In this document: piece by piece, positions 1 through 64,000 of the stretch | Position numbering within the stretch: the stretch's first letter is position 1 | Layout of the letters: every line of letters begins with the position of its first letter | DNA from: Bacilli bacterium | GTDB taxonomy: Bacteria; Bacillota_I; Bacilli_A; RF39; UBA660 | NCBI GenBank assembly: GCA_017406955.1 | Contig: JAFQXM010000003.1 | Location: 14,527 to 78,526, forward strand | Direction of reading: 5' to 3' | Length of the DNA stretch: 64,000 bases | The notes under the pieces: generated by a model | The model's database searches: none | Seen by the model: the letters and a program-made list of their open reading frames with translations, nothing else | Told to the model about the DNA's origin: nothing | Translations under genes and position numbers: made by a program

Positions 1-210
1 CATTAAAATAGCAGCATCTACTTCATAAGCATTAGGACGCTCTTGTATAAATCTTTTCCTCCATGAATCTTTAATATTATTTTTTAATCTACTACCTAAT
101 GGACCATAATCCCATGTATTAGCAAGCCCTCCATATATTTCTGATCCTTGAAATATAAATCCATATTGTTTAGAATAATTTACTAATTTTTCCATTGTTA
201 AATCTTTCAT
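1..210 (-). CDS. glyQS: Glycine--tRNA ligase (alpha2 type), 5' part, runs off the window edge
   Basis: Not in the ORF track. Manual translation from ATG at 210: [39 protein letters not shown], the typical GlyRS N-terminus. AGGAGG RBS and an upstream T-box. Confidence 0.93.
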
Positions 211-225
211 AAATCCTCCTTTTAA

Positions 226-345
226 ATAAAAAACTCCTAGAAACATGTAAGGACGAGTTATTCCCGCGGTTCCACCTTACTTATTCTAGAAGAATCACTT
301 TAAAATATTGCTCTCAGCTTTCCACACTGGTCATCACATTTATAT
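226..345 (-). promoter_or_regulatory. T-box riboswitch leader of glyQS (very short)
   Basis: Minus strand reads GTAAGG-TGGAACC-GCGGGAATAACTCGT-CCTTAC (antiterminator, 247-280) followed by a U-tract. The UGGA bulge matches a tRNA-Gly UCCA end. Promoter TTGCCA-17-TATTAT at 386-358. Confidence 0.85.
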
Positions 346-389
346 AATTATAATCTTATAATACTATTTTTTATTACTTTTGGCAATAA

Positions 390-2120
390 TTATTTGTTTT
401 CATCACTTAACTTTTTATAATTTACTTTTCCTAGTAATGTTTGTGGTAGGGATTTTCTAAATTCATATTCTTTAGGTAATGAATATTTTGCTAAACTATC
501 TTTACATAATTCTTTGATTTCTTTTTTTAAGTGCATACTGGCACTAACTCCCTCTTTTAGAACAATATATGCTTTAGCAACTTCACCTTTATATTTATGA
601 GGTACTCCTACGACAGAACACTGTAATACTTTATCATGAGACTCTATTACTTCTTCAATTTGTGATGGATAAATATTATATCCGTTAGAAACTATCATTC
701 TTTTTAATCTCTGTGTAAAATATACAATTCCATTAGGGGCAATATAACCTAAATCTCCTGTATGTAACCATATTTTTTTATCTTTATGTCTTCTTAATAC
801 TAAATTAGTTTCTTTTTCGTTATTTAAATATCCTAACATTACAGTAGGTCCATTAACACAAATTTCCCCTTCTTCTCCTACTTCTACTTCACAATCTGTA
901 TTAGGAATACATATTTTATATAAGTTACCTACCATTGGTACTCCAATACTTCCTAAAACATTAGATTCACCATAACTATAACAAGTAGCAGCAGTAGACT
1001 CTGTCATTCCATAACCAGTTGACAGTTTTATATTAGCACCATGTTTATGAAGAAAATCATTAAATCTAGTTTCAGCATCACTATACATTGTATCTCCACC
1101 ATTAATACAATACTTTAAGAATGATAAGTCTGTATTTTCTAAGGCTTTATTTGTTACCATACCATTCCATAAAGTTGGTACACATGCTAAAAGTTGTGGC
1201 TTTTCTGATTTTAATATTTTAGTAAATCTTTTATTATCAAATTCTGGCATTAAAATATTTTTTATACCTTTGCACATACCAGTATGAATACAAACACCTA
1301 ATCCAAAACCATGAAATATAGGTAGGATAGTGATTATCTTATCACCTGTTTCTGCTTTATCTATATTTACTTCACATTGCTGTTCTAAAGCATTAAAATT
1401 AGCGTTAGATAAAACTATTCCTTTAGGTACTCCTGTAGTTCCCCCACTATGAAGTATTACTGCGGGATCATCTTTTTTCATATTATGAGTGATTTCTTCA
1501 TTATAAGTTAGTCCATTAATAATAAAATCGTTCCAATAAATATAATTTCTATCTCTTCTTTTTGGTTTTAATACTTTGAAACCTCTAGTAAATTGGTATC
1601 CAACTTTAAAAAGTAAAGGCATAGAATCTTTTGCAGATACTACAATAGTTTTATATAAAGATGTTTCATTAATTATCTCTTTTACTTTTTCATAACAAAC
1701 ATCTATCATCATTAATATTTTAGAATTAGTTTCATTTACATATAATTTGATTTCTTCTTGTCCAGATAGAGGATGTACCATATTAGCAATCGCTCCTATT
1801 TTATTACAAGCATAAAAAGCAATAATTGCTTCTGGTGTATTAGGCATACAAATTGTAATGACATCTCCTTCTACTACACCAAGTTTCTTAAAACTTTTCG
1901 CACATTCTTCTACTTTTTTGAAAAATGTTTTATATGTAATATTTTTATCAAAGTATCCAATACAATTAAGATTTAAATTATCTTTTGACCTAGATACTAA
2001 GTATTCATACATAGTCATGTCAGGTACTTTAAACCCACGTCTTACATCTTTAGGCCAATAAGAAGCAGATTTCTTATTAATATTTTCTTTTTTCTTAAAT
2101 ATATCTTTTAATGATTTCAT
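390..2120 (-). CDS. Long-chain fatty acid--CoA ligase (AMP-binding, class I adenylate-forming enzyme)
   Basis: HSGGTTGVPKG, GYGMTE, WLHTGDLG and LPQTLLGKV motifs. Confidence 0.85.
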   Translation of the reverse strand: MKSLKDIFKKKENINKKSASYWPKDVRRGFKVPDMTMYEYLVSRSKDNLNLNCIGYFDKNITYKTFFKKVEECAKSFKKLGVVEGDVITICMPNTPEAIIAFYACNKIGAIANMVHPLSGQEEIKLYVNETNSKILMMIDVCYEKVKEIINETSLYKTIVVSAKDSMPLLFKVGYQFTRGFKVLKPKRRDRNYIYWNDFIINGLTYNEEITHNMKKDDPAVILHSGGTTGVPKGIVLSNANFNALEQQCEVNIDKAETGDKIITILPIFHGFGLGVCIHTGMCKGIKNILMPEFDNKRFTKILKSEKPQLLACVPTLWNGMVTNKALENTDLSFLKYCINGGDTMYSDAETRFNDFLHKHGANIKLSTGYGMTESTAATCYSYGESNVLGSIGVPMVGNLYKICIPNTDCEVEVGEEGEICVNGPTVMLGYLNNEKETNLVLRRHKDKKIWLHTGDLGYIAPNGIVYFTQRLKRMIVSNGYNIYPSQIEEVIESHDKVLQCSVVGVPHKYKGEVAKAYIVLKEGVSASMHLKKEIKELCKDSLAKYSLPKEYEFRKSLPQTLLGKVNYKKLSDENK

Positions 2121-2164
2121 TTAATCACTCCTACCTTTTAATTTTATCATAATAAGAAAAGAAG

Positions 2165-3223
2165 TTAAATACTTCTTTTTACTTTCTTCACGCTTTTTTC
2201 TATATCTTTTTTAAAGAATAAGTATGTTGATCTTATTAACAAATAAATTGGTAAAGCTGCAATTATACCAACTACTCCCATTAAAGATCCTCCTACACTA
2301 ACTACCATAATTGTAATTAGTGGATTAACGTTATTTGTCTTACCATATATTTTAGGAGAAATAATATAACCATCTAATTGTGGAAATATCAGACAAATTA
2401 TAATTGTAAATATTACTAATTTAGTAGATATTAAAGATGCGGTAACAATTGCAATTAAATTAGTAATTAATCCTCCAAAATATGGAATAACTGTAGTAAC
2501 ACAAGCAAGTAAACCTAATACTAACCAGTTTGGATGACCTACTATAAAAAATAGAAAACTATATTCAAAAAATTGAATTACCATAAAAATTCCCAAACCT
2601 TTTATATAATTTCCTATTTCAACATCTAGTGTCTTAAAATAATTATATGTTTTTTTACTAATAGATAGTAATATATTTTTAAATCCTTCTTTTATTTTGT
2701 CCATATCTATTAAAAAATAAATAAATCCAACAAACCCTAATATAATCTTACCAATAAGAGTTAATGAGGTAGATATAATATTCATAACTCCTGAAGATGT
2801 TGCACTTCCAATATATTTAACAATCTCATTAAAATAATCAGCTATTTTTATTTCGAATCCACCTAGATTTAGATTAAACCTATTCCCAATATTTTCTATT
2901 ACTTCTATTATATACTTGGCAAAAGAACTTACTTGATCATACAACATTGGTAGAGTTATTATTAATAAACCTAGAACTGCTAGAACTAAAAATAATATTA
3001 CTGATACTAATGCAATCCATCTTCTAACACCTTTACTTTCTAAATATCTAACTACTGGATTAAGTGCATAAGCAAATACAAATCCAATAATAAATGGTCC
3101 TAATAATGATATTATTTTAGATGCTACTTTTATCCATAAATTTATATTATTAAAACCTATATACAATAATAACATTAATGCAGTTATATTTATTAAACTA
3201 TAATTTATTTTATTTTTAGACAT
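2165..3223 (-). CDS. AI-2E family transporter
   Basis: Multiple TM helices; AYALNPVV, IPYFG and SPKIYG motifs. Confidence 0.85.
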   Translation of the reverse strand: MSKNKINYSLINITALMLLLYIGFNNINLWIKVASKIISLLGPFIIGFVFAYALNPVVRYLESKGVRRWIALVSVILFLVLAVLGLLIITLPMLYDQVSSFAKYIIEVIENIGNRFNLNLGGFEIKIADYFNEIVKYIGSATSSGVMNIISTSLTLIGKIILGFVGFIYFLIDMDKIKEGFKNILLSISKKTYNYFKTLDVEIGNYIKGLGIFMVIQFFEYSFLFFIVGHPNWLVLGLLACVTTVIPYFGGLITNLIAIVTASLISTKLVIFTIIICLIFPQLDGYIISPKIYGKTNNVNPLITIMVVSVGGSLMGVVGIIAALPIYLLIRSTYLFFKKDIEKSVKKVKRSI

Positions 3224-3227
3224 ATAA

Positions 3228-3662
3228 TCACCTCTCTAAAATAATAGTAGTTGGCCCTATATTAGAAATATTTACTTCCATATCAGCTCCGAATATTCCT
3301 GTTTTTACTTTTATATATTTTTCTAATTCCTTATTAAACTCTTCATATAATTTATTAGCTTCTTCTCCTCCAAGTGCTTTTATATAACTTGGTCTATTTC
3401 CTTTAGAAGTATCAGCATATAAAGTAAATTGTGATATAGATAGTATTTCTCCTCCATAATCTAATATGCTTTTATTCATTACACTATTTTCATCAGGAAA
3501 TATTCTTAAATTAACTACTTTTTTTGCTAAATACTTAATTTTATCTAGATTATCTCCTTCAGTGAATCCTACTAATAAAACTAACCCACTATTAATACTA
3601 TTATGAACTTTATTATCAATAACTACACTAGCTTTATTACTTCTTTGTACTAATATCCTCAT
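3228..3662 (-). CDS. dtd: D-aminoacyl-tRNA deacylase
   Basis: MRILVQR start, SQFTL and GPTT motifs; directly downstream of rel. Confidence 0.95.
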   Translation of the reverse strand: MRILVQRSNKASVVIDNKVHNSINSGLVLLVGFTEGDNLDKIKYLAKKVVNLRIFPDENSVMNKSILDYGGEILSISQFTLYADTSKGNRPSYIKALGGEEANKLYEEFNKELEKYIKVKTGIFGADMEVNISNIGPTTIILER

Positions 3663-5812
3663 CGCATTAGCCTTTCTACTTTAATAACATATTTTATTTT
3701 ATCTAAAGCAAGTATTACTTTATTTAATTGCTCTAAACTATTTACGTATAAATGAGCTTCATATGTAAGTTGTTCTGTTTTATTTATAGTTTTTATTCCA
3801 TCTACATTTACATTTAACATAGATATGGCCTGTATTAAATCTACTATATGATTATCTAGTGTATTTGAGTAAACTAATAATATAGCTAAATACCTATTAT
3901 TAGTATTATCATTCCAATTAACTTCTACATTTCTATTTTCTAACATTGATAGGTTATGACAATTACTTCTATGTACATTAATACCATTACCTTTAGTAAT
4001 ATATCCAATAATATCATCACCATATACAGGCATACAACAATTAGCTAAATTAACTCTTACTTTATCTATACCACTAACTATAATATCTGCTTCTTTATCT
4101 TTAGAAGTTACTTTAACTACTTTAGGATTTTTATCTTCTTGTTTATGAATAACATTGATTACAGAATTAGGAGAATTTTTACCATTACCAACTACTAAAT
4201 ATATTTCATCTAAGTTCTTAACTTTTAATTCTTCACATATCTTTTCAATATTTTCATCAGTAAAGAATTCTTTTAGTGGTATTTTTCTTTTTCTTAAAGT
4301 CTTCTCTAAATTATATTTACCACGTTCTAAATATATTTCTCTTTCACTCTTTGTAAAGAAACTTTTTATCTTATTCTTTATTTGAGTAGATTTAACTATA
4401 TTAATCCACTCTTTAGATGGTTTAGAATTTTTATTAGTAATTATTTTTACTATATCATTATTTTTTAATTCATAATTTAGGGGAACTATATTATTATTTA
4501 CAATGGCTCCTGTAGTGGTCTCTCCTACTTTAGTATGTATTTTATAAGCAAAATCTATTGGAGTTGCCCCTTTAGGTAATTCCATTACATCTCCTTTAGG
4601 AGTAAATACATAAATATTATTATTTAATACTTCATTTTTTACACTTTTAACAAATTCTTCACTACTCATTTTATCTTTAGATAAATCAATTATTGATTTA
4701 AAAAATTGTAATTTTTGTTCTGTAGTTGATTGAAGATTTGCTTTAGTTTTAGAACCTCTATTTTCTTTATATGACCAATGAGATGCAATACCATTTTCTG
4801 CTACTTCATCCATCTCATATGTTCTTATTTGTATTTCGTATAATAAACCATCTACACCAAATACTGTGGTATGTAGAGATTGATACATATTAGGTTTAGG
4901 CATGGCAACATAATCTTTAAATCTATTAGGAAGTGGTCTAAATTTAGAATGAATTATACCTAAAGCTAGGTAACATTCTTGCTCTGTATTTACTAATATT
5001 CTTAAAGCTAACAAATCATATATATCACTAAATTTTTTACCTTTATCTAATTTATTATAAATACTATATATACTTTTAGCTCGTCCTTTTATTTCATGAT
5101 TTATATTATGTTCACTAAGTAGATTAACTACTTCTTTTTGCATAACATTAACAGAATTATCTCTTTCTAATTTAGAATTATTTAGTTTTTCAACTATATC
5201 ATAAAATACATCTGGTTTTAAGTATCTTAGAGCTAAATCTTCTAACTCACTCTTTATTTTATGAATACCTAAGTGGTGCGCAATAGGTGCAAGTATTTCT
5301 ATGGCTTCTTTAGCCTTTACTTTTTGTCTATCTGCAGGTACTGCCCATAATGTTCTCATATTGTGAAGTCTATCACATAATTTGATAATGATTGCTCTTA
5401 CATCTTCACTCATACCAACTATTATTTTTTTATAATACTCTATTAAATAATCATTTTCTGTTGAAAAATTAATTTTACTTAATTTAGTAACTCCTTTTAC
5501 TAAATTAGTAACTACTTCTCCAAATTCTTTTTCCATCTCTTCTGGAGTGCAATCACAATCTTCTAATACATCATGTAAAAGTCCTGCCATAATTGTTTCT
5601 GAATCTGCATAAATATCTGAAAGAATTAAAGCAACATTTAAAGGATGTGTGATATATGGTTCCCCACTCTTACGATATTGTCCTTCGTGTTTCAAAGACG
5701 CAAAAAGATAGGCCTTCTCTATTAAAGCAAGCTTATCTTCTTCTATATATCCTTTTAATTTATCTTTCACACTATCAAACGTGATGTTATCCATAGATGG
5801 CAAAGGAATCAT
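3659..5812 (-). CDS. relA: Bifunctional (p)ppGpp synthetase/hydrolase Rel
   Basis: HD motif (LLHDVLED), YQSLHT, EIQIRT, TGS domain (ATPIDFAY), C-terminal ACT-like region. Confidence 0.96.
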   Translation of the reverse strand: MIPLPSMDNITFDSVKDKLKGYIEEDKLALIEKAYLFASLKHEGQYRKSGEPYITHPLNVALILSDIYADSETIMAGLLHDVLEDCDCTPEEMEKEFGEVVTNLVKGVTKLSKINFSTENDYLIEYYKKIIVGMSEDVRAIIIKLCDRLHNMRTLWAVPADRQKVKAKEAIEILAPIAHHLGIHKIKSELEDLALRYLKPDVFYDIVEKLNNSKLERDNSVNVMQKEVVNLLSEHNINHEIKGRAKSIYSIYNKLDKGKKFSDIYDLLALRILVNTEQECYLALGIIHSKFRPLPNRFKDYVAMPKPNMYQSLHTTVFGVDGLLYEIQIRTYEMDEVAENGIASHWSYKENRGSKTKANLQSTTEQKLQFFKSIIDLSKDKMSSEEFVKSVKNEVLNNNIYVFTPKGDVMELPKGATPIDFAYKIHTKVGETTTGAIVNNNIVPLNYELKNNDIVKIITNKNSKPSKEWINIVKSTQIKNKIKSFFTKSEREIYLERGKYNLEKTLRKRKIPLKEFFTDENIEKICEELKVKNLDEIYLVVGNGKNSPNSVINVIHKQEDKNPKVVKVTSKDKEADIIVSGIDKVRVNLANCCMPVYGDDIIGYITKGNGINVHRSNCHNLSMLENRNVEVNWNDNTNNRYLAILLVYSNTLDNHIVDLIQAISMLNVNVDGIKTINKTEQLTYEAHLYVNSLEQLNKVILALDKIKYVIKVERLMR

Positions 5813-5819
5813 CTCCTTC

Positions 5820-8105
5820 TTAACAGTTTATTCCCTTAATTTTCTTTTCTTCTATTTCGTCTGTATATACAATCTTTTTCTTTTCAGGTTTTTTCAAACC
5901 TTTAGATTCTAATATCATAAATATAACTGTTGCTATATAAATAGATGAATATGTACCAGCAATAAGTCCAAATAACATTGCAAGATTAAATGTTAAGATT
6001 TCGTTAGAACCTAAAGCTATTAAAGCAACTACTGGAAGTAATGTAGTAATTGATGTATTAATTGTTCTTGTAAATGTTTCTCTAATACTCTTATTACATA
6101 TTTCTTTTAATTTTTCTTTATTTAGTTTCTTTCTTTCTTCTTTACGTAAATTTTCTCTTATTCTATCAAAACCAACAATTGTATCATTTATAGAATAACC
6201 TATGATTGCTAGAATCGCTGCTATAAACATAGTTGATACTTCTAAACGGAATATTGCAAATAAAGCAAATATTATAGCTACATCATGTACTAAAGCAATG
6301 ACACCACTTATAGCATATGAGAATTTGAATCTAAATGACATATAAATAATTATTCCAAGCATTGCAATCAATACTGATAGAACTGCATTCTTAGTTAATT
6401 CTTGTTTAACTAAATTAGATACAACTCCAACATTAGTCTTAGCATCATATTTATTTTCAAAATGATGAACTACTTCTTTAACTTCATTTCCGTTTAATAC
6501 ATCTTTTACTCTAATATTAACTTCATTATCAGTTTTTTCTATATCTCTTTTTTCTAATTTTAATTCTTTTAAATCTTTAGTTAAATCTTTTTCTGATATA
6601 TGTTTATTAGTCTCTATAGTAATATCACTACCCGCTTGATAATCTATTCCTAAGTTTAATCCCTTAACTCCTATTACAATAGATCCAACTACAATAATAA
6701 TTAGAGAAATAGGTACTAATATCTTAGTTTGTTGTAAGAAGTTTGTATTTTTAAATGGTATTTTCTTAACCTTTTCATTTTTACTTACATCTGGAATATC
6801 ATCTTTTTTAACATTTATAAACATTCTTGTTTTATTATTGAAAAAATCAGTCTTAACAAATAGATTAACTAATAGTCTTGTTAAGAAGACCATTGTAAAC
6901 ATAGTTACAATAATTGTAATCATTAACATAGTAGCGAATCCTTTGATAGAAGATTCTCCAAATATAAACATGATAACTGCAACTATAAATGTAGTAAGAT
7001 TTGAATCAAGTATTGCACTAAAACTTGATTTAGTTCCTTCGCGTACTGCTAAAGGTAGACTCTTACCTTTATATAATTCATCTTTTATTCTAGAGAATGT
7101 AATAACATTAGAATCTACTGCCATACCGATACCAAGTACTAAAGCAGCTATTCCAGGAAGTGTTAATACTCCTCCTACTAGCCAGAATATAAAGAATACT
7201 AAGAAAGTATATAACATCATAGCAACAGATGATATAAACCCTGCAAAATGGTATACTCCTATTAATATTAAAGCAATTAATACTACACCAATAATACCTG
7301 CAATTAAAGTTTTCTGTAATGTAGCATCACCAAAAGATGCTCCTACTGTTTTAGAAGATATTTCAGTTAATTTAGATGGTAATGATCCACTATTAATTAA
7401 ATCTACTAAGTTACTTACTTCATCATCAGTGAAATTACCTTGAATAATAACATCACTAGCAAATCCTTGTGATACAGTAGCAGCACTTAAACAATTAGAC
7501 TCACTTGTACCACATTTACTTCCTTCATTAGCATAACTATCTTTCATATCTTCATAATCTAACCAAATAACTAACATGTTTTTTTCATAATCTTTAACTT
7601 CATTAGTTACTTTATAAAATTTATCTTTGTCTTTTACAGATAGCAATACTGCAGGATTACCACTATTATCTTGTGATATTTTAGCTCCTCCTGCTTTTAA
7701 TACATCACTATCCATTAATAAATTATCATTAGTATCTCTAAATGAAAGACTTGCGACAGTAGATAATTGTTTACGTGCTTCATCCGGATCTTTTACACCT
7801 GCTAATTTAACACGTATCTTATTATTACCTTCAATAATAATTTCTGGTTCACTAACACCTAAACTATCAATACGTTTACTAAGTGTTTTATAAGTAGCTG
7901 TTAACTTTTCTTTATTCATCTTAGAACCATCAATAGATTCTACTTTATAAAGAATTTCAAATCCACCTTGTAAGTCTAAACCAAACTTTAAACTTTTAAA
8001 TAAAGGTATAAATAAAAAACATATTCCAACAACTAATAATATTAAAAAAGCTGATGTAGTTATTACTTTACCTTTCTTATTTTTGTTTACTTTTTTCTTT
8101 GTCAT
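5820..8105 (-). CDS. secDF: Protein translocase subunit SecDF (fused)
   Basis: GLDLQGG, GMAVDSNV and GYSINDTIV motifs. Confidence 0.95.
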   Translation of the reverse strand: MTKKKVNKNKKGKVITTSAFLILLVVGICFLFIPLFKSLKFGLDLQGGFEILYKVESIDGSKMNKEKLTATYKTLSKRIDSLGVSEPEIIIEGNNKIRVKLAGVKDPDEARKQLSTVASLSFRDTNDNLLMDSDVLKAGGAKISQDNSGNPAVLLSVKDKDKFYKVTNEVKDYEKNMLVIWLDYEDMKDSYANEGSKCGTSESNCLSAATVSQGFASDVIIQGNFTDDEVSNLVDLINSGSLPSKLTEISSKTVGASFGDATLQKTLIAGIIGVVLIALILIGVYHFAGFISSVAMMLYTFLVFFIFWLVGGVLTLPGIAALVLGIGMAVDSNVITFSRIKDELYKGKSLPLAVREGTKSSFSAILDSNLTTFIVAVIMFIFGESSIKGFATMLMITIIVTMFTMVFLTRLLVNLFVKTDFFNNKTRMFINVKKDDIPDVSKNEKVKKIPFKNTNFLQQTKILVPISLIIIVVGSIVIGVKGLNLGIDYQAGSDITIETNKHISEKDLTKDLKELKLEKRDIEKTDNEVNIRVKDVLNGNEVKEVVHHFENKYDAKTNVGVVSNLVKQELTKNAVLSVLIAMLGIIIYMSFRFKFSYAISGVIALVHDVAIIFALFAIFRLEVSTMFIAAILAIIGYSINDTIVGFDRIRENLRKEERKKLNKEKLKEICNKSIRETFTRTINTSITTLLPVVALIALGSNEILTFNLAMLFGLIAGTYSSIYIATVIFMILESKGLKKPEKKKIVYTDEIEEKKIKGINC

Positions 8106-8115
8106 ATTTTCACCT

Positions 8116-8397
8116 CTATATTAAATCCTCTTTATAGTCTTCAGATCTTCTTTTCTTAGTAATCTTGCCTTTTATATATTCATCTAACTTATTATTATCT
8201 ACATGAATAATATTACTAACTATATCTGATAATGTTAAATCTTTACCATTTTTCCAATTATTTTCTACTAAATAATTCCATATATCATTTATAGTTACAT
8301 AAGAAAATCCTAAGCGATGTAATTCTTGAAGTTTAGCATTTAATGCAGGTTTAACACGTGTAAATAACTCTTCCTGACTATTAAATTTAATATCCAT
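8116..8397 (-). CDS. ComN/YrzD-like post-transcriptional regulator
   Basis: VKPAL..K..E...LG.....DIWNYL pattern and conserved position upstream of secDF. The ATG at 8397 has an RBS; the ORF track starts at GTG 8421. Confidence 0.6.
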   Translation of the reverse strand: MDIKFNSQEELFTRVKPALNAKLQELHRLGFSYVTINDIWNYLVENNWKNGKDLTLSDIVSNIIHVDNNKLDEYIKGKITKKRRSEDYKEDLI

Positions 8398-8485
8398 AGA
8401 ATTCACATCCTTTAACTCCACTTTAATTATAACAAAATTATTACAAACATAACAGAAAAAGTTAAGAAAAACTTAATTTTCTTAA

Positions 8486-9379
8486 CTAATCATTTTTTTT
8501 AGCTCTTGGAAAACTATTATAATAGACTTCTTTTAATCTATCAGTAGATACATGTGTATATACTTGAGTAGCACTTATACTTTCATGTCCTAATAGTTTT
8601 TGAACTGTAAGTAAGTCACATCCTTCATTAAGTAGATGTGTTGCGAATGAATGTCTTATCATATGAGGAGATATATTTTTATTTATACTAGTATTTTTTA
8701 TTATCTTATCCAATAAATATCTAACTCCACGCTCTGTTAATACTCCTCCATTTTTATTTAATAGTAAATATTTACTACCTTCTTTATTTAAATCTCTATA
8801 TCCTTCTTTTAAATATAAATTTAATATTTCTTCACAATAATCTCCATACTCTACAATACGTTCTTTATTACCTTTACCAAGTATTATTATTTTTCTTTCA
8901 GATTTATTTATATCATTAACTTTAATATTTACTAACTCTCCTACACGTATTCCTGTTGCATATAACATTTCTAATATTAATAAATCTCTTTGTCCTAGGG
9001 AAGTAGATATATCACATGCATTAAATAATTCTTCTAATTCATTATATTCAAAATATCTAGGTAGTTTTTTATCTTTTTTAGGACCATTTACTAAAGAAAA
9101 TATATTAGTCTTTACAATCTTTTCATTAGCCATATACTTATAAAATCCTCTTAAAGCACTAAGTTTTCTGTCAATTGAAGAATTAGTATCTTTTTTTTCC
9201 TCTTTTAAGTACATTAAGTAAAATCTAATATCACTATAAACTATATTTTTATAATTTAAATTTTCTCTTTTTAAATATTCTAAATATTCTAATATATCAG
9301 TTTTATAACTATCAATAGTATAATTAGAATAATTCTTTTGATATTTTAAGTACTCTAAATACTTATTTACGCTTTCCAT
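8486..9379 (-). CDS. xerC: Tyrosine recombinase XerC
   Basis: LYATGIRVGEL, GKGNKER, HMIRHSFATH and LLGH...TQVY catalytic motifs; downstream of topA. Confidence 0.88.
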   Translation of the reverse strand: MESVNKYLEYLKYQKNYSNYTIDSYKTDILEYLEYLKRENLNYKNIVYSDIRFYLMYLKEEKKDTNSSIDRKLSALRGFYKYMANEKIVKTNIFSLVNGPKKDKKLPRYFEYNELEELFNACDISTSLGQRDLLILEMLYATGIRVGELVNIKVNDINKSERKIIILGKGNKERIVEYGDYCEEILNLYLKEGYRDLNKEGSKYLLLNKNGGVLTERGVRYLLDKIIKNTSINKNISPHMIRHSFATHLLNEGCDLLTVQKLLGHESISATQVYTHVSTDRLKEVYYNSFPRAKKND

Positions 9380-10754
9380 CTGTTATAGGATCTCCATCAT
9401 TATTAAGACCTAATCCATCTACATTTATGCCTACATCTTCTAATACTTCTCTAGGATAAGTAATTAGTTCATCTAAATCAATGTTTTCTATAACTGCATT
9501 AGATCCACCTTCACTATAATAGCTATATATTTTATCATCTTGATACTCTTTTATAATTTTTTTAGATTCTTTATATTCTTTTCTTGCTTCTGTTTCTTCT
9601 TGTTTCTTTAAACTGTCAATATTTATTTTATACTTATCTAAAAATTCTTGAGACATGAAGTTTAATTGTCCAGAAGTAAATCTTTTTAACAATTCTCTTT
9701 TAGGACCAGCAACAAGTGATCTGTTATTTTCTTTTGCTTCTTGCTCTGCAATTTTAGCTACTTCCTCTATTTCTTTAATTAATTCTTGTTTTATTTCTTG
9801 ATTGACTATTTCTTGATACTTCTCTGGATCTTTTTTGAATAAATCATCTAAATCAAATTCTTGTTGTATAAATTCTTCTGTCTCTTCTTCCTTTTTCCTT
9901 GATAATTCTTTTTTTCTTACATCTTGTTCCCATAGTGCTACTTTTCTAAAAGTGTCATAATCTTTAAGATATCTAGCAAAATTTCTAGTACATGTATCTA
10001 ATTCTTGATTAATGGCAATCATTTCACTCTCATCACCTTTTTCAAGTTTTTCTTTTTTAGCTGTACTATTTTCATAAAATGATTCAATATCTGCGACTAT
10101 ACTAGCATGTACGGGATTATATTTAGCTGTTTTTCTAAACATATTTGCTAAAGCATTCATATATGATCTATCTCTTAAATAACTTTCTACTACTTGTTCA
10201 ATATATAAATAATATTCTTCTTTAATTTCATCAGTTAATATTAATTCATCTGGATTCTTACCATTTGCTTTTCTTATAGCAAATTGAGTGGCAATTTTTT
10301 GAAGCATTTTATTATTGTATATTTTAGATAATTCTTTTCTTTGACCTCTGTTTTTATATTCAACAATTATTCTATTTTGTCGTCCATTTTTACTTGTTTC
10401 TATTACTTTCTCATGATTTATTGTTTTTGAACCAGATAATTTATCTAAAAACTCTTCTTCACTTTTAAAGGAACTTAAAATTGAATCTACTTCATATTTA
10501 TTAAATTTATCTTCTAACTTTTTATTTCGTTCTTTTATATATAATTCGTTATATTCCTCTTTACTTATTTCATAATTAGCTAATTTTTCATCTAAATCTT
10601 TTTTTATTTCATCAGAAATAGTAGCTCGTATTAATCTAATTTTTACCGGCTCTTCTGGTGTGTTAAATTCATTATAGTTATCTGGATTTTCTAAATAATC
10701 TTCATATTCTTTAATATGTGGTTTAGTACTGTAATATATAGTATATCTTGCCAT
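9363..10754 (-). CDS. Hypothetical protein, charged and helical
   Basis: 463-aa ORF with GAGGTG RBS; overlaps the xerC start; no motif recognised. Confidence 0.75.
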   Translation of the reverse strand: MARYTIYYSTKPHIKEYEDYLENPDNYNEFNTPEEPVKIRLIRATISDEIKKDLDEKLANYEISKEEYNELYIKERNKKLEDKFNKYEVDSILSSFKSEEEFLDKLSGSKTINHEKVIETSKNGRQNRIIVEYKNRGQRKELSKIYNNKMLQKIATQFAIRKANGKNPDELILTDEIKEEYYLYIEQVVESYLRDRSYMNALANMFRKTAKYNPVHASIVADIESFYENSTAKKEKLEKGDESEMIAINQELDTCTRNFARYLKDYDTFRKVALWEQDVRKKELSRKKEEETEEFIQQEFDLDDLFKKDPEKYQEIVNQEIKQELIKEIEEVAKIAEQEAKENNRSLVAGPKRELLKRFTSGQLNFMSQEFLDKYKINIDSLKKQEETEARKEYKESKKIIKEYQDDKIYSYYSEGGSNAVIENIDLDELITYPREVLEDVGINVDGLGLNNDGDPITDGKRK

Positions 10755-10804
10755 AGTATCACCTCTAAATATATTATAATATAAATAAATATTTATGACA
10801 AATT

Positions 10805-10830
10805 AAAAAAGTAGATATAAAATCTACTTT
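10805..10830 (-). terminator. Intrinsic terminator after topA
   Basis: AAAGTAGAT...ATCTACTTT hairpin with U-tract on the minus strand. Confidence 0.6.
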
Positions 10831-12845
10831 ACATAATCACATTCACTACATTTTGTTTTTCCATCTTTTTCTACTAGATATTTACCACATTCTGGACACT
10901 TACCTTCTATAGGTTTATCCCATGAAGCAAATTTACATTTTGGATAATTATTACATCCATAGAATATTTTTCCTCTACGTGTTTTTCTTTCAATGATTTT
11001 TCCATCACAATTAGGACAATTCATAATTACTTTTTCTTCTTTTTTCTCTTTTTTTATGTATTTACAAGTTGGATAATTAGAACAAGCAACAAATTCTCCA
11101 TATTTACCATTTCTAACTACTAGAGGACTTCCACATTCTGGACATTTTTCTCCTGTTTCTTCTGGAGCTTTTTTCTCCATATCTGAAAATGCATCTGATA
11201 CACGTGGTTCAAATATTTTATAAAAATCTTCTAATACTTTATTCCATACTTCTTTACCATCAGCAATTTTATCTAGATCATCTTCCATATCTTTAGTATA
11301 TTCTACATTAATTAAATCACTAAAGAATTCTTGTAGTTTATCAGTAGTTTCTATACCCATTTCTGTAGGTTTAAATTTCTTTTCAACTAACTCTACATAA
11401 TTTCTTTCTTTAATTGTATCTATTATTTTTGCATATGTAGATGGTCTACCTATACCTAATTCTTCCATTTCTTTTATAAGTTTAGCTTCTGTATATCTAG
11501 CAGGTGGTTTTGTGAAGTGTTGTGTACTTTCTACATCTGTAGTAATTACTTCTTCTTTATCGCCTATTTCTGGAAGTATCTTATCTTCACTATCTTCATA
11601 ATCTTTATATATTTTTAAATAACCATCAAATATTAACACTTGACCAGTAGTTTTAAATTTATAATCATTATTATCAAATATAATAGTAGTTTGATTAACT
11701 TTAGCATCTGACATTAGTGATGCGATAGTCCTTTTATAAATTAAACTATATAATTTAAATTCATCTGGCTTTAAATACCCTTTAATCTTTTTAGGTTCTC
11801 TTAAAACATTAGTTGGACGAATTGCTTCATGAGCATCTTGTACATTTTCAGTTTTTTTACTTTTCTTAATATAACCTACATATTCTTTACCATATTCTTT
11901 TTCAATATACTTTCTAGCAGAAGTAGTAAAGTCATCAGAAAGTCTTGTAGAATCTGTTCTCATATAAGTAATAAGACCAACTGTTTCATCTCCTAAATCA
12001 ATTCCTTCATATAACTTTTGCGCAATACTCATAGTTTTTCTAGCTGGAAAATTTAATTTAGTAGATGCTTCTTGTTGTAGAGTTGAAGTAATAAAAGGAA
12101 ATTTACTTTTCTTACGACGTTCTTTTTTCTCTATACTTTCAACTGTATATTTATCATCAATAACATCTAATACTTTATTAGCATCTTTTTCTGATTTTAA
12201 TTCTATATCATCATCTTTATATTTAAATAATTTAGCTTCATAATCTTTAAAGATTGCAGTTATAGTCCAATACTCTTCTGGATTAAAAGCATCTATTTCT
12301 CTTTCTCTATCAACAATTAGTTTTAAAGCAACACTTTGTACTCTACCTGCACTTTTTGCTCCTATTTTACTTTGTAGTAGTTTAGATAATCTAAAACCAA
12401 TAATACGATCTAGTATTCTTCTAGTTTCTTGACTTTTTACTAAATTATCATCTATTACAGTAGGATTATCTATAGCTTTAATAACTTTATCTTTAGTTAT
12501 TTCATTAAATAATACTCTTTTATAATTACTATCTTTAATACCTAAAGTATCTTTTAAATGCCAAGCAATAGCTTCTCCTTCTCTATCTGGATCGCTGGCA
12601 AGATATATAGTATCACTATCTTTAACATCTTTCTTTAGATCTCTAATTACATTAGTTTTTCCCTTAATAGGAATATAATTAGGTTTAAATCCATTATCAA
12701 TATCTACACCTAATCCAAAGCGACCAGATGTAGCAAGATCTCTAATATGTCCTTTAGAAGAAACCACCTTAAAGTCTTTTCCTAAATACTTTTCAATAGT
12801 TTTACTTTTACTTGGACTTTCCACTATAACTAAATTCTTTGTCAT
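10824..12845 (-). CDS. topA: DNA topoisomerase I
   Basis: IVESPSK, DPDREGE, SAGRVQS and ITYMRTDS motifs; C-terminal C4 zinc ribbons. Confidence 0.97.
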   Translation of the reverse strand: MTKNLVIVESPSKSKTIEKYLGKDFKVVSSKGHIRDLATSGRFGLGVDIDNGFKPNYIPIKGKTNVIRDLKKDVKDSDTIYLASDPDREGEAIAWHLKDTLGIKDSNYKRVLFNEITKDKVIKAIDNPTVIDDNLVKSQETRRILDRIIGFRLSKLLQSKIGAKSAGRVQSVALKLIVDREREIDAFNPEEYWTITAIFKDYEAKLFKYKDDDIELKSEKDANKVLDVIDDKYTVESIEKKERRKKSKFPFITSTLQQEASTKLNFPARKTMSIAQKLYEGIDLGDETVGLITYMRTDSTRLSDDFTTSARKYIEKEYGKEYVGYIKKSKKTENVQDAHEAIRPTNVLREPKKIKGYLKPDEFKLYSLIYKRTIASLMSDAKVNQTTIIFDNNDYKFKTTGQVLIFDGYLKIYKDYEDSEDKILPEIGDKEEVITTDVESTQHFTKPPARYTEAKLIKEMEELGIGRPSTYAKIIDTIKERNYVELVEKKFKPTEMGIETTDKLQEFFSDLINVEYTKDMEDDLDKIADGKEVWNKVLEDFYKIFEPRVSDAFSDMEKKAPEETGEKCPECGSPLVVRNGKYGEFVACSNYPTCKYIKKEKKEEKVIMNCPNCDGKIIERKTRRGKIFYGCNNYPKCKFASWDKPIEGKCPECGKYLVEKDGKTKCSECDYVK

Positions 12846-12878
12846 AAGATGCCTCCTTAAAATTATTTATATTTATTA

Positions 12879-13556
12879 TTACATAGTTTTATGTTTATTT
12901 TCTTCTTTATTTAAACCATTAAAATACTCTATAATTTCTCCACTTCTAATTTTATTTCTTAATTCGTTATCATTTCTATCTATTTTTTCTGCATCATACA
13001 TCACTTTAGTACCCATAACTATTTTAGCTATATCTATAGCACAAAACTTATCTATTGGATCTATTCCACTATATTCATCATCATCATTTAATTTATACAT
13101 TTCATTTATAACACTTTTGGTTTTATCTTGATCAAAACCATAATTATTATTAGCATACAAATATATTTCATCAAGAAAATTATCTGTTATATATTTTGTA
13201 TCATTAATATTAGGATTACTTTTTAATATTTTTTCTTTTAACTCTGGATATACAAATTCTCCATTACTATATAATTTATAAACACCAAAATTTAAACCAA
13301 TTAATAAACTTAAATCTATATTATATTTATTATTCTCTTCATTATATAAATTATATGCCATTTTACGAATTATAAGTTTATCTAGTTCTTCTTTAGTTTT
13401 TGCTTGTTTTATTATATTAGGAATATCATAACTACAGTTTTCATTATTATGCATATTTATGATAGATGTATCTATACCTAGTAATTTATCTTTACCATTA
13501 AGTTTATGTATAAATCTTTTCTTTTTAAATCCTTCTGCTTTTCTTAACTCAGACAT
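12879..13556 (-). CDS. Hypothetical protein
   Basis: ORF between rnhB and topA; probable start MSELRK after AGGAAGTG; no motif recognised. Confidence 0.7.
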   Translation of the reverse strand: MSELRKAEGFKKKRFIHKLNGKDKLLGIDTSIINMHNNENCSYDIPNIIKQAKTKEELDKLIIRKMAYNLYNEENNKYNIDLSLLIGLNFGVYKLYSNGEFVYPELKEKILKSNPNINDTKYITDNFLDEIYLYANNNYGFDQDKTKSVINEMYKLNDDDEYSGIDPIDKFCAIDIAKIVMGTKVMYDAEKIDRNDNELRNKIRSGEIIEYFNGLNKEENKHKTM

Positions 13557-13560
13557 ATAA

Positions 13561-14199
13561 TCACTTCCTATCAATTATTTTCTTAACTGGCCCATAACTT
13601 TTTCGGTGCTCTGGAATTATACCATATTTTTCTATAGCATCCAAATGTTTTTTAGTAGGATATCCTTTATTATTCTTAAAATCATACATAGGATATTTCT
13701 TATCTAATTCATATAACATATTATCTCTAGTTACTTTCGCAATTACAGAAGCAGCCGCAATAGTTATACTTTTTAAATCACCTTTTATTATAGATGTAGT
13801 AGGAATATCTATATCTAGAGGCATTGCATCTATTAATATATGTTCAGGTTTTATATCACAATTTTTTATAGCTTGTTTCATAGCTAATTTAGTTGCTTCA
13901 TAGATATTTACTTTATCAATAGTTTTTTCATCTATTATACCTATACCAATACTTATAGCTTGTTTTTTTATTTCTTCATAAAAATAATTTCTTTTTTTCT
14001 CACTTAGTTTTTTAGAATCAGTAAGTCCATCTAAATCAAACTTTTCTGGTAGTATAACACAAGCAGTTACTACAGGTCCAACTAAGGGACCTCTACCTAC
14101 TTCATCTACTCCAGCAATTAATTTAATACCTGAAGAAATTAAATCCCTCTCATATTTATAATTATCAATATCTTTAACTTTTCCTACTGTTTTTTTCAT
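13561..14199 (-). CDS. rnhB: Ribonuclease HII
   Basis: GVDEVGRGP, DSKKL, AAASVIAKVTRD and KGYPT motifs. Confidence 0.97.
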   Translation of the reverse strand: MKKTVGKVKDIDNYKYERDLISSGIKLIAGVDEVGRGPLVGPVVTACVILPEKFDLDGLTDSKKLSEKKRNYFYEEIKKQAISIGIGIIDEKTIDKVNIYEATKLAMKQAIKNCDIKPEHILIDAMPLDIDIPTTSIIKGDLKSITIAAASVIAKVTRDNMLYELDKKYPMYDFKNNKGYPTKKHLDAIEKYGIIPEHRKSYGPVKKIIDRK

Positions 14200-14226
14200 A
14201 AATACCTCTATTTACATATAAAACAT

Positions 14227-15087
14227 TTATTTTAATCTGTCAAATGTTACATTACCAAAATAACCACTTTTTAAGTCTTTTATAATAATATTTGACACTT
14301 TATCATAATCAGCTACTCCACCTTTAGTTAAAGCACCTCTTTTACTAGCAATTAAATCGTATGTCTCGATAAAGTCTTCATCTAATTCTTCTATTCCATA
14401 ACGTTCTTTTAATCTATCAGGATATAATTCATTTAATTTTTGTAAAATGAAAGTGGCGATCATTCCATTATCTAGTATTTCTTCTTTAATAGAAGATAAA
14501 GCAGCAAGTGTCTTAGCATTATCTTGATTTTCTATTTTAGGCCATAATATACCAGGAGTATCTAATAATTCTATATCTTTGTTAATTCTAATCCAAGATA
14601 GACTCTTAGTAAATCCAGGTTTATTACCTACACCAGCAGACTTCTTACCTACTAATCTATTAATTAAAGTAGATTTACCAGCATTAGGTACACCTATAAT
14701 TAACGCTCTAATACTACGAGGTTTTAGTCCCTTAAATATTCTTTTATCATTTTCTTCTTTTAATACTTTTTTAGATTCTTCTATAATTTTCTTAACATTT
14801 AAACCACTCATTAAATCAACTGGTATAACTTTATAACCTTTTTCTTCATAATAATCTATAAACTTATTAGTTTCTTCTTTATCACATAAATCATATTTAG
14901 TCATAATTAATATACGAGGTTTATCTTTAATTAAATTATCAATATCTACTATTTTAGAAGATATAGGCATTCTAGCATCTATAACTTCATAAACAATATC
15001 TACTAAATTTAATTTCTCACTAATCTCCCTCTTAGTCTTAGCCATATGACCAGGATACCAATTTATATTAGTTTTATTTTCATTCAT
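14227..15087 (-). CDS. rbgA: Ribosome biogenesis GTPase RbgA (YlqF)
   Basis: WYPGHMAK, GVPNAGKS and DTPG motifs. Confidence 0.96.
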   Translation of the reverse strand: MNENKTNINWYPGHMAKTKREISEKLNLVDIVYEVIDARMPISSKIVDIDNLIKDKPRILIMTKYDLCDKEETNKFIDYYEEKGYKVIPVDLMSGLNVKKIIEESKKVLKEENDKRIFKGLKPRSIRALIIGVPNAGKSTLINRLVGKKSAGVGNKPGFTKSLSWIRINKDIELLDTPGILWPKIENQDNAKTLAALSSIKEEILDNGMIATFILQKLNELYPDRLKERYGIEELDEDFIETYDLIASKRGALTKGGVADYDKVSNIIIKDLKSGYFGNVTFDRLK

Positions 15088-15106
15088 CCCACTCAACTCC
15101 TTTATA

Positions 15107-15487
15107 TTATTTAACTAGTTGATATAAACTACTCTGAGGAGAATCTGTATTTATGTTAAAGCTTCCCTTTTTTATAAATACTTTATTTTGATTTCCAATT
15201 TCAACTATTGTAAATAGTGTATTGTTGTCAGCATCATAACATACAAAATACTTATGTGCAGTATTTCCATATTCTCCAGATATTTTTTTGTACTTTAAAT
15301 CTTTATACTCATCAATAAATCTTTCTACATCATAGTTCTCATTTTGATTTAATGCACCACCAACTTTTATATAACTAATTTTATTGAAATCTATATCTGT
15401 TATTTCTGCAATAGTCATAGTTGATTTACTACAACCAACTAAACATAAACAAATCATTATCACAAGTAAATATAAAACTTTTTTCAT
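15107..15487 (-). CDS. Hypothetical lipoprotein
   Basis: MKK plus hydrophobic stretch plus LVGC lipobox. Confidence 0.7.
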   Translation of the reverse strand: MKKVLYLLVIMICLCLVGCSKSTMTIAEITDIDFNKISYIKVGGALNQNENYDVERFIDEYKDLKYKKISGEYGNTAHKYFVCYDADNNTLFTIVEIGNQNKVFIKKGSFNINTDSPQSSLYQLVK

Positions 15488-15571
15488 TTTATCACATCTC
15501 CTCTTTTTAAATTATTAAGATTATAGCACATAAAAGGCAGATTTTGTAGTAATCTACCAAATTATAGATAG

Positions 15572-16291
15572 TTATACAACTTTTAATGTCTTTGTATATT
15601 TAGAATCATTTTGTCTTTTTTTAACAAAACGTATAATTATAAATACAAAAATTATACATACTAATTCTAATATAACAGGAATAAATGCTATATTATCATT
15701 TGCTTTCATTACTTCTTTACTTAAACCAAAGTCATATAGACCATGAAGTAACCAAGGTATTATAAAACTTAATACTCCATAAACTTTCTTTTTAGTTTCT
15801 AACATTTTAGAATAGAACCATCCCATAATAAATCCATATCCAGCATGACCTATTGAGATACCTTTAAGTAACATAACTATTATTCCTGAACCAAAAGAAT
15901 ATGTAGCATTTTCTATACAACCAAATCCTAACCCAACAATTGTCATAAATATTGTTAGATTGTACCAATTGTATTTATATTTATTCTTTTTTATTACTTT
16001 TTTAAATGTTAAGAATTTTATTAATTCTTCTGATAAAGCTAAAACTATAAATGTATAATATGCTTGATATATGATTGGATTAATTTTTAATAGTTTAAAT
16101 ATTATTCCAATTATTGCGAATGCAAGTGATGTTAAAGTAATAAATAACACAGAAAAAATTCCTTTTTTAAATGATTCTTTACAAATCTCTTTATACTTTT
16201 TATCATCACTTTTCTTTATAAACCATCTATATAACATAATAGATGGAGCTAAACTTACTATAAGTGATACTAATAATACTACTATAATCAT
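15572..16291 (-). CDS. PrsW family intramembrane glutamic protease
   Basis: EELIK, GFGCIEN, H and HGLYD motifs in a multi-TM protein. Confidence 0.85.
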   Translation of the reverse strand: MIIVVLLVSLIVSLAPSIMLYRWFIKKSDDKKYKEICKESFKKGIFSVLFITLTSLAFAIIGIIFKLLKINPIIYQAYYTFIVLALSEELIKFLTFKKVIKKNKYKYNWYNLTIFMTIVGLGFGCIENATYSFGSGIIVMLLKGISIGHAGYGFIMGWFYSKMLETKKKVYGVLSFIIPWLLHGLYDFGLSKEVMKANDNIAFIPVILELVCIIFVFIIIRFVKKRQNDSKYTKTLKVV

Positions 16292-16292
16292 A

Positions 16293-16787
16293 TTAAACTC
16301 CTTTAATTATTTTCTTTATATCTTTATTAGTTACAAATATTAATTTGTCTTTATATTTTTCTAATTCTTTTAATCTTGTTTTTTCTTTTTTATAATATGA
16401 ATTAACAGTTGAAATATAATATAACCATTGTTTAAAAACTGGTGGGTGATTATAACGTTTTTTTCCTAATCTTTGTTTAATCCATCTTTTAGATACTCTA
16501 AAGTATGATTTTATTCTTGAAAGTTTTATATAATAAATAATATCTGCTTCACTTCTACCTTTTTTAAACTTTTCTCTTCCTACATCTTCAATTATCCATG
16601 ATTTATTTTTAATAATTTTATTAAATATATTTTTTGCCTCTTTTTCAGGACGTTTAGTATTACCGTTATCATCATCCCAAGAAACTTTATCAAGTTCATA
16701 ATATTTTATATTATATTTTTTAGATAATTTAGTTGCGAAAGTTGTTTTACCACTACCTACTGGTCCGATAATATATATTTTTTTCAT
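16293..16787 (-). CDS. P-loop kinase, FlaR/topology-modulation-protein-like
   Basis: KIYIIGPVGSGKTT Walker A and WIIED. Confidence 0.7.
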   Translation of the reverse strand: MKKIYIIGPVGSGKTTFATKLSKKYNIKYYELDKVSWDDDNGNTKRPEKEAKNIFNKIIKNKSWIIEDVGREKFKKGRSEADIIYYIKLSRIKSYFRVSKRWIKQRLGKKRYNHPPVFKQWLYYISTVNSYYKKEKTRLKELEKYKDKLIFVTNKDIKKIIKGV

Positions 16788-16791
16788 GATA

Positions 16792-17136
16792 TTACTCCTC
16801 TTTATTTATCTTGAATATTTCAAATACTATTTTACTATCTTCTGTGAAATCTTTATTTTCGCTTTTAAAAAAATTGTAATGATTCTTTTTCCAAGTTTCT
16901 AAATCTCCTTCTCCTTCTAATAGAGATAATTCTTCTGTCATTTCATTAAATCTCATAACTTCATAATCAATTGTTTCAACTACACAAGCATCCTGTCCAT
17001 CATCAAACACTAAAATTGATTTTCCACCTTTTTTAGGTAATTCTTCTTTATATAAGTATGATGTTGCGCACTTTTTACCAGATAATACTAATTTTATTAA
17101 TTTATCATTATCTATTCCAAACTTCCATTTTTCCAT
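16792..17136 (-). CDS. ASCH domain protein
   Basis: LVLSGKKCATS, EGEG and W..NH..FF motifs. Confidence 0.85.
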   Translation of the reverse strand: MEKWKFGIDNDKLIKLVLSGKKCATSYLYKEELPKKGGKSILVFDDGQDACVVETIDYEVMRFNEMTEELSLLEGEGDLETWKKNHYNFFKSENKDFTEDSKIVFEIFKINKEE

Positions 17137-17235
17137 AAATATCACCCTCTTTTTAAATTATATCATATATAATGTTTCTTTTAATGATATTCTAATATTT
17201 TCTGTAAAATTAAAAGCACTTAATAGTGCTTTTAA

Positions 17236-19644
17236 TTATTCAGTCTTTAAAGATTCAACTGGGTCTTTTTTACTAGCCATATTAGCTGGACGTAGTCCTG
17301 CAAATACTGTAAGTCCTACACTAAGTAGAATTAATATTAATGCATGTACTATAGAAAAACTCATAACATTATCTATTTTAGCAGTTACTTTTACTATTCC
17401 ATTTACTGAAAGTGATAGTAAGAAGCTTATTATTACTCCTAGTCCTCCAGCTAGTAATCCTTCAATAATAGTTTCTGCTCTAAATACTCTTCTAATATCT
17501 TTTTTACTAGCTCCAATAGCTCTTAAGATACCTATTTCTTTAGTTCGTTCTAATACTGAAATATATGTAATTATACCTATCATTATAGAAGATACTATTA
17601 ACGATATAGATACAAAGGCTATTATTACCATTGATATCATTTTTACTATTGATGTAAGAGCTCCTGTTAAAGTTTCTATATCATCTGTATATTTAATTTT
17701 ATCTTTTTTATCTACTTTTTTATTATAATTATCTATAAATTTCTTTATTTTTTCTTTAGATTCAAATTTCTTTGGATAAATACTTATTTCATATGGATCA
17801 TCCATATCCGCAGAAGCTAATTTCTTTAAATTATTTTCATATTTATCATTTATATTATCAAATGCTAATCCTGTAAAAACGTTAACTTTAGGATTTCTCT
17901 TTTGTTCTTTTACTATATCACTATTATTAGCAATACTAGTATAATCTTCAATTAATTCATGGGTATACCCTAAGAATCCATTTGTAGAATTATTATCTTT
18001 TACTTTAACAACTCCAACTATTTTTATATCTTGCCCATCTTCATATAAACTATTTACATAATTATTATCATCTTCTCTACTAATCCAAGCATTTCCTACT
18101 TTTTCATAGTAATCTACTCCATTAATTAATTTATAAGTTTTACCTATTAAACTATTATAACTAAGTACTTTACTTTCTAAATTAATTTTTTCTCCACTAC
18201 CTTGTTTTTCCATAACAGAATATAAAGTATCTTTATTTTCTATATTTAAAGAATATATTGTAGATAGATCTATTTCACCTTTTTTATTTACTACTAATAC
18301 TACTTCATTTTTATTTTTAGGCATATGTCCAGATAATACTTTATATTGATTATTGTCTTTTAACTCTATAAAAGCATTTTTAACAAGAGATGTTGAAAAC
18401 ATTGATTCAAGTCCTGTTGCACCTACATCAGTAGCATTTTCATTAGGATTAATTTTTACTACTTCTCCATTACTATCTTTATCATATAATTGTAAATCTA
18501 CGTTATATGAATATATAATGTTTGATGCATATTTATTAATTTCTTCTTTATTATTATCTAAATACTCTTTCATCTTCTTTAAATTGTTTTTTCTAGTTTT
18601 AGTAGTTGCATTTAACATTATGTTATTTGAAATATCATCATTTGCAAGTACTGCATTTTTATGTGATTTTTTCTTTTTCTTATTTACTTTATAATCTGAT
18701 GATGTTTTAGTCTCTTCTGTTGTATTTTTCATACTAATAGCTTGTGATCCAAATGATGATTTTTGCATATTATCAATATAGTTATTAACTCCATTAGAAA
18801 GAGCTAAAACTAAAGCAATACCAATAATACCAATACTTCCTGCAATTGCAGTCATTATAGTTCTACCTTTTTTAGTAAATAAATTATTTTTACTTAAAGA
18901 TAATGCAGTTAATAGGCTCATTGAACTTTTTTTCTTATTATCTTCATCTTTTACTTTTTCTTTACCATCAAATTCTTTTGTATCATTAATAACTTTTCCA
19001 TCTTTTAATTCTACTATTCTTGTAGAATATTTATCTGCAAGTTCTTTATTATGTGTAACCATAATAACTAGTTTATCTTTAGCTACTTCTTTTAATAAAT
19101 CCATAATTTGAACACTAGTTTTGGAATCAAGTGCTCCTGTTGGCTCATCTGCTAAAACTATTTCTGGATCATTAACTAATGCTCTTGCAATTGCAACTCT
19201 TTGCATCTGTCCACCAGAAAGTTGTCCTGGTCTTTTATTAATTTGTTTTTCTAAGCCAACTTTTTTTAATGCTTCTTTAGCTCTTTTAATTCTTTCATTT
19301 TTAGATATTCCAGATACAGTTAAAGCTAATTCTACATTAGTTAATATTGTTTGATGAGTTATTAAATTATAATTTTGGAATATAAAACCAATTTTATGAT
19401 TTCTATACATATCCCAATCACTATCTTTATATTCTTTTGTACTTACTCCATTAATTAATAAATCTCCACTATCATAATGATCTAGACCCCCGATCATATT
19501 TAAAAGTGTTGATTTACCAGATCCTGATGCTCCTAAAATAGATACAAACTCATTTTTTCTAAAGTTAATAGAAACTTTATCTAATGCTTTTAACTCTACT
19601 TCTTCATTACTATAAATTTTTGTTACTTTTTTTACTTCTAACAT
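17236..19644 (-). CDS. ABC transporter, fused ATP-binding and FtsX-type permease (MacB-like)
   Basis: GASGSGKS, LSGGQ and DEPT motifs; C-terminal ERTKEIGILRAIG. Confidence 0.92.
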   Translation of the reverse strand: MLEVKKVTKIYSNEEVELKALDKVSINFRKNEFVSILGASGSGKSTLLNMIGGLDHYDSGDLLINGVSTKEYKDSDWDMYRNHKIGFIFQNYNLITHQTILTNVELALTVSGISKNERIKRAKEALKKVGLEKQINKRPGQLSGGQMQRVAIARALVNDPEIVLADEPTGALDSKTSVQIMDLLKEVAKDKLVIMVTHNKELADKYSTRIVELKDGKVINDTKEFDGKEKVKDEDNKKKSSMSLLTALSLSKNNLFTKKGRTIMTAIAGSIGIIGIALVLALSNGVNNYIDNMQKSSFGSQAISMKNTTEETKTSSDYKVNKKKKKSHKNAVLANDDISNNIMLNATTKTRKNNLKKMKEYLDNNKEEINKYASNIIYSYNVDLQLYDKDSNGEVVKINPNENATDVGATGLESMFSTSLVKNAFIELKDNNQYKVLSGHMPKNKNEVVLVVNKKGEIDLSTIYSLNIENKDTLYSVMEKQGSGEKINLESKVLSYNSLIGKTYKLINGVDYYEKVGNAWISREDDNNYVNSLYEDGQDIKIVGVVKVKDNNSTNGFLGYTHELIEDYTSIANNSDIVKEQKRNPKVNVFTGLAFDNINDKYENNLKKLASADMDDPYEISIYPKKFESKEKIKKFIDNYNKKVDKKDKIKYTDDIETLTGALTSIVKMISMVIIAFVSISLIVSSIMIGIITYISVLERTKEIGILRAIGASKKDIRRVFRAETIIEGLLAGGLGVIISFLLSLSVNGIVKVTAKIDNVMSFSIVHALILILLSVGLTVFAGLRPANMASKKDPVESLKTE

Positions 19645-19704
19645 TTAAACACTCCTTTTATAGTCATAGTATATTTTATTTTTTGCTGTTAATCAATTAT
19701 TTTG

Positions 19705-20268
19705 TTATTTATTATAACTTAATAATACAAATTCAGTATAATTATCGCTTTTATCTTCTATATTTTTCTTAATACAATGTAAATTATATTTAACACCCGC
19801 CTGATATGGACATATTACAGCACTATTTTTATCTAATTTATTTTCATTTAATAGTTTAGCAGATAAAGCTGTATCTTTTGTATAAATGTATTCTATATTA
19901 TTAAACATTTTATTTATATTATTTTTAGTTTGTAATATTGCTTGTTCATGTGATGCTATATATTTTATATTTTCATTCTTTACATATTTTTTTCTAAATA
20001 AGCAGTGGTGTATAGGAATTTTTATTTTAGATATTATTTTAAAACTATTATTTAAAACTTTTTTAGTTTCTTTTACTTCTCCTACAATGGAGTTTTTTAT
20101 GGCTAAAACTGCATAATCTATATTTTTACTTATTAAGTTATCTATCACATTTTTAGATGTTGTTAAATCTATTAACTCTATCTCACCTAATTTTTCTTTA
20201 TTGATAAATTCTAAAGTAGCGTAATAAGAATTACTATATTTAATTCCTTGATAACCTATCTTTTTCAT
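19705..20268 (-). CDS. Stand-alone prephenate-dehydratase-like domain protein (no ACT domain)
   Basis: GYQG..SNS, IKNS, IHHCL, SHEQAI.Q and IED...N.TEF. Probable start MKKIGYQG at 20268. Confidence 0.7.
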   Translation of the reverse strand: MKKIGYQGIKYSNSYYATLEFINKEKLGEIELIDLTTSKNVIDNLISKNIDYAVLAIKNSIVGEVKETKKVLNNSFKIISKIKIPIHHCLFRKKYVKNENIKYIASHEQAILQTKNNINKMFNNIEYIYTKDTALSAKLLNENKLDKNSAVICPYQAGVKYNLHCIKKNIEDKSDNYTEFVLLSYNK

Positions 20269-20269
20269 T

Positions 20270-21262
20270 TTATATCTCTTCCATAAATATAGTATTTGTT
20301 TCCCAATAACCACTTCTATTAGAACCTAATCTTTTAATAATATTTTGATTAGTTAATCTACTTAAATTATATTTAACACCATCTTCAGTTATATTTAGTT
20401 TCTTTGCTAGCTCTTTTTTTGTTATTGTTGGATTGTTTTTGATATATTTTATAATCTTTAATTGATTATTATTTAATTTAATCTTTTGGGTAGTTTTTTG
20501 GGTAGTTTTATCTAATATATTATTAATTATTTTTAACATAAATTCTATAAATACATTAGCATTACCATTATTATGACACTCAGAAATTGCATCATAATAT
20601 TCTTCTTGATTTAGATATATTTCTTCTTCTATAGAAATATATTCAAACTTTTTATTCCAATTAATTAAAATTAAATAAACCCAGAATCTAGCCATTCTTC
20701 CATTACCATCACTAAATGGATGAATATAGACTAAATAATAATGGAATAAACTTGCTTTTATTATTGGACGAATATTATCTTCTTCTTTTAAAAAATTAAA
20801 TAAACTTTTCATAAGAGAAGGAACTACTATAGATTCTGGAGCAGTATATATAATTTTGTCATCTCTTTTTACCCCTTCACCATGATCTCTATAATAACCA
20901 TTATCATCATCAAAATGTTTCATCATTAAAGAATGAACTATAAAGAAATCTTCTTCACTTTTATAATCAAATTTATTTATGTATTCATATACTTTATTAA
21001 TATTTTTAACTTCTTGGATATCTTTTTTCTTACCTAATACTATCTTATTGTCAATTACATTTTCTACTGATTTTAATGAAAGAGAATTATTTTCTATAGC
21101 TAGGGATGAATAAATGGATCTAATTTTTGATTTATTTTTCAAAGTTTTATTTATATTACTCTCTATAATTATATTTGATAATTTATTTTCTATTTCTTTT
21201 ATCATTTGTAAATTATCATTACTGATATAATAAATAAATTTTAGTGTATCAATGTTTTTCAT
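20270..21262 (-). CDS. Fic family protein with C-terminal winged HTH
   Basis: HPFSDGNGRMAR Fic motif, N-terminal SLAIEN inhibitory-type motif, C-terminal HTH ending G..R.GYW. Confidence 0.9.
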   Translation of the reverse strand: MKNIDTLKFIYYISNDNLQMIKEIENKLSNIIIESNINKTLKNKSKIRSIYSSLAIENNSLSLKSVENVIDNKIVLGKKKDIQEVKNINKVYEYINKFDYKSEEDFFIVHSLMMKHFDDDNGYYRDHGEGVKRDDKIIYTAPESIVVPSLMKSLFNFLKEEDNIRPIIKASLFHYYLVYIHPFSDGNGRMARFWVYLILINWNKKFEYISIEEEIYLNQEEYYDAISECHNNGNANVFIEFMLKIINNILDKTTQKTTQKIKLNNNQLKIIKYIKNNPTITKKELAKKLNITEDGVKYNLSRLTNQNIIKRLGSNRSGYWETNTIFMEEI

Positions 21263-21326
21263 TTATTCATCTCCTTTCTAAATTACTAACTAAATTATAT
21301 CATAAAAAAATAGATTTATATTATAT

Positions 21327-22154
21327 CTATTTTTCTTCAAAATCTTTATTTACGTCTTCTTTTAAAATTTCTGGGTTATTAAATAAATATTCTATAGATT
21401 TCATTGCTTTACAAAATAAGAATCCATCAGCTATTCTTTCATCCATAGTAAGTCCCATTTCCATATAATATCTTTTATTTTCTTCTTTTATTTCTCCAAA
21501 AGTAATTATGCCTGAACATGTACCTAATTCTGTTAAATGGTGATATATAGCTCCTGTTTTAAATGTTCCTAAATTAGATACCATCAAACTAGTATAATAT
21601 ATATTTTCATCAGCGAATGATTTAGGTAATTCAAACTTTTTATCTACCCATTTTAAGAACCCTACTATTAAACTCCTAAATGGTCTCCATAAGTGACCTA
21701 CTTTATCAATAATATCATTAGCACCATCTGTATGTCTTTTACTTGTATCTCTAATATCATCTATTTTCTTTTTAATATTATCTGATATTTTATATATATT
21801 ATCATCTTTATTTATTTTTAAACATGCCATAAACTCTTCACTTTTTTCATTAAATTCAGCTTTCGCAACAAAACCTAATGTTACATCATAATGCATAAAT
21901 AAAGTTCTATTTTGTACATATCTATTTAAACTAGGATATTTATATAAAGTTTTACCTAAAATTGCTAAGAATCCATGAAAATAAGTTAAATCTTTATTTT
22001 TCCTTTGTTCTTTCTTAATAAATTTTACAAATTCAGTAACATCTATTTTATTATTCATATATACTTCAGAGTCACTTCTTCTAGGCATAAGATCAAACAT
22101 AATGTTTTGCATACCTGTTACATCTTTTACTTTATAACCACTATTTCTACTCAT
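21327..22154 (-). CDS. Stand-alone 2-oxoacid dehydrogenase acyltransferase (E2) catalytic-domain-like protein
   Basis: PSLNRY, SNLGT and DERIADG (compare DHRxxDG); no lipoyl domain. Confidence 0.75.
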   Translation of the reverse strand: MSRNSGYKVKDVTGMQNIMFDLMPRRSDSEVYMNNKIDVTEFVKFIKKEQRKNKDLTYFHGFLAILGKTLYKYPSLNRYVQNRTLFMHYDVTLGFVAKAEFNEKSEEFMACLKINKDDNIYKISDNIKKKIDDIRDTSKRHTDGANDIIDKVGHLWRPFRSLIVGFLKWVDKKFELPKSFADENIYYTSLMVSNLGTFKTGAIYHHLTELGTCSGIITFGEIKEENKRYYMEMGLTMDERIADGFLFCKAMKSIEYLFNNPEILKEDVNKDFEEK

Positions 22155-22165
22155 AATATTACTCC

Positions 22166-22726
22166 TTACTTATTATTTTCTAAATAATCAGCTAGTTCTT
22201 TATAATAATCTAAATTCCAAAGATTCCATCTTTCTTCATCTGGAAAACAACCTAGTGTTTTTTCTTCGCCTTCAGGAATAAATATAAAATCCCAACTCCA
22301 TCCATAAGTACCACTTTTTTTAGTATCTATTTTTCCTTTAGTGATTCCTTCAAATACTACTGGTTCTTTTGCTGGTTCACAGTATGCAAGTGATTCTTTA
22401 AAATAAGCATTTCTGTTTTCTATACCTTCCATTAACTTTAATAAACCATCTTCTCCTATAGTATCATCTGCATAATGAGAATATACTCCTGGAAAACCAT
22501 TTAATCCTTCTACAAATAATCCTGAATCATTTTTTAATACTGGGATACCTAATTCATTAGCAGCCCATTTAGCAGAGTATTTGGATACCTCTACTACATC
22601 ATCTGCTTGTATTTCAGGTGTTTCCATCTTAATATTATCAATTTCATAACCTAATGGTTCTAATGCAGATCTTGCTGACTCTATTTTAGCCCAATTCCCA
22701 GTAACATATGTTATCTTCTTTTTCAT
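22166..22726 (-). CDS. Ham1/RdgB family non-canonical purine NTP pyrophosphatase (divergent)
   Basis: TGNWAK, PEIQ, DSGL.V.GLNGFPGVYS and WDFIF.P motifs. Confidence 0.8.
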   Translation of the reverse strand: MKKKITYVTGNWAKIESARSALEPLGYEIDNIKMETPEIQADDVVEVSKYSAKWAANELGIPVLKNDSGLFVEGLNGFPGVYSHYADDTIGEDGLLKLMEGIENRNAYFKESLAYCEPAKEPVVFEGITKGKIDTKKSGTYGWSWDFIFIPEGEEKTLGCFPDEERWNLWNLDYYKELADYLENNK

Positions 22727-22783
22727 ACTACCTCCAAAACTTAGTCTCATTATAGCATAAAAGTAGATTATTAATCTACTTTA

Positions 22784-23251
22784 TTATTCTATTACTTCTC
22801 CAATAATTATGTAATGAGCTTCTCCCATATCACCATAAAATGATTTTACTTCATCTGGAAGATTATCTTTATTCATTTGTTCCATATATAATTTTTTACA
22901 AATTATAGTTTCACTAGCTTCTTCATAAGTAATAGAATTATCTAAGTATTTTGGTGTAAAGTTAGTTTCTTTTACTTTATCTATATCTTTACCAGATTTA
23001 GTACCAAATACTAATAATTTATCTTTATATTTATCATCATAGAAAGATACTGTAAAATAATCATTATTTTCTAAAAACTCATATGTATATCTTTCAGGTC
23101 TAATATAAATAGTAATAACTTTCTTATTCCAGATAGTTCCCATAGATCCCCACGATATAGTCATACTATTAAACTTATCTTCAGTACCTGCAGTAACTAG
23201 TGCCCAATCTTTATCAAATTTAGTAAATGGATTAATATTATAATCATTCAT
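22784..23251 (-). CDS. Flavin reductase-like protein
   Basis: WALVTAG, NSMTISWG, IRPERYT and GTKSGKDIDK motifs. Confidence 0.85.
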   Translation of the reverse strand: MNDYNINPFTKFDKDWALVTAGTEDKFNSMTISWGSMGTIWNKKVITIYIRPERYTYEFLENNDYFTVSFYDDKYKDKLLVFGTKSGKDIDKVKETNFTPKYLDNSITYEEASETIICKKLYMEQMNKDNLPDEVKSFYGDMGEAHYIIIGEVIE

Positions 23252-23261
23252 TTTATCACTC

Positions 23262-23885
23262 CTAATCTATAGTTATACCTTTTTCTTTTAATACTTCTAT
23301 AATACTATCATAACTATCTGGTTCTACTTTTAAACCTATTATTCCTAATCTATTAGCTGTTTCTATATTCTTTTCATTATCATCTATAAATATAGACTCA
23401 TTAGCTTTTAAATTATATCTATTAAGGATTGTATTATAAATACCCTCATATGGTTTAATTTGATGTTCTTGATATGATAATACATAACCATCTACATAAT
23501 TAAATAATTCACTATCTTTTATTGATTCATGTTCATATTTACACATATTAGATAATAAATAAATATTATAACCTTTATCTTTTAATCTTTTTACTATATC
23601 AATTACATCTGGATATAAATCTAAATATAGTGGAAAGCTTTTTAAAAATTTCTCTACTAGATGATCATTCTTATGATTAGTTCTATCTTGTATTTGGGAT
23701 ATTATTTCTTCTATCGTTAAATATCCATTATCAAGCAAACCATATCCTAACCATTCTGGTGAATTTATAATATTTTCTTCTATAAATTCTTGTTCTTCTA
23801 TATTATCAACAAACTCTGGTAATATTTTTTCTCTATCAAAACCTAATATTACATTACCAATATCAAAGATTATATTCTTTATCAT
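23262..23885 (-). CDS. HAD family phosphatase
   Basis: IIFDIGNV, LSN, KP and FIDD motifs. Confidence 0.9.
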   Translation of the reverse strand: MIKNIIFDIGNVILGFDREKILPEFVDNIEEQEFIEENIINSPEWLGYGLLDNGYLTIEEIISQIQDRTNHKNDHLVEKFLKSFPLYLDLYPDVIDIVKRLKDKGYNIYLLSNMCKYEHESIKDSELFNYVDGYVLSYQEHQIKPYEGIYNTILNRYNLKANESIFIDDNEKNIETANRLGIIGLKVEPDSYDSIIEVLKEKGITID

Positions 23886-24394
23886 TTCCTTTTCTCCTTA
23901 CTATTTATTTTTAATTGAACTATTGCGATTATATTACTAATAATAGTAAATAAATCAAATATAACAGCAGTATATGATTTTATACTAAAGTCATATATTA
24001 ACCATAATATCATAGTAAAACATATTAAATATTTGAATTTTACCATATCTTTTATATTCATTAACCATAAGTAAGTAACTGTACTAACTAATGGTAATAA
24101 ACCTATAATACCTAAGTTATTTAGCGTTAAAGATAAACCAACAGATAATATAGTTAATATTATCTTTTCTTTTAAACCTAACTTATCTTTATAACACAAT
24201 ATATTTCTAATGAAACTTAAGAAATTTATGATTGCACCTGTAATACCACCTAATACTAGATTGCTAGCTACAAATAAACCTATCTGTATACTTTGTACAT
24301 ATATTATTTTCTTCTTTTTCTTAATAGTACCAGAATATACCATTAATAATGAAGCAATTAGCGCAATGATATTTCCAATTAATATTTGTATCAT
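23882..24394 (-). CDS. YgjV-like inner membrane protein
   Basis: Hydrophobic; LGGITGA...RN and WLIYD patterns. Confidence 0.7.
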   Translation of the reverse strand: MIQILIGNIIALIASLLMVYSGTIKKKKKIIYVQSIQIGLFVASNLVLGGITGAIINFLSFIRNILCYKDKLGLKEKIILTILSVGLSLTLNNLGIIGLLPLVSTVTYLWLMNIKDMVKFKYLICFTMILWLIYDFSIKSYTAVIFDLFTIISNIIAIVQLKINSKEKRK

Positions 24395-24436
24395 ATTTAC
24401 TCTCCTACTTTATTATAACATAAAAAAAGAAAGAGT

Positions 24437-24664
24437 TTATTCTCCTTCTTTAAATTTCTCTACAAATTTAGGAAATATTTCTTTTTCAAAAAGATCTGGG
24501 TCTATTTTAAATATACCATCATCTTTTACTTCAACAAACATAGTATCTGCTTTATTTTCATCGTTTACTAAGTATAAATATGTGTGATCTTTATGATCAA
24601 CTTGTTCTATTACCAAAAACTTTTTATCATTTTCCAACGTCATTGTTTTATCAGTATAATCCAT
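24437..24664 (-). CDS. Small acidic protein, DUF1292-like
   Basis: 75 aa with TLEN.K.F.V....Y.YL pattern; TAATG overlap with the upstream gene. Confidence 0.5.
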   Translation of the reverse strand: MDYTDKTMTLENDKKFLVIEQVDHKDHTYLYLVNDENKADTMFVEVKDDGIFKIDPDLFEKEIFPKFVEKFKEGE

Positions 24665-25767
24665 TATAGACTCACCCCTTTTGGTTTTTCTAATTGTTCT
24701 GGTTTTGCGGCATCTTCTAATATTGATTCTAAATCATTTGGAAGATACTGTTTTCCTAACTCTTCTTCGTAATCTTCATATAATTTATTTGCTTTTAAGT
24801 AATCTACAAATTGATCATATACTCCCATTTTCTTTAAATTTTCTATCTCTTTTTTGTCTTTCATTACTTGTCGAATTGAAGAAATACCAGTTAAAGTGGC
24901 TACTGCTGCTGCAACAACTCCTGCTGTAGCTCCTCCATATTCAAGAATAGGCATTATATCTGAAAAAATTTCCCCTATTGCTGCTGCTCCTGCTCCTGCT
25001 AATATACCTGCTACTCCTCCTGTTGCTAAGCTACTAATTCCTACGTGCTCTAAATACCCTGCTATTTCACTTCTTTGCCCTTTTTTTGCCACTTTGTACT
25101 TTTCGTCATCTTTATCAAGAGTTTTAATAGTTGCTACTCTTTCCATATTATAAGGAATAATATCATCTTCTTTTTCTAAAGTATTTTCTGCTTTTCTAAT
25201 TGCACTTTTTTTCTCTCTATATAAAAGATCTTTTAATTCACTAATATAGTATAATTCAACATATTTTTGTACTTGTTCTTCTGTCATCATATCATATAAT
25301 AAATCTTTTTTCTTAATTTCTTTTATACTATCTTGTATGGATTTTAAATTAAGAATTCTATCTTTTTCTATGATTGATTTTTTTTGTTCTTCTGTCATCT
25401 TATTAAAATATTCTGTTTGGGTTTTTTCTTGTTCTTCATCTGATAAATTATAATAATGTGAATCACCAATTTTTTTATCCCGTAATCGATCATCAACTTC
25501 ATTCATTATAATTCTGTTACGTACTTCTTCTGATAATGAGTTATAATAATCTTCTGATGATAAAAATGGGTTCCCAAATCTTAAATCTTTTCTCATTCTT
25601 TCAGCCTTTAGTTCTTCAAAAGATTTACTTCTATATTTTCTGATTTCTTTTAATAAATAATCAGCTCTTTCTTTTGCTTCCACTTCTGCATCTTTTATTT
25701 TTTTTGTATAATTATTCTCAACTGCAGCCATATCTACTGGATTATCTGCATCTAAATATTTTGACAT
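24664..25767 (-). CDS. Hypothetical protein with Gly/Ala-rich hydrophobic hairpin
   Basis: 367 aa with AGGAGG RBS; segment LATGGVAGILAGAGAAAIG...GGATAGVVAAAVATLTGI; no signal peptide. Confidence 0.75.
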   Translation of the reverse strand: MSKYLDADNPVDMAAVENNYTKKIKDAEVEAKERADYLLKEIRKYRSKSFEELKAERMRKDLRFGNPFLSSEDYYNSLSEEVRNRIIMNEVDDRLRDKKIGDSHYYNLSDEEQEKTQTEYFNKMTEEQKKSIIEKDRILNLKSIQDSIKEIKKKDLLYDMMTEEQVQKYVELYYISELKDLLYREKKSAIRKAENTLEKEDDIIPYNMERVATIKTLDKDDEKYKVAKKGQRSEIAGYLEHVGISSLATGGVAGILAGAGAAAIGEIFSDIMPILEYGGATAGVVAAAVATLTGISSIRQVMKDKKEIENLKKMGVYDQFVDYLKANKLYEDYEEELGKQYLPNDLESILEDAAKPEQLEKPKGVSL

Positions 25768-25794
25768 ACCTATTCCTCCTATTATTCTATCTAA

Positions 25795-25825
25795 ATTTTA
25801 CCCCCCCCCCGAACATTTTTGTCAA
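25795..25825 (-). promoter_or_regulatory. sigmaA-type promoter with G10 homopolymer in the spacer
   Basis: Minus strand TTGACA-AAAATGTTC-GGGGGGGGGG-TAAAAT (19-nt spacer). Confidence 0.75.
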
Positions 25826-25837
25826 GTTTTATACACT

Positions 25838-25862
25838 AAAAAAAGCCTATATTAGGCTTTTT
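25838..25862 (-). terminator. Intrinsic terminator
   Basis: AAAAAGCCTA-TAT-TAGGCTTTTT hairpin. Confidence 0.65.
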
Positions 25863-25874
25863 ATGTAAACTAGT

Positions 25875-26228
25875 TTACTTTATTACTTTTTTATTCCAAG
25901 TTTTCATACCACATTTAGGACATTTCATATATCTAGTTCTTTTTATATGCATAGATAATAATACATCTTTATATGTAGGTATATATTTATTATGACAATT
26001 ATTACATTGATAGTAACCTGCGACTTGTTCTATTTTTATACAATATAATACTCCTACTACAAATATAACGAATCCTATTACTATTAATAGTACTCTTATT
26101 ATATTATTCATTTCAATAAATGATGCAGTAAATACTAGTGTAAATAATGATATTGATGCGGTTAAACCAATTACCCATTCTAGTTTTAATAATAATTTAA
26201 TATATTCTTCTTTTTTCATAAAATACAC
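25875..26228 (-). CDS. Membrane protein with C-terminal CxxC...CxxC zinc ribbon
   Basis: Two TM helices, then EQVAGYYQCNNC...MKCPKCG. Confidence 0.7.
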   Translation of the reverse strand: MYFMKKEEYIKLLLKLEWVIGLTASISLFTLVFTASFIEMNNIIRVLLIVIGFVIFVVGVLYCIKIEQVAGYYQCNNCHNKYIPTYKDVLLSMHIKRTRYMKCPKCGMKTWNKKVIK

Positions 26229-26272
26229 CTCAATTTATTAATATTATATCATAAAAAAAGAGCTTATGCTCT

Positions 26273-26809
26273 TTAATTAGTAAGTGTTAATTCTGCAGTT
26301 TCTATTGGTAAATTACTATAGTTAGCATCTGTTAGATTAATAGTTCTAGTAGCTCCTACTTGGTTTTGTATTTCTACTGTAGATGTATTTGTAGTCATTG
26401 TTGTATTTTGAACATTACTATCAAATTCATGATCTCCATCTGATGCAGTTTGTTTATAATATATTACTGGTGCGTTAGTAGCAGCAAATGGAACATTATT
26501 AAATACTGCATCTCCATTACTATCTGTAGTTATTGCATTTCCATACTCTGTACCTGTACTATCTGTTCTAATGAAAGTTGCTCCTACTATTGGAGTACCT
26601 CCAGCTGTTCCTTCTTCTGTTACATGTAGAGTTAATGTACCATTAGCTGCGATTGTAAAATTATAACTATTAGTAACTTGATCTATTGTAACACTATTTG
26701 GATCTATAGTTGTATTATCAAAGCCATTAACATTAGCTTCTACTGTATAAGTATCATTAATTAACTGTGCTGTTCCTGTACCATTAGTAATGTTTACTAT
26801 TTTTGCCAT
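26273..26809 (-). CDS. Prealbumin/SpaA-like beta-sandwich protein, Thr/Asn-rich, no signal peptide
   Basis: Central TLTLHVT...TPIVGATF..TD...TTDSNGDAVFNNVP...YYKQT pattern; AAGGGGG RBS. Confidence 0.7.
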   Translation of the reverse strand: MAKIVNITNGTGTAQLINDTYTVEANVNGFDNTTIDPNSVTIDQVTNSYNFTIAANGTLTLHVTEEGTAGGTPIVGATFIRTDSTGTEYGNAITTDSNGDAVFNNVPFAATNAPVIYYKQTASDGDHEFDSNVQNTTMTTNTSTVEIQNQVGATRTINLTDANYSNLPIETAELTLTN

Positions 26810-27138
26810 AAGATTAATTCCCCCTTTTCAATTGGCAAATTACTATAATAGTAATCTGTTAATAAAAAAGTGATAGGATTATTTTCTATAATACTACGTC
26901 TAAATTTAAATAAATAACATTTCCTAGTTTTATTTACATAAAACCATATATCAATTATTTCATCTTTAGATATTGCTTCTAATCTATAACAATTATTCTT
27001 TTTTAAACATAATTCTAATTCTCCATTATATGTTTTTCCTTCATATATTAATTTATTATTACTATTGTATATTTTTGTATAAGCTTGAAATCTATTATTA
27101 TATCCTAATCCAGTAAATATTAATTTTATTTTTTTCAT
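26797..27138 (-). CDS. Hypothetical protein sharing its C-terminal motif with the downstream gene
   Basis: Ends LTDYYYSNLPIEKGELILWQK; 13-bp overlap with the next gene; AAGGTG RBS. Confidence 0.7.
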   Translation of the reverse strand: MKKIKLIFTGLGYNNRFQAYTKIYNSNNKLIYEGKTYNGELELCLKKNNCYRLEAISKDEIIDIWFYVNKTRKCYLFKFRRSIIENNPITFLLTDYYYSNLPIEKGELILWQK

Positions 27139-27156
27139 TTCCATCACCTTTCATTT

Positions 27157-27210
27157 TATTATATGAAAAGTAATAATCTATAATATATGCATATTACCTA
27201 TTTTTGTGAC
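27157..27210 (-). promoter_or_regulatory. Putative mother-cell (sigmaK/sigmaE-like) promoter(s)
   Basis: GTCACA-15nt-CATATATTA (27210-27181) and a second CATATAATA (27165-27157). Confidence 0.45.
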
Positions 27211-27240
27211 AATAATTTATAAAAAAAGAAATAGTCTTTA

Positions 27241-28023
27241 CTATTTCTTCTTTACTAATTTCGTTTCATAAGTATTTAATACATCTTTGAACTCATTTGG
27301 TAATTTATTTAAAGCTTCTTCTTTTAAATTATCATCTATTTTATAAATAGCTTCTGCCATTGATCCTACTATTGCAGCATTAGTATCTGTATCTCCACCC
27401 ATATTAATAGTATTTCTAATAGATTCTTCAAAACTATTTGAATTATAAAAAGCATATAAACAATTATCTATAGTTTCACTACAAGTACAGTTAAATTTCT
27501 TAAATGGTTTATAATCTATTACTATGTTTAATTTATCAAATACTTCTTCTTTAGATAATCCTTTTCTTAAATAATATATTATTAAAGCTATCTTAGTGGC
27601 AGAATTAATTGCTTCATCTGTTTTATGAGTAGGAATAGTTGCATAATATGCATTATTAATAACATCATCTTCATTATTAAATAAATATCCTACTGGAGAT
27701 ATTCTCATCATTGCCCCATTACCTTTAGAAAGTCCCTTTATATTAGACTGGCTCCATCTAATTATATTTGGAGAAATCGCTGTATTAAAAAATGGTTCAA
27801 AGTTTGGTTTATAATCTTTATATTTATTTAAATATTTTTTTAAATACTTTTCATAATTACCATGATTTAAAATACAATCTAAGATAGCTATAGTTAATAT
27901 AGTATCATCACTATAAAAAGAATCTTTAGTAATTAATTTATCTATATTTAATTCTTTAGTTTCTCTTACTTGATCATATTCATAAATACTACCAGCTATA
28001 TCTCCTATAATTGCGCCATACAT
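27241..28023 (-). CDS. ADP-ribosylglycohydrolase (DraG/ARH family)
   Basis: GAIIGDIAG, SDDT, GNGAMMR and GGDTDTNAAIVGS motifs. Confidence 0.92.
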   Translation of the reverse strand: MYGAIIGDIAGSIYEYDQVRETKELNIDKLITKDSFYSDDTILTIAILDCILNHGNYEKYLKKYLNKYKDYKPNFEPFFNTAISPNIIRWSQSNIKGLSKGNGAMMRISPVGYLFNNEDDVINNAYYATIPTHKTDEAINSATKIALIIYYLRKGLSKEEVFDKLNIVIDYKPFKKFNCTCSETIDNCLYAFYNSNSFEESIRNTINMGGDTDTNAAIVGSMAEAIYKIDDNLKEEALNKLPNEFKDVLNTYETKLVKKK

Positions 28024-28034
28024 ATAATCACTTC

Positions 28035-28916
28035 CTATAATGTTAATTTCTTTACTTTAGAATTACTTTTTAAATATTTTCTATGTTTATCTAATTCATT
28101 ATTATTCATTGAAATACTTTCTTCATTAAAATAATTACCATATATTATTTCGTTATTATTATTAAAAGTTAATATATTTAATTTGTTATTTTTATTATCT
28201 AGCTCTACTAATGGAGTATGATCTAATTCTTTAACACCATATGCGTATCCTGCACATCCTCCATCTATATTTAAAACATTATCTAATTTATCATATTTAT
28301 ACCCTAAATCATTAAATACTTGGGTATGTCCAACTATTGTAAAGTAATTTTCATTACCTAAAGTTCTTACAAAGCTATCTTCTTTTCTAGACCATAAGTA
28401 TCTATATGTTTTCATATTATTATCTTTTATTCGTAATCTACAAATATCATCTACTTCTTTAGGACATTTAGCATGTACTAAAACTATATTTTTATTATTT
28501 AGAGTTTCTTTAAATTTATGATATATCTTTAAATTAGAAATAAATTTTATTACATCTAATTCTTCCTCTAAAGATACTAATTCTTCTAATTTATCTTTAG
28601 TTTTTTTACCACCATTATATAAAAACCAACTATCAAGTCTTGGCCATTTTCTATCTTTCATAGATAGTGAAGCTTGATACATCATTAATTCATGATTACC
28701 AGCAAGATATTCTATATTAAAACTATTATTATTTTCTATTCTACTTTTAACATCTAATAACATTTCTGCAGAATAGTCTCCTCTATCTATTAAATCACCA
28801 TTTATATATAAAGTAATATCTTCATCTATATCACTATTTAAATTTTCTAAATAATTAATAATTGAATAATAGATATTTCCATTACCATGTAGATCACTAA
28901 CTATAAAATTTTTCAT
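28035..28916 (-). CDS. Calcineurin-like metallophosphoesterase (PphA/PrpA-like)
   Basis: SDLHG, GDLIDRG, GNHE, VHA, GHT and IDGG motifs. Confidence 0.9.
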   Translation of the reverse strand: MKNFIVSDLHGNGNIYYSIINYLENLNSDIDEDITLYINGDLIDRGDYSAEMLLDVKSRIENNNSFNIEYLAGNHELMMYQASLSMKDRKWPRLDSWFLYNGGKKTKDKLEELVSLEEELDVIKFISNLKIYHKFKETLNNKNIVLVHAKCPKEVDDICRLRIKDNNMKTYRYLWSRKEDSFVRTLGNENYFTIVGHTQVFNDLGYKYDKLDNVLNIDGGCAGYAYGVKELDHTPLVELDNKNNKLNILTFNNNNEIIYGNYFNEESISMNNNELDKHRKYLKSNSKVKKLTL

Positions 28917-28986
28917 GTAATCACTTCTTTCTAATTGTGATATTCTATCACAAGATTAGATAAAAATAAACTTATTTATAATAAGT

Positions 28987-29487
28987 TTATTTCTTAGAAC
29001 CAAATCTTTTGAATGGTAATATAGTTAATGATGTTTTTCCTTTAATATCTTTTCTTTTAATAAAACCAATTATTCTACTATCTACTGAATCTACTCTATT
29101 ATCTCCTAATACTATATATTTATCTTTAGGTATTTTATTAATTTTAAAATTTTCTGTTTTTTTATGCGAAAAGTTTTCTTTTATATATTTATTATTTATA
29201 TATAATTTATTATTTTTATATTCTATCTTTTCATTAGGAAGACCTATTACTCTTTTAATTAAATATTCATTTTTATATTTAATTACTACTATATCAAATC
29301 TTTTAATACTTTTAAATTTATAACTAATTTCATCTAAAATCATTATATCTTTATTATGTAAAGTACTTTCCATAGATGGACCATTTACTCTTATTGGTGC
29401 GACTATAAAAAATTTTATAATTGCGACTACTAATACAATTATTATGTATGGTAATAATTCTTTTAATGTCTTTTTAAATTTTTCCAT
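28987..29487 (-). CDS. lepB: Signal peptidase I
   Basis: GPSMESTL, IKRVIGLP and GDNR..S.DSR motifs. Confidence 0.95.
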   Translation of the reverse strand: MEKFKKTLKELLPYIIIVLVVAIIKFFIVAPIRVNGPSMESTLHNKDIMILDEISYKFKSIKRFDIVVIKYKNEYLIKRVIGLPNEKIEYKNNKLYINNKYIKENFSHKKTENFKINKIPKDKYIVLGDNRVDSVDSRIIGFIKRKDIKGKTSLTILPFKRFGSKK

Positions 29488-29543
29488 ATAATCATCTTCT
29501 TTTCTTATATAATTATAACACAAAAAAAGCTTATTATAAGCTT

Positions 29544-29903
29544 TTATTTGTCTTCTTTAGTACTTTGTCCTCTTTCTTTAATACGGTATGTACCAACCAT
29601 ATTACGTAAGAATGTAAGTTTAGCACGTCTAACTTTACCTTTACGTACTACTTTAATTCCAGCAATCTTTGGTGAGTGAATTGGGAATGTTCTTTCTACT
29701 CCAACTCCACTTGATACTTTACGTACTGTGAAAGTTTCAGAAACTGATCCACCTTTTCTTCCGACTACAACACCTTCAAAAGCTTGAATACGTTCTCTTT
29801 TACCTTCAATGATTTTAACATCTACTCTTACAGTATCTCCAACACGGAATTCTGGAACGTTTGGATTTAATTGTTTTTCATTGATCTTATCAATAACGTT
29901 CAT
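29544..29903 (-). CDS. rplS: 50S ribosomal protein L19
   Basis: [17 protein letters not shown] and GVGVERTFP motifs. Confidence 0.98.
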
Positions 29904-29914
29904 ATAAGTTCTCC

Positions 29915-29975
29915 TCTCTATATTTAAGTTTACAAATGATCATAATTTATAACCAGCGGATCATTCCTCAGACGT
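29915..29975 (-). promoter_or_regulatory. L19 leader-like RNA element
   Basis: Minus strand AATGATCCGCTG...GATCATT hairpin with the TCCGCTG core upstream of rplS. Confidence 0.6.
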
Positions 29976-30009
29976 TTTAAATTATAACATAAAGTAGTTT
30001 TAAAAGCAA

Positions 30010-31035
30010 CTATTTTTTAATATACATAGCATCTCCAAATGAAAAGAATCTATATTTTTCTTTTATTGCCTCATTATATGCATTTAATATATTATTTTTA
30101 CCTGCAAGAGCAGATACTAACATTACTAGTGTTGATTTAGGTAGATGAAAATTAGTAATTAAATTATCTATAGCTTTAAATTTATATCCAGGATAAATAA
30201 ATATATCTGTAAATCCACTACATTCTCTAAATTCATTATATTTGGAGATTATAGTTTCTAACGTTCTGGTTGAGGTTGTTCCTACTGAAATTATATTATG
30301 ATTAGATTCTTTTGTTTTATTTAGAATATCAGCAACTTCACTACTCATAGAATAATATTCACTATGCATTTTATGTTCTTCTATTTTTTCTACTGATACT
30401 GGTCTAAAAGTACCTAGTCCTACATGTAGCGTAATATAACATATATTAATACCTTTTTCTTCTATTTCTTTTAATAATTCTTTTGTAAAGTGAAGTCCTG
30501 CAGTAGGTGCCGCAGCACTTCCTGTTTCTTTAGCATAAACAGTCTGATATCTTGATTGATCAGATAGTTTTTCATGTATATATGGAGGTAGTGGCATAGT
30601 ACCTAAATCTTCTAATATTTCTAAAAATATTCCATCATATAAAAACTCAAAATATCTAATACCTTCATCTTCTACTTTTACACATTTAGCTTTTAATTTA
30701 CCACCAAACGATACTATAGTATCTTCTTTTATTCTTCTAGCAGGTTTTACTAAACATTCCCATAAATCATTTTCTATATTTTTTAAAAGTAATACTTCAA
30801 TAACTGCTTTTGTATCAGTTTTTTCTCCAATTAATCTGGCAGGTAGGACTTTAGTATCATTTAATACTAATGTATCTCCTTTATTTAAATAATTAATTAT
30901 ATCTTTAAAATGTTTATGTTCTATTTTCCCAGTATTTTTATCTAAGACTAAAAGACGAGATGAATCTCGTTTCTTTAATGGAGTTTGTGCAATTAACTCC
31001 TCTGGTAAATTGTAGTCAAATTCTTCTACTTTCAT
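30010..31035 (-). CDS. queA: SAM:tRNA ribosyltransferase-isomerase
   Basis: [29 protein letters not shown] and YRFFSFGD motifs. Confidence 0.97.
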
Positions 31036-31046
31036 ATTTTTCCTCT

Positions 31047-31643
31047 TTATTTCATTGCTTGATGAAGTGCATCAAATATTTCATCAGCTAAAATTTTATG
31101 TACTTCTTGTACTGGTGTTTCTTGTATATATTTTTTTAGTTCAGATGGAAAAACCTTTCCTTCCTCTATCATTTTATGAGCCACAGTTAAAAGTACTTCT
31201 TTATCAAAGAATGTTTCTCCTTTTTTATTTACTGCATCTATAATATCTTTATTATATATTTTTAATGTTTCATCAAATAAGTATAACTCTGTCATACTCA
31301 TAAAATTACTAAGAATAATTAGTTCTTCTGTAGTTAAATTTTTAATACTATCATAGTAGTTATCTAGCAAAACTGTACTAGTCATAACAGTATTAAGTTT
31401 ACGCACATCAACATCCATGTCTGTATAGGTTTTATCTTTACACTCCTTATCTGACAAATGTGCTATTTCTATAAGTTTTTGTTCTTTTTCTTCATCTAAA
31501 TTCTTGTAATATATAAATCCTGCTTCCATTATTCCGACTTTACAATATTTTTCTAAATCCAAATAATTAGCACTACATATTCCTATTATGTCTTCTTTGG
31601 TTTTTGTATTTTTAAAGTCTATCATTTTTTCACTTACTTTCAT
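31047..31643 (-). CDS. Hypothetical protein
   Basis: 198-aa ORF overlapping the ruvB stop; no motif recognised. Confidence 0.65.
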
Positions 31644-32637
31644 TATCTTTTTTTATGCCTAAAACACTATATGCTAGATCTGTTACTACTCTACCCCTAC
31701 TTGTTCTTTTTAATAATCCACTTTGTAGTAAGTATGGTTCATAGACATCTTCTATTGTGGTTACTTCTTCTCCAATAGAACTACTAATAGCATCTACTCC
31801 TACTGGACCACCATTAAATTTATTAATAATAGCTAGTAATAACTCATGATCTGTATTATCTAGTCCTAATTTATCTACTTTTAATCTAGTAAGAGCTTTT
31901 TTAGTAATAGATTTATCTACTTTACCATTTCCTTCTACTAAAGCAAAGTCTCTTACTCTTTTAAATAGACGATTTGCGATACGTGGAGTTCCTCTACTTC
32001 TTTTAGCAAGTTCCCTTGCTGCATCATTATCTATTTCTACTTCTAATACTCTAGCTGTTCTTTTAACTATTTTAATTAATTCTTCTTCTGTATAGAATTG
32101 AAGTTTTGATACTATTCCAAATCTATCTCTTAGTGGAGCAGTTAAATCTCCAGCACGAGTTGTAGCCCCTACTAAAGTAAATGGAGGTAGATCTATTTTT
32201 ATATTTCTACTATTACCTTCATTACCTACAATTATATCTAATGAGAAATCTTCCATTGCTGGATATAATATTTCTTCAATATATCTTGGCATTCTATGTA
32301 TTTCATCAATGAACAATACATCTCCTGGTTCTAAAGATGATAAAATGGCAGCAAGATCTCCACTTTTTTCAATACTAGGTCCACTAGCAGTTTTTATATT
32401 AGTACCTAATTCATGGGCTATTATAAAAGCAAGTGTAGTTTTTCCTAAACCTGGAGGACCATATAATAATACATGGTCAAGTGGTTCTTTTCTTAATTTG
32501 GCAGCTTTAACAAAGACATTAATATTTTCTTTAACATCTTCTTGACCAATATATTCATCTATTGTTTCAGGTCTAATAGTATTATCTAAAATATTATCAT
32601 CTTCTAAAGTATAATTAGTTACAATACTTTCTTCCAT
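31630..32637 (-). CDS. ruvB: Holliday junction branch migration helicase RuvB
   Basis: [23 protein letters not shown] and [10 protein letters not shown] motifs. Confidence 0.98.
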
Positions 32638-32646
32638 AATAACCTC

Positions 32647-33207
32647 CTATTTTAATAATAGTTTTAGTGCTTCTTTGATTTGTTCTTCTAAAGAATTATC
32701 TTTATTTACTAAAGTAATTACTTTTTTAATTTCTTTTTCTTTATATCCTAAAGCTAGTAATGCTTCAATTAATTCTTCTTCATTCTTATTAACATTATTA
32801 TCTATATCTTTAGATAAAACTAATTTACCTTTAAGATCTAATATAATCTGTCTAGCTAGTTTTTCTCCAATTTTAGGAAATTTCTTTAAGTATAAAATAT
32901 TTTCTCTTTCAATAGCATCTATTATTCCAGAAATAGAACCAGTTGCGAGCATTGGTAAAGCCATCTTAGGCCCTAATCCTTTTACATTAATCAGCTTTAA
33001 GAATAATTCTTTTTCTTCCATAGTTTTAAATCCATATAAACTATCTTCTTCTTCTCTAATATGTTCATATATGTATACTTTTGTTTTTATATCTATTTCA
33101 TATGAATATGGATTAGACACATATATTAAATATCCTATTTCATTATTTTCTAAGACAATAGAATTATTTTTAATATCAGTAACTTTTCCTATTATATAAT
33201 CGAACAT
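32647..33207 (-). CDS. ruvA: Holliday junction DNA-binding protein RuvA
   Basis: MFDYIIG, LYGF and VKGLGPK motifs; upstream of ruvB. Confidence 0.96.
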   Translation of the reverse strand: MFDYIIGKVTDIKNNSIVLENNEIGYLIYVSNPYSYEIDIKTKVYIYEHIREEEDSLYGFKTMEEKELFLKLINVKGLGPKMALPMLATGSISGIIDAIERENILYLKKFPKIGEKLARQIILDLKGKLVLSKDIDNNVNKNEEELIEALLALGYKEKEIKKVITLVNKDNSLEEQIKEALKLLLK

Positions 33208-33273
33208 ATTAATCAACTCCATACTTATTATATAATAATTATAAAACTTGTGCAATCGAACAAAAAAAGAAGA

Positions 33274-33996
33274 TTAATCTTCTTTTAGATTATAATATAC
33301 ATCTTGTACATCATCTAGGTCTTCTAAAGTATCTACTAATTTATTAACCTTTTCTATTTGTTCTTCATTAAGTTCTACTTCTATATTAGGAATATATGTA
33401 AGTTCACATTCTAAGAACTCTTTTACATTCTCACTTTCTAGAGCTTCTTTCACATTAGTAAAGCTTGCCTCATCTGTGGTAATTATGTAATTATCTCCTA
33501 TTTTTTCAAAATCTTCTGCTCCGGCATCTAAAGCAGCCATCATCATAGTATCTTCATCATATTCTCCTGGTATTACAATAGATCCTTTTTTATTAAACAT
33601 ATAACTAACTGATCCATCTGTTCCTAGGTTACCACCAGATTTAGTAAAAGCACTACGTACAAATGATGCAGTTCTATTTCTATTATCAGTTAAACAATCA
33701 ACCATAAAAGCTACTCCATTAGGTCCATAACCTTCATATCTTATACTTTCATAATTTTCTCCTTCAGTTCCACCTTTTGCTTTATCTATAGCTTTTTGTA
33801 TTTTATCTTTAGACATATTTTGAGCTTTAGCTTTATCTACTACCATACGAAGTGATGCGTTTTGATCAGGATCAGGTGCACCTGACTTAGCTGCGACATA
33901 TATTTCTTTAGCCAATTTTTGAAAAACTTTACCACGTGCAGCATCTATTAATCCTTTTTTTCTATGTATAGTTGCCCATTTAGAATGTCCACTCAT
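33274..33996 (-). CDS. yebC: YebC/PmpR family protein
   Basis: MSGHSKW, YEGYGP and TDNRNRT motifs. Confidence 0.95.
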   Translation of the reverse strand: MSGHSKWATIHRKKGLIDAARGKVFQKLAKEIYVAAKSGAPDPDQNASLRMVVDKAKAQNMSKDKIQKAIDKAKGGTEGENYESIRYEGYGPNGVAFMVDCLTDNRNRTASFVRSAFTKSGGNLGTDGSVSYMFNKKGSIVIPGEYDEDTMMMAALDAGAEDFEKIGDNYIITTDEASFTNVKEALESENVKEFLECELTYIPNIEVELNEEQIEKVNKLVDTLEDLDDVQDVYYNLKED

Positions 33997-34057
33997 TACA
34001 ATCCCTCCATTCACGTATATAATATCATATTTTAACTTATTATTAAAGAAAAAGAGT

Positions 34058-35431
34058 CTATTTATTAAACTCTTCTACTTTGTCTGTAAATTCTTTTTGT
34101 ATTTCATCTAATCTTTCTTTAGTAGTAGCTTCAAATCTTAATGTTAGATTTGGTCCAGTATTAGACGTTCTAATAAGAGCCCAACTATCTGGAAATTCTA
34201 CTCTAGCGCCATCCATATCTAAATAATTATATCCTTTTTCTTTAACATATTCTATTACTTTATTTACTACTTCAAATTTCTTTTCATCAGGGGAAGCTAC
34301 TTTTATTTCTGGAGTAGAATAATATTCATTAATTTCTTCTAGTAACTCATCTAGTGTTTTATCAGTATTAGATAATATTTCTACTACTCTAAGCCCTGCA
34401 TATAGTCCTGAATCAAATCCTGGCCATCTATCTCTAAAATAAACATGTCCTGATAATTCTCCTCCAAATGGTAAGTCTAAATCTCTAGTAGCTGCTTTTG
34501 TATATGAATTACCACTCCTATAACAGATACCTTTAGCTCCTAGTTTTTCTATTTCATCTTTTAATGCCTTAGAACATTTTATATCATATAAAAACTCTTT
34601 CTTTGCTACTTTATCTATCATATCTCTAATAAATAAAATCATATATCTATCTGTTGGGATAAATTTACCACTATTAGTAATTAATCCCATTCTATCTCCA
34701 TCTCCATCAAAACCTAATCCAACGTCAGCTTGTTCTTCTAATACTTTTTGTTTTAATCCATCTAAATTATCTTCAACACATGGATCTGGATGATGATTTG
34801 GAAAGTTTCCATTACTTTCTCCATTTATTTCTATTAAATTTATTGGAAATTCATTAAATAATTCTTTTGCGATAATTGAAGTAGTTCCATTACCTGGATC
34901 TATTACTACTTTAACTCTTCTTTCTCCAAAGTTTAGACTTTCTTTGAATAGTTTTATATAATCATTCGCAATTATATAATCTACTACTTTACCTTCTCCA
35001 CTAGAGAAGTTTCCTCTTACTATATAATTTAGAAAGTCTTGTATTTCTTGTCCTTTACAATTACCAGACTCATCAAATGCAAACTTTAATCCATTATCAT
35101 CTTTAGGATTATGAGAAGCAGTTACCATTACACCACTATATATTTTAAGTTTTATACAAGCATAATAATACATAGGAGTTGTACATAAACCTAACGCTAT
35201 TATATCTATTCCAGTTTCAGTAATACCTTTAATTAAAGCTTTATATAAAGAAGGACTACTAAGTCTATTATCATGGCCAACTATACATTTAGTCTTACCT
35301 AATTCTTTTATATAACTACCAAATCCTAAACCAATAGTATAGACTGTATCTTCATCTAATTCAGTTGGATATATTCCTCTAATATCATATCCTCTAAATA
35401 TATTCCTATTTATATCTTTTTTTATTTCCAC
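34058..35431 (-). CDS. Phosphomannomutase/phosphoglucomutase
   Basis: FRGYDIRG, TASHNP, DGDGDR and GELSGH motifs. Confidence 0.93.
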   Translation of the reverse strand: MEIKKDINRNIFRGYDIRGIYPTELDEDTVYTIGLGFGSYIKELGKTKCIVGHDNRLSSPSLYKALIKGITETGIDIIALGLCTTPMYYYACIKLKIYSGVMVTASHNPKDDNGLKFAFDESGNCKGQEIQDFLNYIVRGNFSSGEGKVVDYIIANDYIKLFKESLNFGERRVKVVIDPGNGTTSIIAKELFNEFPINLIEINGESNGNFPNHHPDPCVEDNLDGLKQKVLEEQADVGLGFDGDGDRMGLITNSGKFIPTDRYMILFIRDMIDKVAKKEFLYDIKCSKALKDEIEKLGAKGICYRSGNSYTKAATRDLDLPFGGELSGHVYFRDRWPGFDSGLYAGLRVVEILSNTDKTLDELLEEINEYYSTPEIKVASPDEKKFEVVNKVIEYVKEKGYNYLDMDGARVEFPDSWALIRTSNTGPNLTLRFEATTKERLDEIQKEFTDKVEEFNK

Positions 35432-36143
35432 TTTTCTTGCCTTCTTTCCTTTTTTTCTTTATTCTTTTTAACTCTCTATTAAAATCTTTTAATATATTGG
35501 TATATTTAATATTTGGGAATGCATCAATAAGTCTACTAGTAAGCGTAACGTTTTTATTAATTGCTTTCATTATATCTTGTTTTAACTCCATTGTTGAATC
35601 TTTATTAGTATATTTATCTACATTAATCTTTAATTTATAAATAATATAAGTAGACTCTACTAAATCAATAATAAAAGCTATTAGTATAATAGTACCAATT
35701 AAATATATATTTATCATTGGTATTGAATTAATAAAACTTATTAATAAGGGATTTATAAACTTAACTATTAATATTCCACCAAAACCAAAAATAAGTCCAT
35801 TTTCTAGACATACTCTGCCATTAATATTAAATTTTCTATCTGAATAATCCCACCAACGAAGTTTAAATATTTTTTCCATTACTAAACTAGTCATATATTC
35901 AAGTATTATACATATAACTATACTCATTATAAATAAGGCAATCATGTCTTTTTTATATTTATCTAAAATAGTTGTAGTAAGTAGCGTACCTACTCCATAT
36001 ATTGGAATCCATGGACCAATTAAATATCCTCTACTTAGTACTAGTCTCTTCTCTTTACTACTAACTGATATTATTTCTGTTATATATCCTATAGTAGAAT
36101 ATAGTATAAATAATAAAAACATTCTTAAAAAGTTATATATCAT
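35406..36143 (-). CDS. Putative ABC transporter permease (CmpB/DUF1113-like membrane protein)
   Basis: RGYLIGPWIPIYG and RWWDYS...NINGRVCL motifs. Confidence 0.8.
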   Translation of the reverse strand: MIYNFLRMFLLFILYSTIGYITEIISVSSKEKRLVLSRGYLIGPWIPIYGVGTLLTTTILDKYKKDMIALFIMSIVICIILEYMTSLVMEKIFKLRWWDYSDRKFNINGRVCLENGLIFGFGGILIVKFINPLLISFINSIPMINIYLIGTIILIAFIIDLVESTYIIYKLKINVDKYTNKDSTMELKQDIMKAINKNVTLTSRLIDAFPNIKYTNILKDFNRELKRIKKKRKEGKKSGNKKRYK

Positions 36144-36234
36144 ACTACACCTCTATAATATATATTAATATAAATAAAATTATATGTAAATAAAACAACT
36201 GTTAAATACAGTTGCTTATACAAATATTGACATT

Positions 36235-37065
36235 TTATAATAGTATTATTACTAATAATCCTATTATTAAACAATATATAGAAAAATATATTAACTTTCC
36301 TTCTTTTACTATTTTAGCAAACCACTTAGTAAATATATATGTAAATATACCGGCTATAATAGCAGAAATAATATATAGTATCCAAGTAGTACTACTTATT
36401 GATATTTCTATTAAATCTTTTACTCCTAGTATTGTAGTTGCAATTGAAATTGGTATATATAAAAGAAATGAAAAATTAAAAGCTTCTTCTCTTTTTAATC
36501 CTTGAAACATACCACCTACTATAGTAGCACCACTTCTACTAATACCTGGTATTACACTAACCATTTGATATAATCCTATAATTATAGAATCTTTAAAACT
36601 TATTTGGTCTTTAGACTTTTTACCTTTAAAATTTCTAATTAAAAATAAGAAAATTGAAGTAATTATTAATGTAATTCCAATAAATTTTATATTTTTTTCT
36701 AATGTTTCTAATAAATCTATTTTAGTTGCAATTATCCCAAATATTCCAGCAGGTATAGTTGCCACTACTAATTTCCAAGAATATAAATATCCTTTTTTAG
36801 TATCTTTTCTTGTTTCTTTAGTAAAAATATAAGAAAAGAAATCTTTGATTAATTTAACTATATCATTCCAATATATTATTACAATAGCAATTAAACTACC
36901 AAAGTTTGTAATAACTGCTAAAGTTTCAAAATCAACATTTATACTCTGATTAAGATTTTTTAATATTGTTTGTAGTATTAAAATATGACCACTACTAGAT
37001 ACTGGGATAGGTTCAGTTATACCTTGTAATAATCCTAAAAATATATATGTAATTAAATTTATCAT
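36235..37065 (-). CDS. uppP: Undecaprenyl-diphosphatase BacA/UppP
   Basis: QGITEPIPVSSSGH and PGISRSG motifs. Confidence 0.95.
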   Translation of the reverse strand: MINLITYIFLGLLQGITEPIPVSSSGHILILQTILKNLNQSINVDFETLAVITNFGSLIAIVIIYWNDIVKLIKDFFSYIFTKETRKDTKKGYLYSWKLVVATIPAGIFGIIATKIDLLETLEKNIKFIGITLIITSIFLFLIRNFKGKKSKDQISFKDSIIIGLYQMVSVIPGISRSGATIVGGMFQGLKREEAFNFSFLLYIPISIATTILGVKDLIEISISSTTWILYIISAIIAGIFTYIFTKWFAKIVKEGKLIYFSIYCLIIGLLVIILL

Positions 37066-37905
37066 TTATTCATCTCCTAGCTTATATCCAATAAATGTTG
37101 AAATTATAAATAAAATTATTCCTATTAATACTTGTATGATAGAAATATTTACTCCAAATAAACTATATCCTAGTGTAAAAATACTAGCTATTATAAATCC
37201 TAATATTGCATAATATGTTGATACTTCATAGTGATTAAATAAATATTCTAATACTTTAGCTACTAATACTATACCCATAACTACACCTAAACCAAATGGT
37301 ATTAAAATAGCTAAATTATTCCCTAGTAAACTAAAATCAGTTAATTTACTAACAGTATTAACAATTGGTTTATAAAATCCAAGTAACATAAGTACAAAAG
37401 ATCCACTTACTCCTGGAATAACCATAGTAGCAGCAGCTATCATTCCTACTAGAAACAGTATTATATACATTCCCATATTCATATTAGAAAGTGATACTAC
37501 ATTATTTCCCTCTTTCATAAAAGCCATTCCTATTATTAGAGAAAATGTTAATAGAAATAATATTATATTTATTGGTTTAATTTTACTATTTTTAACTTTC
37601 TTGGTAAGTAATGGTATTCCACCTATTATTAATCCCATAAAGAATAATGTTGTTGGAAAAGGATATTTATCTAAGCAAAAACTTATTAATTTACTCATTA
37701 CTAATATAGAAATAATAGCTCCTATACCAAATGGTATTAAAAAATTTAAACTTTTCCTTAAATCTTTGAAAAAATGACTAATTATGTCAATCATTTCTTC
37801 ATATACACCCATAGTAATAGCAATTGTTCCCCCACTTACTCCTGGAATAATATTAGCTATTCCAAAGAAAAAACCTTTTATTACTAAAATTAATTTATCT
37901 TTCAT
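37066..37905 (-). CDS. DUF368 family undecaprenyl-phosphate translocase
   Basis: Two IPGVSG repeats in a multi-TM protein. Confidence 0.88.
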   Translation of the reverse strand: MKDKLILVIKGFFFGIANIIPGVSGGTIAITMGVYEEMIDIISHFFKDLRKSLNFLIPFGIGAIISILVMSKLISFCLDKYPFPTTLFFMGLIIGGIPLLTKKVKNSKIKPINIILFLLTFSLIIGMAFMKEGNNVVSLSNMNMGMYIILFLVGMIAAATMVIPGVSGSFVLMLLGFYKPIVNTVSKLTDFSLLGNNLAILIPFGLGVVMGIVLVAKVLEYLFNHYEVSTYYAILGFIIASIFTLGYSLFGVNISIIQVLIGIILFIISTFIGYKLGDE

Positions 37906-37915
37906 AATATATCTC

Positions 37916-39535
37916 CTAACTTTCAAAGATGTCCATAATTAATGGTACAACATGTTTTTTTCTAGATATACATCCTGATATAAAATATCCTTCTTTTACA
38001 TGTTCTTTTTCATATGCAATATCTATAATATCTTGTCCTTTACTATTAAATATTACATAACTTCCTTTTTTTATTATATCAGTAACATATAAAGCTATTA
38101 AATTATAATTATTAGCTTCACTTTCGTTATCTAATATTTTTACATATTCACATAAATCTTTTTTGATATCATTAAAATTCATTGTAAAAAATTGTCCTAT
38201 TGCGAATGTTTTATCATTTACTTTATACAATTTAAAATCATTATATAAGACATCTTCTTTACTCATACCTTCTAAGGAAGTACCTGCCTTTAACATATCT
38301 AATCCATACTTTTCATAGTCTACTCCTGCTATTTTAGATAAATTTCTAACTGCTTCTATATCTAATTTAGTAGCAGTTGGACTCTTTAATACTAGTGTAT
38401 CTGATAAAATACCAGAAAGTAATGCTCCTGCAATATATTTAGGCATTGCTACTTTTCTTTCTTTAAATAATTCATATACTATTGTACATGTAGATCCAAC
38501 TGACATATTTCTAAAATTAATTGGACTATTAGTTGTTAAATTACCTAAATTATGATGATCTATTATTTCTAAGATATTAGCTTCTTCTAATCCTTCAATA
38601 CTTTGAATTCTTTCATTATGATCTACTAATATAACATTTTTTGGTTCTTTATCACTCAAATCTGTTAATCTAAGTAATCCTAAACACTTATTCTTTTTAT
38701 TAACTACCGGGTAATTAGTATGTTTTAATTTATTATTTATTTCTAATATATTATCTACAAATTCTGTATCTTCAAACCTAGTAGGATTATAACTTCTAAT
38801 CATAGTTTTAATATAATTAGTATATGCTACTAGCTTTGCAATATGATATGAATCATATTTTGTCTTTATAATATTAACTTTATTCTTTTTAGCTAATTCT
38901 ATATGTCTTTGTTTAATATTAGCACTATTAGATAATATTATTAATTTAACTGATGATTTAATAGCATATTCTATTATATTATCTCTATCACCAACTATTA
39001 ATATATTGTTGCTCTCTAATTTTACACTTTCCATAAAAGTTGCACTTTTATATGTAGCCGCTAATATTTTACCTACTATTTCTTTATCAAATTTTAGTAT
39101 TTTTTCACCTTTTAATACTTTCATTAAATTATCATAGGAAGTATATAAATCTTCAGAATCACCATTAATAATCATATGTGATAAATCCTTAATTGTAATT
39201 AATCCAACAAAGTTTTTATCATCGTCCACTATAGGTATACCTGTTAATCCTTCTTTTAACATTTTCTGATATCCATCATAAATAGATCCTGTTTCTTTAA
39301 TATAAAAATTTTTATGGTAATTTACATCTTTTAATTGTAATTTAACATCATTTAAATATCTTGGTTCTTTTAATCCAAAATAGTTTATTGCATATTTAGT
39401 TTCTTTGTTAATAGAACCAATAACTCTAGGTTCTGTATTATCACCTAATTTGTTTTTTAAATATGATAATCCAATAGCTGACATTACTGCGTCTGTATCT
39501 GGTTTTCTGTGACCAAAAATATAAGTTTTTTTCAT
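37916..39535 (-). CDS. ppaC: Mn-dependent inorganic pyrophosphatase with CBS/DRTGG domains
   Basis: GHRKPDTD, LVDHNE, IDHH and ILSDT motifs; internal CBS region and VGDR. Confidence 0.92.
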   Translation of the reverse strand: MKKTYIFGHRKPDTDAVMSAIGLSYLKNKLGDNTEPRVIGSINKETKYAINYFGLKEPRYLNDVKLQLKDVNYHKNFYIKETGSIYDGYQKMLKEGLTGIPIVDDDKNFVGLITIKDLSHMIINGDSEDLYTSYDNLMKVLKGEKILKFDKEIVGKILAATYKSATFMESVKLESNNILIVGDRDNIIEYAIKSSVKLIILSNSANIKQRHIELAKKNKVNIIKTKYDSYHIAKLVAYTNYIKTMIRSYNPTRFEDTEFVDNILEINNKLKHTNYPVVNKKNKCLGLLRLTDLSDKEPKNVILVDHNERIQSIEGLEEANILEIIDHHNLGNLTTNSPINFRNMSVGSTCTIVYELFKERKVAMPKYIAGALLSGILSDTLVLKSPTATKLDIEAVRNLSKIAGVDYEKYGLDMLKAGTSLEGMSKEDVLYNDFKLYKVNDKTFAIGQFFTMNFNDIKKDLCEYVKILDNESEANNYNLIALYVTDIIKKGSYVIFNSKGQDIIDIAYEKEHVKEGYFISGCISRKKHVVPLIMDIFES

Positions 39536-39597
39536 AATATCACTCTTCCTTTATAATTTTAAAAATATATAGAAAAAAAAGATAACTACAATTAAAA

Positions 39598-40101
39598 TTA
39601 TCTCATTCTTATAATATTAACTAGTAAGATAAGCATAAAAGATGTTGCGGCACGCATTTCTTTCTTTAAACTATAATATTTCTCATATATAGCAGAAAAA
39701 TCATCTACTATATCAACTATCCAGCTTTCAATATATTTTGGTGGTGTAAAAGTAATAGGAAACATATGTGTCTTAATTATATCTTTCTGCCTATCAGTTA
39801 AGTCAAAATATTTACTAGCATTATTAACTGCATGGTTTGGATGACGTCTAAGTTTCATTAAAGAATTCTCTTCTTCAACTTCATCTACAAAAAAATCATG
39901 AAGTAATGCAGCCTCTGTTGTTTCTTTATAATTTAAATGTAATATTTTAGAAATTTTATAAGAAAAATATGCAACTCTTAAAGAATGATCAAATCTTGAT
40001 ATTCCATGATGAGCAACACTTTTTAATTTTCTAAATTCTTTATTATCTATAATAGGCTTTATAATACCTTCAAATTCTTTATCTATATCATTATTATTCA
40101 T
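39598..40101 (-). CDS. HD domain phosphohydrolase
   Basis: HH..SRFDHS, ALLHDF and HMFP motifs. Confidence 0.85.
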   Translation of the reverse strand: MNNNDIDKEFEGIIKPIIDNKEFRKLKSVAHHGISRFDHSLRVAYFSYKISKILHLNYKETTEAALLHDFFVDEVEEENSLMKLRRHPNHAVNNASKYFDLTDRQKDIIKTHMFPITFTPPKYIESWIVDIVDDFSAIYEKYYSLKKEMRAATSFMLILLVNIIRMR

Positions 40102-40253
40102 ACTAACATCCCTTACTATAATACTATGTGTATTGTACTATCTAATGATATCATATAAAATATAGTATCAGCAATAAACTATATAATATAACATTACTTA
40201 GTAGACAAAATTTTACACGCAAAAACAGATATAGTTTATCATATAAAAATTTA

Positions 40254-41552
40254 TTAAACAAGTTCTCCTAAAACTTTCTCCATCTCTTTACTCTCTTCTT
40301 CTGTTAAGTTGTTATTTTTAAGTTCTTTATCAAACCACGCAGGTGTATCGTTCTTGATAGTATTAGCAGTCTTTCTATTAGATTTATTAAGTAATTTTTT
40401 ATTCTTTTTGTGCTCTTTTTCTGTTATTCTCATTGCTTCTTCTACTGTTTCAATATTTAATCTCTTCCATTGACCCGCAACAGTTTCAACATAACTTTTA
40501 TTTAATTTTTCATCATTTATTTTTAATACATAAGCTATTAATACATTTACTACTCCAGGATTTAATTTTTGATCAATAAGTAAATTTTCTATTAATCTTT
40601 TATCTCTAGTAGTAGGTTCAGCTCCTTTATATTTGGCCTTTAAAAATTCATATGGAGTCAAGTTTTCAAAAGTATATACCATTTTGGCCCATTTAGAACT
40701 ATCTCCTTTAGGTTTTTTTAAATAATCTGGTTGTTTATTATATATTAATGTAGGTAGATTCCCAGAAGATGAAAATTGATAATAATTACGACATGATTTT
40801 CTTAAATTAACTTTATCAATATGTCCCTTTTCATTAATAGAGTCTCTTACTAATCCTTGCATTGCAAAAGTATCTAAACTATATACAAAACTTAAATTAT
40901 TTATTAATTCTTTAACATCTTTAGTAAAACATTTATCACTAATCATAGATTTTGGTATACTAGATATTAACATATTAAAATCTATTCCTTTAGTTATATT
41001 AATACTATTTGAATTTCTATTTTGAACATCATCATTTGTTTCTAATACATTTCCCTTAACTGATGAAAATACTTCATCAAAATTTGATGTAATATCATTA
41101 TAATCTTTTAGATTAATACGTGGTACTTTATAATAGTTCACTATTTTATCATACTCTTTTTTTCCTATATTATTATATAAAACAATATTTAATATAGGGT
41201 GATTGAAGAATTCATGGGCTGTAATTGGTGAATAAAGTAAATATACATAATGATTTATATTACCACTTTTAACATAACTTTTTATAAGACCTATAGCTTC
41301 TAGCTTCTCTCTAGCTATAACTATATCTTCTAATCTTAATTGCATAGTAGACATTAAATGATGATGTGTTAAATCATTACTCATAATTTCTAATTTATCT
41401 AAATCATCGATTAATGTAAAATATAGTGATACAGCAGTATATCCTATAATTGGTTGATATAACATACTTATTAGTTTTTTATCATTATCATTTAATACTG
41501 TCTTATTAATAACAGTATAAGTATCTGCTGGTAATATAGTAATATTTTTCAT
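40254..41552 (-). CDS. dnaB: Replication initiation/helicase loader DnaB (Bacillus type)
   Basis: LYQPIIG..A..LY, LEAIGL and VVNVLI.YV...Y.ETVA..W motifs. Confidence 0.85.
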   Translation of the reverse strand: MKNITILPADTYTVINKTVLNDNDKKLISMLYQPIIGYTAVSLYFTLIDDLDKLEIMSNDLTHHHLMSTMQLRLEDIVIAREKLEAIGLIKSYVKSGNINHYVYLLYSPITAHEFFNHPILNIVLYNNIGKKEYDKIVNYYKVPRINLKDYNDITSNFDEVFSSVKGNVLETNDDVQNRNSNSINITKGIDFNMLISSIPKSMISDKCFTKDVKELINNLSFVYSLDTFAMQGLVRDSINEKGHIDKVNLRKSCRNYYQFSSSGNLPTLIYNKQPDYLKKPKGDSSKWAKMVYTFENLTPYEFLKAKYKGAEPTTRDKRLIENLLIDQKLNPGVVNVLIAYVLKINDEKLNKSYVETVAGQWKRLNIETVEEAMRITEKEHKKNKKLLNKSNRKTANTIKNDTPAWFDKELKNNNLTEEESKEMEKVLGELV

Positions 41553-41638
41553 AATTTCACCTTCTTATATCCCTAATAGTTATATAATACACTATTTCAG
41601 AAAAAAATAAAAGAAATAGATTTCTATTTCTTAATATC

Positions 41639-42076
41639 TTATTTTGGATCTAACTCTAAAACTTCTATTTCTTCTACAACAGCCATTTGCTGTTCCATAA
41701 TAACTTTTAATTTTCTTTTAAATATTTTCATGTTTCTTTCTAAAGTATCTGCTTGATTTTCTATTTTTTCTGCTCTTAATAAAGCCTCATTTACAATACG
41801 GCTAGCATTATTCTTAGCATCTTTTACTATTAATTCATGCTCTTCTCTAGCCATTCTTTTGATATTATCCCCAGTTTCTTCAGCTTTAATAATGGCAGTT
41901 TTTAAAGTATCCTCAAGTGATTTATAATGAGTAAGTTCTTTTCTTAATTTTTCTATTTCACTACTTTGTAATTTACATCTTTTTATGATTCCTTCTGTTT
42001 GCTTAATTACATCACTTATAAACTTATTTACTTCACTGCGATTATATCCATCTTTTTCGTAACTAAATTTTTCCAT
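41639..42076 (-). CDS. divIVA: DivIVA domain protein
   Basis: F.....GY...EV..F N-terminus plus coiled coil; downstream of sepF. Confidence 0.8.
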   Translation of the reverse strand: MEKFSYEKDGYNRSEVNKFISDVIKQTEGIIKRCKLQSSEIEKLRKELTHYKSLEDTLKTAIIKAEETGDNIKRMAREEHELIVKDAKNNASRIVNEALLRAEKIENQADTLERNMKIFKRKLKVIMEQQMAVVEEIEVLELDPK

Positions 42077-42101
42077 ATAATCACCTCATGAAATTATTTA
42101 A

Positions 42102-42521
42102 TTAAAAGTCGAAATCATCATCCTTATCTTTTTTTGTTTTAGAAGATTTTGTTGATGCATTTTCATCACTAATTTTTCCTTCTACATCAACATTATTTGG
42201 AGTACATAAGAAAATTCCTCCACCTAACTTTTGTAGATTTCCACCTATTGCATATAATGTTCCACTCAAGAAATCTACAATTCTTTTAGCCTGATCTGGC
42301 GTAACTCTTTTTAAATTTACAACAACTGCACTTCGTGCTTTTAAATAATCTGCAATTTGTTGACTTTCAGAATATGCACGTGGTTCTAAAAGCATCATTC
42401 TAGAACCTGCTACCCCATTTTCTTCATGATATTTACTTCTAGATTTATCATAATATTCTTCTTCTGCTGTTGCTTCTTCGTCTTCACTTCCAAAAAAGTT
42501 TTTTAATTTATCTAATGCCAT
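42102..42521 (-). CDS. sepF: Cell division protein SepF
   Basis: [20 protein letters not shown] and FLCTP motifs. Confidence 0.95.
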
Positions 42522-42586
42522 ATTTATTCCTCCATTTATTTTGCTATATCTATTTTATCACATTTCCTCTAAAAGAAAAAGTTTTT

Positions 42587-44608
42587 TTAATTATTTACAG
42601 TGTTATTAGTATTAATAAAGCGTTGATTAGACACATTATTTGCATTACTCATAAACTGTTGGTTTGCTATATTACTATTGACTTGTGTTTGAGTTACTAC
42701 ATTTGCATTACTAACTTGCTGTTGATTAATAACATTATTATATGCTGCTTGTGTTGCTACATTCTTTATTGCACCTGTATTTATACTGTTGCTTTGCTGA
42801 TTATTAAGCATTGAATTTATTTCATTTGTTGCTTGATCGTTATTTTTATACCATACTTCTTCTAAGTTTACATTATCAGAAAGTGGTCTTGGATTAGCTA
42901 GTGGTATATACATAGCAGTTGGTACTTTAAAAGCACTACCAAAGGCTATACAATTTCCAGGTTTCAAGTTTTTTAATTGTAATACTATTTCACTAGAAAT
43001 ACTTGGTACCATATTTTTAATATAATCTAAATCCTTAGGATGAAGTATTCTTAGAATTAAGAAATTAGAACATTGTGAGATAACTGTATCAGATAATTCA
43101 CTAGGTCTTTGTGTAATAACTCCTAAGAAAATTCCATACTTACGACCTTCCTTAGTTATACGTTCAAATATATTATATCCTAAAATTTCTATATCAGTAT
43201 CGCGTTGAATATATCTATGAGCTTCTTCCACTATTATGTGATAAGCTTCACTTCCACGATTAGAATTACTTACTACTTTAGTAAACAACATTCTAGATAT
43301 TATTTTAGTAATTACTTTTGCGATTCTATCATCAACATAACTTATATTAAAATTAACAATTTGACATTTTCCACCATTCATTTTATTAGTAGTTAATTCT
43401 TTTATATATTCTTCTTTAGTTATGTATTTAGGGTAGTTAAATAGTTCTTTATATTCTCCATTAACAAGTGCGTGTAATCTAACACTGATAACGTTTGCAT
43501 AATCAAATACTTTTTCACTTTTCAAAATACCTTCACTAATTAGAGCAAAATCCATAGCATTTTCTAAATCACTTAGTGTATAAAATTTTGTCAAACTATT
43601 TGGATCTATTTCTTCAATTTCTTCACTTACATAAGTTCTAATAAATTCAACAACTAACTCCATCTCCTGCATTTTACCAGTTTTATCTATATATAAACAT
43701 TGTTTTAATGTTCTAACATATCCTGGTTGAGCTATTTTGCTCTCAAGATTTAACTCATTAGTATTAAATTTTGTTAATACTGCAGTTACTTGATCTCTTA
43801 TTTTTGTAGAATCATTACCACTTAATAATATATCTAATAAGGCTCTAGCTATTATATCATTTTTTCGTTTAATAACTTCTGCACTATTACCTGTTAAAAT
43901 AGGAACAAGTTTTAATGTTTTTTCTATTATAGGTAATTGTGTTGGTGTTGTTACATTTAACAATAAAGCTAAATCATCTACATCTAATAACCATACGGGT
44001 ATACGAATAGTTTCATTTTGACCATCATTTTGATTTGTTGTATATACTTTATAATTAATATTTGCATTAACATTATTTAATTTACTAAATGCTTGAGTAT
44101 ATTCACCAAAAGCATCAAAGAACATTATATTAGAATTTAATGGTGGATTTTCTCCTTTAGAAAATAAGTTTTGAATAATACTAGCTACAGTACAACTTTT
44201 ACCACTACCACTATTACCCAATATAGAAAAATGATTACTAAAAAAATCATTAGTATTAACATTTATTTTGTAATTTTCATATATGTTGCTGGTTCCAAAT
44301 AAAGATGTTCCTTTTCGAGTAGTTTGTTCGCCTAAAATGAATTCTAACTCTTCTGTTTTTACTAATCTAACATTTGATTTAAATGAAGGCTTATAACTAG
44401 ATCCAGGAACAAAACTATCTTCAGTTAATTCACCAACTATATTTGCTATTAATTTAGTTTGATTTATATTAACTATTTCACCAACTATTTTTTTATTATC
44501 ATTCTCAAAAACAGTATGTAAGCCAATTAAATTAGGTTGTTCATTTATATCTATGGCTAATTCTACTGTAATACAATTATCATTAATCTCTAATATATGA
44601 CCTAGCAT
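42587..44608 (-). CDS. HerA/DUF87 family ATPase with N/Q-rich C-terminal tail
   Basis: HFSILGNSGSGKS, IIVEEAHRY, KEGRKYG and TQRPSEL motifs. Confidence 0.88.
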   Translation of the reverse strand: MLGHILEINDNCITVELAIDINEQPNLIGLHTVFENDNKKIVGEIVNINQTKLIANIVGELTEDSFVPGSSYKPSFKSNVRLVKTEELEFILGEQTTRKGTSLFGTSNIYENYKINVNTNDFFSNHFSILGNSGSGKSCTVASIIQNLFSKGENPPLNSNIMFFDAFGEYTQAFSKLNNVNANINYKVYTTNQNDGQNETIRIPVWLLDVDDLALLLNVTTPTQLPIIEKTLKLVPILTGNSAEVIKRKNDIIARALLDILLSGNDSTKIRDQVTAVLTKFNTNELNLESKIAQPGYVRTLKQCLYIDKTGKMQEMELVVEFIRTYVSEEIEEIDPNSLTKFYTLSDLENAMDFALISEGILKSEKVFDYANVISVRLHALVNGEYKELFNYPKYITKEEYIKELTTNKMNGGKCQIVNFNISYVDDRIAKVITKIISRMLFTKVVSNSNRGSEAYHIIVEEAHRYIQRDTDIEILGYNIFERITKEGRKYGIFLGVITQRPSELSDTVISQCSNFLILRILHPKDLDYIKNMVPSISSEIVLQLKNLKPGNCIAFGSAFKVPTAMYIPLANPRPLSDNVNLEEVWYKNNDQATNEINSMLNNQQSNSINTGAIKNVATQAAYNNVINQQQVSNANVVTQTQVNSNIANQQFMSNANNVSNQRFINTNNTVNN

Positions 44609-44711
44609 ACAAACACCCTCTATTCTATATAAGATTATAACAAAAATTAAAGTAAAAATAAAGTAGTTTTTATCTGATTATAAAAAAAATGAAATTTTTT
44701 ATAATTTCATT

Positions 44712-45290
44712 TTAAGATTGATATAATCCATGTAATTTTTCTATATCTTCATCAGATAAATCTTGTACTTTCCATTTTCCGTTCTCTTTTTTTAAATTAA
44801 AAGTAATATCATATTTAGTTTTATCAGTAACACTTTGTAATTGTTTTATTTTATAATCAATGAAACTCGCTATTTTTTCTAGTGATTCTTCTGTTCCTTC
44901 AACTAATGAATCATCATCTTTATCTTCAAATTCATCTTTATGTTCGTTATAGTATTTTTTAGCTTTTTCTTGAGCTGTTGCATAATCTAATACTTCTATT
45001 TCAACATCAACTGTTGCATTATCTCCATTAATATCCTCATCTTTTATTTTGTAAGATAAATTTTGATATTGTTTCTCTAGAAGTGCTCGATAGTTTTTCT
45101 TTTGTTTATCACTCATATTTTCATCATCGGATATAACTTTATCAAGTTGAGCCATAACATCGCTATCCATAGACTGATACTTTCCTAAAAATTCTTCCAC
45201 TTTCTTAGTTGGAGTATCAGCCATATTACCACATCCAACCAAAAATAAAACTAATGATAATGATAATAAAATCTTACTTAATTTTTTCAT
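44712..45290 (-). CDS. Hypothetical lipoprotein (NTF2-like)
   Basis: MKKLSK...LVGC lipobox; GDNATVDV and LKKENGKWKV. Confidence 0.7.
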   Translation of the reverse strand: MKKLSKILLSLSLVLFLVGCGNMADTPTKKVEEFLGKYQSMDSDVMAQLDKVISDDENMSDKQKKNYRALLEKQYQNLSYKIKDEDINGDNATVDVEIEVLDYATAQEKAKKYYNEHKDEFEDKDDDSLVEGTEESLEKIASFIDYKIKQLQSVTDKTKYDITFNLKKENGKWKVQDLSDEDIEKLHGLYQS

Positions 45291-45337
45291 ATTATTCCTC
45301 CCATTACTATAATGAGTAAAAATAATATTTTTATACA

Positions 45338-46183
45338 TTACTTTTTATTATTCATTATTTTTTTAAATTCAATCGGTACTTTTGTTTCAAATAAAATTTC
45401 TTTCTTTATAATTGGATAATATATTTTTAATCTATTAGCATGCAAATAAAGTCTAGAATACTTAGATTTTTTATCCCCATATTTTTTATCACCTAAAATA
45501 GGATTATTAATACTAGATAAAGCTACTCTTATTTGATTCTTTCTACCTGTTTCTATTTTAATACTTAACATACTATAATCTTTATTTTTCTTTATAACTT
45601 TATAACTAGTAATAGCAACTTTTCCTTTTTTACTAACATAAACTAAATTAGTTTTAGTTTCACTTAAATTTTGTATTATAGTATCAGTATCTTTCTTAGG
45701 ATGACCACTTACTACTGCAGTATACTCCCTTAGTTTTACATATTCATTCCAATTTTCTTGTAGTTTATCTTTAATTTTTTTATTTTTAGCTAGTATTACT
45801 ACTCCACTAGTGTCTTTATCTAATCGATGTACTATAAAGACTTTAGAATATTTATTTTTACTAACTAAATACTCTCTAACCATATGATATAAAGTTTTTT
45901 CTTTTTCTTTAGTAGTTGCAATAGTAAGTAATCCACTAGGTTTATTGACTACTATAATATTAAGATCTTCAAATAATATATCAAATGGTAATTCTTTTTT
46001 ACTAGTAGTATCTACACTTATAGTCATACCAGCAACTACTTTATAATCATATTTAGTTACTTTATTATTATTTATATAAATAGATCCATGAGTTAAATAT
46101 TGCTTTATACGTTTTTTAGGTATGTCTAAGTTATTATATAAATAATTAAGTAAAGTATCATCTTTTTTAACTATAATTTTCAT
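45338..46183 (-). CDS. RluA/RluD family pseudouridine synthase
   Basis: NKPSGL, VHRLDKDTSG, TGRKNQIR and ILGDKKYG motifs. Confidence 0.93.
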   Translation of the reverse strand: MKIIVKKDDTLLNYLYNNLDIPKKRIKQYLTHGSIYINNNKVTKYDYKVVAGMTISVDTTSKKELPFDILFEDLNIIVVNKPSGLLTIATTKEKEKTLYHMVREYLVSKNKYSKVFIVHRLDKDTSGVVILAKNKKIKDKLQENWNEYVKLREYTAVVSGHPKKDTDTIIQNLSETKTNLVYVSKKGKVAITSYKVIKKNKDYSMLSIKIETGRKNQIRVALSSINNPILGDKKYGDKKSKYSRLYLHANRLKIYYPIIKKEILFETKVPIEFKKIMNNKK

Positions 46184-46192
46184 AATACACTC

Positions 46193-46984
46193 CTATAATA
46201 ATTTCTTAATAACTTTTTCTACACCTTTAGTATCATTAGAACTAGTTTTCATCTTAGCTATTTTTTTTATTTCTTTAGAAGCATTAGAAACACATACACC
46301 CATACCTACATTTTTAATAGTAGATATATCATTATCACTATCACCTATTCCAATTACTTCACTTAAAGATATTTTATTCTTAGTACAAATTTTTTTAATA
46401 CCCACTAATTTATCTACATCTTCATGAGTTATTTCTACTCCATGCATAAATTTATTATATTCAAATTTATTAATAGTTATTTTTAGTTTTAACTCTTTAA
46501 TTTCATCATATACACTATCTCTTATTTTTTTATTATCAAATAATATTTCTAGTTTATAAATATTGGTTTTATTATTTTCATAAAAACTATCAAAGTCTTT
46601 TATTAGTCTTTCTCTATCTTCTAACTCTCTTTCCTTGTTTTTACCATGTAGAATATGCCAATAATTTGTATCACAAAAACATATATCATATTCACCATAC
46701 ATCTTTTTTATTTTTTTCATTATAGATGGAAGTATATTCTTTTTATAAATTACTTTTTTATTATTAACATCATATACATAAGATCCATTACAAGCAATAA
46801 TATAGTCAATAAATGGAAAATCTCTATTATAATCTAATACTGATTTTAATACTCTACCTGTTGAGATGGTTACTAAAACATTATTCTTTCTTATACGGTC
46901 AATTTCTACCATAGTAGATAATGGAATTGCTTCATCACTATCTAGTAATGTACCATCAAAATCAGTTGCTAATAATTTATACAT
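46193..46984 (-). CDS. Cof-type HAD-IIB hydrolase
   Basis: DFDGTLL, STGR and GDSDND motifs. Confidence 0.9.
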   Translation of the reverse strand: MYKLLATDFDGTLLDSDEAIPLSTMVEIDRIRKNNVLVTISTGRVLKSVLDYNRDFPFIDYIIACNGSYVYDVNNKKVIYKKNILPSIMKKIKKMYGEYDICFCDTNYWHILHGKNKERELEDRERLIKDFDSFYENNKTNIYKLEILFDNKKIRDSVYDEIKELKLKITINKFEYNKFMHGVEITHEDVDKLVGIKKICTKNKISLSEVIGIGDSDNDISTIKNVGMGVCVSNASKEIKKIAKMKTSSNDTKGVEKVIKKLL

Positions 46985-47035
46985 AATTATCACCTAATCT
47001 TTATAAAATTATATCATAAATATATTTTAAATCAA

Positions 47036-47061
47036 AATAAAACCCTTGTTAAAACAAGGGT
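47036..47061 (-). terminator. Terminator after tRNA-Ser
   Basis: ACCCTTGTT-AA-AACAAGGGT hairpin plus U-tract. Confidence 0.7.
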
Positions 47062-47072
47062 ATTATTCATAA

Positions 47073-47163
47073 TGGCGGAGCAGGAGAGATTTGAACTCTC
47101 GCGCCGGTTGCCCGACCTACACCCTTAGCAGGGGCGCCTCTTCAGCCTCTTGAGTACTGCTCC
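47073..47163 (-). tRNA. tRNA-Ser(GCT)
   Basis: GGAGCAGTACTCAAGAGG...CCCCT-GCT-AAGGG, long variable arm, TTCAAAT, CCA. Confidence 0.95.
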
Positions 47164-47249
47164 AAGCTCTGCAAATATAATATTACATTATATTTACTTT
47201 GATGTCAATAAATATAAAGAAAAAACTCCTAATAGGAGTTACTTTCAAT

Positions 47250-47326
47250 TGGTGACGAGTACGGAATTCGAATCCGTGAATGCTGCCGTGAAAGGGCAGT
47301 GTGTTAAGCCGCTTCACCAACTCGCC
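47250..47326 (-). tRNA. tRNA-Glu(TTC)
   Basis: CTGCC-CT-TTC-AC-GGCAG anticodon arm, encoded CCA. Confidence 0.95.
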
Positions 47327-47329
47327 ATA

Positions 47330-47406
47330 TGGCGCCTCAACTAGGACTTGAACCTAGGACCCCTTGATTAACAGTCAAGTGCTCTAACCAGCTGAGCTAT
47401 TGAGGC
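47330..47406 (-). tRNA. tRNA-Asn(GTT)
   Basis: CTTGA-CT-GTT-AA-TCAAG, encoded CCA. Confidence 0.95.
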
Positions 47407-47412
47407 AATTAA

Positions 47413-47489
<77 letters not shown>

Positions 47490-47511
47490 ATAAACATTAA
47501 TACTTTATAAG

Positions 47512-47626
47512 TTTACAATACTTTTAAGCTTTTTGCAAGTAAAATTTAACTCGCACTAATAGAATACTATAATTATTATATTAAAGTCAAGAAATAATAT
47601 ACTTTTTTTTATAAAAGTATTGTAAA
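47512..47626. repeat. Perfect 15-bp inverted repeat with 85-bp spacer between divergent tRNA promoters
   Basis: TTTACAATACTTTTA (47512-47526) and TAAAAGTATTGTAAA (47612-47626). Confidence 0.8.
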
Positions 47627-47665
47627 TTTACTAATTTTGTTATAAAATAAATTTGCAAATTAAAT

Positions 47666-47741
47666 GGACTGTTAGCTCAGTTGGTAGAGCAACTGACTCT
47701 TAATCAGTGGGTCTAGGGTTCGAATCCCTAACAGTCCACCA
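47666..47741 (+). tRNA. tRNA-Lys(CTT)
   Basis: ACTGA-CT-CTT-AA-TCAGT, GGTTCGAATCC, CCA. Confidence 0.95.
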
Positions 47742-47754
47742 TTTTATAATACTA

Positions 47755-47782
47755 AGAGGAACTTGAAAAAAGTTCCTTTTTA
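47755..47782 (+). terminator. Terminator after tRNA-Lys, overlapping the next promoter
   Basis: AGGAACTT-GAAA-AAGTTCCT hairpin plus T-tract. Confidence 0.75.
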
Positions 47783-47796
47783 TGTTATTATGTATT

Positions 47797-47905
47797 TAGC
47801 AAGAAATCTTGCATAAAATAAAAAAGGAACACTTAATATTAGCGTGTTGAGTGTTACCTATAATAGGTTTCACCTAACTATGCTATAGTTAGGTGAGTTT
47901 CTTTT
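47797..47905 (+). ncRNA. Putative antisense antitoxin sRNA
   Basis: Promoter TTGAAA-17-TATTAT with extended TG (47763-47791); terminator TCACCTAACTAT-GCT-ATAGTTAGGTGA-GTTTCTTTT; convergent with a small hydrophobic ORF. Confidence 0.6.
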
Positions 47906-47987
47906 ATATTAAAACTATAAAAAGCAATAATATTAAAAGAAGGATAATTATGATTAAGGAAGATATTAATATGTCTTTCTTTTTCAT
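47904..47987 (-). CDS. Putative type I toxin, 27-aa hydrophobic peptide MKKKDILISSLIIIILLLILLLFIVLI
   Basis: Below the ORF-track cutoff; GGGAGG RBS; promoter TTGTTT-17-TATACT; single TM helix. Confidence 0.7.
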   Translation of the reverse strand: MKKKDILISSLIIIILLLILLLFIVLI

Positions 47988-48122
47988 TGTATCGCCTCCC
48001 TTCTCTTAGAAGTTTGGCCCCACCCAACTATTAAGTATTCCGAACCATAGTATACTACTAATTAACATATAAAACAACCTGACAAGATTGTTTTTTTGTA
48101 TAAAAAAGATAGCTGGGCTATC

Positions 48123-48620
48123 TTAATCATCATTTAGTATTTTTTGTTTTTCTTTTTTAAATTCTTCTCTAGTTATTACTTTATCATCTAACAATTTTTT
48201 TAGTTTATTGAGTGAATCAAACTTATCATCAAAATCCTTTTTATAACTTTTCTTTTTCCTCTTTGATTTAGTATCTTTGGAATAAAAACAATAGTTTATA
48301 AAATAAAATACCACACTAATAATGATTATAATAGCAATACAAGTTAAAAAATACACAATGTTTTCATATATAGGTTTTTCATATATAAGTGCTAACAATA
48401 AAAATAATAGACCAATTATAATTGAATTAATTAAGGAAACTTTCTTTATTATTTTGTCATCTCTTTTCTTTTTTATTAGTAAAACTACTATTGGAATAGT
48501 AAGATACATAAAATTAAAAACAACAAATGACTGAGTAGCCAATAATAAGTCTTTCATAATAATATATATAACTAACCATAATGCAATTAATAAAACAAAC
48601 GAAACATAAATTTTTTTCAT
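48123..48620 (-). CDS. Membrane protein with C-terminal SHOCT domain
   Basis: Four TM helices plus LKKLLDDKVITREEFKKEKQKIL. Confidence 0.8.
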   Translation of the reverse strand: MKKIYVSFVLLIALWLVIYIIMKDLLLATQSFVVFNFMYLTIPIVVLLIKKKRDDKIIKKVSLINSIIIGLLFLLLALIYEKPIYENIVYFLTCIAIIIIISVVFYFINYCFYSKDTKSKRKKKSYKKDFDDKFDSLNKLKKLLDDKVITREEFKKEKQKILNDD

Positions 48621-48683
48621 TACAATCACTCCGATAAAAACTTTTATAGGATTATTATATACAAACAAAAAAAGATAGTCAAA

Positions 48684-49907
48684 CTATCTTAATTTACCTT
48701 TAGAACCTTTCATTCCTTTTAAACCACCTCTAGCTGCAAATCCTTGTAAGATATTAGTATCAAAAGAATGAACTTTACTTAGTCTCTTCTTATAATCTTT
48801 AACTCCAAGATTTATCATATCATCAAGTAATGTTGTGAAATTAACATCTTTAGCATTCCATAGATAGAAAGCTAGACTTCCTGGAATAGAGTTTATTTCA
48901 TTTACATAAACTTCTTTCTTTTTATCATCTATTAAGAAATCAATTCTACAGTTTCCACCTGAACCTAAAACTTTGAATGATTTCATAGCTACTTCTTGTA
49001 CTTTCTCTTCTATATCTTTATCTAGTTTAGCAGGTAATTTTCTAAGTGCAGATGCCATTCCACCTTTTCCAGATTTAACAGGCATTTTTCCACCTTTAAG
49101 TTTGCCTTTTCCTCCTCCAACATATTTATCTTCATATGTTAAGAACTTATTTCCAGATAACACTTCTTCTATAGCACTTACTTTTTGATGTTCATAATTA
49201 CCCATAACAGCAATATTTACTTCTTTTAAGTTAGATACTACTTCTTCTACTATAATCTTTCTATCATATTGAATAGCCTCATCTATTCCTTCAACTAATT
49301 CTTCTTCATCTTTACATACTGATATTCCTACGCTAGATCCAGTAGTAGCAGGTTTAATAATAACTGGATATTTTAATTTAGAAACCTTTTTAATCACAGC
49401 TTCACTATCTTGTTTATAATCAGTATCATAAAACCATGCATACTTAGTAATAGGAAGCCCAGCTTCTTTCCAAATAGCTTTCATATATACTTTATCTTGT
49501 CCAACTACTGATCCATAAACATCACTTCCAACAAATGGAATTCCAATAGATTGTAGATATCCTTGTAATACACCATCTTCTACATTAGTACCATGTACTA
49601 TCGGGAATGCTATATCTATATCAGTTACTACTGTTTTAGGGAAAGATTTCTTTTGTAATACATAACTTCCTTTATTGTAATATAAAACTACATTCTTACC
49701 ATATTTTTTAATTAAAGATAAGTCTTGATATACTTCTATATCTTTTAACATATCTCCTGTATACCATTCGCGTGTCTTAGTAACATAAATTGGTATAACA
49801 TCATATTTTTCTTGATCCATTTTATTCATAGCTTGAAGTGCTGAAATAATACTAACTTCATGTTCTACACTTTCTCCACCATAAATAACTCCTACTTTAA
49901 TCTTCAT
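48684..49907 (-). CDS. ddl: D-alanine--D-alanine ligase
   Basis: GGESVEHEVS, HGTNVEDG, KP..GSSVG, YEDKY and NEINSIPG motifs. Confidence 0.93.
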   Translation of the reverse strand: MKIKVGVIYGGESVEHEVSIISALQAMNKMDQEKYDVIPIYVTKTREWYTGDMLKDIEVYQDLSLIKKYGKNVVLYYNKGSYVLQKKSFPKTVVTDIDIAFPIVHGTNVEDGVLQGYLQSIGIPFVGSDVYGSVVGQDKVYMKAIWKEAGLPITKYAWFYDTDYKQDSEAVIKKVSKLKYPVIIKPATTGSSVGISVCKDEEELVEGIDEAIQYDRKIIVEEVVSNLKEVNIAVMGNYEHQKVSAIEEVLSGNKFLTYEDKYVGGGKGKLKGGKMPVKSGKGGMASALRKLPAKLDKDIEEKVQEVAMKSFKVLGSGGNCRIDFLIDDKKKEVYVNEINSIPGSLAFYLWNAKDVNFTTLLDDMINLGVKDYKKRLSKVHSFDTNILQGFAARGGLKGMKGSKGKLR

Positions 49908-49918
49908 ATTATCAACTC

Positions 49919-51544
49919 CTATTCATTATAAGTATCTGGTAAATCATTTTCAAATAATGCATATACATCTTCTTTATTATTAGTTAATGTTCCAATAAAA
50001 GAATATGCATCTCTAACATCATTATATACTATTATTTTATCTTTATCAAAGCCATTATCTATTAATCCGTCTTTAATAGGTTTAGTCTTCTCTTCTCCTA
50101 CTAATACTGCATAATCTGCAACTTCTGCAATTTGTTTACCAAACTCTTTATTATAATAATCTTCTTTGTCACCTAATTCTATCATACCAGGAGTAACTAC
50201 TACTTTAATACCAGGCATCATACCAAGTACTTTACAAGCATTTTTGGCACCTACTGGATTAGAATTATAGGCATCATCTATTTGATAAAAATTACCTAAT
50301 TTCTTTAATTCTAATCTATGCTCTACTGTTCTAACAGTTTTAACTGAGCTTTGCAAATCTTCTATAGGTATATCAAATTCTCTACCACACGCAATACCTG
50401 CTAAGATATTATATACACTATGATCTCCTAATAATTTAGTTTCAAATTTATATTTTTCTTTTTCTCCTTTAAATATAACATCAAAACTAGTACCTTTATT
50501 AGAACATTTAATATTAGTAGCTCTAACATCTGCATCCTTATTATCTATTCCTATCCAAATAACTCTTACATTATTCTTTAAATCATAATTAACTTGTTTT
50601 TCGTCATCAATATTTAAAACTGCAAATCCATCACTAGGTAGGGACTCTATAAGTTCAAATTTACCTTTTACTATATTTTCTTCACTACCAAATGATTCTA
50701 AATGAGCTGTACCTATTCTAGTTAATATACCATAACTAGGATGAACAAAATTACATAAATCTTTTATTTCTCCTCTAGTGTATGCACCCATTTCCGCAAT
50801 AAATACATCATTAAATTTATCTAAATGATTATTTATAGTTATCATTAATCCATATGGAGTATTTAAATTCCTTGGACTTGGTAGTGTATTATATTTAATA
50901 TTTAATATATCACTTAATATATTCTTACTACTTGTTTTACCATAACTACCAGTAATACCTATTACTTTTAAATTATTCATACTTTTAAGTTTTACTTTAG
51001 CATGTGTTAAATAGTAATAATATACACATTTTTCTACTGGAGTATTAACTACTTTAGCAATCCATACAACAATAGGATTTAAATATACCATTACAGTTAA
51101 AATTAATATTAATAAATAGTAACTCATACTTACAAATATTATCGGTATTAAATATAAAATAAATGTAGTTACAATTAATCTTTTAACTCTAGCTGTTATT
51201 ACTAATGGTTTTTTATTTTGATAAGATTTTAACCTCTTTCTCCATAATAATCCTAAAATTATATATATAACAGAGATTATAATAATAGAAATATTAGCTA
51301 TAGGATTACAACTAGTTGCACACTTTAATGCATTTGGCCCAGATTCTTTTATATAAAGAAAAAGTGCTATTAATATAGGTATTAAATCTATATCAAATAA
51401 TTCTTTTAGATTCTTACTATACCATTTAAAATATCTATTATTTTCATTATATAAGTTTTGTTGTAGCATATGAAGGTATCTTTTGCTTTTAAATATTAAA
51501 CAAAAAAGTATTGATACTAATAAAAATATATATACGTATTTCAT
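49919..51544 (-). CDS. murF: UDP-MurNAc-tripeptide--D-Ala-D-Ala ligase with N-terminal membrane domain
   Basis: GITGSYGKT, EMGA, DDAYNSNP and TPGMIELG motifs; adjacent to ddl. Confidence 0.88.
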   Translation of the reverse strand: MKYVYIFLLVSILFCLIFKSKRYLHMLQQNLYNENNRYFKWYSKNLKELFDIDLIPILIALFLYIKESGPNALKCATSCNPIANISIIIISVIYIILGLLWRKRLKSYQNKKPLVITARVKRLIVTTFILYLIPIIFVSMSYYLLILILTVMVYLNPIVVWIAKVVNTPVEKCVYYYYLTHAKVKLKSMNNLKVIGITGSYGKTSSKNILSDILNIKYNTLPSPRNLNTPYGLMITINNHLDKFNDVFIAEMGAYTRGEIKDLCNFVHPSYGILTRIGTAHLESFGSEENIVKGKFELIESLPSDGFAVLNIDDEKQVNYDLKNNVRVIWIGIDNKDADVRATNIKCSNKGTSFDVIFKGEKEKYKFETKLLGDHSVYNILAGIACGREFDIPIEDLQSSVKTVRTVEHRLELKKLGNFYQIDDAYNSNPVGAKNACKVLGMMPGIKVVVTPGMIELGDKEDYYNKEFGKQIAEVADYAVLVGEEKTKPIKDGLIDNGFDKDKIIVYNDVRDAYSFIGTLTNNKEDVYALFENDLPDTYNE

Positions 51545-52278
51545 TACTTACCTCCTTTAAAGAATTCCTCTAATATTAAACATACTCTATCTAAATTTTC
51601 TATATAAGCATAATGTGTACCAGGAAGTACTATCAAAGCCGCATCTATCATTATTTTTTCTAATTCTTTAGCATCACTTACTGGAGCTTCTGTATCTTGT
51701 TCTCCCCAAACTAGTAAAGTTGGTTCTTCTATTTTTCTAGCATAACTAGATAAATCTTCATTAACAACATTTACTAAAGTTTGCCTCATTATTGGACTAG
51801 CGGCTTTATAATCCCTGGAACCAATAAAATTTTTCATAAATTCACCAATACCATTCATACCTGGTAATGTTTTCATTTTCTTTAAGAATTTTACCCATAA
51901 TGATAAGTCTTCTTGTATTCTAATACATGGACTTCCAAATAATACTAATTTTTCTATTGGATTATTAGCTGAATATCTAATTCCTACTCTTCCTCCAAAA
52001 GAATGTCCTATAACTATTGGTTTTTTAACTTTAACTTTTTTAATAAATTCTTCTAATACTAAATAATAATCATCTATTGTATATGGAACTTCTGGCTCAC
52101 TACTTTCTCCATAACCTGGAAAATCTAATATAGTAATTCTATATTTGTCAGAAAATCTATCTCCAATAATTTTCATCATCTCTATATTTTGTCCCCAACC
52201 ATGTAAAAGTAATATATCTTTTTTACCTTCTCCATATTGTATGTAATTAATATCTAAATCTTTAATTTTTATTTTCAT
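51544..52278 (-). CDS. Alpha/beta hydrolase
   Basis: LHGW, DFPGYG, GHSFGG, WGEQD and GTH motifs. Confidence 0.9.
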   Translation of the reverse strand: MKIKIKDLDINYIQYGEGKKDILLLHGWGQNIEMMKIIGDRFSDKYRITILDFPGYGESSEPEVPYTIDDYYLVLEEFIKKVKVKKPIVIGHSFGGRVGIRYSANNPIEKLVLFGSPCIRIQEDLSLWVKFLKKMKTLPGMNGIGEFMKNFIGSRDYKAASPIMRQTLVNVVNEDLSSYARKIEEPTLLVWGEQDTEAPVSDAKELEKIMIDAALIVLPGTHYAYIENLDRVCLILEEFFKGGK

Positions 52279-52361
52279 CTTTATCACCCATATCAAGTAT
52301 ATTATAACATAGTTTTATTAGTTTAGTTTTATATATAAATAAATATTTACATAAGTATACA

Positions 52362-52387
52362 AAAATAGTCTACAGTGTAGACTATTT
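52362..52387 (-). terminator. Terminator after rbfA
   Basis: AATAGTCTACA-G-TGTAGACTATT hairpin. Confidence 0.65.
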
Positions 52388-52723
52388 ATTTTCATGAATC
52401 TTATCTATAATTTTATCTATATGTTCTCCATAAGATATAGACTCATCATATATAAATTTTAATTCTGGAGTATGACGAATATCAATTCTTTCTGATAATT
52501 TTCCTCTAATAAAGTGGGCCGCCTTATTAAGTTCATCTTTGATTTCTTTTTTATTAGATAGATCTAATACTGTAAAATATACTTTTGCATAACTATAATC
52601 ACTAGTAGTCTCTACTCCTGTAATAGTTACAAATTTTAATTTTTCATCTTTAATCTCTGTCATTAATATCATACTTATTTCTTCTTGTAGCACATGATTT
52701 AATCTTTCTACTTTAATTGACAT
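52382..52723 (-). CDS. rbfA: Ribosome-binding factor A
   Basis: VTITGVE, AKVYF and RHTPEL.F..DES motifs. Confidence 0.95.
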   Translation of the reverse strand: MSIKVERLNHVLQEEISMILMTEIKDEKLKFVTITGVETTSDYSYAKVYFTVLDLSNKKEIKDELNKAAHFIRGKLSERIDIRHTPELKFIYDESISYGEHIDKIIDKIHENK

Positions 52724-52740
52724 AATATCAACTCCTAATA

Positions 52741-54879
52741 TTATCTTTTTATTTCTACTAATTTATAAACTTCAATAACATCGCCTTCTTTATAATCTTG
52801 GCAATTTTCTAAAGTTATCCCACAATCCATTCCTTTTTTAACTTCTTTTACTTGATCTTTTTCATGTTGTAAGGTGTTGATAGCTCCATTATATATAACT
52901 ACTCCATCTCTAATAATACGGGCTTTTTCGTTGTTTTTAACAGTACCATCTGTAACATGACATCCAGCAATTAAACCAACTTTAGAGAATTTAAATAATT
53001 GTCTAATTTCAAGTTGTCCAGTTACTTTTTCTTCATATTCTGGATCTAACATACCTTTCATAGCAGCTTCCATATCTTCTACTACTTTATATATAATGTC
53101 ATATGTTCTAATTTCTATACCAAACCTTTTTGCATTATCAATAGCTTTAGGATTAGCTCTTACATTAAATCCTATAATTAAGGCACCACTTGCACTAGCT
53201 AGTACTACATCACTTTCTGTAATAGCTCCAACAGCTCCACGAATAACATCTATTTTTACACCTTCAATATCTATTTTTTCTAATGAAGATTTTACTGCTT
53301 CTAAACTACCATGTACGTCAGCTTTTAGGACAACTTTGATTTTCTTAACACCTTCTTGAATTTTACCAAATAATTCATCTAGGCTCATTCCACTAAAGTT
53401 AGTATCCGCTTCTTTGGCACGAAGTGCTCTTTCTTCAGCAATACTTTTAGCTTGTTTTTCAGATTCAAAAGCCATAAATTTATCTCCTGCATCTGGAACT
53501 TCACTAATACCTGTAATTTCTACTGGTGTTGATGGAGGTGCTTCTACTATATTTTGACCTAAATCATTCTTTAAAGTACGAACCTTTCCTGCACAAGTTC
53601 CAACAACTATTGGATCCCCTAAACGAAGTGTTCCATTTTCTATTAATAGGGTTGCAATTGAACCTACTTTGTTATCTTTCTTTGCTTCAACTACTGTACC
53701 TGTTGCATATCTATTTGGATTAGCTTTATATTCTTGCATTTCTGATACTAATAAAATATTTTCTAATAATTCATTAATACCTTCACCAGTTTTAGCAGAT
53801 AATTTATTAACTATAATGTCTCCTCCCCATTCTTCTGGAGTAAGACCATTTTCTGCAAGACCAGACATAACTCTATCTATATCAGCATCTTCTTTATCTA
53901 TTTTATTAATAGCAACTATTATTGGAACGCCTGCAGCTTTAGCATGATCAATTGCTTCTTTTGTTTGAGGCATAATACCATCATCTGCAGCAACTATAAT
54001 AATTACTATATCTGTAATAGATGCACCTCTTGCTCTCATTTCTGTAAATGCAGCATGTCCTGGAGTATCAATAAATGTAATTAATTTATCATTACACTTA
54101 ACTGAATAAGCTCCAATAGCTTGAGTAATTCCTCCTGCTTCTCCTTCTACTACATTAGTTTTTCTAATTGCATCTAATAATGTAGTTTTACCATGATCAA
54201 CATGTCCCATAATTGTTACTACTGGAGGACGTTCTTTCAAATCTTCTTCTTTGTCTTTTATTTCAAAATTTTCAAAATTAGAAATATCAGCAGTTTCTTC
54301 TTTTTTTAGTTTCTTATCATAATCACTTACAACAACTTCAGCAGTCTCAAAATCAACTGATTGATTAACAGAAACCATAACACCTAATCCCATTAATTTC
54401 TTAACTAAATCAACTGCTTTTACATCTAGAGCTTCTGCAAGTTCAGATACAGTCATACCATCTTTATATAATACTGTATCTTCATCTGTTTCTGCTTCAT
54501 TAGATTGTAATTTTTCTTTATTCTTATAAGCTTTTTTTCTTTCTTTTAAGAAATCTTTTTTATTTTCAGTTTTCTTAACAGCTTTCTTTTTAACTTTCTC
54601 AAAATTATTAGAATTATCTAAATCAAATTTAGTATCCATAGCTAATTCTTCTGCTTTATCATAAGCTTCATCTTCTGCTAATCTTTCTTCATACTCTTCG
54701 TCTTTTTCAACTTCTACTGCTTCATCATCGCTTTGTACTTCGTTATCTAAAGTAACAATGTCAACATCTTCTAACATACTATCTTTATCATCATATTTAA
54801 TACCTAGCTTATCACATAAAGCCATAATTTCTTCTACAGTTTTATTAACATCTAAAGCATATTCTTCTATACTCATCAT
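52741..54879 (-). CDS. infB: Translation initiation factor IF-2
   Basis: GHVDHGKTT, DTPGHAAF and NKID motifs. Confidence 0.98.
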   Translation of the reverse strand: MMSIEEYALDVNKTVEEIMALCDKLGIKYDDKDSMLEDVDIVTLDNEVQSDDEAVEVEKDEEYEERLAEDEAYDKAEELAMDTKFDLDNSNNFEKVKKKAVKKTENKKDFLKERKKAYKNKEKLQSNEAETDEDTVLYKDGMTVSELAEALDVKAVDLVKKLMGLGVMVSVNQSVDFETAEVVVSDYDKKLKKEETADISNFENFEIKDKEEDLKERPPVVTIMGHVDHGKTTLLDAIRKTNVVEGEAGGITQAIGAYSVKCNDKLITFIDTPGHAAFTEMRARGASITDIVIIIVAADDGIMPQTKEAIDHAKAAGVPIIVAINKIDKEDADIDRVMSGLAENGLTPEEWGGDIIVNKLSAKTGEGINELLENILLVSEMQEYKANPNRYATGTVVEAKKDNKVGSIATLLIENGTLRLGDPIVVGTCAGKVRTLKNDLGQNIVEAPPSTPVEITGISEVPDAGDKFMAFESEKQAKSIAEERALRAKEADTNFSGMSLDELFGKIQEGVKKIKVVLKADVHGSLEAVKSSLEKIDIEGVKIDVIRGAVGAITESDVVLASASGALIIGFNVRANPKAIDNAKRFGIEIRTYDIIYKVVEDMEAAMKGMLDPEYEEKVTGQLEIRQLFKFSKVGLIAGCHVTDGTVKNNEKARIIRDGVVIYNGAINTLQHEKDQVKEVKKGMDCGITLENCQDYKEGDVIEVYKLVEIKR

Positions 54880-54892
54880 ATTATCACCTCCA

Positions 54893-55156
54893 CTATTTTT
54901 CTATTACTTTTTTTATTTCTTCATATAAATTATCATTAATAGAACATTCTAATCTTTGTTCTAAAATATTAGAATTTTTTATTTTATCTAAAATACTAAT
55001 ATCTTTTTTAATATATGCTCCTCTACCATTAATCTTTCCAGTTTCATCAACTACTACTTCTTTATCAGGAGTTCTAACAATTCTAAGTAATTCCTTCTTA
55101 GGTAGCCTTTCTTTAGTAATTATACATGTCCTTAAAGGTATCTTTCTATTCTTCAT
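54893..55156 (-). CDS. ylxR: YlxR/RnpM RNA-binding protein
   Basis: KIPLRTC, ELLRIV and GRGAY motifs; between nusA and infB. Confidence 0.92.
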   Translation of the reverse strand: MKNRKIPLRTCIITKERLPKKELLRIVRTPDKEVVVDETGKINGRGAYIKKDISILDKIKNSNILEQRLECSINDNLYEEIKKVIEK

Positions 55157-55170
55157 TAAATCACCTCTAA

Positions 55171-56364
55171 TTATCTAAAATTAATTCCTGCTTCTCTGGC
55201 TTGTTCTGTTGTTTTTATATCAATTCTATAATGAGTTAATCTACTAGCAAGGCGTGCATTTTGTCCTTTTTTACCAATAGCTAATGAGAAATTATCTCCA
55301 TCAGCAATAACCATTGCTTCTTGTTTTTTAGGATCAGTAATTGCTACTGTTAAATCTTTTGCAGGAGATAATGCGTTTTCTATAAATACTGCAGGATCAC
55401 TATCATATCTTACAACATCTAATTTTTCTCCATGTAACTCTTCTATAATATGAGCAATTCTAGAACCTTTTTCTCCAATACAAGCTCCAATTGGATCTAT
55501 ATTTCCTCTTTCGGCATATACAGCTACTTTACTTCTATTTCCTGCATCTCTTGCTACACTATAAATCATAATAGATCCATCTGTAAGTTCTGGAATTTCT
55601 AATTCAAATAATCTTTTAACAAAACCATAATGTGTTCTAGAAAGTAATACTAATAAGTTTTTTCCATTATTATCTACTTTTGATACATATACTTTTATTT
55701 GAGAACCCATCTCAATCTTTTCACCAGGTATACAATCTTTCTTTGGAAGTATTCCATTAGTTCTACCTAAATCAATAAAATAATTATCAGTATCTTCTAA
55801 GGCAACAGTACCAACTAATAATTCATCTTGTTTATCTCCAAAGTCCTCCATAATACTATTTCTTTCAGCTTCTCTTATCTTTTGAATTACTACTTGTTTA
55901 GCAGTAGAAGCAGCGACACGTCCAAAATCTTTTGGAGTAACTTCCTTATCGATTGTATCTCCTACTTCTAGTTTTTTATCAATCTTTTTAGCTTCACTTA
56001 ATTTTATTTCTACATCAGGATTAAAGAAACTTACTTTTTCTTCTTCTGCTTCTTCTTTTTCTTCTCCCTCAGTTTCTTCTACTTCTTCTTCATCTTCATC
56101 AGTATAATTTTCAAATAAATAGTCCTCGTATTCTTCTTTAGTCATTTTATCATCTGGAACTACTGTTAAATATGAAAATACTTTAATATCTCCAGTATCT
56201 CTATCAAATAATACCTTTACATTAGTTTTAGAATTAAAATTTTTCTTATATGCAGAAGTTAAAGCTAACTCCATTGCATCATAAACTACATCTTTATCAA
56301 TACTTTTTTCTTCTACAATATTATCTAATGCTTTTAAAAATTCTTCACCTTTCATATTACTCAC
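55171..56364 (-). CDS. nusA: Transcription factor NusA
   Basis: FGRVAA..AKQ, RSKVAV and AIGKKGQNARLA motifs. Confidence 0.97.
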   Translation of the reverse strand: MSNMKGEEFLKALDNIVEEKSIDKDVVYDAMELALTSAYKKNFNSKTNVKVLFDRDTGDIKVFSYLTVVPDDKMTKEEYEDYLFENYTDEDEEEVEETEGEEKEEAEEEKVSFFNPDVEIKLSEAKKIDKKLEVGDTIDKEVTPKDFGRVAASTAKQVVIQKIREAERNSIMEDFGDKQDELLVGTVALEDTDNYFIDLGRTNGILPKKDCIPGEKIEMGSQIKVYVSKVDNNGKNLLVLLSRTHYGFVKRLFELEIPELTDGSIMIYSVARDAGNRSKVAVYAERGNIDPIGACIGEKGSRIAHIIEELHGEKLDVVRYDSDPAVFIENALSPAKDLTVAITDPKKQEAMVIADGDNFSLAIGKKGQNARLASRLTHYRIDIKTTEQAREAGINFR

Positions 56365-56605
56365 CCTTCTCCTTTGAATAAATATCTACTTCATAAATAT
56401 TATCAGTAATTAAATTACTATTATCTAATTTTTTATTAATAATTCTAGATGCCTCTGTTACTCTATTTAAGTCAATTACTTCTTTACTATCTACTACTAT
56501 ATTTAATATATCTTTACCTTCAACATTTTCAACAAACACATCATCAATAAACATAGATAACTTATCTAAATCATCACTTACTAACTTTTCTACTTGTCCT
56601 TTCAC
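56357..56605 (-). CDS. rimP: RimP N-terminal-domain-only protein
   Basis: First gene of the nusA operon; IDL.....SR.I...LD and YEVDIYS (compare Y.LEVSS). GTG start at 56605 with AGGAGG. Confidence 0.65.
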   Translation of the reverse strand: MKGQVEKLVSDDLDKLSMFIDDVFVENVEGKDILNIVVDSKEVIDLNRVTEASRIINKKLDNSNLITDNIYEVDIYSKEKGE

Positions 56606-56625
56606 ACCATACCTCCTAGACATAA

Positions 56626-56660
56626 TAAAGAGTGGTTTTTTATTCCCACTCCTTTCTTGC
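56626..56660 (-). promoter_or_regulatory. rimP (ylxS) leader hairpin
   Basis: GAGTGGG...CCACTCTTT hairpin upstream of rimP, as in Firmicute rimP leaders. Confidence 0.6.
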
Positions 56661-56744
56661 CTATATTATAGCACAAAATTCATAAAATACAAACAATATC
56701 TTTAATTTTAAACAAAAATATGATAATCTTTAGATGGTGATAGT

Positions 56745-57434
56745 ATGATCAACATTAAAAAATATATAAATATTAAAAATTTTATTATCTTGATATTACT
56801 ATTTATATTATTCTATTATAGTTCTTTATTTAAAATATTCCCAATGATGATTTTTAATCTTAGTAATAAAAATCCTACTGATAAAATTATATTGACTGCT
56901 TTTTCAGACTGTTGTTTATTACTTATATTACTTTTTGTTTTTAGAAAAGATATAATAAAAGAATTCAACATATTTAAGAAAGATATTTTAAAGAATTTTG
57001 ATATAGGATTTAGTTGCTGGATAATAGGATTACTTTTTATGGTTATATCAAATGTTATTATTAGTTTTATTTTAAAAGCAGGCGGTGCAGAAAATGAAAA
57101 ATTAATTCAACAAATGATTTCAAAATCACCTTGGTTTATGATCATAACTGCCGGAGTGATTGCTCCTATAATTGAAGAATTAATATTTAGAAAAGGATTT
57201 AAAAACTCTTTTAATAACAAGCATTTATTTATAATACTGTCTGGTTTAGTATTTGGACTTATGCATGTTATTAGTAGTAATTCTTTATTAGAATTTCTAT
57301 ATATAATACCTTATAGTAGTTTAGGAATTTCATTTGCAGTTGCTTATTATAAAACTGATACAGTATTCACTCCTATTATATTTCATATGATACATAATTT
57401 AATACTTATTATATTAGCTGTATTTCTACATTAA
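56745..57434 (+). CDS. CPBP (CAAX/Abi) family intramembrane metalloprotease
   Basis: EELIFR, FGLMH and H..HN motifs. Confidence 0.9.
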   Translation: MINIKKYINIKNFIILILLFILFYYSSLFKIFPMMIFNLSNKNPTDKIILTAFSDCCLLLILLFVFRKDIIKEFNIFKKDILKNFDIGFSCWIIGLLFMVISNVIISFILKAGGAENEKLIQQMISKSPWFMIITAGVIAPIIEELIFRKGFKNSFNNKHLFIILSGLVFGLMHVISSNSLLEFLYIIPYSSLGISFAVAYYKTDTVFTPIIFHMIHNLILIILAVFLH

Positions 57435-57443
57435 AAAAGAGGT

Positions 57444-58031
57444 CTATTTACCTCTTTTAATATGCAAATCAATAAATACTAGTGGCATTATCAACATACC
57501 TTGTAATATCAATGTAGTGAAATATGCTACCCAATATGTATCTACATTTAATGTAGTAATATAAAATAATGAGTAAAATAAATAATAAACTACTAATGCA
57601 AATATATATGTTAAGAATATTAATATAAAATTTGGTTTTGTATTATCAAGTAAGAATTGATAAATAGTCAAATTAATAAGTTGACTTATAATATATCCGC
57701 AAAAATCTCCCACAACATTAGAAAATTCAAAACCTCTACCAACACATATATTCATAATCGCAACAAACAGTACCATAGCTATACCAGATATTGAAATTGC
57801 TAAAATAGATTTTTTATAGCCTTTTTTCTTAGTTATATAGTTAGTCAAAAAATATATTATTGGAAGTAAAAACAAAGCATATGTTAAACTAAAACGTTCT
57901 AATTCAAATGTGTAATTCTTTAATGACTCTCCAAGTATTACTACTGCTGACAATAATAATACATATATCCAATTATCTTCATATTCTAAATTAGTTTTCT
58001 TCTTGTTTTTTAATTTATTTTCTTTTTTCAT
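57444..58031 (-). CDS. VUT/YhhQ-like membrane protein (possible queuosine-precursor transporter)
   Basis: About 6 TM helices; LP..YFLTN.I....G...S and Y.ISQ...L.IY patterns. Confidence 0.5.
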   Translation of the reverse strand: MKKENKLKNKKKTNLEYEDNWIYVLLLSAVVILGESLKNYTFELERFSLTYALFLLPIIYFLTNYITKKKGYKKSILAISISGIAMVLFVAIMNICVGRGFEFSNVVGDFCGYIISQLINLTIYQFLLDNTKPNFILIFLTYIFALVVYYLFYSLFYITTLNVDTYWVAYFTTLILQGMLIMPLVFIDLHIKRGK

Positions 58032-58202
58032 ACAATCACCCTTCTTATTATAAATATATTCTATCATAATAATTAAAATATTAAAAGACTATTTTTTATT
58101 TTTAAAATATATATTTGTTTACATTTATTTACATTTATATATAAATATTAAAATATTACTTAAAATTTTAATGATATAATTATTCTATTGATGAGGTGTT
58201 TT

Positions 58203-58565
58203 ATGAAAAAGTTTAAAATGTGGTATTGGATTATTTTTGTATTTGTTTTGATTATGGCGATCACTAAAGGCTTTGATATTAGTATACCTATAAATGCCTA
58301 TGGTAGTGGCAATTTTAAAGGAGATATAAGCATATTATTATTGAATTTAATATTAGTATTAGTTATATGGATATTTTTGTTTATAGTTACAATAAATAAA
58401 AAAAATACTATTAAATCTAAATGGTTGATATTAATTGGCATAATATTTATCTCACTTTTCATACCAGTTGGAATTCATTCTTATTATGCTGGTGTAATTG
58501 GAAAATATAATAAAGATTATGTTGGTCTATTTTCTTTCATAAAACTAATTATAATGCATCTATAA
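58203..58565 (+). CDS. Hypothetical membrane protein
   Basis: GAGGTG RBS; 3-4 hydrophobic segments. Confidence 0.65.
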   Translation: MKKFKMWYWIIFVFVLIMAITKGFDISIPINAYGSGNFKGDISILLLNLILVLVIWIFLFIVTINKKNTIKSKWLILIGIIFISLFIPVGIHSYYAGVIGKYNKDYVGLFSFIKLIIMHL

Positions 58566-58569
58566 AATT

Positions 58570-58592
58570 AAAACCCTTATATAATAAGGGTT
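58570..58592. terminator. Bidirectional terminator between the membrane gene and tRNA-Gly
   Basis: AACCCTTAT-ATA-ATAAGGGTT flanked by A/T tracts. Confidence 0.7.
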
Positions 58593-58602
58593 GTTTTTAT
58601 TA

Positions 58603-58677
58603 TGGAGCGGATGAGGGAAATCGAATCCCCGTCACAACCTTGGCAAGGTCGTATTCTAACCACTAAACTACATCCGC
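58603..58677 (-). tRNA. tRNA-Gly(GCC)
   Basis: GCGGATGTAGTTTAGTGG...CGACC-TT-GCC-AA-GGTTG...CATCCGCTCCA. Confidence 0.93.
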
Positions 58678-58685
58678 AAAAAAAA

Positions 58686-58759
58686 TGGAGGGGCCTACCG
58701 GATTTGAACCGGTGATCAGGGTGTTGCAGACCCACGCCTTACCACTTGGCTAAAGCCCC
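58686..58759 (-). tRNA. tRNA-Cys(GCA)
   Basis: GGGT-CT-GCA-AC-ACCC, GGTTCAAATCC, TCCA. Confidence 0.93.
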
Positions 58760-58841
58760 ATCTCTACTTGATAGTATACCAAAGTTAAATTAAAATTTCA
58801 ATAAGTTTATTACTAAAGTATATGAAAAAAGAAGAAGTTAA

Positions 58842-60068
58842 TTACTTCTTCAAATAATCATATATATTTTTATTATTATATCTCATTTCATTATTTATTA
58901 TAATTGGTCTAAGTCCATACTTATCTGTATATGTATAAATAGTATTATCTGAAATGAATGATATTGCATCATCTTTGATTTTTAATTCTTCTATGCCAAA
59001 TGATTTAAATAATAATATTGGATTATTATAGTTATTATTAATTATTTGGTATAAATTGCCATCTTTAGTTTTAAAATAATAATTAGAATTATACTTTCTA
59101 ATAACAACATTACCATATTTTTTACTTATGTTATTATTCAATACATCATAATTAAAAATATTGTCTTTATTTTTTCTAACAGTGATTAATTTATTATTAT
59201 TAAGTCTTTTAAAGCCTTTGTTTTGATCCCCAATTTTTATAATCTCTTCTTTTCTTGGATTTATTTTATATTGCTTCTTAGTGTCATTGTCAGTTAAATA
59301 TAAATTATTTTTATATACTCCATTTATATAAGTATTTATAGATAGCTTTTCTTCTAAATTTATAGTCTTTATTTTATTTTTAATTAAGTCATACAAAAAT
59401 ATTTCTTTATATTCAATACTATTTTTATCTAAATCTGTATTAATTGTAATATAGTACTTATTTACTAATGAGGAAAATTCATTATTATATTTATCTTTTT
59501 TCAATAATTGTTTTTTCTCTACTTTATTATTATCTATAATATATATGCCCTTATAAAACCATATTACATACTTATATTCTTTTATATTATTTTTATATAT
59601 TGAGATATAGTCTTTTTTTATGACTTTATCACTATATTTTATAGTTTCTATCCTATACTTATCTTTTTTTACTTTATTTAAAATATTATTAAAGTATTTA
59701 TTACTTGATTCTTTTAAATATGAAGAACTAACTTGGCTATTATTATTTAAACAGTATATATCAACAACTTTATTATTTTTATATATTGGTAATATGCATG
59801 TAAGTTTATCTGATTTATACTTTTTTATATTAGTAATTATTTTTTTTGAATTAGATTTACTTTTATATGTAAAAACATATATTTTTTTATTATTTATTAC
59901 TTTAAAATAATAATTGTTATTTCTATTTTCTTTTTTATATACTTCATTTATTTTATATTCATTATTTAAAGTATAATTTATATCATGGTTATTATGTAAC
60001 CAATTAGAAATATTAATAATCACAACTATAATACCAACTAATACTAATATTCTTTTAAAATACTTCAT
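58842..60068 (-). CDS. Hypothetical exported protein (N/K/Y-rich, probably beta-rich)
   Basis: N-terminal TM anchor; 408-aa ORF. Confidence 0.7.
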   Translation of the reverse strand: MKYFKRILVLVGIIVVIINISNWLHNNHDINYTLNNEYKINEVYKKENRNNNYYFKVINNKKIYVFTYKSKSNSKKIITNIKKYKSDKLTCILPIYKNNKVVDIYCLNNNSQVSSSYLKESSNKYFNNILNKVKKDKYRIETIKYSDKVIKKDYISIYKNNIKEYKYVIWFYKGIYIIDNNKVEKKQLLKKDKYNNEFSSLVNKYYITINTDLDKNSIEYKEIFLYDLIKNKIKTINLEEKLSINTYINGVYKNNLYLTDNDTKKQYKINPRKEEIIKIGDQNKGFKRLNNNKLITVRKNKDNIFNYDVLNNNISKKYGNVVIRKYNSNYYFKTKDGNLYQIINNNYNNPILLFKSFGIEELKIKDDAISFISDNTIYTYTDKYGLRPIIINNEMRYNNKNIYDYLKK

Positions 60069-60116
60069 GTACTATCACCATAAAAATTATATCAAATAAA
60101 AAGAATTAGATAAAGT

Positions 60117-60566
60117 CTAACTCTTATTTTTTTGTGTTGTCGAAACATATTTTTTCTTTTCTTCCATCATATATGAAGAAATAGCAGTTTCTATTTCACT
60201 TAAAGCTCCTTTAGTTATATTTGATAAAGTAACATTCTCTTTTACTGAATTAATATATATTTTACCCCAAATAATACCACTTGATACTTCTAAATCATTA
60301 AACATATCTGGTGTAATAGCATTTAGGAAATACCCAAATATGACCCTTTTTCTTCCCACCAATAATCTTTTATTAGTAAGAGCAACAACTGCAGAGGATA
60401 ATATATTTAGTGGATTATCATTTTTTTGAGCAATAAACGCATATAATACTTTTTCCCCTGGATTTAAATGCTTTTCTACAATATGAGAATTTTTCTTTAA
60501 TCTCCATCCAATAGTTAATGGATATTTTTTCTTAAATTGTAATACATGTTCATAAACTGTTTCCAT
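60117..60566 (-). CDS. Bacterial PH-domain protein
   Basis: LNPGEKVLYAF and VALTNKRLL patterns. Confidence 0.7.
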   Translation of the reverse strand: METVYEHVLQFKKKYPLTIGWRLKKNSHIVEKHLNPGEKVLYAFIAQKNDNPLNILSSAVVALTNKRLLVGRKRVIFGYFLNAITPDMFNDLEVSSGIIWGKIYINSVKENVTLSNITKGALSEIETAISSYMMEEKKKYVSTTQKNKS

Positions 60567-60575
60567 ATAAATCAC

Positions 60576-61100
60576 CTATTCACTTACAAAATTATATTTT
60601 TTAAAAAATTCAATATATCTATCTTTTATTGTTAAACCTGATATTTTATCAACAATGCTATTATTAGAAACTATTACTAAAAATGGTGTTCCAAAATCTT
60701 CAAATTCACTATTTAAAGATTTTAAGTTATTATAATCTGCTTCACTCATATCATCAGTATTAACATTATTGATATCAAAGTTATATGTGTAAGATATATT
60801 TTTTAATATAGGTTCAGCTATCTGACAATATCCACATCCTGGTCTTGAAAATAAAACTATTTGATTATCTTCCTCTTCATATAATTCTTTAAACTTATTA
60901 ACATCTATACTAACAAAATCTTTCTTTTCTGAATCTTTAATGGCTTCAGATTCTTTTGTAGCTTGATTAACTATTGAATCAGTAGATGATGAATTAGTTG
61001 TTTTTGATTCTGTTTTTTTACCTGTTGCGAAAGCACCTATTATTAAAACTATAACTAGTAATATTATTAAAATTATTGTACCAATCTTTTTATTTTTCAT
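60576..61100 (-). CDS. Membrane-anchored thioredoxin family protein
   Basis: N-terminal TM, CGYC motif, GTP cis-Pro loop. Confidence 0.85.
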   Translation of the reverse strand: MKNKKIGTIILIILLVIVLIIGAFATGKKTESKTTNSSSTDSIVNQATKESEAIKDSEKKDFVSIDVNKFKELYEEEDNQIVLFSRPGCGYCQIAEPILKNISYTYNFDINNVNTDDMSEADYNNLKSLNSEFEDFGTPFLVIVSNNSIVDKISGLTIKDRYIEFFKKYNFVSE

Positions 61101-61146
61101 ATATACCTCCGTTTGATTTATTATACCACATTTTCGTATGTATAAA

Positions 61147-62730
61147 TTATTTATTTTTATTTAAATATTCTTCATAAGACATATATCTATCTATAATTTT
61201 TCCATCATCTAATATTTCAATAACTCTATTAGTAACTGTATTATTTAATTCATAATCTCTTGTTGTAAAAATTACTTCTCCTTTAAATCTTAATAAACCT
61301 TTATTTAAAGAAGTAATACTCTCTAAATCTAAATGATTAGTGGGCTCATCTAATATTAAGAAATTTGGTTCTGATAACATTAATTTAGATATCATACATC
61401 TAGCTTTTTCTCCTCCAGATAAAACATTTACCTTTTTAAATACATCTTCTCCAGAAAATAACATTCTGCCTAAAAAACCCCTAAGTACTGTTTCATCATC
61501 TATATCAAAATACTGTTCTATCCACTCTAAAATATTTTTATTAGAATTGAAATATTCACTATTATCTTGTGGCAAATATTCACAGTTAATAGTTTTTCCC
61601 CATTCAAGAGTTCCTTTATCATAATTTTCTTTACCACTTAAAATATTAAATAATGTAGTCTTAACCATATCATCTTCTGCAATTATACATATTCTATCAC
61701 TCTTTTTAACAGTAAAAGAAACTTTATCTAATATTTTTTTACCATCAACTACTTTAGTTAAATTCTCTACTTTTAATATATCTTTACCATGATCTTCCAT
61801 CTTAAAATCAATAAATGGATATTTTCTAGATGAAGGAACTATCTCATCTAATACTATTTTATCTAGCATCTTCTTCCTGGAAGTAGCTTGTCTACTCTTA
61901 GAAGCATTAGCACTAAATCTATCTATGAACGCTTGTAATTCTTTCATTTTAGCTTCTTTCTTCTTATTAGAATCTCTCATCTGTTTTTGTAGTAATTCAC
62001 TAGATTCATACCAAAAATCATAATTACCTACATAAAGTTTTATTTTTCCATAATCAATATCTGCAATATGAGTACATACCTTATTTAAAAAATGTCTATC
62101 ATGTGAAACTATTATTACTGTATTATTAAAATCTATTAAAAATTCTTCTAACCATTTAATTGCATCTATATCTAAACTATTAGTAGGTTCATCTAAAAGC
62201 AGGATATCTGGATTACCAAATAAAGCTTGCGCAAGTAATACTTTAACTCTTAATTTAACAGGAATTTCTTTCATTTTTTGATAATGCATCTCTGTATCTA
62301 TTCCTAAATTATTAAGAAGTGTTGCCGCATCACTTTCTGCATTCCATCCATCAAGTTCTAAAAATTCTGCTTCTAAATTAGCTAATTTCATACCATCTTC
62401 TTCACTAAAATCACTTTGAGCATATAACTTATCTTTCTCACTCATAATAGAATAAAGTTTATTATTACCTCTAATTACAACATTAATTAAAGTTTCTTCT
62501 TCATATTCATAATGATCTTGTTTTAGAATTGATAATCTTTGATCTTTAGAAATAGTAACTTCACCAGTAGTAGTATCAATTTCTCCAGATAATAACTTTA
62601 AAAAAGTAGATTTGCCACTACCATTAGCACCAATAAGACCATAACAATTACCTTCAGTAAATTTTATATTAACATCTTCAAATAATGTTCTTTTGCCAAA
62701 CTTTAAACTAACATTACTAACTTGTATCAT
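61147..62730 (-). CDS. ABC-F family ATP-binding protein (YbiT/YkpA-like)
   Basis: Two ABC domains with no TM segments; GANGSGKST, LDEPTN (twice) and GNYDFW. Confidence 0.92.
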   Translation of the reverse strand: MIQVSNVSLKFGKRTLFEDVNIKFTEGNCYGLIGANGSGKSTFLKLLSGEIDTTTGEVTISKDQRLSILKQDHYEYEEETLINVVIRGNNKLYSIMSEKDKLYAQSDFSEEDGMKLANLEAEFLELDGWNAESDAATLLNNLGIDTEMHYQKMKEIPVKLRVKVLLAQALFGNPDILLLDEPTNSLDIDAIKWLEEFLIDFNNTVIIVSHDRHFLNKVCTHIADIDYGKIKLYVGNYDFWYESSELLQKQMRDSNKKKEAKMKELQAFIDRFSANASKSRQATSRKKMLDKIVLDEIVPSSRKYPFIDFKMEDHGKDILKVENLTKVVDGKKILDKVSFTVKKSDRICIIAEDDMVKTTLFNILSGKENYDKGTLEWGKTINCEYLPQDNSEYFNSNKNILEWIEQYFDIDDETVLRGFLGRMLFSGEDVFKKVNVLSGGEKARCMISKLMLSEPNFLILDEPTNHLDLESITSLNKGLLRFKGEVIFTTRDYELNNTVTNRVIEILDDGKIIDRYMSYEEYLNKNK

Positions 62731-62749
62731 ATAATCACCTTCCAAATTA

Positions 62750-63130
62750 TTATAACATATTTTTATTACTTTTATATTCTTTAATAATCCATTCCATAAT
62801 TAAACTGACTATATAATTAATTTCATTATCACTAAGTTCTTTTTCTTTAGGAATATTATGCCATTTTTCTAAACATCCACGACAACAGCACCCACAAGCA
62901 TGTTGTGCAATAAATACTGGATGATTTTTAGTAGGAGTTTGTTTTCCATCATTTATAGGCCTTACTTTCAAGTTCTTATTAACAAAGTCATACGCATGAG
63001 TTTTTATTTTATTTAATCCAATTTCATCAATATACTTAACCATATATTTACGCAAATGAAAACTACTTCTAAATTTAGATTTAGATAACTCATTTAATTT
63101 ATTATTAATAATTTCTTTTCTTTTATCCAT
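62750..63130 (-). CDS. DUF4186 family protein
   Basis: SKFRSSFHL, NDGKQTP and HPVFIAQHA...CCRGCLEKWH motifs. Confidence 0.88.
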   Translation of the reverse strand: MDKRKEIINNKLNELSKSKFRSSFHLRKYMVKYIDEIGLNKIKTHAYDFVNKNLKVRPINDGKQTPTKNHPVFIAQHACGCCCRGCLEKWHNIPKEKELSDNEINYIVSLIMEWIIKEYKSNKNML

Positions 63131-63200
63131 AGATATATTATACAATAATAGTATTATTTTTTAAATAATTCATATGTTATAATAGTTATAGGTGATAAAT

Positions 63201-63896
63201 ATGAATATTAAAGATAAAATATTTGCCCACAGAGGAATACATAATAATAAAACAATACCAGAAAATTCTATTAAGGCTTTTGAAAAAGCAATAAAAGAAA
63301 ATATACCTATAGAATTAGATGTTCATATATTAAAAGATAATACTTTAGCAGTATTTCATGACGATAATCTAAAGAGAATGACTAATATAAATAAACCTAT
63401 AAGAAAATATACATATAAAGAATTAGAAAAAATAACTCTTCTAGATACTAACTATAAAATACCAACACTAAAAGAAGTATTATATTTAGTTAATGGTAAA
63501 GTATTATTACTAATAGAATTAAAAAATGATCATAGAACTAATACTATGTGTAAAAAAGTTTGTAAAATGCTAGATAATTATAAAGGCGAGTTTATTATCC
63601 AATCTTTTTATCCTAATATAATAAGATGGTTTAAAAAACATAAACCTAGTTATTATAGAGGATTATTAATTACTAATAATTATAAATCTAACTTCTTAAA
63701 AAGATTTGTTAGAAGTGATTTTATTATAAATTATTGCTCTCCAAACTTTTTATCAATAACTAAGAAATTACTTTCTAATAAACAAATTAAAAAACAAAAA
63801 AGTAAAGATATTCCTATCTTTACTTGGACTATTAATACTAAAGATGAACTTAATAAATTAAAAGATAAAGCAGATGTATTTATTTGTAATCTTTAG
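63201..63896 (+). CDS. Glycerophosphodiester phosphodiesterase family protein
   Basis: AHRG, PENS, ELDV, HD, IELK, QSF and WTIN motifs. Confidence 0.92.
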   Translation: MNIKDKIFAHRGIHNNKTIPENSIKAFEKAIKENIPIELDVHILKDNTLAVFHDDNLKRMTNINKPIRKYTYKELEKITLLDTNYKIPTLKEVLYLVNGKVLLLIELKNDHRTNTMCKKVCKMLDNYKGEFIIQSFYPNIIRWFKKHKPSYYRGLLITNNYKSNFLKRFVRSDFIINYCSPNFLSITKKLLSNKQIKKQKSKDIPIFTWTINTKDELNKLKDKADVFICNL

Positions 63897-64000
63897 TTTT
63901 AACTTTATGTTTTTTGTTTTTCACTCTTAATATAGAACTAAATATTTCTAATAAATCATCATATTGACATGTAGCATCTGCTTTCGCAATAGCATTTATA
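63880..64000 (-). CDS. 3' end of an unidentified gene entering from beyond the window
   Basis: Open frame ...INAIAKADATCQYDDLLEIFSSILRVKNKKHKVKTKDYK*. Confidence 0.5.
   Translation of the reverse strand, partial: INAIAKADATCQYDDLLEIFSSILRVKNKKHKVKTKDYK

Follow-up and report, generated by a model that had tools for sequence, protein, structure and literature searches.

Does the run of ten guanines that separates the two boxes of a promoter at this locus act as a mutational switch for the genes behind it, and, if so, in which state was the switch assembled? In the window (the whole stretch of 64,000 nucleotides that was analysed) the promoter lies on the minus strand. A perfect TTGACA -35 box (25825-25820) is followed by a non-repetitive spacer part of 9 nt, AAAATGTTC (25819-25811), then by the G10 homopolymer that is the presumed slippage site (25810-25801; C10 on the plus strand) and, abutting the run, by a TAAAAT -10 box (25800-25795). 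The spacer is thus 19 nt long. An AGGAGG ribosome binding site (25780-25775) is found 14 nt past TAAAAT and 7 nt before the ATG (25767-25765) of a 367-aa orphan gene (24664..25767, minus strand). The boxes, run and ribosome binding site were read from the sequence, the gene and its start codon from the list of open reading frames. This layout, including the spacer length, is exactly that described by the first-pass annotation. Transcription is predicted to start near 25788, about 7 nt past TAAAAT. Our promoter scan accepts only spacers of 16-18 nt, so the promoter is absent from its output. No Rfam families were found near the locus.

The promoter is flanked by signals that define its transcription unit. 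Upstream, the 117-aa gene ends in an intrinsic terminator (about 25861-25838, minus strand), a hairpin with a 10-bp stem (-9.9 kcal/mol by folding) and a T-tail, which insulates the G10 promoter from read-through. The intergenic region is 107 nt long. Downstream, the stop codon of the 367-aa gene overlaps by one base the start of a 75-aa gene (24437..24664, minus strand; from the list of open reading frames). The terminator scan places a second terminator-like hairpin, of 10 pairs followed by a T-run, at 24451..24426 on the same strand. Because this hairpin follows the overlapping 75-aa gene, we conclude that the promoter serves a two-gene unit. The expected number of terminator-like sites in the region is 0.2, and the scan found two. 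Just upstream of the locus (26273-27147, minus strand) are two overlapping small open reading frames of 178 and 116 aa; the former is Thr/Asn-rich, and its matches to SpaA-like and beta-propeller domains are weak and below threshold, assigning it to no family.

Nothing marks the 367-aa product clearly as a surface antigen: it has no signal peptide (by eye) and could be placed in no family. By eye, the N-terminal two thirds are charged and helical, and are followed by two Gly/Ala-rich hydrophobic segments at residues ~245-305. The protein has no Pfam match above the cut-off and no matches to PADLOC families or PHROGs. An assignment to FBPase_glpX was rejected (20.2 bits, below the 27-bit Pfam cut-off), and the best Atlas matches (feature score 0.80, structural TM 0.36) are both uninformative. 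The 75-aa protein has no Pfam family, and its similarity to a DUF1292 protein encoded behind a G-tract promoter of the sister species G002 is not significant (E = 0.70). Elsewhere in the window we identified a distant Fic/DOC protein fused to a winged-helix domain (20270-21262, minus strand; Fic 5.3e-19, HTH_24 7.8e-11) and two ordinary tRNA clusters (Ser, Glu, Asn, Ile and Lys at 47073-47741; Gly and Cys at 58603-58759).

Long runs of G or C are rare in the genome from which the window comes (G000), a metagenome assembly of 1,135,903 bp in 15 contigs, with ~25% GC and an estimated completeness of 93.7%. A genome-wide homopolymer census returned five such runs of length 6, none of length 7 or 8, two of length 9 and two of length 10. 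The run at this locus, first noted as the longest of the window, is in fact the joint-longest of the whole genome. The four runs of at least 9 compare with an expectation of 0.020 for independent bases and 0.067 under a first-order Markov model (Poisson probability of four or more, 8e-7). All four lie in the same arrangement: terminator, TTGACA, 9-10 nt, G9 or G10, TAnnnT, ribosome binding site and ATG. The chance that a given run would start 7-10 nt after any of the 299 TTGACA sites in the genome is ~5e-4. The presence of the G-runs in promoters of this genome is not due to chance.

The genes behind these four promoters have little in common. In addition to the window locus, with its G10 tract, 19-nt spacer and 367-aa orphan, we identified a G9 tract (C5:87956, spacer 19 nt) ahead of a 297-aa acidic orphan, a second G9 tract (C5:155600, spacer 18 nt) ahead of a signal-anchored leucine-rich-repeat (LRR) protein of ~1,050 aa (Pfam LRR_EndoS and LRR_4), and a G10 tract (C6:14007, spacer 19 nt) ahead of a prepilin-type, pilin-like protein (N_methyl, 41.8 bits). 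The -35 box is a perfect TTGACA in all four; the -10 box is TATACT at three sites and TAAAAT at the window locus. Neither the downstream genes nor the flanks of the promoters are related to one another, and apart from the boxes and the G-run the four promoters have no motif in common. The 297-aa protein, like the 367-aa protein, has no signal peptide (by eye) and no family, and no match to it was found in any of the five same-genus genomes searched. The 5' end of the pilin-like gene occurs twice in the assembly (G000:C6:14040-14186 and G000:C11:1-165), with ~165 identical bases from the ribosome binding site onward. The promoters of the two copies differ: that on C6 carries the G10 tract and that on C11 is tractless, with an extended -10 (TGTTATAAT). 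Both copies are at contig ends, and represent either two paralogues that begin identically or alternative forms within the population.

What spacer length do the ordinary promoters of this organism use? We searched for a good -10 box (TAnnnT, 5 of 6 matches) 13-23 nt downstream of each of the 299 TTGACA sites. At 17 nt the count rises sharply to 32 sites, versus 2-11 at other spacings, while a control with the reversed hexamer is flat, at 3-11 sites. Since ordinary promoters peak at 17 nt, we take this to be the working optimum in the genome; by the same measure the four tract promoters, at 18, 19, 19 and 19 nt, are off-optimum and 1-2 nt too long. The initial suggestion that a G8 tract would give the window promoter an optimal 17-nt spacer therefore agrees with the genome's own promoters. 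Judged by spacing, the G10 promoter would be in a low or OFF state.

Related cassettes were sought in 41 genomes, including that of the window (24 others from the same family and 16 from other families). The pattern TTGACA-N7-12-G8 matched in eight genomes: the window's own, 6 of the 24 from the same family and 1 of the 16 from other families. The backwards control pattern had no matches in those eight genomes and one in G038, which itself has no cassette match. G024 has nine copies of TTGACAAATATGC-Gn-TATCCT, one of them cut by a contig end. The tracts of its eight complete copies number 9, 9, 10, 11, 11, 13, 14 and 14 guanines, giving spacers of 16-21 nt. G011 has 18 sites with closely related, TTGACAGAAGTGYCT-like pre-tracts and runs of G9-G12, many of them at contig ends. 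The pilin genes of G014, two in tandem, have tracts of G12 and G10. The genes behind the cassettes of the relatives mostly have pilin-like (MKKGFTLIELL...), signal-anchored or lipoprotein-like N-termini by eye; Pfam support for cassette-driven genes is confined to N_methyl (G014) and LRR (G000).

De-duplication, which merged four copies in G011 (leaving 14 sites from 18) and one in G033 on the basis of identical flanks, left 38 complete sites in the eight genomes. Their spacers have a mode of 19 nt (18 sites), with 9 sites at 20 nt, 4 at 18 nt, 3 at 21 nt and 2 each at 16 and 17 nt. The most frequent tract is G10 (19 sites), followed by G9 (7) and G11 (6), with two sites each for G12, G13 and G14. 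Tract length is the main difference among otherwise similar promoter cassettes of the relatives. With only 2 of the 38 sites at 17 nt and a mode of 19 nt, either nearly all copies are OFF in the bulk of the population, or promoters of this class have their optimum at a length other than 17 nt.

To place these cassettes among all long G-runs, G9 was searched without regard to context in the same 41 genomes, and matches were found in 22. Every run of at least nine guanines is a TTGACA promoter site in G000 (4/4), G002 (2/2), G004 (1/1), G005 (2/2) and G011 (18/18), 27 of 27 in total; the corresponding figure for G033 is 7 of 15. Other genera of the family arrange the run differently. G013, a genome with 98 overlapping G9 matches, has a variant of the design: at the three sites sampled (L207-L209) the run directly follows TTGACA and is itself followed by an extended -10 (TGTATAAT), and tracts of G9, G11 and G12 give spacers of 17, 18 and 19 nt. 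In G016, from another related genus, 13 of 16 sampled sites share a different conserved cassette (...GCAAYT-G9-TGCRATACA), for which the -35 box could not be placed. Of the 38 runs of nine or more in this genome 37 are exactly G9; thus, long G-runs in the family are not always length-variable between copies. The G016 cassettes (e.g., L192-L206 and L211) precede small signal-peptide genes.

At the window locus itself, the tract can be compared with an orthologue and with other assemblies. Matches to the 367-aa protein were found in 2 of the 41 genomes, its own and that of the sister species G002, where the identity is 48%. The orthologous promoter is TTGACAAAAATGCTC-G10-TACAAT, and its spacer is again 19 nt. 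From TTGACA through the first 16 codons, the window (25720-25825) and the orthologous locus (L012, G002:C1) are near-identical, and the DNA upstream of TTGACA is unrelated. A near-identical 5' cassette despite only 48% protein identity points to constraint on the cassette or to its exchange. The tract is conserved between the two species, and the comparison of the two sequences gives no indication of a length change. The stretch is present in five DNA runs from two studies, and in no RNA run. Assembled contigs of four of these runs (X1, X2, X4 and X5) were compared with the window. Those of X1 and X2 span the tract and show 0 differences, although these runs are possibly the source of the assembly and contigs hide minor variants; no contig of runs X4 and X5 spans the tract. 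Metagenome contigs returned no matches either to an exact-flank pattern around the tract or to a looser pattern anchored on the ribosome binding site and first codons. The proposal of a slipped-strand contingency promoter, made when the locus was first annotated, is partly supported: the architecture, the enrichment of runs in promoters and the related cassettes of G9-G14 favour it, and at the locus itself G002 also has G10 and the X1 and X2 contigs agree.

We predict that this is probably a sigma-A (sigma-70 type) promoter with a hypermutable G10 tract in its spacer, in which slippage alters spacer length and thereby promoter strength, G10 being the low or OFF form and G8 the ON form. Slipped-strand mispairing at replication would add or remove guanines, and the changed spacer would alter the contact of RNA polymerase with both boxes. 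G10, at 19 nt, would be weak or OFF, G9, at 18 nt, intermediate, and G8, at the canonical 17 nt, ON. The promoter would drive both genes of the unit, the 367-aa protein (an orphan and putative membrane protein) and the 75-aa protein. Together, the four tract promoters could produce stochastic ON/OFF combinations of the 367-aa orphan, the LRR protein, the pilin-like protein and the 297-aa orphan across the population. Whereas the anatomy, the enrichment, the 17-nt peak of ordinary promoters and the length differences among related cassettes were observed, slippage at the locus, its reversibility and an effect of tract length on expression are inferences. Slippage may be damped by mismatch repair, since the genome has a gene for a MutS-type protein; a search for MutL_C in the assembly, which is 93.7% complete, found none. 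Because the 367-aa and 297-aa products have neither signal peptides nor a family, they are not typical contingency genes.

The G-run could instead be a fixed-length element, recognised by an activator or acting structurally, in a regulated promoter for which 19-20 nt is the working geometry, comparable to promoters whose boxes have to be brought into register by the twisting action of an activator. The 19-nt mode among the relatives and the scarcity of 17-nt spacers speak for this explanation, as do the retention of G10 in the G002 orthologue along with the whole promoter-to-start region and the near-invariant G9 of G016. The identically flanked cassettes of G024 fit it poorly, since a fixed geometry would not tolerate a spread from G9 to G14 and from 16 to 21 nt. 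By inspection, AAAATGTTC plus G10 has no dyad symmetry, and the four promoters share no motif other than boxes and run. Nor do the 13 neighbouring open reading frames include a MerR-type regulator above the Pfam cut-off, or any other regulator apart from the distant Fic-winged-helix protein, and the locus therefore does not resemble the MerR-type promoters with spacers of 19-20 nt. We consider a fixed element unlikely.

Two further explanations carry much less weight with us. Tract length might shift the frame of a tiny leader gene rather than the spacing of the promoter, as a 9-codon minus-strand frame (ATG TTC GGG GGG GGG GTA AAA TTT AGA TAG) starts at an ATG within AAAATGTTC and crosses the run, and an equivalent frame exists in the G002 orthologue. 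This ATG has no Shine-Dalgarno sequence and lies inside the spacer, upstream of the predicted transcription start, and in the other three tract promoters no ATG precedes the run. With an ATG at this locus and its orthologue only, we rejected the leader gene as very improbable. It is scarcely credible, finally, that the run arose as an error of sequencing or assembly, or by chance as a neutral sequence with no function. Two-colour sequencing does produce poly-G errors, and the genome was assembled from a metagenome, in 15 contigs; yet the run lies mid-contig, is reproduced in the contigs of two sequencing runs and recurs as G10 in a second species, at the orthologous promoter. As one of four runs in the same promoter context, where 0.02-0.07 would be expected, it is also poorly explained by chance. 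An assembly artefact had been named at the outset as something that would overturn the proposal; no obvious one is apparent, given that the X1 and X2 contigs (perhaps the source of the assembly) and the G002 orthologue carry G10.

The slippage-controlled promoter that we favour has close counterparts in known systems. In Mycoplasma hyorhinis, each vlp gene of a surface-protein family has a poly-A tract in its promoter spacer, leading to combinatorial ON/OFF expression. The relatives G011 (18 sites) and G024 (9 copies) resemble this system in having several genes with the same cassette, whereas the tract promoters of the window's genome drive four unrelated genes rather than one family, and the tract is G rather than A. 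The fimbrial subunit genes fim2 and fim3 of Bordetella have poly-C promoters that require the activator BvgA, have no good -35 box and use the tract to space an activator site from the -10 box. Here too a homopolymer is found in a pilus promoter, one of the four tracts preceding a pilin-like gene, but the perfect TTGACA at all four sites sets them apart from the activator-dependent fim type.

The anatomy is closest to that of porA and tp0126. In Treponema pallidum, the tp0126 promoter has a poly-G between its two boxes and is transcribed best when the spacer measures 17 nt, the poly-G of Neisseria meningitidis porA works likewise, with 17 nt best, and poly-G tracts of T. pallidum vary in length within isolates (PMC7864442). 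The porA promoter shares with our locus a homopolymeric G tract within a sigma-70 type spacer and expression set by the departure from 17 nt (predicted here). It differs in several respects: our host is an uncultured, Bacilli-like gut organism with a reduced genome and 25% GC, the tract here always abuts the -10 box after a unique stretch of ~9 nt, and the spacer as assembled exceeds the optimum by 2 nt, where that of porA matches or falls short of it, with switching a prediction. The case of tp0126 (an OmpW homologue) is similar in its spacer poly-G and in the presence of several genes with such tracts per genome, and different in that length variation and reporter activity were measured in T. 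pallidum, where they are predicted here; the products at our sites, moreover, include orphans without export signals. Features of the porA/tp0126 type that we found are a homopolymer between the boxes upstream of a gene, an excess of such runs over base composition and, in the relatives, length differences between conserved cassettes, for which G016 is a counter-example. Most likely, this is a known mechanism, with the anatomy of porA and tp0126, in a new and uncultured lineage of gut Bacilli. A literature search found no account of homopolymer phase variation in RF39/Tenericutes gut bacteria, which is no proof of absence.

The design may extend well beyond this family. Scanning one genome per species for TTGACA-N7-10-G9-TAnnnT returned at least 123 loci; those listed include Treponema and other spirochaetes, Saccharibacteria, Lachnospiraceae, Christensenellaceae, Planctomycetota and Streptococcus, along with records titled 'uncultured Bacilli' and 'uncultured Tenericutes'. 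Among the loci listed, those nearest to the window's genome in a translated comparison are from these last two groups of records, and we therefore take the organism to be, in all likelihood, a gut member of the Bacilli with a reduced genome, akin to the former Tenericutes/RF39. Some of these matches must be due to chance, above all in GC-rich genomes. Among the matches listed, the pre-tract is most often 9 nt (50 of 124 distinct sites), a length at which G8 equals a 17-nt spacer. Spacers of 16, 17, 18 and 19 nt account for 18, 13, 38 and 55 of the listed sites, respectively, the pattern being able to detect only 16-19 nt, and 74 of the 124 have a ribosome binding site and start codon within 120 nt downstream. 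The arrangement TTGACA-N-G9/G12-TAnnnT was also seen in cultured streptococci (L104, a Streptococcus pneumoniae record, and L079, Streptococcus rupicaprae).

We tentatively suggest, as a possibility that we hold with less confidence than slippage at this locus, that a modular, default-OFF promoter design (TTGACA, ~9 nt, Gn, TAnnnT; ON at G8 and OFF at G9-G10) is present in many lineages of uncultured gut bacteria. In this Bacilli-like family with reduced genomes it might be the only home of long G/C runs, and might allow Mycoplasma-like combinatorial switching of pili, surface proteins and membrane proteins, with the 367-aa orphan as a contingency gene of a new type.

For a few pathogens (Neisseria, Treponema, Bordetella and Mycoplasma), slippage of homopolymers within promoters is standard textbook material; to our knowledge, promoter homopolymer switching has barely been described for uncultured gut commensals. 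The tract provides a simple, testable marker, as the number of guanines can be counted in reads. In sister genera, as many as 18 cassettes of this kind precede genes for pilins and surface proteins. If the switching is real, it would bear on evasion of phages and of the immune system, on strain-level differences between metagenomes and on assembly breaks at such genes, and these small-genome gut bacteria would vary their surface stochastically.

Follow-up and report, generated by a model that had tools for sequence, protein, structure and literature searches.

Type V pili are the closest analogue in mechanism to the putative fibre considered here. In the account of their assembly given in PMC13655056, the subunits FimA and Mfa1 are transthyretin-like beta-sandwiches whose two C-terminal donor strands enter the N-terminal domain of the next subunit, and a self-complemented monomeric state of the pilins also exists. 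The same account describes them as lipoproteins of Gram-negative Bacteroidia that carry a signal peptide and lose an N-terminal anchor strand to the Rgp protease. Chaperone-usher pili and other donor-strand filaments (archaeal threads, bundling pili and cannulae) are likewise described as non-covalent head-to-tail assemblies, each unfinished beta-sandwich receiving a strand from the next subunit, and the archaeal filaments are portrayed in those descriptions as assembling without a chaperone. TasA is also a chaperone-free donor-strand filament. In chaperone-usher and donor-strand filaments, secreted subunits each donate one N-terminal strand, and the recipient fold is Ig-like or a jelly roll.

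CnaB-type domains are the building block of sortase pili and MSCRAMM stalks (BcpA, SpaA/SpaD, RrgB, the SdrD B repeats and the TIE protein), where they are arranged as beads on a string. These are secreted proteins with an LPXTG motif that sortase links covalently, and internal isopeptide bonds are usual in them; an intramolecular Lys-Asn/Asp isopeptide bond is typical of many CnaB domains. A CnaB domain can also be cut into two pieces, one large and the other a short peptide, which reassemble, as in SpyTag/SpyCatcher, a man-made split in which the last strand is removed and the product is locked by an isopeptide bond.

In proposed biology, the closest analogues are the endospore appendages, S-/L-ENA and F-ENA. 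The S- and L-ENA subunits belong to DUF3992. The description of these appendages in PMC12357932 gives subunits of about 100-180 aa that have no signal peptide, self-assemble in the cytoplasm, use separate anchors and occur in Bacilli and Clostridia. F-ENA is defined there as DUF4183. ENA subunits connect by N-terminal connectors or hooks and, in S-ENA, also by disulfides.

Here we analyse computationally a pair of overlapping genes in a 64,000-nucleotide stretch of DNA from a member of the Bacilli, referred to below as the window. On balance, the pair is probably an operon of two genes, complete in itself, whose products form a non-covalent, head-to-tail polymer based on a split beta-sandwich domain. 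A search of the main texts of the literature found no description of this protein family or of a split-CnaB polymer.

A conserved two-gene cassette with a shared C-terminal motif

The two overlapping open reading frames of the preliminary description are both present, on the minus strand. The upstream gene, our candidate cap or anchor, occupies 26797..27147 and would encode 116 aa from the GTG at 27147. The true start is likely the ATG at 27138, giving 113 aa, which stands behind the Shine-Dalgarno sequence AAAGGTGAT (27151-27143) and is the start used in the 113-aa database copy P0121. The downstream gene (26273..26809, minus strand) encodes the 178-aa candidate fibre subunit. Stop and start overlap by 13 nt (26797..26809, minus strand; TGGCAAAAATAG over ATGGCAAAAATAG, within ..TTATGGCAAAAATAG), so that LWQK* is read over MAK, an arrangement that suggests translational coupling of the two cistrons. 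The Shine-Dalgarno sequence of the downstream gene, AAGGGGG (26820..26826, minus strand), lies 10 nt before its ATG, inside the upstream codons E-K-G, and overlaps an A_AAG_GGG heptamer (26821-26827). An intrinsic terminator-like hairpin with a 7-pair stem and a T-run (26257..26274, minus strand) closes the unit; two terminator-like sites were found against 0.2 expected. The pair has a Shine-Dalgarno sequence for each reading frame, one promoter-like region and one terminator.

Conservation of the pair, the overlap and the motif among relatives had been proposed as a check, and it came out clearly: both genes occur in 22 of 22 related loci, and their stop and start overlap in 21. In the remaining locus, L019, a P-type ATPase gene lies between the two genes, which are 2.5 kb apart. 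Genomes G001 and G013 keep both genes and both motifs. The hosts are Oscillospiraceae and those Bacilli of gut and rumen whose genomes measure about 1 Mb, and the roughly 1400 database relatives all come from gut, rumen and similar metagenomes. One locus, L027, is labelled as belonging to an Oscillibacter isolate. By this comparison of loci, the pair is a conserved two-gene cassette. Its flanking genes vary between loci and are of ordinary chromosomal kinds, rplS and lepB among them. No conserved third gene was found among the Pfam-annotated neighbours in 10 loci, and L010 lacks a counterpart of the 117-aa zinc-ribbon membrane protein that the window encodes downstream of the pair.

Both proteins end in the same motif of about 22 residues, as had been noticed from the sequence at the outset. 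In the upstream protein it reads ITFLLTDYYYSNLPIEKGELIL (26809..26874, minus strand) and is predicted to form the first two strands of the split domain; in the 178-aa protein it reads RTINLTDANYSNLPIETAELTL (26282..26347, minus strand). Compared with each other by BLASTP, the two proteins share 14 identities in 21 positions between residues 93-113 of the upstream protein and 156-176 of the subunit (E 3e-6, the E value being that of a single comparison), and the similarity reported earlier at the DNA level, at 26828-26862 and 26311-26335, falls inside these motif spans. The upstream family has 23 database relatives at 50-60% identity plus one member from locus L003, and in alignment A1 (24 sequences of this family) the motif is the best conserved stretch. 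Throughout the 178-aa family it is found at the C-terminus, down to 26% identity, with D161 and Y164 nearly invariant (alignment A2, 46 sequences). When all six frames of the 1.14-Mb genome were searched with a profile of the motif, only these two proteins matched (E 6.8e-16 and 3.3e-14), the next match standing at E 0.061. On the strength of these sequence comparisons, the shared motif is more than chance. By eye, the two motifs also give the impression of sharing lineage-specific residues, an impression to which no count is attached.

Domain architecture and a predicted head-to-tail contact

The 178-aa protein had been proposed to consist of a half-domain, a full domain and the first two strands of such a domain, and the profile and structural comparisons agree with this order. 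Residues 1-55 (26645..26809, minus strand), the putative acceptor half-domain, correspond to the later strands of a prealbumin/CnaB-like domain without the first two. Positions 35-80 of the 82 in the CarboxypepD_reg profile (PF13620) align with residues 9-52 at E 0.018, the score of 15.8 bits being below the Pfam gathering cut-off of 32.3. A profile of the half-domain is weakly like the later strands of CnaB2 (4mli_A; E 0.11, not significant), and the family profile aligns with the tandem CnaB domains of the TIE protein at E 1.1e-5 over query residues 10-111, an alignment that crosses a domain boundary. Residues 56-153 (26351..26644, minus strand) form domain D3, a complete CnaB-type domain, and the motif stands at the extreme C-terminus. 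The model of residues 55-153 matches CnaB2 8bdw_A with Z 12.5 and an rmsd of 2.1 over 91 aligned residues, D3 also matches the pilins BcpA, SpaD and RrgB, and the Foldseek match of the domain has E 4.8e-6. The Pfam profile SpaA (PF17802) matches D3 at E 0.0069 with 17 bits, below its cut-off (23.1). As modelled, residues 55-153 are a CnaB-type sandwich with the seven-strand prealbumin-like fold. Alignment A2 has no Lys in any column that is invariant or nearly so, and at the position expected for the Lys of an isopeptide bond the middle domain carries His in its first strand. An invariant Gly57 lies in the two-residue turn that connects the half-domain to the CnaB domain.

No Pfam or NCBIfam model exceeds its cut-off for the 178-aa family, which is thus unannotated. 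It has 1402 database relatives, with 134 representatives at the 50% clustering level, and the best 120 of the 1402 are 172-179 aa long and 74-100% identical. A Pfam search with the upstream protein gave no match, and a sequence search of solved structures returned none that belongs to either family. Of the 66 open reading frames in the window, the subunit has the lowest K+R content (2.2%) and the highest T+N content (32.6%), and it contains no Cys. The absence of a signal peptide and of LPXTG, claimed in the preliminary description, holds: the 178-aa family always starts at M1 and enters the first strand of its half-domain at once, and the chain stops 2-5 residues past the motif. The accompanying claim about sortases needs qualifying: although the proteins carry no sorting signal, the genome encodes at least five sortases over cut-off elsewhere.

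The upstream protein had been taken to donate strands without an acceptor of its own, and its model is consistent with this. Domain D1 (residues 1-80 of the 113-aa form; 26899..27138, minus strand) is predicted to be a complete 7-strand prealbumin/CnaB-like sandwich, with pLDDT 92-98 and strands at residues 2-9, 20-24, 30-35, 40-45, 49-57, 60-68 and 74-78. Its best structural match is 3e8v_A (Z 9.2, rmsd 2.1, 72 aligned residues), and 8bdw_A gives Z 7.9; with residues 1-84 of the model the best Z is also 9.2. In the upstream protein folded alone, the conserved tail motif has pLDDT 51-63 and no secondary structure. The protein would therefore carry a whole domain with the same hairpin on a flexible tail.

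In the mechanism we favour, the two proteins would be made separately from overlapping, translationally coupled cistrons, with no secretion signal on either. The 178-aa chain would comprise later strands (residues 1-55), a complete CnaB domain (56-153), a short linker and first two strands (about 155-176), and the C-terminal hairpin of one subunit would enter the unfinished N-terminal domain of the next. The product would be a polymer, of inferred length, in which whole and hybrid domains alternate as on a string. Because the upstream protein would occupy the acceptor end of a subunit and is itself unable to accept a hairpin, we infer that it acts as an end cap and probably as an anchor or nucleator; alternatively, it would be a placeholder displaced by the next subunit.

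Evidence for the head-to-tail contact comes from models. Prediction of three copies of the 178-aa protein with alignment A2 gave scores of 0.75, 0.75 and 0.78, and the best of three controls gave 0.00. The runs share at least 96% of their contacts, with partner pLDDT of at least 92. In the calibration of the method, which used two copies and the method's own alignments, 20 of 30 known homomeric pairs and 1 of 23 single chains attained the mark used for complexes. A pass supports binding and does not show it. The interface comprises residues 124-128 and 151-178 of copy 2 and residues 1-28, 30, 34-36, 40, 42, 44, 47-55, 81, 83, 89-90, 104-105 and 114-115 of copy 3, and the motif is buried against neighbour residues 7-10, 21-25 and 49-54. 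No contact is listed for copy 3's own tail, which fits an open chain. A third alignment (A3, MAFFT) placed the upstream proteins on the C-terminal domain plus motif, and it was left out of the folding.

Fused relatives agree with this contact. Protein P0147 (272 aa) represents a 90% cluster of eight members, single members being found on 1 to 7 contigs, and P0231, P0232 and P0245 (293-300 aa) represent clusters of 2-3. All four hold, in one reading frame, the upstream domain, the motif, the half-domain, the CnaB domain and the motif again. In a tandem fusion, P0144 (339 aa, a singleton), the terminal motif of one subunit runs straight into the half-domain of a second. These fusions, with the motif directly before the half-domain, support head-to-tail strand complementation as the preliminary description had proposed it, and the three-copy model, in which residues 151-178 of one copy meet residues 1-55 of the next, points the same way. 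The fused relatives would fill the acceptor in cis and yet keep the terminal motif, which under simple complementation requires strand exchange. Tandem fusions are rare, the singleton being the one example. A search for relatives of 313-2000 aa found none, which is weak evidence, and a metagenome scan with the fused form P0147 recovered no locus.

Alternative readings of the pair

The most serious alternative, although rather unlikely in our estimate, is that the proteins form a finite complex and no fibre, the 178-aa protein closing on itself or binding the small protein 1:1 and the motif serving competition or regulation. AlphaFold2 models the single 178-aa chain confidently over its full length, tail included (mean pLDDT 96.6, pTM 0.85, tail blocks 91-97), and since both ends are confident a self-complemented monomer may be possible. 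DSSP assigns few strands in residues 1-18 and 150-178 of that model. The turn at Gly57 could, we suppose, set the two domains side by side and return the tail, and self-complemented monomers are known for FimA and Mfa1, as far as the accounts in PMC6615685 and PMC13655056 describe them. The overlapping cistrons could also yield near-equal amounts of both proteins; cap and subunit at 1:1 would give very short chains. Set against this, the three-copy model places the tail in trans (0.75 against 0.00 for the controls), the fused relatives retain a terminal motif without a free acceptor in the same chain, and P0144 joins the motif and half-domain of successive units. The two proteins also differ in conservation: identity among relatives is 50-60% for the upstream protein and 74-81% for the subunit. 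The upstream protein evolves much faster, a pattern in keeping with the roles of minor cap and major structural subunit.

We consider it improbable that the motif is an address label and not a pair of donated strands, the label being read by some third component (a layer of the spore coat or exosporium, for instance, an export route, or an enzyme that modifies the proteins). In favour of a label, both proteins and the fused forms end in the motif, and the motif is unstructured in the small protein alone; the subunit, moreover, has the composition of a surface protein, yet neither protein has a signal peptide. A third component, however, is not apparent as a conserved gene beside the pair in 10 loci, and no other protein of the genome bears the motif. 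In the fused relatives it sits exactly at the place of the half-domain's missing strands, and in the three-copy model it is buried in the neighbour.

Very improbable, and rejected here, is a programmed -1 frameshift at A_AAG_GGG that would fuse the two reading frames and complete the domain in cis, as the preliminary description had offered as its alternative. The heptamer (26827-26821) and an open -1 frame are indeed present in the window, and single-frame relatives exist, but the fusion did not stand. The purine run is the Shine-Dalgarno sequence 10 nt before the invariant ATG of the downstream gene. Purine-rich, Shine-Dalgarno-like sequences occupy the same place in 20 related junctions, and the X_XXY_YYZ pattern occurs in the window only; by eye, the heptamer is absent from those 20 junctions, and it is absent from G013, which reads E-M-G. 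The downstream frame is -1 in 17 loci and has another offset in three of the 20 (L016, L017 and L025), the genes of L019 are separated by 2.5 kb, and beyond the heptamer the two motifs stay similar in the zero frame (ELIL versus ELTL).

Least probable of all, to the point of being negligible, is that a mutation or an assembly error has broken a single gene in two, or that the pair encodes a structural protein of a prophage: fused relatives exist, as a test for an artefact had anticipated, and one ESM Atlas cluster of 178-aa look-alikes is 67% viral (a figure from three members with known phylum), but 22 loci, drawn from two classes of Bacillota, keep the split form and have both frames intact, the flanks are ordinary chromosomal genes, and a phage origin was rejected on finding no PHROG match, no tblastn match in 50,697 phage records and none in two viral-contig scans.

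Relation to described fibres and to sporulation

What the locus would share with type V pili is the entry of C-terminal donor strands into the next N-terminal domain, seen here in the model only (0.75 versus 0.00). Unlike in those pili, the acceptor would be made already open, the chain beginning at the third strand, and the strands that it lacks would come from the tail of the neighbouring subunit or from a small protein encoded separately. The window proteins have no detectable sequence relationship to type V pilins, no signal peptide, lipobox or N-terminal extension and, in the subunit, no Cys, and their hosts are Bacillota. In contrast to the single strand donated in chaperone-usher and other donor-strand filaments, a two-strand C-terminal hairpin would be given to a CnaB/prealbumin fold, there is no secretion signal, and one gene would be dedicated to a donor-only protein. 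With regard to chaperone-usher systems in particular, the donor is C-terminal and two-stranded, no conserved neighbours were found in 10 loci, and the hosts are Gram-positive. Sortase pili differ in that the window proteins have no signal peptide, LPXTG or conserved Lys and would be joined by domain sharing. As for the endospore appendages, fold and family both differ: neither DUF3992 nor DUF4183 is among the Pfam matches of either protein at E up to 1, and the connection would be made by a C-terminal hairpin completing a split domain in a subunit without Cys. Relative to SpyTag/SpyCatcher, the split is natural and takes away the first two strands, and isopeptide residues show no conservation.

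Upstream of the pair lies a sigma-K-type promoter match (27181..27209, minus strand), consisting of TCACA (27209-27205), 14 nt and GCATATATTA (27190-27181). It is a consensus match only, agreeing at 12 of 12 specified positions with the B. subtilis consensus as given in Table 4 of PMC3416734. Among 1308 background windows none reached 12 and nine reached 11. A sigma-E-type match has its -10 element, TCATATAATA, at 27166-27157 (minus strand) and a -35 that is overlapped by the sigma-K-type match. The same promoter site is also flagged as sigma-70-like. Two closely related Oscillibacter loci score 11 of 12 for the sigma-K pattern, most loci are at background (8-10 of 12), and a strict regular expression matches only the window, L008 and L021.

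Spo0A and SpoIVA are encoded in the host genome, in keeping with the spore-forming host that the preliminary description had presumed, and SpoIVA was found in all five further cassette-bearing genomes tested. It is also found in 22 of 24 genomes of the family, with or without the cassette, and was not found in the cassette-bearing genome G013 (90% complete). As SpoIVA is so widespread regardless of the cassette and is missing from G013, and as most loci are at background for the sigma-K pattern, the link to sporulation is weak. Because the host has Spo0A and SpoIVA and a candidate promoter of sigma-K type lies ahead of the two genes, a fibre associated with the spore is possible, and a fibre assembled in the mother cell and placed on or around the spore is our best guess for its location, albeit a tentative one. 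Similarly tentative is the fullest version of the proposal, in which the pair would define a new class of fibre: a mother-cell-made endospore appendage unrelated to ENA, assembled free of chaperone and signal sequence by donation of a split-CnaB hairpin, with a donor-only cap or anchor, in gut and rumen spore formers that include Bacilli with genomes of about 1 Mb.

If the polymer exists, it would represent a new way to build a fibre from a CnaB domain, in which the acceptor of the subunit is open from synthesis onwards and its missing strands come from the next subunit or from a small partner, no sortase, chaperone, usher, protease or secretion signal being needed. A natural, self-assembling split-domain pair with a built-in growth terminator could serve protein engineering as a non-covalent counterpart of SpyTag/SpyCatcher. 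Confirmation would also put a name to many proteins now annotated as hypothetical, in spore formers that are little known and for the most part uncultured.

Predicted folds of the two proteins and their shared motif

The 178-aa candidate fiber subunit is encoded on the minus strand at 26273 to 26809, and the upstream ORF, read as 116 aa from a GTG start, lies on the same strand at 26797 to 27147, so that the two overlap by 13 nt. The upstream gene most likely starts instead at the ATG at 27138, giving a 113-aa protein, because this ATG is preceded by the Shine-Dalgarno sequence AAAGGTGAT and the database copy is 113 aa long. Neither protein is assigned to a family by Pfam, NCBIfam, or PHROG, and no member of either family was found among solved structures. 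AlphaFold2 (46-sequence alignment) predicted the subunit with a mean pLDDT of 96.6 and a pTM of 0.85. Residues 55 to 153 match CnaB domains (best 8bdw_A, Z 12.5, rmsd 2.1, 91 residues aligned), followed by the pilins BcpA, SpaD, and RrgB, and Foldseek likewise returned a CnaB-type match (E 4.8e-6). The N-terminal 55 residues match only positions 35 to 80 of the 82 in the Pfam CarboxypepD_reg profile (E 0.018, below cut-off), and the family profile, at residues 10 to 111, spans the boundary of tandem CnaB domains in the Bacillus anthracis TIE protein (E 1.1e-5). From these two alignments, residues 1 to 55 resemble a domain whose first two strands are missing, in line with the preliminary description, which had taken the N terminus for the remaining strands of such a domain.

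Both proteins end, as proposed earlier, in the same motif (14 of 21 residues identical, E 3e-6, single BLASTP comparison); they are its only carriers in the window's genome, which has one 178-aa-type gene. In the upstream protein, residues 1 to 80 are predicted to form a single complete seven-strand sandwich (pLDDT 92 to 98), with a middling best structural match (Z 9.2) common to many prealbumin-like domains. The motif is by far the best conserved part of this protein, yet the tail containing it is predicted, for the protein alone, to lack secondary structure (pLDDT 51 to 63). A segment that is highly conserved but does not fold by itself is what a donated strand would be expected to look like.

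Predicted head-to-tail contact between subunits

Several relatives join motif and half-domain in one chain. P0147 (272 aa), from a 90% cluster of 8 members that individually occur on 1 to 7 contigs, has the upstream domain, motif, half-domain, CnaB domain, and motif in a single ORF; P0231, P0232, and P0245 (293 to 300 aa, clusters of 2 to 3) and the singleton P0149 share this architecture. In the singleton P0144 (339 aa), two subunits stand in tandem, the first terminal motif leading directly into the second half-domain. P0231, P0232, and P0245 come from a lineage of higher G+C and retain Met-Ala at exactly the point where the second protein of split forms begins; it is conceivable that an internal start yields a short form as well; P0280 (181 aa) falls in the same 90% cluster as the 293-aa P0232.

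The proposal that each subunit's C-terminal strands complete the next subunit's half-domain is supported by prediction of three copies of the 178-aa protein, which scored 0.75, 0.75, and 0.78 versus 0.00 in each of three controls. With two copies and its own alignments, the tool had been calibrated on 30 known homomeric pairs, of which 20 reached the mark, and on 23 single chains, of which 1 did. The runs agreed in no less than 96% of their contacts, with a partner pLDDT of 92 or higher. The predicted interface comprises residues 124 to 128 and 151 to 178 of the donor and residues 1 to 28, 30, 34 to 36, 40, 42, 44, and 47 to 55 of the next copy, plus a few at the base of the CnaB domain in that copy; the residues lying closest to each other are 157 to 162 with 49 to 54, 159 with 7 and 10, and 174 to 177 with 21, 25, and 51. 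The modeled contact is thus head-to-tail, the hairpin being buried in the neighbor's N-terminal domain. An open chain fits better than a ring, since the scored copy's own tail makes no contact in the three-copy contact list. Overall, we consider head-to-tail complementation by the 178-aa protein moderately probable.

A self-complemented 178-aa monomer may also exist, because the model of one chain alone gives high confidence at its N and C termini; DSSP assigns few strands to residues 1 to 18 and 150 to 178 of that model. Type V pilins occur both as a monomer that completes itself and as a polymer with exchanged strands (PMC13655056). Fused relatives keep the terminal motif although their acceptor is already filled in cis, and this would require intermolecular strand exchange or another role for the motif. 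Under head-to-tail complementation, the small protein, whose contact with the subunit is suggested by motif identity and the fusions, could serve either to cap and anchor one end or to hold a place that the next subunit then takes over, and chain length would be set by the ratio of small protein to subunit.

Organization and distribution of the gene pair

Among 1402 database relatives of the 178-aa protein, the best 120 are all 172 to 179 aa long and 74 to 100% identical to it; the family has 134 representatives at the 50% clustering level (E up to 0.001). Conservation is lower in the upstream protein, for which 23 relatives were found at 50 to 60% identity. The cassette is accessory, as the 178-aa query matched only 3 of 41 related genomes (G000, the window's own, G001, and G013). 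Scanning a single genome of each species gave 23 loci (48 to 80% identity) in rumen and gut Bacilli MAGs and Oscillibacter/Oscillospiraceae. In 21 of the 22 loci covering the gene's 5' end, an upstream ORF in a different frame ends just past the downstream ATG, and G013 (46% identity) likewise has the two overlapping ORFs, each with its motif; pair, overlap, and motif are thus conserved. In L019, the one remaining locus, 2.5 kb separate the small gene from the subunit gene downstream of it, and the interval (L019:1122-4534) holds a 782-aa ORF that by eye resembles a P-type ATPase; the subunit gene has a strong Shine-Dalgarno sequence of its own. No conserved gene was found among the Pfam-annotated neighbors of the pair in 10 loci.

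Continuous ORFs, which the preliminary description linked to a frameshift artefact, do occur (such as P0147 and P0231), but retention of the overlapping pair in nearly all loci speaks against an artefact. Its alternative, fusion by a programmed -1 frameshift at A_AAG_GGG, is rejected: the heptamer was seen only in the window, and its place in 20 other junctions is taken by Shine-Dalgarno sequences (AGGGGG, AGAGGA, AAAGGAG, and similar), which precede an invariant ATG by about 10 nt; relative to the small gene, the subunit gene is in the -1 frame in 17 loci and in the other offset in 3; the L019 genes lie apart; and motif-motif similarity runs on in the zero frame past the heptamer. On these grounds the cistrons appear to be translated separately and are probably coupled.

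With a promoter-like region at 27210 to 27157 and a terminator-like hairpin 3' of the subunit gene at 26274 to 26257 (both minus strand), the pair appears to form a transcription unit by itself. Flanking it are genes for an ADP-ribosylglycohydrolase and a small zinc-ribbon membrane protein, with rplS and lepB not far away. The membrane protein is encoded by a downstream minus-strand ORF (25875 to 26228); it has 117 aa, carries the zinc ribbon at its C terminus, and is without a counterpart beside the cassette in locus L010. Another downstream minus-strand ORF (24664 to 25767) encodes a charged 367-aa protein of no family with a Gly/Ala-rich hydrophobic stretch, and both ORFs are unexplained.

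Location, expression, and relation to known fibers

Neither protein has a signal peptide, as stated earlier, and the 178-aa family always starts at M1, at the half-domain's first strand. Among 66 window ORFs, the subunit is lowest in K+R (2.2%; mean, 14.5%) and highest in T+N (32.6%; mean, 12.2%), and it lacks Cys, a composition suggestive of an exposed structural protein. By eye it contains 9 N-x-S/T sequons (20% Thr; we estimate 5 to 6 by chance at this composition), and glycosylation of a surface fiber is conceivable. Five sortase genes exceed the Pfam cut-off on contigs C4 and C5 of the window's genome and one more falls below it, none near the cassette.

That genome (1.14 Mb, 93.7% complete) encodes, outside the window, Spo0A (143 bits; contig C7:14128-14439) and SpoIVA (355 bits; contig C5:191635-192342). 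SpoIVA was also found in 22 of the 24 other members of this ~1-Mb family and in all 5 additional genomes with the cassette; G013 (90% complete), which carries the cassette too, gave no SpoIVA match. Sporulation genes in such reduced Bacilli are notable in themselves. Using the Bacillus subtilis consensus in Table 4 of PMC3416734, the window matches the sigma-K pattern at 12 of 12 positions (TCACA, 14 nt, GCATATATTA), a score reached by 0 of 1308 background windows (11 by 9). In the two closely related Oscillibacter loci, the match is 11 of 12, in DNA of 55% G+C, and the remaining loci score 8 to 10, which is background. Six of 21 loci have sigma-E-type matches of at least 13 of 15, as do 67 of 1308 background windows. 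These promoter matches are suggestive of mother-cell expression; that the putative fiber is a spore appendage is nevertheless doubtful in our view. A TATAAT/CATATAATA element ~10 to 12 nt before the small-gene Shine-Dalgarno sequence is conserved in L010, L012 to L016, L018, and the window (27166 to 27157); another AT-rich element lies further upstream, as does an AGGT(T) box. An ESM Atlas cluster of 52 look-alikes (178 aa) is labeled 67% viral from 3 members of known phylum; phage and viral-contig searches gave no match.

The type V pilus, built of transthyretin-like domains with two donor strands at the C terminus, is closest in mechanism but requires a lipoprotein signal and a protease. Sortase-linked CnaB pilins are closest in building block but are joined covalently. 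ENA fibers are closest in proposed biology, although their fold and connection are unrelated: F-ENA is described in PMC12357932 as DUF4183 with N-terminal hooks, and DUF4183 and DUF3992 are absent from the pair's Pfam matches. No description of the cassette proteins was found in full-text literature searches, and we would place the cassette, as a variant, among donor-strand fibers.

What the first reader, a model, noticed from the sequence alone, without database searches (positions are those of the whole stretch)
47763..48080. Unannotated type I toxin-antitoxin-like locus downstream of tRNA-Lys
Seen: a minus-strand 27-aa peptide (MKKKDILISSLIIIILLLILLLFIVLI) with a GGGAGG RBS and a TTGTTT-17-TATACT promoter. 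A convergent plus-strand RNA of about 110 nt has its own promoter and a strong terminator, and is complementary to the peptide mRNA's 3' UTR. The mRNA ends can pair long-range: 5' GGAAUACUUAAUA-GUUGGGUG (48041-48021) with 3' CACUCAAC...UAUUAAGUGUUCC (47853-47826). The mismatches are G-U compatible on this strand only. Known: 5'-3' fold-back and convergent antisense RNAs typify hok/Sok, aapA/IsoA and txpA/RatA. The peptide has N-terminal rather than C-terminal charges and lacks the Fst motif, so it may be a new family.
Basis: partly seen in the sequence, partly recalled or inferred. Interest (0 to 1): 0.7.

Follow-up and report, generated by a model that had tools for sequence, protein, structure and literature searches.

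The report
New type I toxin-antitoxin-like family
A 320-base, many-copy module of uncultured small-genome gut bacteria encodes a 27-residue membrane peptide on a tightly folded mRNA, plus an opposing small RNA, which are the hallmarks of a type I toxin-antitoxin pair from a family not described so far.

Summary
The locus (47763-48080) is one of at least nine related modules in this 1.14-Mb genome. Relatives occur in 123 of 301 sampled genomes of the same order, and none were found in 137 genomes of 25 other families of the class.

Conservation stops exactly at two convergent promoters. Between them lie:
- a 27-aa ORF under purifying selection (dN/dS about 0.17, intact in 71 of 76 copies);
- a hairpin that sequesters the Shine-Dalgarno sequence;
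- a 20-bp pairing of the mRNA's first bases with its last bases (about 99% paired over 76 copies, five pairs with compensatory changes, G-U wobbles on the mRNA strand only);
- a roughly 108-nt antisense RNA with an extended -10 promoter (73 of 76), a 5' hairpin (76 of 76), and a middle hairpin and terminator whose wobbles fit the antisense strand only.

The antisense RNA has the same sense as the mRNA's 5' arm, so it must compete with that arm for the 3' arm. A hypervariable loop is the likely recognition site.

No Rfam, Pfam or NCBIfam family matches. Transcripts and toxicity are not shown.

The parts
48049..48077 (-). Promoter of the peptide mRNA: -35 TTGTTT (48077-48072), 17-nt spacer, -10 TATACT (48054-48049)
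   Evidence: Read. A TTGNNN -35 at 16-18 nt from the -10 is present in 67 of 76 family copies. The -10 was part of the search pattern for 57 of those 76, but the -35 was not. Conservation of the family starts here.
48021..48041 (-). 5' arm of the fold-back, starting at the predicted first transcribed base (G48041): GGAAUACUUAAU + A + GUUGGGUG
   Evidence: MFE fold. RNAalifold consensus on 19 BLAST-found copies. 98.8% and 99.0% of cells paired over 76 copies.
47994..48018 (-). Hairpin that holds the Shine-Dalgarno sequence (GGGAGG, 48000-47995): GCC...GGC closing CUUCU/AGAAG
   Evidence: The outer pair covaries (GC 40, GU 21, AU 12). Other copies use ACCUCC/GGAGGU instead. Mean pairing probability of the SD is 0.86, and it exceeds 0.8 in 53 of 75 copies.
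47904..47987 (-). 27-codon ORF plus stop: MKKKDILISSLIIIILLLILLLFIVLI, with a basic N-terminus followed by one hydrophobic span
   Evidence: Intact in 71 of 76 copies. Summed entropy by codon position is 17.0 / 5.7 / 22.5. dN/dS is about 0.17 over 769 pairs. Residues K3, K4, L7, I15, L21 and L22 are invariant among 34 distinct 27-aa peptides.
47869..47905 (+). Intrinsic terminator of the antisense RNA: 12-13 bp hairpin (47869-47897) plus UUUCUUUU (47898-47905). The U tract overlaps the peptide's stop codon.
   Evidence: 9 of 11 pairs show compensatory changes. Non-Watson-Crick cells are 37 A-C against 6 G-U on the mRNA strand, so they are wobbles on the antisense strand.
47826..47853 (-). 3' arm of the fold-back (CACUCAAC ... 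AUUAAGUGUUCC), interrupted by an 8-nt hypervariable bulge (47845-47838)
   Evidence: Bulge entropy is 1.38 bits per column, against 0.18 and 0.31 in the two arm halves.
47815..47825 (-). U tract (UUUUUUAUUUU) after the 3' arm: predicted end of the peptide mRNA
   Evidence: Conserved in the alignments. The terminator function is inferred.
47826..47853 (+). Middle hairpin of the antisense RNA (CACUUAAU / GUUGAGUG). Its loop is the complement of the mRNA bulge.
   Evidence: RNAalifold on 40 antisense sequences: 8 pairs, 2 of them compensatory, with many U-G pairs that would be C-A on the mRNA strand.
47799..47812 (+). 5'-terminal hairpin of the antisense RNA (GCAAG AAAU CUUGC), lying beyond the mRNA's U tract
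   Evidence: A hairpin of 4 bp or more at this place in 76 of 76 copies. Mean -5.2 kcal/mol against -0.7 for shuffles.
47763..47791 (+). Promoter of the antisense RNA: -35 TTGAAA, 17 nt, TGn-extended -10 TATTAT. Predicted start is near 47798.
   Evidence: TTGNNN-17-TANNNT at a fixed distance in 73 of 76 copies, with TGn in 68. Conservation of the family ends here.

Best explanation
This is one copy of a chromosomal, multi-copy type I toxin-antitoxin-like module.

Shown by sequence comparison:
- A weak promoter drives an mRNA of about 225 nt (48041 to about 47815, minus strand) for a 27-aa membrane peptide.
- The mRNA's first 21 bases pair with its last bases before the U tract.
- The ribosome-binding site sits in a local hairpin.
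- A stronger convergent promoter with an extended -10 drives an antisense RNA of about 108 nt (47798 to about 47905, plus strand). It is fully complementary to the last 90 nt or so of the mRNA and ends at the peptide's stop codon.

Inferred:
- The flush 5'-3' helix keeps the mRNA stable and compact, and probably also serves as its terminator stem.
- The SD hairpin keeps translation low.
- The antisense RNA has the same sense as the mRNA's 5' arm, not the complementary sense. It therefore acts by taking the 3' arm away from the 5' arm.
- Nucleation happens between the loop of the antisense RNA's middle hairpin and the hypervariable bulge in the mRNA's 3' arm. This bulge would also make each of the many paralogous pairs specific for its own partner.
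- A duplex of about 90 bp then forms. It frees the mRNA's 5' end and makes a substrate for double-strand-specific and 5'-end-dependent RNases.
- When antisense RNA supply falls, the peptide is made and damages the membrane.
For: - Family and boundaries. 5 BLAST copies, then 7 full copies by profile search and 2 more divergent ones by RNA model in this 1.14-Mb genome. Hits in 22 of 41 relatives. Hits in 123 of 301 genomes and 58 of 128 genera of the order. At least 119 exact-pattern loci in public MAGs. Conservation ends at the two -35 boxes.
- Coding. ORF intact in 71 of 76 copies. Second codon positions are the most conserved. dN/dS is about 0.17.
- Fold-back. In the MFE with z = -7.4. Predicted independently by RNAalifold on 19 copies found by BLAST. 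About 99% paired over 76 copies, with compensatory pairs at 5-304 (CG 56, UA 12, UG 7), 7-302 (UA 38, UG 27, CG 10), 12-297 (UA 63, CG 10), 22-279 (GC 63, GU 8, AU 4) and 10-299 (1 cell). For the tested structure as a whole (35 pairs: fold-back, SD-hairpin outer pairs and post-stop hairpin), 94.8% of cells are paired against 34-41% when partners are slid, and 0 of 500 shuffles reach the covariation score. Pairing probability exceeds 0.8 in 74 of 75 copies. Types B and C have different arm sequences but fold the same way.
- Both strands are selected as RNA. Wobble asymmetry is 149 against 7 for the fold-back on the mRNA strand. It is 6 against 37 for the post-stop hairpin, which favours the antisense strand. 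The antisense-only middle hairpin is rich in U-G pairs.
- Antisense promoter in 73 of 76 copies, with TGn in 68. 5' hairpin in 76 of 76.
- SD pairing probability averages 0.86.
- Hypervariable bulge between conserved arms.
- Decay pattern fits a harmful gene. Start codons are lost in L064 and L078, there is a frameshift in L062, a premature stop in L042 and a 5'-deleted copy in L038, while the antisense part is kept.
Against: - No RNA end, strand or level was observed. The only RNA-labelled data were assembled contigs of relatives, which cannot show strand or ends and may contain DNA.
- Toxicity, membrane targeting and rescue by the antisense RNA are untested.
- The SD is sequestered locally, so the fold-back's effect on translation is not evident, and no activating step can be named.
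- One copy with an intact ORF (L047) has an unrelated 5' region with no 5' arm and no SD hairpin. I left it out of the alignments.
- 57 of the 76 aligned copies were found with a pattern that fixes most of the 5' arm. On the 5' side only the degenerate positions could vary in those rows. Related genomes are also not independent samples.
- An intrinsic terminator whose stem is a long-range helix is unusual. The local alternative hairpin is only 89.5% paired.
- The loci lie among housekeeping genes, not on mobile elements. So plasmid-type addiction is not the role.
Confidence: 0.72

Rival explanations
1. This is a harmless small membrane protein (for example a subunit or regulator of a membrane complex) whose mRNA happens to be controlled by a cis-antisense RNA. 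It is not a toxin-antitoxin pair.
For: The peptide is under purifying selection. The loci are chromosomal and lie among housekeeping genes. Toxicity is untested. The nearest, non-significant feature hit in the protein atlas was a small stress-response membrane protein cluster (score 0.76).
Against: - There are nine paralogous modules with three unrelated peptide types on one RNA scaffold in a 1.14-Mb genome.
- Tandem copies occur.
- There is no fixed gene neighbour.
- Repression is layered: SD hairpin, fold-back, and an antisense promoter stronger than the sense promoter.
- ORF-inactivated copies keep the antisense part.
All of this is typical of type I toxins and not of subunits.
Confidence: 0.17
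2. The plus-strand small RNA is the functional gene. It would be a trans-acting regulatory sRNA family, and the opposite-strand ORF and fold-back would be by-products.
For: The antisense half is the best conserved part. It also occurs where the toxin half is absent or too divergent for BLAST: many hits cover only query positions 20-118, and one relative has 16 RNA-model matches.
Against: - The ORF shows a coding signature.
- The fold-back wobbles fit the mRNA strand only (149 against 7).
- The mRNA promoter, SD and SD hairpin are conserved.
- Several of the 'antisense-only' hits sit next to divergent toxin ORFs of types B and C.
Confidence: 0.06
3. This is a miniature inverted-repeat transposable element. 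The 21-bp arms would be terminal inverted repeats recognised as DNA.
For: It is a multi-copy unit of about 230 bp bounded by an inverted repeat and scattered in intergenic DNA.
Against: - Conservation extends about 40 bp beyond each arm, to the two promoters.
- Arm mismatches are almost all G-U on one strand (149 against 7), which DNA-level recognition would not produce.
- The interior is a selected ORF.
- No match was found in phage, plasmid or viral-contig collections.
- No transposase or integrase domain appeared among the 24 flanking ORFs scanned.
Confidence: 0.02

Closest known systems
par (Fst/RNA II) family of Enterococcus and other Firmicutes, including SprA1/SprA1as
   Same: Both have convergent promoters and a toxin mRNA of about 230 nt for a peptide of about 30 aa. 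Both have an intramolecular hairpin that sequesters the SD (5'-SL) and an intramolecular helix that sequesters the extreme 5' end (5'-UH). The antisense RNA lies on the 3' side and does not overlap the ORF body (PMC7472228, passages read; PMC8594479, passages read).
   Different: - In par the two RNAs share one bidirectional terminator. They also pair at DNA direct repeats that cover the translation start.
- Here the repeat is inverted, so the antisense RNA resembles the mRNA 5' arm rather than complementing it.
- Here the two RNAs have separate terminators and overlap by about 90 nt.
- The peptide has no PXXXG motif and no charged C-terminal tail.
- No Pfam hit at E up to 10 apart from an unrelated one.
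TxpA/RatA, BsrG/SR4 and related Bacillus families
   Same: These are Gram-positive families in which a convergent antisense RNA overlaps the 3' part of the toxin mRNA (PMC8594479). That RNase III degrades the duplex in these systems is my recollection, not read here.
   Different: In those families the antisense RNA also overlaps the ORF, whereas here it reaches only the stop codon. That their toxins are longer with charged C-termini is recalled. Their mRNAs are not known to me to have a flush 5'-3' clamp. No Rfam match to their antitoxin families.
hok/Sok (Enterobacteria) and AapA/IsoA (Helicobacter)
   Same: [quoted passage not shown] Alternative (metastable) pairings show covariation. There are several chromosomal copies (PMC6733600, passages read).
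   Different: - There the 3' end carries the anti-SD, and 3' trimming activates the mRNA. The antisense RNA targets the 5' part or the ORF start.
- Here the SD is masked locally and the antisense RNA targets the 3' arm itself.
- No conserved mok-like overlapping reading frame: an out-of-frame ORF of 30 aa or more occurs in 11 of 71 copies.
- Those families are from Proteobacteria and Epsilonproteobacteria.
Very short type I toxins with charges only at the N-terminus (ShoB, Ibs of E. coli). This comparison is recalled, not tested.
   Same: Peptide of fewer than 30 residues that ends within its hydrophobic span.
   Different: No sequence similarity was tested or claimed. Their antisense RNAs lie at the 5' side or over the ORF.

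Membership tests
Type I toxin-antitoxin systems (the general kind) | Small (20-60 aa) hydrophobic peptide ORF on a short (150-400 nt) mRNA | tested here: met
   27-aa ORF with a coding signature. Predicted mRNA of about 225 nt. The size criteria are from PMC8594479.
Type I toxin-antitoxin systems (the general kind) | Antisense RNA gene with its own promoter and terminator, complementary to the toxin mRNA | tested here: met
   Met at the sequence and covariation level only. Promoter in 73 of 76 copies. Terminator covaries, with wobbles on the antisense strand. Antisense-specific hairpins. Transcripts themselves were not observed.
Type I toxin-antitoxin systems (the general kind) | Peptide is toxic when expressed, and the antisense RNA prevents its synthesis | not testable with these tools
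   Needs expression experiments. The only indirect hint is decayed ORFs that retain the antisense half.
Type I toxin-antitoxin systems (the general kind) | Ribosome-binding site occluded by mRNA structure | tested here: met
   Mean SD pairing probability is 0.86, above 0.8 in 53 of 75 copies. The closing pair covaries.
Fst/RNA II (par) | Toxin with PXXXG motif and charged C-terminal tail | tested here: not met
   There is no Pro or Gly in the window peptide. P occurs once and G never among the residues listed per position (up to five each) for the 34 distinct 27-aa peptides. Most copies end in the hydrophobic span. No Fst family hit in Pfam at E up to 10. The definition is from PMC7472228.
Fst/RNA II (par) | DNA direct repeats (DRa, DRb) that make the antisense RNA complementary to the toxin translation start | tested here: not met
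   The repeat between the 5' UTR and the antisense region is inverted, so the two RNAs are alike there. The only possible trans pairing outside the overlap is 9 nt of the 5' arm with the antisense terminator stem. That cannot be told apart from a cis alternative.
Fst/RNA II (par) | One bidirectional terminator shared by both RNAs | tested here: not met
   The post-stop hairpin has a U tract on the plus strand only. The covarying 3' arm lies beyond it, so the mRNA must read through.
hok/Sok | Overlapping leader ORF (mok) that couples translation, and an antisense RNA against the 5' leader | tested here: not met
   An out-of-frame overlapping ORF of 30 aa or more occurs in only 11 of 71 copies. 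The antisense RNA lies at the 3' end.
hok/Sok and AapA/IsoA | 5'-3' long-distance interaction in the full-length mRNA | tested here: met
   Unlike in those families, the interaction here does not contain the anti-SD.
Known antitoxin RNA families in Rfam | Match to a curated covariance model | tested here: not met
   Scan of 47000-48700 on both strands at E up to 10. Only the tRNAs reach their gathering score, and no type I antitoxin family is listed.

The most novel reading that the evidence does not exclude
This would be a superfamily of type I modules confined to one lineage of reduced-genome gut Bacilli, in which one RNA scaffold carries at least three unrelated toxin peptides.

The antitoxin would work by a mechanism not described for the families compared here. 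It would displace the mRNA's own 5' end from a terminal 5'-3' clamp, nucleating at a hypervariable bulge/loop pair. That pair would act as an address code and keep 9 to 16 paralogous pairs per cell from cross-talking.

The same DNA would encode different structures on its two strands through G-U asymmetry. The inner 5' arm would have a second covarying partner (97.5% paired), which would give a co-transcriptional switch.
Probability: 0.35. Interest if true: 0.75.

Novelty: new variant of a known kind. Interest (0 to 1): 0.6.

Why it matters
[quoted passage not shown] They are described as known from only three phyla, Proteobacteria, Firmicutes and Tenericutes (PMC12390103, passages read).

Here an entire family can be defined from sequence alone: promoters, both RNAs, their structures and the peptide. 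The covariation evidence is unusually clean. The carriers are an uncultured lineage of gut bacteria with genomes of about 1 Mb, which nevertheless keep up to nine or more copies.

It offers three things:
- a natural set of orthogonal antisense/mRNA pairs, differing mainly in one loop;
- a testable variant of antisense control, in which the antisense RNA competes with an intramolecular 5'-3' clamp;
- a marker for small RNA genes in genomes whose annotation has none.

It also raises the question of why strongly reduced genomes keep so many such modules.

Tried and rejected
- RNA evidence. The run search found only small shares of the sampled words (0.18 or less) in RNA-labelled runs. I laid four of them at 80% likeness. 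Contigs of relatives cover 47757-48035. One 156-nt contig (X1) differs at 3 places over 47846-47989. One 411-nt contig (X3) stops within about 5 nt of the predicted mRNA start. Contigs show neither strand nor ends, DNA may be present, and the lack of cover at 48049-48105 only reflects non-conserved flanks. I do not count this as support.
- Protein homology search. I did not pursue it by padding.
- Protein atlas, queried with a natural 32-aa in-frame longer form of a paralogue. Best scores were 0.76, below any useful level.
- Rfam, Pfam and NCBIfam: nothing significant.
- Phage and plasmid collections and viral contigs with the exact pattern: no match.
- Earlier scan notes: nothing related.
- Literature. 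No paper combines 'type I toxin-antitoxin' with 'RF39'. One unrelated paper combines it with 'Tenericutes' and 'antisense RNA'. Nothing relevant among the 12 listed of 129 papers for 'type I toxin-antitoxin', 'metagenome-assembled genomes' and 'new families'. These searches cover open-access text only. I could not consult T1TAdb itself or the supplementary tables of the 2010 genome-wide survey.
- Local terminator hairpin (GGUAACACU/AGUGUUCC) as the selected structure. It is 89.5% paired, and one pair is broken in 35 of 76 copies where the 3' arm changed together with the 5' arm. It is less conserved than the fold-back. It may still form transiently.
- Pairing of the hairpin's 3' half with the 3' arm: 75.8% paired, with two positions almost never paired. 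Rejected.
- Other readings rejected: a MITE, a mok-like leader ORF, and a functional link to tRNA-Lys.
Full report
**1. The observation**

On the minus strand:
- TTGTTT-17-TATACT at 48077-48049;
- a G at 48041, 8 nt after the -10 box;
- a 54-nt leader with GGGAGG at 48000-47995;
- a 27-codon ORF at 47987-47904 (MKKKDILISSLIIIILLLILLLFIVLI).

On the plus strand:
- TTGAAA-17-TATTAT with a TGn extension at 47763-47791;
- a 12-13 bp hairpin followed by UUUCUUUU at 47869-47905.

The 21 bases from 48041 pair with 47853-47826. The 227-nt minus-strand RNA folds at -69.9 kcal/mol (z = -7.4, 0 of 200 shuffles as good) with this pairing in the optimal structure. The 109-nt plus-strand RNA folds at -38.2 kcal/mol (z = -6.7). 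tRNA-Lys lies at 47666-47741.

**2. It is a family**

- BLAST of the 364-bp region found four further long copies in the same 1.14-Mb genome.
- It found matches in 22 of 41 genomes of the relatives sample, G000 included, often several per genome.
- A profile of the aligned unit finds 7 full copies in the genome: C1 (the window), five on C11, and one on C4.
- An RNA model of the antisense part finds two more divergent loci, on C5 and C11.
- In a sample of the order, 123 of 301 genomes and 58 of 128 genera have a match at E <= 1e-8.
- With the RNA model, matches occur in 6 of 13 genomes of the window's family. They occur in 0 of 137 genomes of 25 other families of the class.
Most of the 80 listed records are titled as uncultured Bacilli, 'Tenericutes' or 'Erysipelotrichaceae' MAGs from rabbit, deer, goat, mouse and human gut. 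A few carry other labels, such as Muribaculaceae, Clostridia, Eubacteriales, Bacillales or Mycoplasma.
- The genome sizes (0.8-1.6 Mb) and these labels make me think of the RF39-type lineage. That is recollection, not a test.
- No match in phage or plasmid collections or in viral contigs.

**3. Boundaries and parts**

In an alignment of 20 copies with flanks, similarity begins at the -35 box of the peptide promoter. It ends at the -35 box of the opposing promoter, and the flanks are unrelated.

**4. The ORF is a gene**

Of 76 aligned copies, 71 keep an ORF of 22-32 codons, and 47 of these have 27 codons. Four of the other five have a changed start codon or a frameshift:
- L064: CTG start;
- L078: ATA start;
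- L087: TTG start, which may still function;
- L062: 7-nt deletion.

The fifth (L092) carries a type B peptide that my filter did not recognise.

Among 42 distinct 27-codon sequences, summed column entropy by codon position is 17.0 / 5.7 / 22.5. The mean dN/dS is about 0.17 over 769 pairs. Most length changes among the intact ORFs are in whole codons; L098 carries a 20-nt insertion and a shortened 24-aa ORF.

The consensus is M-x-K-K-D-(F/I/L)-L-I followed by about 19 hydrophobic residues. Some copies end in K, KK or N.

No Pfam or NCBIfam family matches.

**5. The 5'-3' fold-back is selected, and on the mRNA strand**

RNAalifold predicts it as the consensus on 19 copies found by BLAST, a set not selected on the arm sequence. 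Several pairs there are compensatory.

On 76 copies:
- the outer helix is 98.8% paired and the inner helix 99.0% paired;
- pair 5-304 reads CG 56, UA 12, UG 7;
- pair 7-302 reads UA 38, UG 27, CG 10;
- pair 12-297 reads UA 63, CG 10;
- pair 22-279 reads GC 63, GU 8, AU 4;
- the tested structure as a whole (35 pairs, with the SD-hairpin outer pairs and the post-stop hairpin) is 94.8% paired, against 34-41% when partners are slid;
- 0 of 500 column shuffles reach the covariation score.

Caveats:
- 57 of the 76 copies came from the pattern, which lets only five positions of the 5' arm vary.
- I dropped one BLAST-found copy (L047) because its 5' region is unrelated.
- I dropped three pattern hits that appeared to repeat rows already present.
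- I could not use 20 of the 80 pattern loci. 12 were cut by contig ends. 8 were missed by my 3'-arm expression: 6 of these visibly have the arm with a variant U tract, and 2 have only the 5' arm.
- Related genomes are not independent samples.

Per-sequence folding gives the outer helix a probability above 0.8 in 74 of 75 copies.

Non-Watson-Crick cells in the fold-back number 149 G-U against 7 A-C on the mRNA strand. DNA-level constraints or the opposite strand cannot explain that. Both arms lie in one RNA only if the mRNA reads past the post-stop hairpin to the U tract at 47825-47815, so that is the predicted 3' end.

The competing local hairpin before the U tract is less well kept: 89.5% paired, with one pair broken in 35 of 76 copies.

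**6. The antisense RNA is selected too**

- A TTGNNN-17-TANNNT promoter sits at a fixed distance in 73 of 76 copies, with a TGn extension in 68.
- The first 20 nt or so after the predicted start form a hairpin in 76 of 76 copies. Mean energy is -5.2 kcal/mol, against -0.7 for shuffles. This hairpin lies beyond the mRNA's U tract.
- The post-stop hairpin has compensatory changes in 9 of its 11 pairs. It is followed by a U tract on the plus strand only. Its odd cells are 37 A-C against 6 G-U on the mRNA strand, so they are wobbles on the plus strand.
- RNAalifold on 40 of the 76 antisense sequences (picked for diversity) adds a middle hairpin, CACUUAAU/GUUGAGUG. It has two compensatory pairs and many U-G pairs that would be C-A mismatches in the mRNA.

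So the same DNA folds differently on its two strands. In the mRNA these two segments pair with the 5' arm. In the antisense RNA they pair with each other.

**7. How it most likely works**

Shown:
- The SD lies in a hairpin. In the window this is GCC...GGC closing CUUCU/AGAAG, and in other copies it is ACCUCC/GGAGGU.
- Mean SD pairing probability is 0.86.
- The antisense RNA is complementary to the last 90 nt or so of the mRNA (47815-47905).
- The antisense RNA has the same sense as the mRNA's 5' arm, because the repeat is inverted. This is the opposite of par, where direct repeats make the antitoxin complementary to the translation start (PMC7472228).
- The 8-10 nt between the two halves of the 3' arm are unpaired in the fold-back. 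Their complement is the loop of the antisense middle hairpin.
- These are the most variable columns of the unit, at 1.38 bits, against 0.18 and 0.31 in the flanking arms.

Inferred:
- Loop-bulge contact nucleates pairing.
- The antisense RNA strips the 3' arm from the 5' arm and forms a long duplex. This exposes the mRNA's 5' end to decay.
- The variable loop keeps the many paralogous pairs specific.
- The flush terminal helix stabilises the mRNA, as the 'upstream helix' does in par RNA I, and doubles as terminator stem.

What activates translation is unknown.

The inner 5' arm has a second conserved partner, the 5' half of the post-stop hairpin. This pairing is 97.5% paired, with compensatory changes at 19-212 (GC 62, AU 11, GU 3) and 22-209 (GC 71, AU 4). 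Column 212 therefore covaries with two partners. This could be a transient co-transcriptional pairing, like the metastable hairpins of aapA3 and hok (PMC6733600). It could equally be a trans contact with the identical sequence in the antisense terminator stem. I cannot tell which.

**8. A scaffold with several peptides**

- A tandem neighbour of one copy (C11 32672-32899) has the same RNA layout. It encodes MNKRVYYIKLCRYICIILSLLTILVLVIKK (type B). Relatives of type B appear in other genomes.
- Two further loci (C5 161909-162131 and C11 110201-110417) have different arm sequences and a third peptide, starting MN(E/K)LI with a shared SICLN motif, with a charged tail (type C).
- All three fold with the ends paired, at z = -8.2, -7.8 and -4.8 against mononucleotide shuffles.
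- Decayed copies keep the antisense half: L038 lacks the ORF's 5' part and L042 has a premature stop.

**9. Context**

The copies lie between ordinary chromosomal genes:
- PBP and LysM;
- Hsp20 and phosphoketolase;
- a two-component system and a cupin;
- DUF362 and an HTH gene plus DpnII;
- FIST and TsaD;
- a SHOCT membrane protein and tRNA-Lys.

No transposase or integrase domains appeared among the 24 nearest ORFs scanned, of the 44 I had listed. Only the window copy is near tRNAs.

**10. Comparison and novelty**

- The layout is that of Gram-positive type I systems with a 3' convergent antisense RNA (PMC8594479).
- It adds a 5'-3' long-distance interaction of the hok and AapA kind.
- It also has a 5'-end helix and an SD stem-loop of the par kind.
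- It fails the defining tests of each of those families (see the membership table) and matches no curated RNA or protein family.
- My three literature searches found no description of it. They cover open-access text only.
- RNA-library contigs of relatives exist but prove nothing about strand or ends.

I file it as a new variant of a known kind. The RNA architecture is close to certain, the toxin-antitoxin function is likely (0.72), and the displacement mechanism is a well-founded inference.

Noticed in passing
G000 contig C11 32672-32899 (locus L167 about 3673-3900), directly upstream of the copy at C11 33012-33238: This is a tandem module with the same RNA scaffold but an unrelated 30-aa peptide with a GTG start (MNKRVYYIKLCRYICIILSLLTILVLVIKK, 'type B'). 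Similar peptides occur in other genomes (L019, L021, L092).
   Followed up: partly
G000 C5 161909-162131 (-) and C11 110201-110417 (+): These are two 'type C' modules found only by the antisense RNA model. The arm sequences differ (GGAAUACCUAUGGUUAGGUU...), the ends pair in the same way, and the peptide starts MN(E/K)LI, shares the motif SICLN, and has a charged tail that differs between the two copies because of a frame change.
   Followed up: partly
window 47754-47780: The terminator hairpin after tRNA-Lys contains the -35 box (47763-47768) and part of the spacer of the antisense promoter. In several other copies the -35 box also sits in the loop or stem of a small palindrome. This could insulate the module from read-through on either strand.
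   Followed up: no
G000 contig C11 (154 kb): Six of the nine modules of the genome lie on this one contig, which is 14% of the assembly. One of them (at 150 kb) is next to an HTH gene and a DpnII-type restriction endonuclease.
   Followed up: no
locus L047 (relative G001, contig C1): This copy has an intact peptide ORF and a normal 3' half, but its promoter, 5' arm and SD hairpin are replaced by unrelated sequence. So this copy, if expressed, would lack the fold-back.
   Followed up: no
window 48123-48668 (-): The upstream neighbour is a 181-aa multi-span membrane protein that ends in a SHOCT domain (E = 3.9e-6, just under Pfam's cut-off). Its terminator at 48124-48106 directly precedes the module.
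   Followed up: no
record titles listed: Several contigs carrying this module are titled 'uncultured Muribaculaceae bacterium', one 'Clostridia' and one 'Eubacteriales'. All the others are titled Bacilli, Tenericutes or Erysipelotrichaceae. These labels look like taxonomic mislabelling of the assemblies.
   Followed up: no
relative G009: A 1.2-Mb genome has 16 matches to the antisense RNA model, so copy number can be far higher than in the window's genome.
   Followed up: no
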